This document shows positions 1-33,831 of a stretch of DNA of 33,831 nucleotides, in pieces. Below the pieces are notes generated by a model that was not told where the DNA came from, ran no database searches, and saw only the letters and a list, made by a program, of their open reading frames with translations. This stretch comes from a virus (taxonomy: Duplodnaviria > Heunggongvirae > Uroviricota > Caudoviricetes). The stretch lies in the IMG/VR virus record IMGVR_UViG_2681813321_000006; one strand, 5' to 3'. Position 1 is the stretch's first letter, and the number at the start of each line of letters is the position of its first letter. Position numbers and translations under genes: made by a program.

Positions 1-147
1 TTTTTTTACGCACTGCGGTTAATGATTTCATGGATAGCGTCCACCATATTTGGTGTCCACTATTCTCTCAGGAATTTCAGGATCTGCCAGACGGTGCTGA
101 GACGACGCTTACTTTTCTTTTTGTGAATAGAAGTATCTGTCCATTTA

Positions 148-864
148 TCAATCTCCAAAAGCAATCCAGTAAGCAAAAGGATTTACTCCTTGCTCAGTCA
201 CAGATGACATCAGGGAAAATTGCGATGGTGAAACAGGTAATGCTGCAAAACTAACCATTGTTGACACACCTGACCGTGCATTATCGTACGATGCAACAAC
301 ACAATAATTGGTATTGCTGAAAGATATCGGCAGGGTGATATTTACAGGTGAGCCTAATGGCCCTGATGCTGATATTCCCATTTGAATGATGGTTCCATCA
401 GGCAATTTTCTCCAGCGATTAGAACTCGGATTTCTTTTCCAGGCAGACATATCCGGTATCTGATTTTCTCCTGTACCCACATCCCTTTTCGCCGCTTCTC
501 CCAAACCAAGGTTTTCGAGAGCCGTTTGCACAGTGCCATCCGATTTGATATCGCCAAACGGATTCTTGCGGCTCAGGTATTCAACAGCAAACCCCGATCC
601 CAGCAATTCAACAAAACCGGGCAGATCACCATTATCAAGCACATCCCGTTGCGTTTTGTCACTTACAAACTGGGCCAGAGCTGCAGCAATAAAGCTGGCC
701 TGTCGAATGGCTTTGTTCACCTGCGCACTGGATGCTTTCCCTGCTGTAAATCCGGATAAAAGCGCAGGCAACGCTTCCCATTCCTCCTGCGACATAACAT
801 TGGCATTTCGATCAGTTGCAAACGCTTTAAAGTCATTTTTCGCCATCAGAGTAATACTCCCCAT
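148..864 (-). CDS. Tail fibre-like protein (short, putative receptor-binding protein)
   Basis: 238-aa ORF, last gene of the baseplate/tail operon. Motif [23 protein letters not shown] resembles conserved tail-fibre motifs (recollection). Ser/Thr/Asn-rich C-terminus. Alternative ATG at 846 overlaps the upstream stop (TGATG). Confidence 0.45.
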
Positions 865-1526
865 GCTCCTACATCAAAACCACTGATGAATTCGTTATCC
901 ATATCAAAACCAAAAAATTTTGAGCCTTCCGATGGGGTTTCCACCGAAGGAGTTTCAATGCCCCCCGCCCATACCCCGGCGGCTTTTACTGTGAGATACC
1001 CCTGTTTAATTGCCGCAATTAACTCACGCGATACATCTGAAATATCAGTATCAGGAAAGACCCAGACCGATATCGTCATGTCCTGGTTATCGACTATCTG
1101 CATTCGCAGCCCGGATCCTGCTGTTGCCGCGTCAAGAATTGCCGGAAGCGAATCATTCCGTCCGTCCCAGTTATTAATCGCAATCTTCGCTTTAAGGATG
1201 ACACGATAAGTTTCATCGCTGAGGTACATGTATCCGGAATCAGGATCGTATGGTCCCTGCCATACACCCTGATCATATCCAAGCCCGTCGGTATCCCAGC
1301 TGAAATAAACACCTGAGATAGGCTGGCTGACAACACGGCTACGTCCGATCCACAATCCCAGAATGTCAAGTTGCACACCAACCGCAGAGTCAATATCAAA
1401 TGCAGTAATCAGCCCTCTGGTGGCCGCCGCAACATCAATAAGCGGCCGGGTCATCAGATCAACATGTGCAAGAAATTTAGGTTTGGTGGCGTGGTAGTTC
1501 GTGATTAGTTCGGTGTATTTGCTCAT
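846..1526 (-). CDS. Baseplate/tail protein (P2 gpI / Mu gp48-like position)
   Basis: 226-aa ORF directly after the J-like baseplate gene; 4-nt overlap with it. Call is from gene order and size only. Confidence 0.4.
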
Positions 1527-2722
1527 GACTCCACCGTTATAACGATATTTTCCGGGGTACAGGACGCAGATTCGTTGTATCTGATATCAATGTTTGATGA
1601 CGACAAAGCCCCCGGAGATTTCCCAATCGTCAGTTCCTGAATATCGTAATAGCGTGCATTCCCGCCACTCACCACGCCAAGATTCGCCGGTGAGTAAATG
1701 CGACTTAAAAGGACCGAATCACCAATCATCAGACTATTGATATAGTCGGAAATAGCCTGCTGGATCTGCTGCCCTATCTGTGAGGTATAACCCGTAAAAA
1801 CTTTTAATTTAATCCGGGCATAAACAGGCACATCACTGGAACGCGAGAATTTGATTACATGGGGATTGCCGTATTTATCCGGAACCGTAACGGATGTTGT
1901 ACCGTGAGTGGCTGTCCCCTGGCCTTTATTCCCTCTGATAGCCTGAGCAATATCCATCACATCACCGCCATCCACAATTACAGCAACAGAGTGTGGCGGT
2001 AACCCGTTACCGTCCTCCGAACCAGTATCGTTTTCATAGAGTTTGTGGCGGGTTACACCGGTAACATTAGAAACAGCACCATCCAGTGCTTCAAATGGGG
2101 TTATTGATGGCAACGCAACACTTTGCGACTGGCGGATACGTAACTCCGCATCAGTTTCTGCCGGAGAGCCAACAGTAGCCGCAGCAGGATTAGTTACCGA
2201 AACCCAGCCACGGGTTGGCGTATTAATTTCAGTGATAGTTCCAGCCAGCGCCGCCACTGCACCACTGACGGAACATGTTGCGGTCGCCATCACTGTACCA
2301 TCCACGCCGACCACCACTGAAGCAGGCAAACGCCATATCACACTATTACTGTCTTTCACGCTGCCATTAATGATGGTTGTTCCGGCAGTTCCTGTAAGAA
2401 GCAAATCAACCGTAGAATTCGTCGCGCCTTTACGTGAAATACCATTTATTTTCACGTTACTGGTCAGTGCGGCCCCATAGCCGGTTGCCGGTGAAAAACA
2501 GTTGTAGACAGTTATCGCAGTATTATTGGCATCATGAATCGCCAGCGCCATCAGAGCCACCATCTGGCCGTCTTTACTATCCGGTTCGAGGTAGGCATCA
2601 CTGCCATAAATCTGCTGAAAATAGCTAATCAGGGTGCTGAGTATCGTCTGATAATCAGGCGCACTGATCCCCTCCGCGGTTACCTTTGCAGATAAACCGA
2701 GAGAATCAAGGTTCAGAGCCAT
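1523..2722 (-). CDS. Baseplate J-like wedge protein
   Basis: 399-aa ORF between a gpW-like and a gpI-like ORF; stop/start overlaps with both neighbours. Size and order typical of baseplate J family. Confidence 0.55.
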   Translation of the reverse strand: MALNLDSLGLSAKVTAEGISAPDYQTILSTLISYFQQIYGSDAYLEPDSKDGQMVALMALAIHDANNTAITVYNCFSPATGYGAALTSNVKINGISRKGATNSTVDLLLTGTAGTTIINGSVKDSNSVIWRLPASVVVGVDGTVMATATCSVSGAVAALAGTITEINTPTRGWVSVTNPAAATVGSPAETDAELRIRQSQSVALPSITPFEALDGAVSNVTGVTRHKLYENDTGSEDGNGLPPHSVAVIVDGGDVMDIAQAIRGNKGQGTATHGTTSVTVPDKYGNPHVIKFSRSSDVPVYARIKLKVFTGYTSQIGQQIQQAISDYINSLMIGDSVLLSRIYSPANLGVVSGGNARYYDIQELTIGKSPGALSSSNIDIRYNESASCTPENIVITVES

Positions 2723-3075
2723 TACGCCTCCGATTTAACAGTCGTTATTCCATAGAGAGTGTCGATTTCAGCGGAAAACATGACACGTCGGGTCGTGGTA
2801 TCCACCGTCGTATTGAAAGAGAGGATTGATTTAACGCCCCGCGTTTCGAGGATGCGCTTACGGATCGCCAGGTTGTAGGTTTCCGGCTTCTGCTTACCGA
2901 GCACAGACTGGATCCACGGGGTCCCTTCGGTGGTGTCGAGAAACCATTGCCCATACCACAATTCAAATCGCGTTTTTACCGCCTGCGCCACGGCCTCCGG
3001 TGAGTTAATCAGCCAGGTGTCATCACCGCTGCCAAAGGTGTAATCGCCATCGGCGTCTTCACGTCTGTATCGCAT
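2722..3075 (-). CDS. Small baseplate protein (gpW/GP46-like)
   Basis: 117-aa ORF between the spike-like and J-like genes, start/stop coupled with both. Positional call. Confidence 0.45.
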   Translation of the reverse strand: MRYRREDADGDYTFGSGDDTWLINSPEAVAQAVKTRFELWYGQWFLDTTEGTPWIQSVLGKQKPETYNLAIRKRILETRGVKSILSFNTTVDTTTRRVMFSAEIDTLYGITTVKSEA

Positions 3076-3827
3076 CAGTTTACCCTATCGGTATTGCTTC
3101 CACCGCGCTGAACACCGCCATGAGTGTGCGTATCATCGATTGGCTTGCCGTTAGCCTTCACGCTCCCCAAAAACTCAACAGCACCAGTGATTTTTGAAGC
3201 CACACCAGAAACCACAGACCCCACCATGCCCCCCATCCAGGTTAACAGGCCATGAATGGTTACTTTCTCAGAAAAATCAGCCAGAGGGGCAACCACATCA
3301 AGACCACCCGGAGCGACAATTTTAATTTTCCTGGTATCAGGATTAAGCTCAAAATAGGTGCTGCCGTCATCACTACGCAACTGTGTGGCACTGGTATTAA
3401 TACCGCTAATCCTCCTTGCCTGCGACTGGGGACCGACAATACAAAACGCATCCGATAAATCATGCATTCTGTCATCGACCGTCTCCTGTATCCCGCCACT
3501 CTGCCACCAGAAATCGATGCAGCGATCGGCAAAAATCACCAGGCATTCATCGCCGGCTTTTACCGGGAAAGTTAACGTGCAGCCGCCGCCGCGCGGAAAT
3601 ACCACCGGCACATCCACCAGCAGCGGGTAATTTTTGGTTACGCGGTTGCCGTCGTTGTCGGTTTCAACCGAACGAATAGCAGGCTGCACAACCGCCGTCA
3701 CCGCGTCAGGATCGAATGACTGAACGATGCCAGGCAAAGCGACGCGGATCTGGTTCTTTGTGGTTTCCCGCTCGGATTTGAATGTTTCGGCAAGGTCGCC
3801 GCTACGAGTCTGGTCTGATATGGCCAT
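3075..3827 (-). CDS. Baseplate spike / gpV-like protein
   Basis: ORF-track start 3860 is a TTG inside a terminator hairpin. First ATG at 3827 is preceded by AGGAG (3836-3840). Motifs LPGIVQSFDPD, VPVVFPRGGG, GDECLVIFADRCID fit the N-terminal domain of phage baseplate spike (gpV/Gp138_N-like) proteins (recollection). Confidence 0.6.
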   Translation of the reverse strand: MAISDQTRSGDLAETFKSERETTKNQIRVALPGIVQSFDPDAVTAVVQPAIRSVETDNDGNRVTKNYPLLVDVPVVFPRGGGCTLTFPVKAGDECLVIFADRCIDFWWQSGGIQETVDDRMHDLSDAFCIVGPQSQARRISGINTSATQLRSDDGSTYFELNPDTRKIKIVAPGGLDVVAPLADFSEKVTIHGLLTWMGGMVGSVVSGVASKITGAVEFLGSVKANGKPIDDTHTHGGVQRGGSNTDRVN

Positions 3828-3841
3828 TTGATAAACTCCTG

Positions 3842-3868
3842 AAAACAAAAAACCCGCCAAGTGGCGGG
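3842..3868 (-). terminator. Intrinsic terminator (minus strand) at the distal edge of the AT-rich baseplate moron
   Basis: Minus-strand RNA reads CCCGCC-ACUU-GGCGGG followed by UUUUUUGUUUU: 6-bp GC stem, 4-nt loop, U-tract. Confidence 0.6.
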
Positions 3869-3889
3869 GCTACAGGAACAACTCTAAGT

Positions 3890-4060
3890 TTATTTTTTCT
3901 GTTTAAAATTGTCCAACTCAGGTTCTTTAACGCTTTCTGTCATGTAATCCAATCCACCAAAAGGTACTTCAAGCATTATACTGCTTTCATAATCAGCCAT
4001 GGATTGCTCTGCTTGCGTTAGCTTGCTTTGCTGTGAGTTGTCATTATTTGATGTTGTCAT
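3890..4060 (-). CDS. Small hypothetical ORF (56 aa) in the AT-rich moron
   Basis: ATG at 4060, TAA at 3890-3892; weak AAGG upstream. Same frame as the upstream membrane ORF, separated by a TAG. Below the ORF-track size cutoff; may be non-coding. Confidence 0.15.
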   Translation of the reverse strand: MTTSNNDNSQQSKLTQAEQSMADYESSIMLEVPFGGLDYMTESVKEPELDNFKQKK

Positions 4061-4063
4061 CAA

Positions 4064-4618
4064 CTATGCCTTATTTATCAAAAGAAAAGTAACCGATAAT
4101 ATGAAAAAACCGAAAGATAACGCAATTCCTTCAAAAAGATAACGAGCGTAAACTGCCTTTTCTTTATGAAGACTTTCGATCAATTCAACAGCTTTACCAT
4201 ACTGAAACATATGGTATCTAAGCGTTTTAATTTTATCACCGTAAAATAAAAAATCATGCTCTTCTTTTCGCTTATGAATAGGCATTTTTGGTATATCTTT
4301 CAGTCCCCAAGTACGCCATAGGAAAAAAAAGCACATAACAATACAAACAAAGCACAGATATGCACAAAGTATAGATAATGTTAAAAACCAATTACTCTTT
4401 AGCCCACTTTTGAAATCAACAGTCCCAAATACAGCCAGTAGAGCAGAGGTTTCTACAGCTAAAATAGCAAGAAGGTAGTTAACTTTGTCCTCAAGACGAC
4501 GATATGTTGATTTTGCTTCCTCATATCTATCTTTATAATATGACGAAATAAAATCAGCGCCTATAGTCTCAATTGCCTTTTGTTCTTCTGTTGTATCTAT
4601 TGACGAACGCTTGCTCAT
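4064..4618 (-). CDS. AT-rich moron membrane protein (about 3 TM helices), unknown function
   Basis: 184-aa ORF. N-terminal charged helical region, then hydrophobic segments LLAILAVETSALLAVFGTV, WFLTLSILCAYLCFVCIVMCFFFLW and IALSFGFFILSVTFLLI. About 30% G+C by hand count versus over 50% in flanking tail genes. Confidence 0.55.
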   Translation of the reverse strand: MSKRSSIDTTEEQKAIETIGADFISSYYKDRYEEAKSTYRRLEDKVNYLLAILAVETSALLAVFGTVDFKSGLKSNWFLTLSILCAYLCFVCIVMCFFFLWRTWGLKDIPKMPIHKRKEEHDFLFYGDKIKTLRYHMFQYGKAVELIESLHKEKAVYARYLFEGIALSFGFFILSVTFLLINKA

Positions 4619-4625
4619 TTCTCAA

Positions 4626-4973
4626 TCAACCAACAACTTTCTTACACGGGAAAGAGCCAATAATTTTCGGAGCATCCATGCTGTTCTGCAACAACTGGAC
4701 GTTCAGGAAACGCGTTTTAGTGCCAGGTCGATGGATATACTCGAACCCATAATTGTTGCCATCTTTGGCAGGCATCAGGTCCATTTTGATCTGCATGCCT
4801 GTACCGTCTTTACCCAACATTTTTACTTTTTGGGACGTTACTGTTTCGCCATTGATTTTAAATAATGAATCAGGGATCGCATCCATACGAAAGTTGCCGC
4901 ATTGCATCGTTATGGTGTTTGCACTTACACCAACAGACACTAATGCCAGCAATGAAAATATCCATCGTTTCAT
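4626..4973 (-). CDS. AT-rich moron secreted/periplasmic protein with signal peptide
   Basis: Refined start ATG 4971-4973 preceded by GAGGA. Product MKRWIFSLLALVSVGVSA|NTI has a classic Sec signal peptide (AXA-like site VSA); two Cys in the mature part. Track start 5054 would overlap the upstream gene. Confidence 0.55.
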   Translation of the reverse strand: MKRWIFSLLALVSVGVSANTITMQCGNFRMDAIPDSLFKINGETVTSQKVKMLGKDGTGMQIKMDLMPAKDGNNYGFEYIHRPGTKTRFLNVQLLQNSMDAPKIIGSFPCKKVVG

Positions 4974-4975
4974 TT

Positions 4976-6040
4976 CTATAATCCTCTCTGAAAAGCAGTG
5001 CTGGATGGCATATCCTGCGCACCGCGCGCTTCGCACATCATATCCATGTACCACGCCTGGCCCCTTGTATCGCCAGTGTACATAATCCCGCGCACAATAT
5101 AAACGCCATCCGTTGCGATGCTGGCAGGCTGCGATGTGGTGCCGCTTAGCGTAATATTTCCGTCCGTGTTCTGGTCGGTGATCTGCCCACCAGCCATAGC
5201 GATATCGTTGTTCGACAACGCGGTGCGATATACGGAAGCCTGATCCAGTTGAATGAGCCCATTAACCCGGATGTTCGGATTAATAAGCGCGCGAACGTTT
5301 ACGCCGTTGCCGATGGTCTGCTGCGGCATGCCAATAAGCCCGGTAGCGCTGTTGAGCACAATCGCTTCGTGAACATATTCATTATTCGCCACCATCTGGC
5401 GCTGACCGTCTACGAATTGCCATGTTGCGCCACATTGCCCGGCTACGTTATCCATTAGATGCCGCGTCATGCCAAAGAGCACCCGCCCCCGGGGGAATAC
5501 AGTAGCAGGCATTTCAGGCGTCAGGCCTTCGGTCGCACCTTTGGCTTCGAAGTCTTTCATCAGCGCACGGTTCACATCAGCGACCGTGTAACCGGCAGCC
5601 AGCGTCTGTGAGGTTATACTGGTGGCAAAAGCCAGATCAGTATCTGCTGCCTGAATCAGGACGTAGGAATCAACCGGACTGTCTTTTCCTGTAACCGAGT
5701 AGCGAATTTCACCGCTGAAAATCAGTCCGTAGTTGCGGCCATCACTCTGGCCCACGTCCGCCGCATCAACCTCCCGCACGATCCCGACGTCGCTTGCCGA
5801 CACCTCCGGCGCGATACCGTCGTAACCCGCAATCAGACGCACTTTCGAAAACTCCCGCCCGGTGATTCGGTTCACAGTATCTGCCGAGAGGTTATAAATT
5901 TTGATAGTCCCTACCCGGGACGCGCTGCTGATGTTGAACCAGTCGATCGTAAAGGTCACTTTAAAATCACTTAGCTCAATTCCCTGACCGTTCCCGTCCA
6001 CAAGCTGCAGCTCGAAATGTCTCATCCAGTTCTGTGACAT
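4976..6040 (-). CDS. Baseplate hub-like tail protein (P2 gpD / Mu gpP position)
   Basis: 354-aa ORF between the post-tape-measure ORFs and the spike gene. Positional/size call only. Confidence 0.4.
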   Translation of the reverse strand: MSQNWMRHFELQLVDGNGQGIELSDFKVTFTIDWFNISSASRVGTIKIYNLSADTVNRITGREFSKVRLIAGYDGIAPEVSASDVGIVREVDAADVGQSDGRNYGLIFSGEIRYSVTGKDSPVDSYVLIQAADTDLAFATSITSQTLAAGYTVADVNRALMKDFEAKGATEGLTPEMPATVFPRGRVLFGMTRHLMDNVAGQCGATWQFVDGQRQMVANNEYVHEAIVLNSATGLIGMPQQTIGNGVNVRALINPNIRVNGLIQLDQASVYRTALSNNDIAMAGGQITDQNTDGNITLSGTTSQPASIATDGVYIVRGIMYTGDTRGQAWYMDMMCEARGAQDMPSSTAFQRGL

Positions 6041-6042
6041 GC

Positions 6043-6345
6043 TTACTCCGTTGATACCAGTAAATGGCTGCGACCGCCCAGGTCAGTTTTTGTGGGGTAA
6101 TCCTGTGTGTTGTCATCACAGACCACCACCAGCTTAAAACCAAGCCCCATACAGGCGTACTGCGCCAGCAGGTCAGCACCAGTGACGAGAGGAATACCGG
6201 AGATTACCGGCTCCCCTCTGTCGTTCTGCAGGTCCATAATCCAGTACAGATCGCGCCATATGATGCTAATCCGCCAGGTAACACCACCCAGGACGATGCT
6301 GAACTGCTGGTTGTCCGCTGTCAGCGGAATTTCCTGAATTGCCAT
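6043..6345 (-). CDS. Tail/baseplate-associated protein, function unassigned
   Basis: 100-aa ORF tightly packed in the tail operon (3-nt gap below, stop/start overlap above). Confidence 0.35.
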   Translation of the reverse strand: MAIQEIPLTADNQQFSIVLGGVTWRISIIWRDLYWIMDLQNDRGEPVISGIPLVTGADLLAQYACMGLGFKLVVVCDDNTQDYPTKTDLGGRSHLLVSTE

Positions 6346-6932
6346 TAGCCGCCCCCCAGTAATGACGCCACGTTACCCGTGATGCTTTTCAGCAGTGAAG
6401 TATCTGGAGGCTTGGTGGTTTTGTTGCCGCTGTTCTGTACCGCCGACGTGCTGGCCCCTTCCTTCATGTTGGTTTTATCCGCGACGGAAATCTGCTGTGT
6501 CCGGGAGATAAGGACCTCCCTCAGGGTGAGGACGGCGGACAGGACGTTTTCGGTTGTCTTGTCCGTCGTCACTTCCAGCGCCCGGATCAACATGTTGCTG
6601 TACAGTCGTTTACCGGTTACCACATCGAAGGGGATACGGCTTTCCTGCAGATCCAGTAGCTCCTGATACGTCTGCTGAGGACTCAGGCCGAGCAGGCTGG
6701 TAGCCGTCAGGTTACTGGCAAAATCCAGCAATGCGCCACCACCGGCGAAACCAACCTCCATCACCACTTCTGACGGTTTTTTATAGGCATGATCAGCGAC
6801 AGCGGCCCCGACCTCTACCGGATGCTCTGTTATTTCAAGCATATCTGTATGCTTCTCTGAAATAACAACACAGGGAACAATCATTCCTATTTTTCTGCTC
6901 TGCTGATGAAAAAGTGTAGAGAGAATATCCAC
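6345..6932 (-). CDS. Tail protein downstream of tape measure, function unassigned
   Basis: 195-aa ORF; start overlaps the tape-measure stop by 1 nt. Positional call. Confidence 0.35.
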   Translation of the reverse strand: MDILSTLFHQQSRKIGMIVPCVVISEKHTDMLEITEHPVEVGAAVADHAYKKPSEVVMEVGFAGGGALLDFASNLTATSLLGLSPQQTYQELLDLQESRIPFDVVTGKRLYSNMLIRALEVTTDKTTENVLSAVLTLREVLISRTQQISVADKTNMKEGASTSAVQNSGNKTTKPPDTSLLKSITGNVASLLGGG

Positions 6933-8920
6933 TAACCCACCCTCACCTGATTACTTCGCATGACCTGAGCATTTGCAGACTGTTGCCGACGTGCAACCTC
7001 ATTACCGACAGCGTGCGGATCTCCACCACCGTAAATGTGGTAGGTATTTTGCTGGTTAACCTCTGTCACTTTGCCACTAATTCCCGCCACGGCAGCCTTA
7101 TTAATCAGCTCCCGAGAATAGATATTTCTTCCATTCTCATGCTGGATAATGCTGCTCATCAATGCTGACATGGTTTGCGGATCGCTCATATTCAGGGCAG
7201 CCCGGGGATCCACTCCCAGTCGTTGCGATACAGCCCTGATATACGCAGTTGTGTTGTTATTATCAGACGCAGGTGCCCAGGTAGAGATAATTTTCTCCAC
7301 ACTGTTTATTCCCCGTCCGGCGTACAGCATTAACTGACGAGCAAGAGCCCGTAATCCATCAAAAGCAGTTTCAAATCTGGCAAATCGCCCGCCCGGGCGT
7401 TCAAGAGAAGCCCCTGCCTGACCAGCAAAATTAAGGTTTCCCGGATTGTTATTCCGTTCTCCTCGTTTCGTAGCCTGTGCATGTTGTTCCGGCTCATCAT
7501 CACCAAACCAGCCGCGTACCGTCCGGCCCACACTGCGGGGATCGAATCCCCAGTGCTCTTTAATCCAGTCGGCAGTACTGTTAGCGCTGTCTGTAACCAT
7601 CGGCATCGCTGACGGATTTTCGCTGCCCTGATTAAGTATCTGTTTGCCGATGCTGACGGCATCAGCCCAGCGGCCATCTTTGATAGCGTTGAGCAGGTCG
7701 GCGATCATGTTCAGCATTTTGCTGAATTCGCCCATCTGGTCGATGAAGTTGCTGAAATCCCACTTCAGGGACCATGATTTGGGGTCAATATTGAGCAGTT
7801 TCGCCAGCGCTTTCACCAGGTCGTTAACGGTCGTTTTAAGGTCACGAACCATCTTCAGCGCGGCATCGACCTCCGGTTTCCACTTGCCCCAGTCAATCAG
7901 GCTGTCGCCGCCTTCCTTCCAGGTCTGATAGTCCTCCCACAGGAGGGCAATACCCGCCGCCAGCGCGGTAATGAGGCCAATCGGCGACATCCAGAACGTA
8001 CTGTTCAGAATGCGCAGCGCAATCGTCAGTGCGCCAAACAGCGAGATCAACTCCCGCGTTTGCTTATCCAGCGATTGCCACCAGGTGATAAGGCCTGATG
8101 TCCCCTCAATCAGTCTGAAGAACAGCCGCCCGATAATATCCCCGAGCGCCAGAATGCCTTTTATGGCTTTCGTCAGGGTCTGCTCGATACGAGGGAAGTT
8201 GTCCAGGATATGGCGGCGCAGGGTGTCCAGCGAACCCGCAAGCCCCCCCGCAAGATTAGAGCCGATTTTGTCACGGGCCATGCCTGCCATCGCGCCAAAC
8301 TCACGCAGGGAGGTCATAAATTTGTTGGAGCTTCTGGCCGCCTCGTCAGCATTGAAGCCGATAGCTTTCGCCATTGCGCTGTACTGCCCGGAGAAGCCAC
8401 CCACACCCCGGCGCATCGCCATAAGGGTATTTTCGTCAATGCCCAGCATCTGCGCATACTGGTTAGCCCGGTAATACGGCATGCTGCTGAGTTTCTGTCC
8501 AACGCCCGTAAAAATAGCGGCCATGTCACGCATGTTACCGCTGGCATCACGGGTCTGTACGCCCAGGCGATTCAGAAAGCCTTCTGCACCGGGATTGTTA
8601 CGAATAAACCGGGATAGGCTTTCCAGAGAAGATCGCGCAGCGTCCACGCTGCCGCCAACCTGCGAAACCGCATAGCCAATAGACTGAATTCCCTGGACTG
8701 TCGCGCCGGTGCGCTGTGACGCCCAGTAAAGATTATCCAGGCCGGAGGCGATCTTAGCCGTGAAGGCCACCACGGACAACGCAGCTCCTTCAACAGCCAG
8801 CCCCATTTTGATGACATTTGCAGTTGTACCGGCGAGGACAGAACCGAACTTTTTCGCTCCTGCATCATCCACACTGAAGCCAAGCGAGACGAGGAAATCT
8901 TTAATAGTTTCAGCGTTCAT
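6932..8920 (-). CDS. Tail tape measure protein
   Basis: Longest ORF in the tail module, between chaperone and baseplate genes. N-terminal Ala/Gly-rich helical region and central hydrophobic segments (LISLFGALTIALRIL, IGLITALAAGIALLW). Track start 8941 is TTG; ATG at 8918-8920 is preceded by GGAGAGAGG. Confidence 0.7.
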   Translation of the reverse strand: MNAETIKDFLVSLGFSVDDAGAKKFGSVLAGTTANVIKMGLAVEGAALSVVAFTAKIASGLDNLYWASQRTGATVQGIQSIGYAVSQVGGSVDAARSSLESLSRFIRNNPGAEGFLNRLGVQTRDASGNMRDMAAIFTGVGQKLSSMPYYRANQYAQMLGIDENTLMAMRRGVGGFSGQYSAMAKAIGFNADEAARSSNKFMTSLREFGAMAGMARDKIGSNLAGGLAGSLDTLRRHILDNFPRIEQTLTKAIKGILALGDIIGRLFFRLIEGTSGLITWWQSLDKQTRELISLFGALTIALRILNSTFWMSPIGLITALAAGIALLWEDYQTWKEGGDSLIDWGKWKPEVDAALKMVRDLKTTVNDLVKALAKLLNIDPKSWSLKWDFSNFIDQMGEFSKMLNMIADLLNAIKDGRWADAVSIGKQILNQGSENPSAMPMVTDSANSTADWIKEHWGFDPRSVGRTVRGWFGDDEPEQHAQATKRGERNNNPGNLNFAGQAGASLERPGGRFARFETAFDGLRALARQLMLYAGRGINSVEKIISTWAPASDNNNTTAYIRAVSQRLGVDPRAALNMSDPQTMSALMSSIIQHENGRNIYSRELINKAAVAGISGKVTEVNQQNTYHIYGGGDPHAVGNEVARRQQSANAQVMRSNQVRVG

Positions 8921-9097
8921 TATCCTCTCTCCATTTCTCAATGCGTCGCTGGTTATCCGCTTTTACCGCCAGATGGTCATTCAAGAGAGCAATGTCATAC
9001 AAATCGACAGAGCCATCTTTAAGTGCTGTATAAGGAATTAACCCGGCGTCAACCGGATTGAGAAGGTAGGACAGCCCGTCCGGCAGGCTGTTAAACG

Positions 9098-9550
9098 TCA
9101 GCCCTGTTGCAGGCTCTGCGTCGTGCTGGTAAGGGGTGTAGGCAAAAAATTTCCCAGCGAATCGGCGACCACCCGCGCCACCAGCTGCAGCATGACCAGC
9201 AAGTCAATATCATCAAACATCAGTTCGCCCTGGGTAAATACCGGCACCCATCCGTCCATATGACGCCGCGATACCACCGCAAGACAGGGATGAATAATCG
9301 CATCGGTGTCATCTTCGGTCAGGGAAGACAGTTCCTCAGCGATACGCGGGAGCATGGTTTCAAACACCGGTTTTAACTGTTCGAATTTCACGGTGTCGAT
9401 TTTGCCGTCAGCAGGCAAACGGGAGCGAATACTCCCGAAATCTGACATCATTCCTGCCAGCACCGGCAGAAGTTTGCGGGTCACTTTCAGCTGGTCAAAA
9501 ACGCTGAGTTTTGCCGTGCGATATTTCACGCCTTTAATTTCGAATTCCAT
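9098..9550 (-). CDS. Tail assembly chaperone (gpG/gpE-like position)
   Basis: 150-aa acidic ORF between the tube and tape-measure genes; contains a TTTTTTG heptamer near its 3' end (see findings). Confidence 0.45.
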   Translation of the reverse strand: MEFEIKGVKYRTAKLSVFDQLKVTRKLLPVLAGMMSDFGSIRSRLPADGKIDTVKFEQLKPVFETMLPRIAEELSSLTEDDTDAIIHPCLAVVSRRHMDGWVPVFTQGELMFDDIDLLVMLQLVARVVADSLGNFLPTPLTSTTQSLQQG

Positions 9551-9553
9551 GCA

Positions 9554-9994
9554 TTAAAACTCCCCGAGAACCTGGTCAATCTTGCCGCAGTCAAACACCC
9601 ACGGCATCGTATTACCGGTTTTAGCGTTGGCGTTATCCGGTTGTTTCTGGAACGCAACACTGCGTGCCGTGATGATGTCGCCGCTGACCTTGTTGCGGAT
9701 CACGATAACGTTATTCCCCCATGTGGCAGAAGACTGGCTCTGTGCGTTATACGCCAGCGACAATTTTTTATTTGTCGGTGATGTCTTCAGAAGGTTAACG
9801 GTAATCGTCCCGCTTTTATCTGCATGGAGACTGTGCATCACTTCGCCATCAGCACCGATGGTCATGGTGTTTTTAGGACCGCCCATCGCAACCACAATCC
9901 CCTCTTCAGAACTTGCCGAACCGTACCCGAGGTCAATCGAACCTGTCGGCCCGGTCAGCGTCGCAGTGACATCCATAAAAGAATAGGTAGACAT
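9554..9994 (-). CDS. Tail tube protein
   Basis: 146-aa ORF immediately downstream of the sheath-sized ORF. Size and order typical for a myovirus tube protein. Confidence 0.5.
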   Translation of the reverse strand: MSTYSFMDVTATLTGPTGSIDLGYGSASSEEGIVVAMGGPKNTMTIGADGEVMHSLHADKSGTITVNLLKTSPTNKKLSLAYNAQSQSSATWGNNVIVIRNKVSGDIITARSVAFQKQPDNANAKTGNTMPWVFDCGKIDQVLGEF

Positions 9995-10004
9995 TCACTT
10001 CCCC

Positions 10005-11150
10005 TTAGCGAACAACGTTAATCTGTACGTCAGCGTAATGAACCGCGCCTGCAAGTTTTATTGCAGCCTGAATCACCGGAGCCTTACGGGCTTCACGTTC
10101 TGATTGAGCCTGTTCATCCAGCGGCTGAGCGTATACGTAATAACCTTTGGGCAGTGTGTCACCTGATGACAACTGACCAAGGTCGCCCCCGTTCCATACG
10201 CCCGGAGCAATCAGTCCATTCTGAACGGCCTGATCCAGTGATTTTTCAACATTTGATAACAGTCGGGTAATACCGGCTTCAGTCTGGGGAACTTTCGTGG
10301 TGCTGGTATAAAGCAGGTTATAGAGGTTGGTCTGCACATAATTCTGTAACCAGTCCAGGCCGTGGCGTTCATCAAAGAAATCGCCGTTAGCCATCACTCC
10401 CTGCTGGAGGATAGCCGTATCATTCTGGTAGTACACGAATACATTGCAGTTTTTTGCATCAAGTGCCGATGCCTGGCTGACTGTCAGTGTTTCATACCCG
10501 ATACCCGGCTCCTGCTTAAACTTGAGCGTAATCGCGGTATTACTGCCATTGAAATTAACCGTGAATGCCCGGCCAAATGCAGATAACGCAGCGTATTTAT
10601 TACCCGATGAATACTGAATAAAACTGCGTGAATATCCGGCGGTTTTCAGTTTTGATGCCAAATCATCGCTGGATGCAGTCTGCAGGCATTTCTCATCGCT
10701 TGTCGTAATCGCCAGAATACGGCTTACAGAAGAGGATTCGATCGCCGCAGCCACTTTCAGCCAGTCTGCATCCTGAATATCTTCATCGTCTGCAATCCCC
10801 AGCCCATACCATGAAGTATAATCAAGCATGGCATTCACAGCCTGCTCCAGCGTCTCAGGCGTGGCCTGTTCGCTGTCTCCCTTCGTTTTCACCCAACGAC
10901 CAACAAAAACCTCCTGAGGTTTCGGTGATTGAGAGAAAAACACCTGCGCAGCCTTATATTCTGGTGATTCCACGCCAAAATCTTTTCCAATATCTTCCGC
11001 GGCAGAATAACGGCGAATGCGCTCACTTACCGGAATGATTGTGGACGGGCCGAGAATGAGTAATGCACCAAAATTTCGCCCTGATGCTGCACGCGGCGAC
11101 ATGATCACATCAACATTAACAACGTTTGATACAGGCAAGCCCTGTGCCAT
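10005..11150 (-). CDS. Contractile tail sheath protein
   Basis: 381-aa ORF preceding the tube ORF and following the head-tail connector cluster. Positional/size call. Confidence 0.55.
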
Positions 11151-11153
11151 AGC

Positions 11154-11720
11154 TTAATCTCCGAAAAAGATGACTGGTGCATCCACCAGCGATTTAATAC
11201 CGTACTCGCGCACAACCTTCCGGCGCAGGCGCACCGTCATATCGTAGCGGCGGACCCATTGCTGATTAATAAGTTCAGGGAAGGGAGTCAGACCTGTGTA
11301 ATCGCCAAGAGACAGCCCCAGCGCATTCAGTGCTGCATTGTTCTGCGGCACAGATATACCGTCACGAAACCGGGACGCATACACCATCCCCGCCGGTCCA
11401 TAAAACGAAGCCATACACTCAATCGTTTCATGCCGCCAGAGCTGAGAGCCATCATCGGTCTGTCTGGTGAATGCCGGACTGTCATCACCTGACCATCCGA
11501 TAACCCCAAACGCACACCAGTTCGTTTCAACCGGTAGCAGTGGCGGCTGCTCTTTCTGCCAGCGCGGGCGAACCATCCCGGCAGACAGACCGGAAACGTT
11601 ACGTATCCACTGGCTTAACAGCCTGTCGAGCGCTTCGTCATAATCCGGATCGCCACTGGTTGGTATTAACCATCCGCGCTCTGTACTGGTGTTATTGCTC
11701 AACCGGAGTTCCCCCATCAA
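11154..11720 (-). CDS. Virion/tail completion protein, unassigned
   Basis: 188-aa ORF in the head-tail connector block; compact spacing. Confidence 0.3.
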   Translation of the reverse strand: MMGELRLSNNTSTERGWLIPTSGDPDYDEALDRLLSQWIRNVSGLSAGMVRPRWQKEQPPLLPVETNWCAFGVIGWSGDDSPAFTRQTDDGSQLWRHETIECMASFYGPAGMVYASRFRDGISVPQNNAALNALGLSLGDYTGLTPFPELINQQWVRRYDMTVRLRRKVVREYGIKSLVDAPVIFFGD

Positions 11721-12081
11721 ACGGCATCAACTCACAATGCGCCTGAACGAATCCGGCCCCATAAGCTGTATACGGGTCGACGAAGGTCACACGGTAATCA
11801 CGGCCCTGATACGTCACGATATCGGCATCACGGCCAGTCTGTCCCTGCGTCAGTCGCTCAGTCGTCACAATCAGAATTGCACCACTGATTACCTGCCCGG
11901 CCTGCATACGACGGTTTTCCAGAGAGCGATCAACAGTAACGACTCCGGCAAACTGCTTTTTAACTTCGCTGTCGCTGCCGATTCCGTCCTCATCCACCGT
12001 TTGCACACGGCGTGTTACCCACAAATTGAAGTCGCAAAAATCGGGGTCAAAAAGCACATCTGTTACATCAAGAGTCGGCAT
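11692..12081 (-). CDS. Head-tail connector protein, unassigned
   Basis: 129-aa ORF; short overlaps with neighbours typical of structural operons. Confidence 0.3.
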   Translation of the reverse strand: MPTLDVTDVLFDPDFCDFNLWVTRRVQTVDEDGIGSDSEVKKQFAGVVTVDRSLENRRMQAGQVISGAILIVTTERLTQGQTGRDADIVTYQGRDYRVTFVDPYTAYGAGFVQAHCELMPFDGGTPVEQ

Positions 12082-12622
12082 CTTTATCCCTCACTACATG
12101 GGTAATAGCTCTGCGATATTGCCCGGTGTCAATTAATGGTTTCGCCAGATCGGTTCCGGGAGATTCGCCAGCAACACGCCGGGCAAGTTCCAGTGTTGCC
12201 CCCTTGCACCCCCGACGAGCCCGGGCTTCAACAGTACTGTCAGCAAGCGGCGTAAAGCCGGTAATGGTCATGTAACGCCTGACGCCATTAACGGCCAGCG
12301 TTCCGGCACGGTTGAGTGCACTTTCTGCTCCCGCAGCATTACCATCAAGTGCAGCCTGCGCCGCGGCTTTAAGCTGCGGCACCGTCTGCTCTTCTGCCGA
12401 TTTAACGCCGGGGACCAGGTGAGGTCGTGGCGGGATGTTCTGCTCTGGTGAGCCGTATTCGTTGAGGTAACCGATGCCCGCATTACCAAACGGAACATCA
12501 TCCCGTTCGCTGTCTTCCGAAGGGATGCCGACCAGCACATCTTTTTTGGTTAACGACCTGAGCGCATCCAGAATGGCCTTAGCGTTATCCACCCTCGTTG
12601 TTACACCGCTTTTGAAACTCAT
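12068..12622 (-). CDS. Head-tail connector/completion protein, unassigned
   Basis: 184-aa ORF in the same block. Confidence 0.3.
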
Positions 12623-13026
12623 AGCTGGCGACCGCCTGCACCGAACATCGTGATCAACTGATAAAATTCAGCGCCATATCGGGTGTTATTCCAGAAACCT
12701 GCATCAGGATTCAGCGTCGCGCTGGTGTCATAGCTGACGCTTACCTTATCCACGGACTTTGAGGACTGAACACCATTGGTTGAACCGCCCGGACCACCAG
12801 CCAGCATCGCTCTGCTGTCAGCCGCCCAGAGCGTCATGTAGTGAGCAACGAACAACCCGGCAAAGTACGGAAACAACTTTTTGCCGGTGACATTTTCGCT
12901 CAGCAGTTCATCGGCCAGATTCAGACGGAACCCGATTTGGGCGTCGGGATATTTTGCCGGGTCAGCAAACTGCGGGAAGTCGCGGCGAAAATCACTTACC
13001 GCTGGCAGACTTTGATTCTTTGACAT
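12619..13026 (-). CDS. Head-tail joining protein (DUF4054-like, tentative)
   Basis: Refined to ATG giving [13 protein letters not shown]...; the longer track ORF overlaps the upstream gene. Family guess from recollection only. Confidence 0.3.
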
Positions 13027-13360
13027 CTTTAGCCCCATTACCGCCAGTCCGGGCGGCAGTAATCTGCGCCTGCAGGCTGTCGTTCTGCTCCTGCAGTTTG
13101 AGCAATGCATCTTTAAGATCGGCAATCAGCTTATCTTTGTCGGCAATCTGCGCTTGCAGGCCGTCGATAATGGGTTGCAGATCATCGGTGTCGCTAATCA
13201 CGCTTTCGGAAAGCTCAGAGTGCGCCTGGGTGAACCAGTGCGACGCGACCTCTTCCGGTACGTTATGCCGTCCCCGGCCAAACTCCTGTTTTGACTGATC
13301 GCCGAGCGTCAGCGTAAACGGGGTGTGAACATGGATGGTAACCAGCTTTTCTTTCGCCAT
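12992..13360 (-). CDS. Small coiled-coil virion protein after the capsid gene
   Basis: Refined start ATG 13358-13360 with AAGGAAA upstream (track start 13591 would overlap the capsid gene). C-terminal heptad-like region [33 protein letters not shown]. Confidence 0.3.
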
Positions 13361-13374
13361 TTCAGTTTCCTTCA

Positions 13375-13390
13375 GGCCCCTTTCGGGGCC
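13375..13390 (-). other. GC-rich GNRA-loop hairpin just after the capsid gene stop
   Basis: Minus-strand RNA GGCCCC-GAAA-GGGGCC: 6-bp stem, GAAA tetraloop, no U-tract. Confidence 0.5.
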
Positions 13391-13400
13391 ATTCTGGTTA

Positions 13401-14342
13401 TCAGATACCGTCCACATAGGACAGAGTTTCTTTATACACTGGCTCGACTGCACCCAGCTTGCCGTAGTAAGTGACGATCTGATACAGGCCGCGATACTGC
13501 ACCGGCACGCTCTGAAGCGGAACCAGCGGGTAGCGGACGTATTTTTTATCGTTGGTGTACGCAACCATGCGATCCTTATTCCCCACACCACGGCCTTTCA
13601 GCCATTTAACCGCGCGGATATTCAGCGGAACACCGTTCTGGTGATAGCTGATGGTGTTGGTCTGAAGGTACGTCAACAGGGACTGGTTACCCGCAGATGA
13701 AACGATGATGCTGGACAACAGAGCAAACTGTTCAGGCGGGATCAGCAAATCACGCGGGACCACAGAGTAACCAGAAGCGGCCCACGCATCAGACAGCACC
13801 TGGTTAATGCTTGCGCGGATTTCGTCCGGTGTTGAGGTTGCCCACGTTTTGGCAGCGTTGTTGACAGGCACGCCGTCCAGGGTAACAAGGCCTTTCAGGT
13901 TTAATGCGGAATCGCCAACATATACCTGTTCATCGTTATCCATCTGCCATTTCAGTTGCATCCCGTCATACTTCTGCGTATCAATCGGGCGGCCGACCTG
14001 CTGAGCAGCCTGCAATTCTATGACCGTCCAGCCAAGTTCCATCCCCCACAGGTTCAGCGGGTTACCGGATTTGCCGGTATCCACGTTCACGCCAGCAATA
14101 GCGGTTGAGTCTTTGCCTACCCAGTTTTTGCCATTCGGATTTGCACCAGTACCCGCAGCGGCGAAGCTGGTATTCGTCCAGCTGGAAATGTCATCTGCGA
14201 TAGAGACATCTTCATGCAACTGAATATCGCGGGTCCAGGTGTACCCCACCAGTGGCAGGTTCAGCGTCTGGTCGAGTCGCTCCAGCTCCCCGATGAGAAA
14301 GGCACCAGAGCTGTCAACGGTTGCCTGATCAAAAGTAATCAT
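13401..14342 (-). CDS. Major capsid protein
   Basis: 313-aa ORF, ATG with AAGGAA upstream; downstream of scaffold/decoration-like ORFs and followed by a stabilising hairpin. Size and order fit a Mu-like major head subunit. Confidence 0.6.
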   Translation of the reverse strand: MITFDQATVDSSGAFLIGELERLDQTLNLPLVGYTWTRDIQLHEDVSIADDISSWTNTSFAAAGTGANPNGKNWVGKDSTAIAGVNVDTGKSGNPLNLWGMELGWTVIELQAAQQVGRPIDTQKYDGMQLKWQMDNDEQVYVGDSALNLKGLVTLDGVPVNNAAKTWATSTPDEIRASINQVLSDAWAASGYSVVPRDLLIPPEQFALLSSIIVSSAGNQSLLTYLQTNTISYHQNGVPLNIRAVKWLKGRGVGNKDRMVAYTNDKKYVRYPLVPLQSVPVQYRGLYQIVTYYGKLGAVEPVYKETLSYVDGI

Positions 14343-14353
14343 TCGTCTGTTCC

Positions 14354-14860
14354 TTAAATCTTCCAGGAAATTTCTGCATTGCCGTTAGCATCACCGGCAC
14401 CTGTGAATTCAGCGTTGGTCAGCACCACATTTTTGCCACTGACTGACGTGGACATGAATCCACCCAGCGGCACTTTGATGGATTCATCAGTGGAGACGAC
14501 AACGTATACCGGGTCGCCTTTTTTGATAGTGCTGGCATCAAAATCAGAACCGAGATTAACGGTCACGTAGCCACGCTTCATGGCGTCGCCCGGGAAGTTC
14601 TTGCCTGTTCCCACCTGGCGAACCATGTCCGGCTGCGACGTGGTCGGATAAGGGCGCACGTAGATCCCCTTCACCTTGTCTGCGGTATCACCATCTGCCA
14701 GCGGCACGAAAAAACCGTCATCATCGTATTTACCAGCCAGCCCATAGGCAGCGAAGGCGTTATCGGATTTAAGGACCACCGGTTCGACGGTTAAGTCCTG
14801 CGGGCGAGAGACAGCCCCGGCAATACCAACAGGCATCCGGTACAGAAATACATTATTCAT
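14354..14860 (-). CDS. Head structural/decoration-like protein
   Basis: 168-aa ORF between scaffold-like and capsid ORFs; ATG with AAGGG upstream. Confidence 0.35.
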   Translation of the reverse strand: MNNVFLYRMPVGIAGAVSRPQDLTVEPVVLKSDNAFAAYGLAGKYDDDGFFVPLADGDTADKVKGIYVRPYPTTSQPDMVRQVGTGKNFPGDAMKRGYVTVNLGSDFDASTIKKGDPVYVVVSTDESIKVPLGGFMSTSVSGKNVVLTNAEFTGAGDANGNAEISWKI

Positions 14861-14863
14861 TTT

Positions 14864-16084
14864 TTACCCTTTACGGTTTGCCCAGAATTCAGCGTTTTGT
14901 TTGTTCAGGGAAGCGATACTGGTCATGCCCATGTTTAGGCGCTGTGCATCGCCGGTGGTGGCGCGGGTGTTTCGCCCTTTGGCAATCTCAGACACGGCAT
15001 TAAACGCCATGTCGACCGATTGTTTCGGCAATTTGCGGATATCCGCATCACCGACTATCTGGCGAACCAGCGTTTTGTCAGCGGAAGCCAGAACCTCGCG
15101 TTTGAACGCGGTCGGTTTCATCTTACGGCTCAGATCGATACCCGGAACAATAACTTCGGCACGCCAGGCTGAGTCACCAGTAATCGTGGTTTCCTCTTCA
15201 TCGTCCTCGCCGTCACCGGTCGGATTATCGTCAGGCTTATTATCGTTATCGCCCGTGGCATTTCCTTCCAGCTTAGCCAGCAGGGCTTTCAGTAATGTTT
15301 TGAGGTCATCATCACTGTCGCCGGTTGGGCCTCCCCCCATCTCTGGTGCTTTGTCCGGTAGTGGTTGCTGCGGGGACAGGTTGATATTGAGATTAACGCC
15401 CTGCGGCAAATCCCCCTCATCTCCTGTAACCGATGCGGGAGCCGACTCCACCAGTTCGTTCATGGTGTCGGCATCTCCTGTCTTGATGGCCGCACGCATG
15501 CGGTTCCACCAGTTTTTCTTTTGATTTGCCATTGTGTCTCTGTCTCCAATTGCACAACGATTTCCGGCTCTGCCTTTAGGGACAAGAGCCACATGGTTTC
15601 CGGTAATATCGACCTGCTCAGCTTTACCTGGCTCGGTCTGCTCGTACTCCGCGTCATAGCCGCACGACACTTCGCGCAGGCCATCTTCGATAAGCTGAAT
15701 GGCGTTTTCGTCTTTGACGATAAGGTCAGCCAGCATCAAATCAGACTGCTCACCCGTCCCGCGCCGGACATTCTGGAGGTGCCCGACAGCAAGCTCTTTC
15801 CAGTTCTCGGGATTTACCAGCCGCACATTCCCGTTTTCATCTTCAGGATGCAGAATCGTGATGCTCATCCCTTCGAATGAGGCAAGCGTGGCCGGATGGA
15901 ATACCTGCTCAGGAGAACGCGTGACGACTATTTCACCGAACTTATCGGGTTTCAGTTTTGGCAGGTCATCAGCACCATAGAGCTGCTTACCTGTTCGTCC
16001 TATCGGCACGTCTCTGCACAGCAACGAGCCGTCAGCCAGCTGATAGCGGGTTTCCCCCAGCCGGGTATTGAAAAAATATTTCAT
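14864..16084 (-). CDS. Scaffold/protease-like head assembly protein with acidic low-complexity region
   Basis: 406-aa ORF between the gpF-like and capsid genes. Central Asp/Glu-rich segment with repeated TGD motifs (PTGDSDDD, ATGDNDNKPDDNPTGDGEDDEEETTITGD). Confidence 0.45.
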   Translation of the reverse strand: MKYFFNTRLGETRYQLADGSLLCRDVPIGRTGKQLYGADDLPKLKPDKFGEIVVTRSPEQVFHPATLASFEGMSITILHPEDENGNVRLVNPENWKELAVGHLQNVRRGTGEQSDLMLADLIVKDENAIQLIEDGLREVSCGYDAEYEQTEPGKAEQVDITGNHVALVPKGRAGNRCAIGDRDTMANQKKNWWNRMRAAIKTGDADTMNELVESAPASVTGDEGDLPQGVNLNINLSPQQPLPDKAPEMGGGPTGDSDDDLKTLLKALLAKLEGNATGDNDNKPDDNPTGDGEDDEEETTITGDSAWRAEVIVPGIDLSRKMKPTAFKREVLASADKTLVRQIVGDADIRKLPKQSVDMAFNAVSEIAKGRNTRATTGDAQRLNMGMTSIASLNKQNAEFWANRKG

Positions 16085-16098
16085 GTGTTACCTGCGAT

Positions 16099-16872
16099 TC
16101 AGGCGGGATAAGATTGGGAGGTGGGAAAAACGATTTCTTTATAACAGCGACAATTCGGGAGCTCGCCAGCGTGACCTGTCATGCCGTCAAGCGTTGGAGG
16201 TTTGCCCCATTCGACAAATTTACCTTCCATTTCCCGATGAGAATGCCTGACGTCACCATCTTCGGCTGTACGCCAGATATAACTATTCGAACCAATTGAC
16301 AGCGCACGCGCCTGATCCAGCGCGCCGGTTGCACGTCCAAGTTCAGTACGGGCAATCAGGTCAGCTCTGGACTTTGCTATATCACCCGATGCGGCTATTT
16401 CTTTAGCAAAATATTCTGCTCTCCCACCGGTCACAACAGCTTCTGTCGCCCGATTCTGGATGTCGTACACCCTGTCAGCCGCCTCGAGGGGGAGCGATTT
16501 GATGTACTTGACCTGTTCGGCGATGATGGATTGCATCACCTGGCCCACAGGAGCGCTTTCCACAAGATTGCGGAGCTCGCGACTGATGTTCTTGCTGTGT
16601 TGCCGCCAAACTTTCTCGTTCTGCCGGGTTAGGTCCGCAGTAAAGTTTTCCGCGACCTTTGTCGCCCAGGGGGTGATGATTTCACTGTAGCGTTCCAGCG
16701 CCTCAATAATTTCCGTGATACTGTCATTTGAACCATCGTAGCGACCATTTACGATGTCTCCGACCGCCCGCGCTATCCTGCGTAGGCTGGTTCGATAGCG
16801 GATTTCCGCCTGACGGTTCCTGCGGTTCGTCATCAGATTCGCCGATGCCGGGCGGCGCTTCATCTTCGGCAT
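16099..16872 (-). CDS. Head morphogenesis protein (Mu gpF / SPP1 gp7-like)
   Basis: 257-aa ORF downstream of the portal. ATG at 16870-16872 has GAGGA upstream. C-terminal ...LPNCRCYKEI fits the conserved C-terminal Cys motif of this family (recollection). Overlaps the portal ORF by about 149 nt. Confidence 0.55.
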   Translation of the reverse strand: MPKMKRRPASANLMTNRRNRQAEIRYRTSLRRIARAVGDIVNGRYDGSNDSITEIIEALERYSEIITPWATKVAENFTADLTRQNEKVWRQHSKNISRELRNLVESAPVGQVMQSIIAEQVKYIKSLPLEAADRVYDIQNRATEAVVTGGRAEYFAKEIAASGDIAKSRADLIARTELGRATGALDQARALSIGSNSYIWRTAEDGDVRHSHREMEGKFVEWGKPPTLDGMTGHAGELPNCRCYKEIVFPTSQSYPA

Positions 16873-18190
16873 TCTCGATGTCCTCGTCGGTAATGGATGC
16901 CCCGATGCCGGTTACGTCAGAATTTTCGCGCAAATCAGTCATAGCGGCTTTCAGTGTCATCAGACCATCACCCAGCGCCGTACTGATTGCGTTGGTAGTG
17001 TTTAACGCCACCGTTGAGCGATCGACATCAGACATTTGCCAGAGCGGGTTAAACTCAAACGTGAAATCGTCCGGCAGCGGCTTGCCAAGCTCCGAACGAT
17101 GCATGATGTCCAGTATCCGCCGCACCGGAAGACGTAAACGCCTCTCCTGTAACGAGCTTACCCGGTCGTAATAGTTGGCAAGGTCTGCATCGCCGGTAGA
17201 AAATCCTTTCGGGGACTGTCCGAACAACCGCACCAGTGGGATACCAACAGCGCCACTAATCTGTTCTGCAAACTGCGAAAGGATGTCATCCAGACCACTG
17301 AAGCTGTACTGATGCGTTTCAAACTTATCCCGCGAGTCCATGAGTGTCATACCTTCATTGCTCTGGAACTGTCGAATCAGGTCGATATTCTTCAGCAACG
17401 CTTCATACGCAGGACCACCAAGTGCGATAAGCTCGCGTAGCTTCTCCACGCTGTAGGTGCGCAGATGCGCCTTGTAGACCAGCTGCGCCGCGCCGACAGT
17501 AGCGCTGTCGAACGCGGTAAGACGATCCCAGATACGCTCTACAACCGACATTCCCCATTCGTTCTCGGTCATCTTCTGCTGAAATGGCAGCGTGACGCCA
17601 TCAAAGCGAATCAGGCGACTGTGATGAATGCGCCAGGCAGGAATTCCCGTTGCTGTGGTCACCACATCGTAAAACTCAGGTTTACCCAGGTCCGGCCCCA
17701 TATCTTTAATGCGGCGGGTCAGTACCGGGTCGATCATCCAGCGGTCGAGCGGGAGAATCCCCTTAAACTTGCCCTTACCGATGGTTTCGGGTCGCAGCGG
17801 GGTCATTGGTGCCTGCCCCTCAATCATGATGAAACCCACCGCGCCGCCGTAGAGGCGCGACCATTTCAGCACGTCATTCAGCGCATCCCAGATTTGCAAC
17901 TCATCCAGTTGTGATTCGAGAATGCCACGATCTTTTGCATCAATTTCCGACGTGATGCGAATGCCTTTGCGGGTCATATCATCCGGGATAGCATCGACTG
18001 CTTCGCCGATGATCCAGGATGAACGATAGGACCATTCCACCAGCATGCGGTTACGACTGGTGAAATTAGCCCGGTAGGTGGATGCTGAGTGCTGGTTAGG
18101 TGTCTGCATCCCTACGCGGGCAATAAAATTCTCATAACCATCAGCTGTGGCCTGCGCAGTTCGCCGCAGGGCTTGTTTGTTTCGTGCCAT
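16724..18190 (-). CDS. Portal protein
   Basis: 488-aa ORF immediately after the large terminase (TGATG stop/start overlap); acidic C-terminal tail. Gene order terminase-portal-gpF. Confidence 0.65.
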   Translation of the reverse strand: MARNKQALRRTAQATADGYENFIARVGMQTPNQHSASTYRANFTSRNRMLVEWSYRSSWIIGEAVDAIPDDMTRKGIRITSEIDAKDRGILESQLDELQIWDALNDVLKWSRLYGGAVGFIMIEGQAPMTPLRPETIGKGKFKGILPLDRWMIDPVLTRRIKDMGPDLGKPEFYDVVTTATGIPAWRIHHSRLIRFDGVTLPFQQKMTENEWGMSVVERIWDRLTAFDSATVGAAQLVYKAHLRTYSVEKLRELIALGGPAYEALLKNIDLIRQFQSNEGMTLMDSRDKFETHQYSFSGLDDILSQFAEQISGAVGIPLVRLFGQSPKGFSTGDADLANYYDRVSSLQERRLRLPVRRILDIMHRSELGKPLPDDFTFEFNPLWQMSDVDRSTVALNTTNAISTALGDGLMTLKAAMTDLRENSDVTGIGASITDEDIENAEDEAPPGIGESDDEPQEPSGGNPLSNQPTQDSAGGRRHRKWSLRWFK

Positions 18191-19812
18191 CAGGCCTGTC
18201 TCCCTAGCAGCTCCCAGATGTTCAGGGCTGAATTCATTGGGGCATAGTTGATCATCACCGAGTCGGCAAGGTTTGGCGATCGGGTTCCATCAGGCTGTTT
18301 ATCAATAACGATTTTTCCCACACCATTAATGGAATAGGTCGGCTGCGAAAGCTCGATGATGAGTTTATCTTTGAGTGCCATGCTACTGCTGATTGAGATG
18401 ATTTCGTCCGGGTTGTAAGCCATACCTTCAACCACGGCGCGCCAGGTATTCTGAAAAAGTTTACGTAACCGCCACCAGCTCTGGGCTTTGGCGTTAGCGA
18501 AGAAGTCCTTGTTCAGACGTGCGGCTTGCCCGTTGTCCCCGCGAACAGCTTCATCATCCGGATCAAATACCGCGCCACTACCTCGAAACGGTGTGGCAAG
18601 TATTGACGGTCGACGCGCAGCGTTACGCAGTTCGTTGATAGCGCGTGCATCGCCGCGAACGCCAGCGCCCAGCCCGTCCTCGTCAAAGCGAAACTCTTCG
18701 AGGTTGTCCTGTTCGCAAAAGCCGAAAACCTTCTCGACGGACTGATAAATGTCGCTGCCCACACCGGACCATTCCCGCACATTTTCCAGGAGGAAGCCAT
18801 GACGGGTGGAAAAGGCATTTTTGTCCCTGCCTTCGTCGGCGACATCCATCGCGCCAAGTCGTTTGCCTGTTGGCTGGATACCCAGTTTGATATGCGCATC
18901 AACGGCAGCCTGTACCCATTCGGATGGAATCAGAACGCCTTCCGCTGATGCGCTGTAGTTCAGATCAAGTTCCTGTGCCACCACCACCGGATTATCGATT
19001 TTCTCGCATTCCCTGCGATACCACTCTTCATCCTTGCGAGGATCATCCCGCCAGTGGAATGTGAATACCGGTATCTTCCCGCCATGACGCTTCTGAGCGA
19101 ACGGGTTAGCCATGCCGTTAACTGAACTCAGGTCGATACGGCAACGCGTCGTTTGTGACAACGCCGCATCAATCAGCAGAGGACGCTGAAGGAATGCAGC
19201 CTCATCAACCAGATAAAGCGTGGTACGGTCACCACGACCAATATTATCGCCAGCCTCGCCTTTGATAACGGCACCAGTTTCAGGAAACTCAACACGCATA
19301 TATGGCGCGTGCTTCTTCTCGCTCCACGAACCGCGAAACTCTACAGGTAGCGTTTCCACGAACTTGCGTGCCTTCCAGAACAATGCTTTCGGGTCACCGG
19401 TGCTGTCGACGTATTCCTCTTTACGGGAGCCGAAACCGATAACCATTTCTTTGTTGAAGAGACAAAGCGAGCAGGCCAGTCCGATCGCGGTCCAACTGAG
19501 CCCCATTTCACGGGATTTTTCGGTAATACCATTCTCCCGATTGCCCCAGCGTTCCATAATCCAGTGGATCCACTCCTCCTGCTTAGGGAAGAGTAAAAAC
19601 GGAATGGTCACCGGCAGGCCATAATCAATATTACGCGGGTCCGTTGTCATGCCCCAGTCGATGATGAACTGAGCCGGATTGGTTCGGTAAAACTGCTTCA
19701 ATACGGGCAATATTTCAGGATTCTGGCGAATGCGCTGTAGGCGTTCCATCCGCCATTCAAAAACCATCTGGTAATCAGGATGTTTAAAATCGAAGGGGAA
19801 TGGTAACGGCAT
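18190..19812 (-). CDS. Terminase large subunit
   Basis: 540-aa ORF between the small terminase and portal. Walker B-like [10 protein letters not shown] present. Confidence 0.8.
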
Positions 19813-19814
19813 AC

Positions 19815-20387
19815 TTAGCCCATCATTTTTCTATACGCCTCTGCAGCCTGCTCCGGCGTTAAGTTGGTAATTTCTGTTCTGACGGGTCCTCCATCAGCGC
19901 CAGTCACTTCATTTTTGACGTTGTCTTTAAACGCCTGAACAGAAACATGACGCCCAAGCAACTCAAGGTTTTTAACCTTATCAGGCCACTTAATCTTTTT
20001 AAGGATCCCGACCATTTCTCTGTCATCTCCTCGCCCCTCAAACATTTCAGCGAGGTTAAATCCACTCAGGTACCGACGCCACGATTCCGGCCACGCAGAC
20101 AGAGGCTTAATACTTAAATCGTCCTCCAGGATGTCAGCCACATCGAGCCTGTCGATCTCAACCAGTCGCATCAGCACATAATTAGCATCAATGCCCAGTT
20201 GATCAATACGCTCCTGCTTTAGCTCGTTAATACGGGCGCGTATCTCAGGTTTACCGTATAGTTCAGCCCCCGTAACATGTGCTCGCCTGGAGACGTAGCC
20301 TGCGCGAATAGCTGCTTGTGTAGCATTCAGATCGACAAGAAACTCGCGACAAAACACCTCGTGTTTTGCTTTCAGCTTCTTAGTCAT
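19815..20387 (-). CDS. Terminase small subunit
   Basis: 190-aa ORF 2 nt upstream of the large terminase. N-terminal [25 protein letters not shown] matches the conserved N-terminal HTH region of P27-type small terminases (recollection). Confidence 0.75.
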
Positions 20388-20448
20388 TTTATTTTCCAGT
20401 TATCAGGTCATTATCGAAGCCCCTCCTGGAAGAGCTTCTGTAATGCTA

Positions 20449-20973
20449 TTACCGGGACTGTTCTATTTGTCGGACACCAGCCAACTGGTTATTCGCCTTC
20501 TCGATGGCTGCCAACAGTGGGTTAATCCACAGAACAGCCTGGCAATATGTCAACGTTCTGGTGGTAGTGGCACGATCACCGGCTGAGTCAATGTCCCCGG
20601 AATCGGCGTGCAATGCGCTGGCGCGTAAACGGTTCGCGTAGTTGAGCAACCCGACAGCAATATCAACAGGAACAGGGAAATCACAGTTCTTTTCACGGAG
20701 CAGAACCTCACGGTATTTGATGACTGTCTTCTCGTGACCGATGTCGACCAGAGAATTTAATCGGCTTGCGTTTTCTGCTATCTGGTTAAAACGATTGAAG
20801 TTTAATGCCTGATTAGCTATCACTTTCCCTTGATATTCAGCTTCACCTTCCGCTTTATCAGCCCGCAACTTTTCTGCCTGATACTTGCTGTGGTAATGGT
20901 TTGCAGACCAGACGAGCGCCCCAAAGGCAGAGAAGAAAAATGCCGCGATGACAATCTTATAAGTCAGCTTCAT
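20449..20973 (-). CDS. Rz: Rz-like i-spanin
   Basis: 174-aa ORF after the endolysin with an N-terminal TM anchor (IVIAAFFFSAFGALVW) and helical periplasmic domain; contains an embedded +1-frame lipoprotein ORF. Confidence 0.65.
   Translation of the reverse strand: MKLTYKIVIAAFFFSAFGALVWSANHYHSKYQAEKLRADKAEGEAEYQGKVIANQALNFNRFNQIAENASRLNSLVDIGHEKTVIKYREVLLREKNCDFPVPVDIAVGLLNYANRLRASALHADSGDIDSAGDRATTTRTLTYCQAVLWINPLLAAIEKANNQLAGVRQIEQSR
20550..20696 (-). CDS. Rz1: Rz1-like o-spanin lipoprotein embedded in Rz (+1 frame)
   Basis: Hand translation of the +1 frame gives (GTG)MKRTVISLFLLILLSGCSTTRTVYAPAHCTPIPGTLTQPVIVPLPPER: lipobox LLSGC, Pro-rich mature part, 48 aa, GAGG upstream. Confidence 0.55.
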   Translation of the reverse strand: MKRTVISLFLLILLSGCSTTRTVYAPAHCTPIPGTLTQPVIVPLPPER

Positions 20974-21433
20974 TTACCACCCCACCAGCATCTTTAAACC
21001 TGGAAATCAGGTCACCGATTTTATGTTCATACTGACCGTAACCTGCACCAGGTAACGACGCCCAGATATTGCTGCAACGGTCGATTGCCTGACGAATATC
21101 GCCACGGTCAATCATCGGTAAAGCGCCACGCTCTTTAATCTGCTGCAGCGCCACAGCGTCCTGACTTTCTGGCGAAAAATCTTTCAGGCCAAGCTGCTTG
21201 CGGTAGGCATCCCACCAGCGTGAAAGAAGCTGATACCGGCCTGCGGCTGTTGATTTAAGCTTCGGGTTTAGCGTGACAAGTTTGCGAGGGTGATCGGAGT
21301 AATCAGTGAACAACTCACCTCCGACGATAACGTCATAACCGTGATTACGTGTCGGTTGTCGCCCGTTATCCGTTCCTTCTGACCATGCCACCATATCCAG
21401 GAAAGCTTTGCGTTGGGAATTTAGTGTCTGCAT
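20957..21433 (-). CDS. R: Endolysin, lambda R-like lytic transglycosylase
   Basis: 158 aa; near-identical over most of its length to my recollection of lambda R (QRKAFLDM.AWSEGTDNGRQ.TRNHGYDVIVGGELFTDYSDHPRKLVTLNPKLKST). Sits between holin and Rz. Confidence 0.85.
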   Translation of the reverse strand: MQTLNSQRKAFLDMVAWSEGTDNGRQPTRNHGYDVIVGGELFTDYSDHPRKLVTLNPKLKSTAAGRYQLLSRWWDAYRKQLGLKDFSPESQDAVALQQIKERGALPMIDRGDIRQAIDRCSNIWASLPGAGYGQYEHKIGDLISRFKDAGGVVNEADL

Positions 21434-21436
21434 GAA

Positions 21437-21778
21437 TTACTCCTTAGAGCCACCAAACTTGTTACCGATTACTCGCATTGCAGCCCCACGAATAGCATCG
21501 ACACCGATCAGCCCAACACCACCACCAATGGCAACAGAAAGAGATTTAGGCCATCCAACATACTCAAGAGCGGATGCAAAGGTCAGCGTCAGAGCACCAC
21601 AGAGCAAAATCTCAAGCGTTTTTCGTTTCCAGCCGCCGCCACCGCCAAAATAGGCAATGCGCAAGCCAGCCATAACAATTGACATAACCACTGCGCCCAA
21701 CGGCGTATCTCCACGCCACCAACTTTGTAAGAGTTCCAGTAAGTCAGGCCAGGAATGAGGAGCATTGTGCATTTTCAT
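21437..21778 (-). CDS. Class I holin with dual-start (Met-Lys-Met) motif
   Basis: Three predicted TM segments. Track start 21796 lacks an RBS; ATG-AAA-ATG at 21778-21770 is preceded by GGAGGTG, mirroring the lambda S dual-start arrangement. Confidence 0.65.
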   Translation of the reverse strand: MKMHNAPHSWPDLLELLQSWWRGDTPLGAVVMSIVMAGLRIAYFGGGGGWKRKTLEILLCGALTLTFASALEYVGWPKSLSVAIGGGVGLIGVDAIRGAAMRVIGNKFGGSKE

Positions 21779-21878
21779 ACTTCCCACCTCCGCCATTACG
21801 GGGTGTTGTTGAAAGGCGGGCCCTGCGTATACGCCCGTAGGATTGGGTTATGAGCCGTCCTTCGGTGGGCCCTGAATA

Positions 21879-21902
21879 CAAAAAAAGTTCGCCATAGCGA
21901 AC
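21879..21902 (-). terminator. Intrinsic terminator upstream of the holin (late-operon leader, tR'-like)
   Basis: Minus-strand RNA GUUCGC-UAUG-GCGAAC followed by UUUUUUUGUAUUC. Confidence 0.65.
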
Positions 21903-22129
21903 CTTGTTAAATTTGTTAAAAAAGGAAGTTATTTAACATAATGTACGTTATAGGAACCACACGATCCCCGCTCGCAATAGATTTGCGATGAAAGGCCTAT
22001 TTAATCAACTTAAGTGGTCCAGAATGACGAAATTCGAGTGAATAAAAGGTGCATAAAAAAGGGCAAAAACTGCATAGCGTTTTTTCGCAGCGAAAGCCCT
22101 GTTTTATTAGCTTTTCCCCAGAATGGGGC

Positions 22130-22156
22130 AATAAAAAAGGCCCCCTTGCGGAAGCC
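22130..22156 (-). terminator. Intrinsic terminator between Q region and lysis genes
   Basis: Minus-strand RNA GGCUUCC-GCAA-GGGGGCC (7-bp stem with two G.U pairs, GNRA loop) followed by UUUUUUAUU. Confidence 0.55.
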
Positions 22157-22223
22157 TCTTCGTGATGAACTGTTTTCAACAGATATCAGGCTAATCGGCT
22201 TTTTGGAATTCCACAACTATTTT

Positions 22224-22388
22224 TTATCTTACCTTGATGCCTGATGCCGTCAGATGTTTACGACAGTCCTGAATACCTTCGTTATAACCCGCATCGTAGA
22301 AGCTATCCGGCTTTGCCTTCAGCGCAGGAAGCGTAACGCTGGTAGCTCTTCGTTCGGCCAGAACACCTGCCTGAAAGAGTGTCCACAT
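22224..22388 (-). CDS. Small hypothetical protein (54 aa), second of a coupled pair downstream of Q
   Basis: ATG at 22386-22388 overlaps the stop of the upstream small ORF (TGATG). Product MWTLFQAGVLAERRATSVTLPALKAKPDSFYDAGYNEGIQDCRKHLTASGIKVR. Confidence 0.3.
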   Translation of the reverse strand: MWTLFQAGVLAERRATSVTLPALKAKPDSFYDAGYNEGIQDCRKHLTASGIKVR

Positions 22389-22564
22389 CAACTGAACTGC
22401 TGAATCACAGTAAGTAACATCTTCACTGTACAATTCTCGTTCAATCCGATGCCAAGTTGAGCCTTCATTGATGCGCCAATATTACCTTTGACCTGCAACG
22501 ACAGGTCTGGGTACCTCTGTTCCATGAAGCTTTCAAATCTGTTGCGAACGCTGATCAGAGCCAT
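22388..22564 (-). CDS. Small hypothetical protein (58 aa) immediately downstream of Q
   Basis: ATG at 22562-22564 with AAGGGA upstream, 31 nt after the Q stop. Product MALISVRNRFESFMEQRYPDLSLQVKGNIGASMKAQLGIGLNENCTVKMLLTVIQQFS. Below track cutoff; hand-translated. Confidence 0.3.
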   Translation of the reverse strand: MALISVRNRFESFMEQRYPDLSLQVKGNIGASMKAQLGIGLNENCTVKMLLTVIQQFS

Positions 22565-22595
22565 CTGGTTCCCTTACGTGATTGATTGCTGGATA

Positions 22596-23018
22596 TTATG
22601 CCGCCGAGCAGCTCCTACGCAAAGTCCTGATAGCCTGAGGCTTTGACTGAACCGACTGATCCATTTCGAGCACCACATCCAGCATGGCTAAGCAACCGTC
22701 AATAAATCCCTCTGCCGCCTGAAGCCTCTTCAGAACGTGGGTGTGAGATACGCCGAGCTTCTCACCCATCGCCCGCACGGGCATGGCCTGGACGTAATGC
22801 CACTCAAGGAGCGTGCACAGATACGGATCTTTTTTCTTCAGGCAGCTCATAGCGGAGTTGATGATAAGACCGTCATTGTCACTGCATTTCAGCCTTCCAG
22901 ACTGCGTCGCGGGTAGCAGATTCTTAAACCCGGCTGCAACAGGAGGAAAGTAGACGCTACCACCTTCACTCGCTGCCCAGCCACCCCAGCGCTCTAAAAC
23001 CTGTTGAATATTACGCAT
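22596..23018 (-). CDS. Q: Late-gene antiterminator, lambdoid Q-like
   Basis: 140 aa; N-terminal MRNIQQVLERWGGWAA... and overall pattern match my recollection of Phage_antitermQ-type proteins. Lies upstream of intrinsic terminators and the lysis cassette. ATG with GAGGT upstream. Confidence 0.75.
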   Translation of the reverse strand: MRNIQQVLERWGGWAASEGGSVYFPPVAAGFKNLLPATQSGRLKCSDNDGLIINSAMSCLKKKDPYLCTLLEWHYVQAMPVRAMGEKLGVSHTHVLKRLQAAEGFIDGCLAMLDVVLEMDQSVQSKPQAIRTLRRSCSAA

Positions 23019-23146
23019 AGCTCTGACCTCTACGTTTTGCTACGAAAAAATTTTCTGAGAACCACGTCTGTTTATCCGTGGGTGTGGATAACGCAGTTCC
23101 GATTCGCTTATTACACGCTGTTATGTGCAAAAAATTCCTTGTTCGG

Positions 23147-23319
23147 CCTGTACCAATCTGTACCCACCTGTACCAGCTCTTTTCAAACCTTTTCCCCAAG
23201 CGACTTATATATATATATGGGGTTCTTAGTAATTAGGTTGGTACAGATGGTACAGTTGGTACTGACCTTTAAATTCAATTAGTTAAAATGTACCAACCTC
23301 TATTTTGAGGCTGGTACAG
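23147..23319. repeat. Iteron-like array of the 7-mer CTGTACC/GGTACAG flanking a (TA)n tract; putative replication origin or regulator binding array
   Basis: Direct copies at about 23148, 23158, 23168 (10-bp phasing) and 23289; inverted copies at about 23240, 23249, 23258 (9-bp phasing) and 23313; TATATATATATAT at 23206-23218 between the arrays. Confidence 0.55.
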
Positions 23320-25492
23320 GTTGGGACACCGCCTCAAAAATTCGAGTCATTTTCCCCCCAATTCGCCTTTGGGCACGCTTATACCCGCAATTTTGCAAAA
23401 CATTACTAATTCGCATTTCTTCGCGTTTTCCGATGCGGTCAGGATTTAGCCCAATCGCATCACGCAAAACATCACTTGCGCGTAAAAATTCGCAATTTCG
23501 CGGAAGTTCATTAGTCATCAGGTCTGGCGTGTCGAGCCATTTCTCTACCGTTTCAAGCCAAGCATCCTTGATGGTGTACTGTTCATGGACACTCGCTGCC
23601 AGTTGTTCAGCCTCACGGAACTGGATACCCCCCAGACGCTGAAACACCTCACGAGCCTCAGCCCAAAGTAAAAGGAGATCTCTTTTTATCGCTTTCACGT
23701 CGACTTTCGACACTTCCACGGGGAGCCAGCGACGGTTACCAGTCTTGTCCGCAAGGAATTCGTCCTCATTGGTGGTACCAACGAACACCAGGCGACGAGG
23801 AAACTGGGTGGCGAACTCCCGGTATTTCGGGATCCAGTTTTCGTGAGTACGCGTCACAAACGCTTTGATTGACTCCAGCTCTTTGGTATTAAGTCCGCGC
23901 AGTTCACCAATCTCTGCCACCAGCCGACCACGCATTTTTCGAGCGAGATCATCGTCTTTTTCGGCAAAAGAGATTTCAGTAAAAAACGCAGGATCAGGGC
24001 TCAGTGCCTCCACTCCGGAAGACTTACCGCAGCCCTGCGGACCAACGAGGATCGGCACCATATCCGCTTTGATGCCTGGCTCCAGTACTCGCCCCGCCAA
24101 CGCGGTCCACATGTACATAGACACCGCACGGGTATAAGGCGTGTCGGCTGTACCGAAGTGCGTATGGTAGAAACATTCGATGCGCGGCACGCCATCCCAC
24201 TCCAGCCCGTTCAGCCAGGTAATCGCTGAATCGAATGGTTGTTCATCGGCTGCAAGTAACACCACATCGCGAATAAGTTCACGACCAACAGGTTTAAATC
24301 CCCGCTTTTCCATCGTGATGCGCAGGCGCGCATAATCCGCATCGGTGAATGCTCGCCATTGTCCGGATCCTGCAGAGGCAAACATGATTTCGTCGCGGAA
24401 CTGGTCAAAGCGAATATCGATGTCCACAAAATCAGGGCGTACTACTGCTTTGGCTGCGTTGCTGATGGTTGCCTCGATACGCCCCCATTTATCACGCTCG
24501 AAAGCAGGCAGCGGTAAAGGTTCCGCCACTTCGGTGCTGGTCAGATCTTCGAAATCGTCGTTGCGGATCCCGATGGCATTAAGGAAATCTCCGTCATCAC
24601 GATGCGCACAACTGGCATGCAGGCATTTAAAATGCCCCTGCTCAAAGCCCGCGGTTCCCGCAGGAAAATAAGCTGTGCTTGTTGGATCGCCCCCGCTACT
24701 GTGGCCGTCTTCAAACGGACAGCGGATATATCGTTCACCATTTGCGCCATCCAGCAGCGTCCAGCCATTGGCATCAAGATATTCAGCTGTATCATCCGTC
24801 GCGCCGGGCGTGAATGCTGATCGGTCGCGCATCTTCGTGTTGCCCGCTTCGGTGGTTACCGACACAGGGAGTTGTTCAGCCAGGCGCTGCCACAGCGTTT
24901 CAAGCTGCTCACCAGTAATAGCCGGAGGTTCATCCGGCAAACCACCGTCCCATTCAATACGCGCGCCGCTGCTGTGCGTACCACAGGCAACGAACTGCTG
25001 CCCGTTCGCCAGCAACTCGATAATGCCCATATCCCCCGCCAGGCGATGGATACGCTTACAGAAATCACCATCAACGGCCAGCAGATACAGACACTTATTA
25101 CTGTTTGCTCGCCAGCGTCGCGGCGGCAACTCCCCCAGAAGTTGCACAAGCGTTTTGCGAATATCTGCCTGAATGTCTTCATCTTCGCTATCGCAGTCCA
25201 GCGCCAGCCAGCCATGGCCTGTACGCACGCAGATGCCATAATCCGGTTCATTCGACCAGCGGGCAAAATCATGCTCAGTAACAACATACCCGGTCCATTG
25301 AGCAATACCGGTGACCTGGCGGTCCCGGTTATAGCGACTTGGCGTCTTACCCAGCGCTTTCAGTTTACTATCAGGGGATATGGTCGCACCGGGGTTACAT
25401 ACAACTGGGAGAAGATGATCAGTTCTCCCCAATACCAGGTCGAAATGAAACCACTCATCAGGCGTAGCTCCCCATGGTTTGCTATCGGACAT
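23300..25492 (-). CDS. Primase-helicase (N-terminal prim-pol-like domain, C-terminal P-loop D5/VirE-type ATPase)
   Basis: 730 aa. Walker A GPQGCGKS and Walker B-like RRLVFVGTTNEDE in the C-terminal half. N-terminal LALDCDSED (DxD) and CGTHSSG motifs fit AEP prim-pol domains. Start coupled 3 nt after the cro-like stop. Confidence 0.7.
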   Translation of the reverse strand: MSDSKPWGATPDEWFHFDLVLGRTDHLLPVVCNPGATISPDSKLKALGKTPSRYNRDRQVTGIAQWTGYVVTEHDFARWSNEPDYGICVRTGHGWLALDCDSEDEDIQADIRKTLVQLLGELPPRRWRANSNKCLYLLAVDGDFCKRIHRLAGDMGIIELLANGQQFVACGTHSSGARIEWDGGLPDEPPAITGEQLETLWQRLAEQLPVSVTTEAGNTKMRDRSAFTPGATDDTAEYLDANGWTLLDGANGERYIRCPFEDGHSSGGDPTSTAYFPAGTAGFEQGHFKCLHASCAHRDDGDFLNAIGIRNDDFEDLTSTEVAEPLPLPAFERDKWGRIEATISNAAKAVVRPDFVDIDIRFDQFRDEIMFASAGSGQWRAFTDADYARLRITMEKRGFKPVGRELIRDVVLLAADEQPFDSAITWLNGLEWDGVPRIECFYHTHFGTADTPYTRAVSMYMWTALAGRVLEPGIKADMVPILVGPQGCGKSSGVEALSPDPAFFTEISFAEKDDDLARKMRGRLVAEIGELRGLNTKELESIKAFVTRTHENWIPKYREFATQFPRRLVFVGTTNEDEFLADKTGNRRWLPVEVSKVDVKAIKRDLLLLWAEAREVFQRLGGIQFREAEQLAASVHEQYTIKDAWLETVEKWLDTPDLMTNELPRNCEFLRASDVLRDAIGLNPDRIGKREEMRISNVLQNCGYKRAQRRIGGKMTRIFEAVSQPVPASK

Positions 25493-25495
25493 GGG

Positions 25496-25708
25496 TTAAG
25501 CCTTTTTATCGTTTTGTGAGCCATACAACAGCCAATTAGGGTCGCAATCCAATGCTATAGACATTTCAAGAAGATAACGTGGCCGAGCAATAACACCACT
25601 TTCAATTCTGTTTATTGCCTGCTGGCTCACTCCTGTGAGCTCAGCCAACGTAACTTGCGTCATTTTGAGTTCTTTACGTCGTTCTTTTACTCGGGTCGCT
25701 AAGGTCAT
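25496..25708 (-). CDS. Cro-like HTH regulator (XRE family)
   Basis: Track start 25726 is TTG; ATG 25706-25708 has GAGGTG upstream. HTH MTQVTLAELTGVSQQAINRIESG. Divergent from the CI-like gene. Confidence 0.65.
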   Translation of the reverse strand: MTLATRVKERRKELKMTQVTLAELTGVSQQAINRIESGVIARPRYLLEMSIALDCDPNWLLYGSQNDKKA

Positions 25709-25828
25709 TGCTTTCACCTCATACAATTTTAGTGGTATTTAGCAACAACAAATGAGGTTTGTCAAATACAACAAAAATTGTTTTTAATGTGGGTATACAC
25801 ATTAATACAACCCAGAAGGACTAATCCC
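25709..25828. promoter_or_regulatory. Divergent cro/cI control region with operator-like repeats
   Basis: 120-bp AT-rich intergenic region. Perfect inverted repeat TTAATGTG-ggtata-CACATTAA at 25784-25805. ATACAA recurs at about 25721, 25766 and 25805. Confidence 0.5.
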
Positions 25829-26452
25829 ATGTCTCTCGCAGCCCGTTTTAAAGCACGTCGTTTGGAATTAGGAATGACTCAAGTGGAAGTAGCGAATTCT
25901 GCAGGGGTTAGCCAACAATCCATAGAATCCATCGAAAGTGGACGAACCAGAAAGCCACGCAATCTTCTGGATCTGGCTAAGGCCTTGAAATGTAGCCCAG
26001 ACTGGCTACTGAACGGTAAAAATATTATGCCTCTCGCGGAGATAAGTACCAGACGCATACCTATATTAAGTTACGTTCAGGCAGGAGAGCTTACAGAAGC
26101 AAGAGACATAACAGATCTGACAGGGGAATTTGAATATATTTTGGCAGACTCTGACATTCCAGAAACATGCTTCGCATTACGTATTGATGGCGACAGCATG
26201 CAACCAGAGTTTAAAGAAGGAGACATTGTTATCATCGATCCTGATCTATGTCCTGCACCAGGGGAGTTTGTTGTCGCCAAAAACGACGGTCACGAAGCTA
26301 CATTTAAAAAATACCGTCCATTAGGAATCGGCATCGACGACTTTGAATTAATCCCCCTAAATCCTGATTACCCTATTTTTCGTAGTGCAGATATGAACTT
26401 ACAGATCATAGGTGTAATGATCGAACACCGTATTTACCGCCGTAAACGTTAG
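25829..26452 (+). CDS. CI-like repressor (HTH plus S24/LexA-type autopeptidase domain)
   Basis: Refined ATG 25829 with GAAGGA upstream. N-terminal HTH MTQVEVANSAGVSQQSIESIESG; C-terminal GDSM (catalytic Ser) and downstream Lys (VVAKNDGHEATFKKY) as in lambda CI/LexA. Confidence 0.8.
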   Translation: MSLAARFKARRLELGMTQVEVANSAGVSQQSIESIESGRTRKPRNLLDLAKALKCSPDWLLNGKNIMPLAEISTRRIPILSYVQAGELTEARDITDLTGEFEYILADSDIPETCFALRIDGDSMQPEFKEGDIVIIDPDLCPAPGEFVVAKNDGHEATFKKYRPLGIGIDDFELIPLNPDYPIFRSADMNLQIIGVMIEHRIYRRKR

Positions 26453-26471
26453 TATTCCCACCGTAAATATC

Positions 26472-26491
26472 GGGAGGCGTAACAGCCTCCC
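26472..26491 (+). terminator. Stem-loop downstream of cI (terminator-like, weak U-tract)
   Basis: GGGAGGC-gtaaca-GCCTCCC, 7-bp perfect stem, 20 nt after the cI stop; followed by TTACCCCATTTG rather than a clean T-run. Confidence 0.4.
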
Positions 26492-26498
26492 TTACCCC

Positions 26499-26518
26499 AT
26501 TTGTAAAGTCTTACAAAT
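26499..26518. promoter_or_regulatory. 20-bp palindromic operator-like site ATTTGTAA-agtc-TTACAAAT
   Basis: 8-bp perfect inverted arms, 4-bp spacer, immediately after the cI-distal hairpin and upstream of the rightward replication operon. A related inverted repeat ATACAA-N6-TTGTAT lies at about 26587-26604. Confidence 0.45.
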
Positions 26519-26774
26519 TAAATTCACTTAAATATCAATAAAGTAGTATTCACACCCCACAAAATACCACGTTTGCGGTTTACACAATACAACTCAAATT
26601 GTATCTTTAGCCACAAGTCGAACGGCGCGACTCTAAACCATGCGTCGGGACCGTGGCGGGACAGGATGTCGGCAATACGGGTCAGTAAGTTCCCTTTGGG
26701 GTGCGGCGAAGCACTGCCTACTGATACAAGTCGAAGCCGCCGAACCACCAAAGTGAACTGAATGAGGAAACGGC

Positions 26775-26969
26775 GTGAAAACATATAAACCGCTCAAAGG
26801 TGAATGCCCTGCTTGCCAAACACAGCTTCAGACACCAAAGCCAAAACGATACCAAATCAACGAATGTTATGAGCACTGCCCTGGATGTGGTGCTTTCCTG
26901 CATACCATTGCAACGCACTGGCGTGTCCGCTTCAACCTTGTGGTACCACGTACGCACAATACCAACTGA
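26775..26969 (+). CDS. Small zinc-ribbon-like protein
   Basis: 64-aa ORF, GTG start with GAGGA upstream. Two CxxC pairs (CPAC, CPGC) about 20 residues apart; followed by an intrinsic terminator. Confidence 0.4.
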   Translation: MKTYKPLKGECPACQTQLQTPKPKRYQINECYEHCPGCGAFLHTIATHWRVRFNLVVPRTHNTN

Positions 26970-27000
26970 ATCATCCATGTAATTGCTGTGTGTAGTCTTT

Positions 27001-27026
27001 GCCCGCCGCAAGTGACGGGCTTTTTT
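27001..27026 (+). terminator. Intrinsic terminator after the zinc-ribbon ORF
   Basis: GCCCG...CGGGC stem followed by TTTTTTAT. Confidence 0.5.
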
Positions 27027-27085
27027 ATGTCTGAAAGCGCACTCGCAACAGCGCGCTCCCCGATATGAAAAAAGGAATACAACCG

Positions 27086-27235
27086 ATGAAACCTGAACAC
27101 CTCTATCGACTGACGGGGCGCGATGTTCTCCGTTATCGCCGTAAAAACTTCGATTTGATGACCGGTCTGGCCGTTGCCACTGCGCTCGGTCTGATCATCA
27201 CTTTCATTCTCCTTGTTGCGAGGACCACAGTATGA
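27086..27235 (+). CDS. Small single-pass membrane peptide (49 aa), translationally coupled to the next gene
   Basis: ATG 27086 with AAGGA upstream. Product [49 protein letters not shown] has a basic N-terminus and one C-terminal TM helix. Stop TGA overlaps the ATG of the 300-aa ORF (ATGA). Below track cutoff. Confidence 0.3.
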   Translation: MKPEHLYRLTGRDVLRYRRKNFDLMTGLAVATALGLIITFILLVARTTV

Positions 27236-28134
27236 GTTTAGAAACCAGTCTCGAACTTAATAATCAACTTCTGGCACAACATAATGCGCTGCTTGAACGT
27301 CTTATCCGCACAATGGCATCAGGTATTGTTATGCATCCTGACACGATTTCACGAGTGCAGGAATGTCGGGATACAGCAACTGAAACTGAAAATATGTCAG
27401 CGGCAATGACACTGGATGATCTGGAGTTCAGCGACGTTATCGCACTGGCTGGTTTCTACCCGGTAGCCACCCCTATCACAGAAGACATGCTGCAACGTGC
27501 TGTTGCCTACCGTGATGCTGAAGGCGATAAACGAGTAGTTCAGATTGATCCTCTCGACAGCGCATTGCAGGGCGTCAAACGAGCCAGGGCACTGCATAAA
27601 CCCGCTCTTCTGGACCTGTCCCGTAACATTCTTAAGTTCTGGGACGACCTGCCAACCATCGGCGAGCGACGTGCTTTTGCCGAGCAACTACTTGATGCAC
27701 CTGCAGATGGGCGTGATGAAGTTAAGCCGAAAAAGGCCAGTAACAAAGATGGAGAACGCACGGGGCCGTTTTACGTCAAAAATGTATCCGGCACAGCAGC
27801 CAGTGAACTCCACACCTTACGCAAGTTGAACGAGATGCTTAAAAAAGGCCATATCGAGATCAACCGTGTTGAGTACCTTCAGCTGCAGGAAGAATTTGCA
27901 CGCAGAGACGCAGCAAATTCCAGCCAGAATAATGACGCCAAAGATGACCATACAATTGATTTCGCGGCACTACGCAAACAAGCTGAAGGGTTGATCCTCC
28001 AGTTAGCAAAAGGGGGTTACCGGGCAGAAGCTATTGCAATTCTGGAAAAACAGGGAGCCAGGAAACTTGGTGAAGTAACGGATGAAAATCTCGCTGAAGT
28101 AATCACCCTGGCTGAAAAAGCACTGGAGGGTTAA
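27232..28134 (+). CDS. Hypothetical protein heading the replication operon (unknown function)
   Basis: 300-aa ORF, mostly helical and acidic by composition; 2-nt gap to the nuclease gene. No motif recognised. Confidence 0.45.
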
Positions 28135-28136
28135 TC

Positions 28137-29438
28137 ATGCCAGACGTTCATGCACAACTTTCTCCATCATCAGCGCATCGATGGATGCGCTGCCCAGGAA
28201 GTCTGGCGCTGGAGGCCACACAACCGGATAAAGAAACAACTTTTGCAATCGAGGGCACTGCAGCGCACGCGCTTGCTGAAAAAGTTCTACGAAACAGGCA
28301 AAGCCACCCGGAACACTACGCCGGATGCAATGTTTCTATGTTTCTCGGCTCATACCCCCTTCGCGAAAATCCTGATGATACATCTGGCCCACAGGTGGAT
28401 GATGAAATGGTCGAAGCCGTTGGCCGGTATGTTGATACGGTCTGGACTCTTGCACAGAATAATGAACTATTGGTTGAACAACGTGTTGATTTCTCACATA
28501 TAACGGGGGTGGAAGAATCTTTCGGAACTGCCGACGGCATAATCATCGCTGGTAACGAATTACAAATCCACGACCTGAAATATGGCAAAGGCGTCCGCAT
28601 TGATGCAGAACAAAATGAGCAACTACAACTGTATGCTCTGGGTGCGCTCGAACAATTCAGCATGCTGTATGACTTTGAGACTGTAAGATTATTTATTCAC
28701 CAGCCAAGGCTCAACCACGTTTCAGAATGGTCGTTAACCGTACAGGAACTTCAGTCTTTCGGTGAACGGGCACAGGAGGCCGCAACCAGTGCGATCCTTG
28801 TTCTCAATATTGCTGAATGCGAAGGCATTGAGACACTACCGCTGGAAAACTTCATACCTGGAGAAAAACAGTGCCGCTTCTGTAAAGCAAAAGCTATTTG
28901 CACTGCCCAGAAAATGCAGCATTTACAAACAGCGGCCAGCGATTTTGAAGATCTGACAAAGCCTGTCAGCGAAATAATCACCAATGCCAGCGCACGTGTA
29001 CCTCTGTTAACCATTGAGCAGCTTGCGGAGATCTATAGCCAGGCCGACTTTATTGAATCCTGGCTAAAGGCAGTACGGGACCGGGTTCACAATGAACTCA
29101 ATGCCGGACATCCGGTACCGGGGTTTAAACTGGTAACAGGAAAACAAGGTAACCGGGCCTGGAGTGATGAAGAGGCAGCTCGCGCACTTCTGAAGGACCA
29201 GTTCAGGTACAAAACTGAAGAAGTATTCGACTTTAAACTTATTAGTCCCACAAAAGCCGAAAAACTTATCAAAAAGGCCAGTCCACGCCGTTGGTCAAAA
29301 GTCGAGGCACTGATAACACGAGCTGATGGTAAACCAACCGTCATTCCCGAGTCAGACCCACGCCCCGCACTCAATATCAACCCTGTAAATGATTTCGACG
29401 ACGTATCCGACGATACGCTAACCGCAGACCTCATCTGA
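28137..29438 (+). CDS. PD-(D/E)XK nuclease, Cas4/RecB-like with Fe-S cysteines (DUF2800-like)
   Basis: 433 aa. Motifs GTADGIII (D), IHDLKYGKG (D-x-K), QLQLYALG (QxxxY); N-terminal Cys (WMRCPGS) plus C-terminal C-x2-C-x5-C ([10 protein letters not shown]) match the Cas4-type 4-Cys cluster. Confidence 0.65.
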
Positions 29439-29453
29439 TTTAAGGAAATACCC

Positions 29454-30002
29454 ATGAAACTGAAGCTGAACAATGTTCGTCTGGCCTTCCCGTCTCTGTT
29501 TGAAGCTAAAACTGTAAACGGCGAAGGCGATCCGCGTTTCTCCGCAGTATTTTTAATGTCTCCCAAACACCCACAACTGGAAGAAATCCGTAAAGCTATG
29601 AAGCAGGTAGCGAAGGAAAAATGGGGAGAGAAGTGGGAGCCCATTTATAACCAGCTGGAGAAAAAACTCAATCTGTGCCTGCATGATGGTGATGAAAAAG
29701 CAGAGTATGAAGGCTTCCCCGGTAATTTCTTCCTGAATGCTGCTAACAAAGCGCGCCCAGCTGTTCTTGATCGCGATCGTTCGCCACTTATTCAGGCTGA
29801 CGGACGTCCCTATGCAGGGTGCTATGTAAACGCCGTTATCGATATCTGGGCACAGGACAATAATTTCGGTAAACGCATTAATGCCTCACTCGGCGGAGTC
29901 CAGTTCCTGCGAGACGGCGATGCATTCGCTGGCGGCGGAGTGGCAAGCGCTGACGATTTCGACGATATCAGCGAAGGTGCTGATGCTGAAGCACTAATTT
30001 AA
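29454..30002 (+). CDS. DUF2815-like phage protein (putative ssDNA-binding/replication accessory)
   Basis: 182 aa; N-terminal MKLKLNNVRLAFPSLFE... resembles DUF2815 proteins that accompany DUF2800 nucleases and family-A polymerases (recollection). Confidence 0.5.
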   Translation: MKLKLNNVRLAFPSLFEAKTVNGEGDPRFSAVFLMSPKHPQLEEIRKAMKQVAKEKWGEKWEPIYNQLEKKLNLCLHDGDEKAEYEGFPGNFFLNAANKARPAVLDRDRSPLIQADGRPYAGCYVNAVIDIWAQDNNFGKRINASLGGVQFLRDGDAFAGGGVASADDFDDISEGADAEALI

Positions 30003-30017
30003 CCCTACTTCATAGAC

Positions 30018-30036
30018 GCCCGGTTAAACACCGGGC
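30018..30036. other. Hairpin between convergent genes (no U-tract)
   Basis: GCCCGG-ttaaaca-CCGGGC, 6-bp stem, between the DUF2815-like gene (+) and the AT-rich membrane gene (-). Confidence 0.4.
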
Positions 30037-30054
30037 TACTGATTAGGCGTATAA

Positions 30055-30684
30055 TCACTCAGGAATCTTAATCTTTCTCAATTCTTTATTTAGTTCACAG
30101 ATCTTTTTCTTAGACGGGAAAGTATCATACATCCAAAAACCAACAGTCTCTAAAACTATTATCATAACCATATACACAAGATAATTTAAAAGGCCTTCAT
30201 TTTGCCCTATGGAAATAATGCAGATAATAGAAAAAAGGGTAAACAGCACAAAACACAGAAAGGAAAACAGACGACTAATAATAAATAAAAAACCTGAAAA
30301 ATCAACATTAATAAAAAACACTCCGTTATCTTTCTCTATATAATTCTGAAGCTTAATCAACTGATTTATATACTGTCTTTTTTCTAATCTATTGCAAATG
30401 TAAATAACATCTCTTCGGTTATAAGATGATTGCAATTTCAGCGCATCACGAATAATTTTATCATTTATTCTTTTTTCTATGGCACTCTTATCCTCCTCAT
30501 CCAGATAACGTTCATACTTAACTAAATATAAAATTAACTTCTTAACATATTTAGGCTCTTTATACTTATAATTAAAAATGATCTTTCTTATCCAGACTCC
30601 CATAACAATCAAACATGAAAAAATATATCCAGCTATTTTCTCCAGATGCTCTGTATGGTCAATCAAGTATTGGATCATATGCAT
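30055..30684 (-). CDS. AT-rich multi-pass membrane protein inserted antisense in the replication operon (moron; candidate exclusion/abortive-infection effector)
   Basis: 209-aa ORF at about 28-30% G+C (hand count) versus about 60% in the flanking polymerase gene. Hydrophobic segments IAGYIFSCLIVMGVWI, FLFIISRLFSFLCFVLFTLFSIICIISI, LLNYLVYMVMIIVLETVGFW; Lys/Tyr-rich cytoplasmic region. Opposite strand to both neighbours. Confidence 0.55.
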   Translation of the reverse strand: MHMIQYLIDHTEHLEKIAGYIFSCLIVMGVWIRKIIFNYKYKEPKYVKKLILYLVKYERYLDEEDKSAIEKRINDKIIRDALKLQSSYNRRDVIYICNRLEKRQYINQLIKLQNYIEKDNGVFFINVDFSGFLFIISRLFSFLCFVLFTLFSIICIISIGQNEGLLNYLVYMVMIIVLETVGFWMYDTFPSKKKICELNKELRKIKIPE

Positions 30685-30730
30685 AATTAATCTTTTAATC
30701 AGTTAATAGAATAAAAACCAAGGTAAACAC

Positions 30731-32794
30731 ATGTCCAATATACTATGGGGCGACCTGGAAACCTATTGCGAAATCCCTATTACGAACGGTACCCATGCGT
30801 ATGCCGAAGGCGTTGAAGTGATGCTTTTCGCATGGGCTATCAACGACGGGCCAGTAAACGTGTGGGATATCACTGCCGGTGGTGGTATTCCACACGGCTT
30901 ATACGAAGCAATCGCAGACCCTGAAACCCTGCTTTATTTCCATAACTCTCACTTCGACCGCACCGTTCTGCGTTATGCAATGCCGCGCCTGGCACCGCCA
31001 GTCGAACGTTGGCGCGACACAATGGTGCAGGCGCTGGCGCACGGTCTCCCGGGGTCTCTGGGGGAACTCTGCGAAGTACTAGGCGTCCCGCAAGACAAAG
31101 CGAAGGACAAAGAAGGTAAAGCGCTGATCCAGCTGTTCTGTAAGCCACGCCCGAAAAACAGCAAACTGCGCCGGGCCACCAGCAAAACCCACCCGGAAGA
31201 ATGGCGGCGCTTTGTTGCTTACGCCGGACTGGATATCGAGGCAATGCGCGAAGTCTATAAACGTCTGCCGAAGTGGAATTATCAGGGGACAGAACTGGCG
31301 CTCTGGCATCGTGATCAGCAGATCAATGACCGGGGCGTCTGCATGGACGTGGAACTCGCACGCGCTGCGATCGACGCGGTAGACCAGGAACAAAAGCGCC
31401 TGGCAAAGCGTACACAGGAAATGACTGATGGCGAAGTGCAGGCAGCCACACAACGAGACGCGTTGATTAAGCACATTGTTGAATCCTACGGTGTGGAGCT
31501 ACCAGACATGCAACGCAGTACTCTGGAACGTCGTATTGCCGACCCCGATTTACCATCTGCCGTGAAAGAACTGCTGGCTATCCGCCTGCAGGCCAGTACT
31601 ACCAGCACCAGTAAATACAAGGCACTGATGAAAGGCGTAAGCCACGACGGGCGCTTACGCGGTACGCTACAGTTCTGCGGGGCGTCACGTACCGGTCGTT
31701 GGGCCGGACGGCTATTCCAGCCCCAGAACCTTCCCCGCCCTTCACTAAAACAGGAACAAATAGACGAAGGCATCGAAGCACTGAAAGCCGGATGTGCAGA
31801 CCTGCTGTTTGACAATATCATGGAACTAACCAGTTCAGCGTTACGTGGCTGCATTATCGCGCCAACAGGCAAAAAGCTGGTGGTAAGTGACTTGTCGAAC
31901 ATTGAAGGCCGTATGCTGGCATGGCTGGCGGGAGAAGAATGGAAACTGAATGCATTCAGAGAGTACGACGCCGGAACGGGTCCGGACTTATATAAACTGG
32001 CGTATGCAAAAGCTTTCGATATTGCACCAGATGATGTTGATAAACACATGCGTCAGATCGGTAAAGTCATGGAACTCGGTCTGGGTTATGGTGGTGGTGT
32101 GTCGGCCTTCATCACTTTTGCACTGGTTTACGGTCTCGATCTCGACGAGCTGGCGAACGCCGCACTACCAAACATTCCCCGCGATGTTATCCGCGAGGCG
32201 AAAAGCTGGTACGACGAATCGGTTAAACGCAAGTCAACCTACGGGCTTTCTGAACGGGTATTTATCGCCTGCGACTCACTTAAACGTCTCTGGCGCCGGG
32301 CGCATCCCGCGACCTGTGATTTCTGGTACGAACTGGAGCGCACCGTCCGCACTGCAATCGCCACACCGCAAAAAACATTGTATTGCGGTTATCTTAAAAT
32401 CCGCCGCGATGGCGCGTGGCTGCGCATACAGCTACCATCCGGACGCGCTGTATGCTACCCGTCTCCGGTTATCGAAAAAGGGAATATCACCTACATGGGG
32501 GTTAACTCTTATTCGCGTAAATGGCAACGACTCAAAACCTACGGCGGAAAGCTGGTGGAGAACATCACCCAGGCGGCCGCCCGCGACATTCTGGCCGGAA
32601 ACATGCCGCTTATCGAAGATGCCGGTTACAGCATTGTGCTGACGGTACACGACGAGGTGATCACCGAAGCACCTGACACAGAAGATTTCAACGATAAAGC
32701 GCTTTCCGCGCTTCTCTCCACTGACCCCGAATGGGCGCCCGATATCCCACTGAACGCTGGCGGTTTTGAGGCGTACCACTACAAAAAAGATTGA
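30731..32794 (+). CDS. Family A DNA polymerase with N-terminal 3'-5' exonuclease domain
   Basis: 687 aa. Exo motifs: GDLETYCE (DxE), [17 protein letters not shown]. Pol motifs: [15 protein letters not shown] (motif A-like), [16 protein letters not shown] (motif B, K...YG), LTVHDEV (motif C HDE). AAGG RBS. Confidence 0.85.
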
Positions 32795-32858
32795 TATAAC
32801 TCACCTTATCGAGCTATGGCGACATGCTGAATTCGAGTAAATTAAAGGAACAATACTT

Positions 32859-33620
32859 ATGCAGGAACTAACTGAAATGCCGATCACCTATCCATACCCG
32901 AGAGAAACTTTTCCTGACTTTTTGAGGGAGTGTGGGTTCACCAATTTTTCCCACGAACAGCGTGAGACTTGTGACTGCTATCGTTTAACGAATGGCGTAA
33001 TTGTTAACCTTTACACCACCCGGACCATTCAGTTTCAAGGTAACCCTCAAGAACGTCCCAATGTTGAAACTGCAATAATGACCCATTTAGGAACGCCGCC
33101 CACGGCAACACCACTAGCCGTAGAACAGCCATCTGAGCTCCCCAAAAAGATATTCATTGTTCACGGCCATGACCATACTGCAAAGGAGCAACTTGAGCTA
33201 ATCCTTCATAAACTTGGATTACCAGACCATTTCATTTTGCAGAATACGGGAGGGACTGGACTCACCATTATTGAAGAGCTTGAACGTGAAATTGGGCAAG
33301 GACAAACTGCTACCCGTTTCGGGATTGTTCTTTTGACACCTGATGATATGGGATACTCAAAGCGCGCCGGTGAAGCAGAAATCCAACCCCGCGCAAGACA
33401 GAACGTTGTACTCGAGATGGGTATGCTTCTTTCGTCCTTAGGGCGCAGCAATGTAGCAATCCTTCAGAAACAGCACCTAGAACAGCCTTCTGATGCTAAC
33501 GGGATTTTGTATCTGAATTTCAACGACCATGTACGTGAAACAGTTCCTCGTCTAGTGCAACGGTTACAAAATTCTGGTTTCGAATTTACACAAGCTCAAA
33601 TAGCTAACGCTTCCTCGTAA
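32859..33620 (+). CDS. Two-domain protein: unknown Cys-containing N-terminal domain plus C-terminal TIR-like (COG4271-type) domain
   Basis: 253 aa, AAAGGAA RBS. C-terminal region KKIFIVHGHD...RFGIVLLTPDD...RARQNVVLEMGML matches my recollection of the TIR-like nucleotide-binding family signature. N-terminal about 95 aa with ETCDCYR. Assignment not verified by search. Confidence 0.5.
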   Translation: MQELTEMPITYPYPRETFPDFLRECGFTNFSHEQRETCDCYRLTNGVIVNLYTTRTIQFQGNPQERPNVETAIMTHLGTPPTATPLAVEQPSELPKKIFIVHGHDHTAKEQLELILHKLGLPDHFILQNTGGTGLTIIEELEREIGQGQTATRFGIVLLTPDDMGYSKRAGEAEIQPRARQNVVLEMGMLLSSLGRSNVAILQKQHLEQPSDANGILYLNFNDHVRETVPRLVQRLQNSGFEFTQAQIANASS

Positions 33621-33643
33621 TTACCCCTTATTGTTGATTACAA

Positions 33644-33668
33644 CCCTGCATCGCGGGGTTTTTTATTT
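33644..33668 (+). terminator. Intrinsic terminator after the TIR-like gene
   Basis: CCCTGC-atc-GCGGGG stem (one G.U pair) followed by TTTTTTATTT. Confidence 0.6.
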
Positions 33669-33747
33669 GGGAATAAAAACCCTATGTCATTTAAATACCG
33701 GGACAGTCCGCTTTATTGTAAGCGACTCGTCAGAACCGTATTGATAT

Positions 33748-33831
33748 TTACTGAGAGCTCAGATCAACTTTCCAGGGCAACAGATCGCGTACCCGGTTTG
33801 CCGGCCAGTCCTGGATATGTTCAATGACGTA
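33748..33831 (-). CDS. 3' end of an unidentified minus-strand gene running off the window
   Basis: Open frame from the window edge to TAA at 33748-33750; visible C-terminus ...YVIEHIQDWPANRVRDLLPWKVDLSSQ. Too short to assign. Confidence 0.2.
   Translation of the reverse strand, partial: YVIEHIQDWPANRVRDLLPWKVDLSSQ

Follow-up and report, generated by a model that had tools for sequence, protein, structure and literature searches.

A fusion of a TBP-like domain and a Cap12/PycTIR-type TIR-like domain encoded behind the DNA polymerase gene of temperate Escherichia coli phages

Introduction

TIR NADase effectors are central to bacterial, plant and animal immunity, and the systems that employ them differ in how the TIR is switched on. 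The stretch of DNA analysed here (the window; 33,831 nt of the IMG/VR virus record IMGVR_UViG_2681813321_000006, Caudoviricetes) holds, directly behind a phage DNA polymerase gene, an open reading frame of 253 amino acids which the initial annotation, made from the letters alone, had read as a TIR-like domain fused to an unrecognised N-terminal region. The question raised by this locus is what such a protein, referred to here as the TIR gene product, does in the replication region of a temperate phage, and which cue would switch on its TIR-like part.

The TIR gene and its signals

The TIR gene (32859..33620, ATG start; plus strand, as are all genes, domains and signals given below) was listed mechanically as an open reading frame, and it can be taken as a real gene rather than a chance ORF because its product scores 108 bits against Pfam PF10137 and has 2703 homologous clusters with the same two-domain layout. 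Its upstream neighbour (30731..32794) is a polA-type gene for a family-A DNA polymerase of 687 amino acids (PF00476, DNA_pol_A), probably its co-transcription partner, and its ATG stands, as first described, 64 nt past the polymerase stop (spacer 32795..32858). A ribosome-binding site, AAAGGA (32844-32849), precedes this ATG by 9 nt. The true start is ambiguous, since codon 7 (32877) is a further ATG in the same frame, likewise with an AGGA 9 nt before it, and homologues of 247 aa begin at its equivalent; residues 1-6 are disordered in the AF2 model.

The initial annotation had presented the gene as a discrete unit closing the replication operon. This description holds for translation, given the ribosome-binding site, and is less well supported for transcription, as no sigma-70-like promoter was found upstream of the gene, either in a consensus scan of 32300-33831 or by eye. 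The terminator noted behind the gene (33642..33670) was recovered as a stem-loop (33642-33660) followed by a T-run, TTTTATTT, the sole terminator-like site in 32300-33831. The operon itself goes on, since the order after the TIR gene in intact relatives is ANR, VRR-NUC and SNF2 helicase. In the window only the first 11 codons of the ANR-family gene are left (MSFKYRDSPLY; 33684..33717); they match a cluster with the RefSeq ANR label (C0) which is found in 75 of 80 related phages. Prophage homology ends at 33717 and an IS66-family (ISCro1-like) element breaks in at 33718; its end (33718..33831), delimited by the homology break and outside the system, has 6669 matches in 2098 E. coli genomes, annotated as IS66-family transposase. 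The TIR gene belongs to the early replication operon and runs in the same direction as the S24-type repressor gene, and its GC content of about 45-47% is 8-10 points lower than the approximately 55% of the polymerase gene.

Cargo in a slot behind the polymerase gene

Among 80 phages with a related polymerase (at least 87% identical; polymerase-anchored loci), 22 carry the TIR gene, and the gap between both genes is 56 or 64 nt in every one of these 22 loci. A tblastn match to the polymerase was likewise found upstream of the gene in 39/39 viral loci with a close, near-full-length TIR homologue (L011-L049), at polymerase identities down to 74%; wherever the match reaches the polymerase C-terminus, its end lies 56-67 nt before the TIR gene. 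Carriage by 22 of 80 identifies the gene as cargo in a variable slot and not as an operon end and, together with the lower GC content and the terminator of its own, substantiates the accessory status that had been proposed at first sight. A place in the core of the replication module was ruled out, the gene being missing from 58 of the 80 phages. We conclude that the TIR gene is optional cargo just past the polymerase gene in a family of E. coli temperate phages. Of 5426 complete E. coli genomes, only 37 contain a match spanning 80% or more of the query region. The contents of the slot form a mosaic of genes for ANR, DUF4406, orphan methyltransferase, PAPS-reductase-like, HATPase_c, HNH, Bro-N and DUF3268 proteins, with no conserved partner gene across related phages.

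A TIR-like domain of the Cap12/PycTIR type

Residues 97-222 (33147..33524) match PF10137, the CAP12/Pycsar effector TIR domain, over model positions 1-118 of 119 with 108.4 bits against a gathering cut-off of 24.7 (E=2.9e-31). This profile check bears out the kinship with Cap12 and PycTIR that had been proposed from three motifs, all of them present: KKIFIVHGHD (residues 96-105), RFGIVLLTPDD (153-163) and RARQNVVLEMGML (178-190). The domain has a TIR/flavodoxin-like fold (AF2 pLDDT moderate, 55-85) with Cap12-type TIRs as the closest solved structures, and Cap12 and PycTIR were the only significant sequence matches in the PDB, with the RxNVVxE motif aligned. The active site of SfSTING comprises R78, N80 and E84, the Arg and Asn holding the NAD ribose-phosphate and the Glu sitting on helix alphaC (PMC9402430). 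R180, N182 and E186 align with these residues, R180 and E186 being invariant and N182 nearly invariant in 46 sequences. The glutamate of QNVVLEMG, for which a catalytic position had been suggested, is E186 (codon GAG, 33414..33416); it falls on the Glu of DNVVFEFG in Cap12 7un8 (SfSTING E84) and is the predicted catalytic glutamate.

Past the Pfam model, residues 223-253 (33525..33617) form a C-terminal extension of two helices (225-238 and 245-252 in the AF2 model), in which H224, V225, E227, V229, L232, R235, L236, G240, F241 and A251 are invariant. On sequence grounds, the C-terminal two thirds of the protein are thus a Cap12/PycTIR-type TIR keeping the predicted NAD-binding and catalytic residues, and the TIR gene product is probably an NAD-destroying enzyme.

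A TBP-like domain at the N-terminus

The N-terminal ~75 residues constitute a monopartite TBP-like domain of the type that heads RNase HIII and is found in the NRD of RnlA and LsoA. This putative sensor (residues 8-78, 32880..33092) has an alpha-beta4-alpha arrangement, the monopartite alpha-beta-sheet-alpha fold of those domains, and is joined to the TIR half by a low-confidence linker (residues 79-96, 33093..33146; pLDDT <50 for residues 80-94) of variable length and mostly 0-29% identity to homologues. A PDB profile search with the N-domain returned RNase HIII, the LsoA NRD and RNase H3 as its top three matches (E 0.019-0.54). Against PF15935 (RnlA_toxin) and PF11858 (DUF3378) the window protein reaches 13.4-15.9 bits, below the cut-off of 27; among 26 homologues, nine match RnlA_toxin (best E 9.8e-5) and three DUF3378, and one homologue bears a precomputed PF15935 annotation. 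Taken alone, the sequence evidence for the N-domain is marginal (E ~0.02; Pfam below gathering for the window protein).

The N-domain of RNase H3 binds RNA/DNA hybrids only (PMC4132731), and two of its five hybrid-contact residues are kept in the TIR gene product, an aromatic (Y43, here Y52) and a glycine (G52, here G61). Pull-downs show RNase HI in association with the RnlA NRD, and RNase HI serves both to activate the RnlA toxin and to help in its silencing (PMC5308261). The same N-domain also replaces the N-terminus of another protein, P0199, which matches the PADLOC dCTPase (dCTP-deaminase defence) model with E=7e-173; a search of 1.8 billion representatives with the N-domain profile retrieved mostly N-terminal fragments of its own family and few other architectures. 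The three cysteines that had been pointed out in this region (C25, C38, C40) are present, but they vary even among homologues of 70-90% identity, and a Cys-based or metal sensor was therefore ruled out. The two-domain architecture is solid, and its halves differ in conservation, with a median identity to 45 homologues of 71% for the TIR half versus 29% for the N-domain. The identity of the N-domain and the RNase HI linkage described below are new, being absent from the literature searched.

The family and its genomic neighbourhoods

The 2703 homologous clusters (90% identity) consist of proteins of ~250 aa. The window protein is a full-length member of PADLOC PDC-S35 (PDLC05003; E=6.8e-109, residues 10-253 against profile positions 3-245 of 245) and of PHROG 16442 (full-length match, E=2.4e-109), both labels being without a function. 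PDC-S35 is one of 145 PADLOC candidates, all of them guilt-by-embedding predictions, for which the source preprint started from genes located within BREX, DISARM and type I RM systems. The literature searched yielded no anti-phage test of PDC-S35, nor a published characterisation of this family. SDIC1 of Serratia is a different TIR protein: its TIR is N-terminal and two genes are involved.

Most family members reside in bacterial chromosomes and integrative elements without surrounding phage. Their commonest immediate neighbour is RNase HI (PF00075; 11 of 138 neighbour proteins). Among 79 loci from many phyla, 12 have an RNase HI gene that overlaps the homologue or is separated from it by 0-36 nt. 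These 12 loci belong to Chloroflexi, Acidobacteriota, Verrucomicrobiota and Bacteroidota, show both gene orders and have unrelated flanks; when 601 neighbour proteins were grouped into 552 clusters, RNase H alone was recurrent. An apparent RNase HI-TIR fusion in Hymenobacter (L234) turned out to be two separate genes, rnhA followed by the TIR gene at 36 nt. In the window and the related phage loci, tblastn (E<=1e-3) detected no RNase H gene. Other neighbours of homologues include type I RM, Mrr, AAA_21, PemK, Cas1 and integrases. Some homologues occur amid housekeeping genes without mobile or defence context, such as obg-cysS, and the Hymenobacter homologue, too, stands amid housekeeping genes, with rnhA and a neighbouring methyltransferase-like ORF.

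Relation to known systems

Cap12 (the TIR-STING of CBASS; SfSTING, PDB 7un8 and 9lmq) belongs to the same PF10137 subfamily and is the best match in sequence and fold. It unites a sensor and a TIR NADase switched on by oligomerisation in one polypeptide, and we infer the same logic for the TIR gene product. The domain order is, however, reversed: here a TBP-like sensor is N-terminal in place of STING, and the TIR domain is followed only by a 30-aa helical tail with no STING domain. Cap12 in turn lacks the conserved HGHD motif and the C-terminal two-helix extension. The NCBIfam Cap12 equivalog matches the TIR part only, at 34.8 and 30.5 bits where 450 are required, and no CD-NTase was found among the scanned window proteins, in the annotation of the 25-kb IAI1 locus or among the commonest neighbour families shown. 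PycTIR (Pycsar, PDB 8jsj) also has a C-terminal PF10137 TIR behind an N-terminal sensor and its catalytic motif aligns; its N-domain binds cyclic nucleotides, in contrast to the TBP-like one described here, the PADLOC PycTIR model covers residues 132-234 only (E=1e-8, profile positions 188-272 of 288), and the annotation of the locus lists no gene for a pyrimidine cyclase. With these partial TIR matches, orthology to Cap12 or PycTIR was ruled out.

On the sensor side, the TBP-like NTD/NRD repeats of RnlA and LsoA (from the anti-T4 systems RnlAB and LsoAB) resemble our N-domain, and the association of the RnlA NRD with RNase HI parallels the RNase HI gene linkage of the TIR family. Those proteins, however, have two TBP-like domains and a C-terminal, Dmd-binding HEPN RNase, whereas the TIR gene product has one TBP-like domain and a TIR; no RnlB or Dmd-like antitoxin gene adjoins the TIR gene, the next gene being ANR in relatives and IS66 here. 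With respect to RNase HIII, the RNase H2/3 catalytic domain is missing and three of the five hybrid-contact residues are unconserved. A functional analogy to the proposed trigger is offered by SPARTA (short pAgo with TIR-APAZ), in which the TIR NADase is activated by recognition of an RNA/DNA guide/target duplex (PMC11851103). Argonaute and APAZ are absent here, and the recognition we propose would be structure-specific rather than sequence-guided, within a single 28-kDa polypeptide.

Discussion

The explanation we favour, and to which we would give about an even chance, is that the TIR gene product acts on its own as an NADase in abortive infection, with an RNA/DNA-hybrid or RNase HI cue as its switch. 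The N-domain would keep the TIR domain off until the cue arrives, this being an RNA/DNA hybrid, or an altered engagement of RNase HI, from the replication or host takeover of a competing phage. Assembly of TIR domains, of the kind seen in Cap12 filaments, would next complete the active site, and NAD+ would be hydrolysed, leaving an infected cell that no longer supports replication (abortive infection, or exclusion of competitors). The trigger is suggested by two independent lines that point to RNase HI or hybrids, namely fold homology and gene neighbourhood. We infer the defence role from the PDC-S35 match, the defence-type neighbours and an N-domain common to a dCTP-deaminase effector, from a sensor half that evolves fast (29%) beside a conserved effector half (71%), and from the existence of two TIR alleles, 72% identical, behind polymerases that are 97-98% identical.

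Several observations count against parts of this proposal. Given the early-operon position and the lack of a detected promoter, expression may be lytic rather than lysogenic, a poor fit to a classical prophage defence gene. At 71% identity across phyla, the TIR half is more conserved than is usual for a defence effector, and the housekeeping context of some homologues also speaks against defence. As for the trigger, a hybrid sensor would need to tolerate the primed replication of the phage itself, and the three unconserved contact residues and the marginal match of the N-domain weigh against it.

The placement of the gene within the early replication operon, 64 nt past the polymerase gene and with no detectable promoter of its own, would also suit an unlikely alternative, a phage-serving lytic enzyme, made early along with the replication proteins, that destroys NAD-derived or nucleotide immune signals in anti-Thoeris or anti-CBASS style or remodels host NAD pools. 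Counter-defence is also the typical role of another gene of this slot, that for an orphan DNA methyltransferase, and the exact position is kept in 39 viral contigs with polymerase identities down to 74%. Most members of the family, however, sit in phage-free chromosomes or integrative elements beside RNase HI or genes for RM, Abi or toxins, PADLOC drew its candidate set from genes lying within defence systems, and the N-domain is common to effectors that kill or starve the cell (the HEPN toxin of RnlA/LsoA, the dCTP deaminase). Moreover, we know of no anti-defence protein with a Cap12-type TIR.

A further alternative, though distinctly improbable, is a nucleic-acid maintenance factor that would partner RNase HI at primers, R-loops and other RNA/DNA hybrids. 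Its TIR-like domain would attack a nucleotide or NAD-capped RNA at the hybrid, as an N-glycosidase or decapping hydrolase, and would not be a suicidal NADase; the phage would benefit from help in primer processing by its exonuclease-less polymerase. Yet the gene is dispensable, as 58 of the 80 phages that share the replication module lack it and just 37 of 5426 E. coli genomes have a match, its patchy distribution beside integrases, RM and toxins resembles that of horizontally transferred genes, and its catalytic domain is most closely related to NADases that have this R/N/E triad. TIRs of several systems, according to a 2025 bioRxiv survey, make signals instead of depleting NAD, and the RNase HI gene beside 12 homologues could in principle be a partner, but a TIR that makes a nucleotide second messenger or recruits another protein, as do Thoeris ThsB and adaptor TIRs, and leaves the effector function to a gene at another place is very unlikely, as there is no conserved partner in the phage slot or in most loci, RNase H alone being recurrent, PADLOC lists the family as a single-gene candidate, and the domain falls in the Cap12/PycTIR effector clade and not in the ThsB Pfam family. 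The interpretation of the initial annotation, which had placed an abortive-infection NADase beside an anti-defence enzyme and a nucleotide-processing partner of the polymerase, is on the whole supported in part.

Returning to a gated NADase, it is tempting to speculate, although we regard this as doubtful, that the TBP-like domain is a portable sensor of RNase HI or RNA/DNA hybrids common to unrelated suicide effectors: the TIR NADase here, the HEPN RNase in RnlA/LsoA and the dCTP deaminase in P0199. Cells and prophages would then watch RNA/DNA hybrids or RNase HI as a guarded hub which phages perturb during replication or host shut-off, and this would reveal a general immune principle. If true, the 253-aa protein would offer a minimal form of it that is amenable to experiment, and the long-puzzling dependence of RnlA on RNase HI would gain a mechanistic explanation.

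For the E. coli prophage family, our analysis marks the interval between the polymerase gene and VRR-NUC as a cargo hotspot. The TIR family itself spans from E. coli phages to Chloroflexi and joins a highly conserved Cap12-type TIR to a sensor not earlier linked with TIRs in the literature searched. Should the proposed cue be right, the TIR gene product would serve as a 28-kDa single-protein model for the sensing of nucleic-acid structure in immunity, would help to explain why the RnlA toxin needs RNase HI, and would give a function to a PADLOC candidate and to PHROG 16442.

Gene boundaries and source prophage

The TIR gene is an ATG-start ORF of 253 aa (32859..33620, + strand) following a family-A DNA polymerase gene (polA, 687 aa, PF00476 match) whose stop lies at 32794. 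A 64-nt spacer separates this stop from the ATG, AAAGGA lies 9 nt 5' of the ATG, and the sole terminator-like site in the final 1.5 kb of the window is a stem-loop (33642-33660) with a T-run behind it; these bear out the gap, RBS and terminator of the initial annotation, and the motifs and three Cys residues quoted there are present in the translation. An alternative in-frame ATG at codon 7 (M7, 32877, versus M1, 32859) also has AGGA 9 nt upstream and is the start of 247-aa homologues; therefore, the start of the protein is uncertain by six residues. Since the promoter scan found no sigma-70-like promoter 5' of the gene, it may be co-transcribed with the early replication genes.

E. coli prophages such as that of IAI1, whose integration site adjoins yfhL, share 98-100% identity with the region, and three isolated phages (vB_EcoM-606R2, -689R2 and -611R5) are equally close; RefSeq and GenBank label the ORF "TIR(-like) domain-containing protein". 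The module runs from an S24/HTH repressor through several small genes and a 300-aa ORF, a DUF2800 PD-(D/E)XK nuclease, an Enc34-type ssDNA-binding protein, an AT-rich reverse-strand ORF, polA and the TIR gene to an ANR-family gene, a 64-aa ORF, VRR-NUC, a reverse-strand ORF, an SNF2 helicase, an HTH gene and the integrase. With ANR, VRR-NUC and the SNF2 helicase downstream, the TIR gene is thus located mid-module rather than terminally. Prophage homology of the window breaks off at 33717, after eleven codons of the ANR-family gene, where the terminus of an IS66-family (ISCro1-like) element begins (33718-33831, junction 33717/33718); this segment is found 6669 times across 2098 E. coli genomes and also near the ends of many Stx-phage records.

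Two further ORFs of the module deserve mention. Between the ssDNA-binding gene and polA lies a 209-aa ORF (window 30055-30684, - strand) with several hydrophobic segments, a GC content of 28-31% against ~50% in its surroundings and no Pfam or PADLOC match, found in only part of the related phages; these features suggest an additional, independent moron that might encode a membrane exclusion protein. Outside the window, a 264-aa reverse-strand ORF between VRR-NUC and the SNF2 helicase of the intact IAI1 prophage (L001, 13650-14447, - strand), likewise lacking Pfam or PADLOC matches, marks a candidate third moron site of the same module.

Domain architecture of the TIR protein

The TIR-like domain of COG4271/PF10137 type proposed in the initial annotation proved correct: PF10137 (CAP12/Pycsar effector TIR) aligns along its full model length to residues 97-222 (E=2.9e-31; 108 bits versus a 24.7-bit cut-off), and a profile of 46 homologues searched against 177,635 PDB sequences retrieved only Cap12 (7un8, 9lmq) and PycTIR (8jsj), the RARQNVVLEMG block aligning to RDNVVFEFG. 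In the SfSTING filament R78 and N80 contact the ribose-phosphate and E84 is catalytic (PMC9402430). After an 8-residue SEQRES offset these residues correspond to R180, N182 and E186 of the TIR protein, R180 and E186 being invariant in the family and N182 nearly so; the glutamate of QNVVLEMG, already proposed as catalytic, is this E186, and by alignment the predicted NADase residues are conserved. Orthology to Cap12 was rejected on the NCBIfam Cap12 equivalogs (30-35 bits versus a 450-bit cut-off) and orthology to PycTIR on the PADLOC PycTIR model, which spans the TIR part only.

The best three PDB matches of an N-domain profile were RNase HIII (E 0.019), the LsoA NRD (E 0.024) and RNase H3 (E 0.54), all sharing with it the motif Y-x-[ST]-G-[ST]-x-x-x-Q-G. 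Among 26 homologous N-domains, nine match Pfam RnlA_toxin (best E 9.8e-5) and three match DUF3378, which represents the N-domain of RNase HIII; one homologue carries a precomputed PF15935 annotation. Each of these lines is weak or generic alone, yet they converge, and we assign the N-domain to the monopartite TBP-like domains of the RNase HIII-N/RnlA-NRD type; the two-domain architecture of the protein is close to certain. The Cys-based sensing suggested earlier for this domain was not sustained, as C25, C38 and C40 vary among homologues.

Two functions known for such domains are relevant here. The RNase H3 N-domain binds RNA/DNA hybrids specifically, E27 and G52 contacting the 2'-OH while H28 and Y43 stack on deoxyriboses (PMC4132731); in the profile alignment the conserved aromatic Y52 of the TIR protein stands at the position of Y43 and its invariant G61 at that of G52, whereas none of the remaining hybrid contacts is conserved. 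The part of RnlA that associates in vivo with RNase HI is the NRD; RNase HI stimulates the toxin and also brings in its antitoxin (PMC5308261).

An exchanged gene in a cargo hotspot

All 39 viral contigs with a close, near-full-length homologue (64-100% identity) carry a related polymerase upstream (identity down to 74%), ending 56-67 nt before the TIR gene where the polymerase match reaches the C-terminus. The gene is nonetheless present in only 22 of 80 phages with a polymerase at least 87% identical, the spacer being 56 or 64 nt in all 22. Among 5426 complete E. coli genomes, only 37 align with 80% or more of the query region. The interval from the polymerase to VRR-NUC varies from 219 to 1826 bp and is a mosaic of a near-universal ANR gene and alternative cargo (DUF4406, an orphan type II methyltransferase, a BrxP/SspD-like PAPS-reductase, a reverse-strand HATPase_c protein, an HNH endonuclease, Bro-N or DUF3268). 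Two TIR alleles, 72% identical and divergent mainly in the N-domain, stand behind 97-100%-identical polymerases at spacings of 56 and 64 nt (loci L113, L116 and L122 versus L091-L097); the window protein and the second-allele proteins share ~46-48% identity in the N-domain and ~89% in the TIR half, indicating allele or cassette exchange at the junction. GC content drops from ~55% in the polymerase gene to ~45-47% in the TIR gene. This patchy presence, mosaic slot, allele swap and GC drop identify the TIR gene as a horizontally exchanged accessory gene in a cargo hotspot; the initial annotation had also called it accessory, but placed it at the end of the replication operon.

In 12 related phages (loci L099-L103, L105, L106, L111, L117, L119 and L142 among them; e.g. 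L103, 6282-6578) the same slot holds a 99-aa DUF4406 protein (E=6e-34), ~280-580 nt after the polymerase. The DUF4406 family is related to nucleoside 2-deoxyribosyltransferases, which would make it a distant fold relative of TIR; its occurrence here may be coincidence or a functional alternative. The HATPase_c protein of loci L129 and L138 (342 aa, ~6072-7100, - strand) weakly matches the DrmA N-terminus (E=3.5e-9) and may be another defence-type cargo.

Linkage to RNase HI and reuse of the N-domain

Eighty homologue loci (44-68% identity over the best-matching segment) were fetched from one-genome-per-species contigs of Proteobacteria, Acidobacteriota, Verrucomicrobiota, Chloroflexi, Bacteroidota, Campylobacterota, Actinomycetota and others. 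When the ORFs up to four genes away from each homologue were clustered, the 601 sequences fell into 552 clusters, of which a single one was strongly recurrent: a 160-196-aa protein directly downstream, identified as RNase HI (PF00075, best E 1.8e-47) and retaining its DEDD residues. Including tblastn matches missed by ORF calling, 12 of 79 loci have an RNase HI gene directly adjoining the TIR gene, namely seven from Chloroflexi, one from Vicinamibacterales, three from Verrucomicrobiota and one from Hymenobacter. In L229, L230, L235, L237, L239, L241, L242, L250, L176, L217 and L218 (~8650-9260) it lies downstream, overlapping or after a 0-12 nt gap, and in Hymenobacter (L234, 7392-8633) the order is reversed, rnhA preceding the TIR gene by 36 nt. 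Flanking genes differ between loci, so that only the RNase HI-TIR pair is conserved. These loci, from four phyla, do not represent 12 independent events, but at least three lineages and two gene orders are involved; chance adjacency of a single-copy gene would be expected at well below one locus. RNase_H was also the commonest family of 138 immediate neighbours (11), followed by N6_Mtase (4), ResIII, DEAD and AAA_21 (3 each) and integrase, Mrr_cat, HsdR_N and HsdS (2 each), besides housekeeping genes. The TIR gene is thus linked to RNase HI genes, a partner that no PADLOC model matches. By tblastn, the window and related phage loci contain no RNase H gene; in E. coli the partner would be the host RNase HI. 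Homologue P0113 (L251-L253) lies between obg and cysS, without integrase or defence gene nearby, and therefore the family is not limited to mobile elements or defence islands.

The N-domain profile, run exhaustively with HMMER against 1.84 billion representatives, retrieved 848 proteins (E<=1e-3), mostly fragments or family members. One metagenomic representative, P0199 (617 aa), carries the N-domain at residues 1-73 and matches the PADLOC dCTPase (dCTP-deaminase defence) model over residues 94-610 (E=7e-173; kinase-like and cytidine-deaminase domains), its first 84 residues matching PDC-S35 in place of that model's own N-terminal ~140 positions. P0166 (220 aa) has two tandem copies, recalling the NTD+NRD arrangement of RnlA. 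The N-domain is therefore reused on other effectors, and its occurrence with TIR, dCTP deaminase and HEPN (RnlA/LsoA) partners is the pattern expected of a sensor/adaptor module in conflict systems, a role also fitted by its fast divergence (median identity to the window protein over 45 homologues, 29% versus 71% for the TIR half). P0212 (297 aa), P0183, P0208 and P0236 join the N-domain to unrecognised partners; the 200-aa C-terminal region of P0212, devoid of Pfam or PADLOC matches, could be another effector type.

Proposed function

We propose that the N-domain would recognise an RNA/DNA hybrid, or a state that depends on RNase HI, and thereby gate the TIR half, that activation would proceed through TIR-TIR packing as in Cap12, and that the resulting NAD+ depletion would provide defence by abortive infection or competitor exclusion. 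A defence role is slightly favoured, the specific trigger is a tentative suggestion, and for the scheme as a whole we consider the balance even. The main tensions with it are that no promoter of its own precedes the gene, which sits in an early operon, that the protein would have to tolerate primed replication of the phage itself, that some homologues lie amid housekeeping genes and that the TIR half is conserved to an unusual degree. Because of them, three other explanations stay alive: a counter-defence enzyme of the lytic cycle; a hybrid-associated nucleotide or NAD-cap-processing factor, partner of RNase HI; and a signal-generating TIR.

By profile comparison the protein belongs to PDC-S35, matching this PADLOC model end to end (E=6.8e-109), as it does PHROG 16442 ("unknown function"). 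PDC systems were drawn from genes located inside BREX, DISARM and type I RM loci, and the 145 candidates are described as untested by the preprint introducing them. Its TIR annotation and its listing as a candidate for defence are thus already known; in the literature searched we found no published characterisation of a TBP-like + TIR architecture, nor the identity of the N-domain, the cross-phylum RNase HI linkage or the N-domain common to RnlA/LsoA and a dCTP-deaminase effector. The TIR protein is best called a probable single-protein TIR effector with a putative sensor of a new type.
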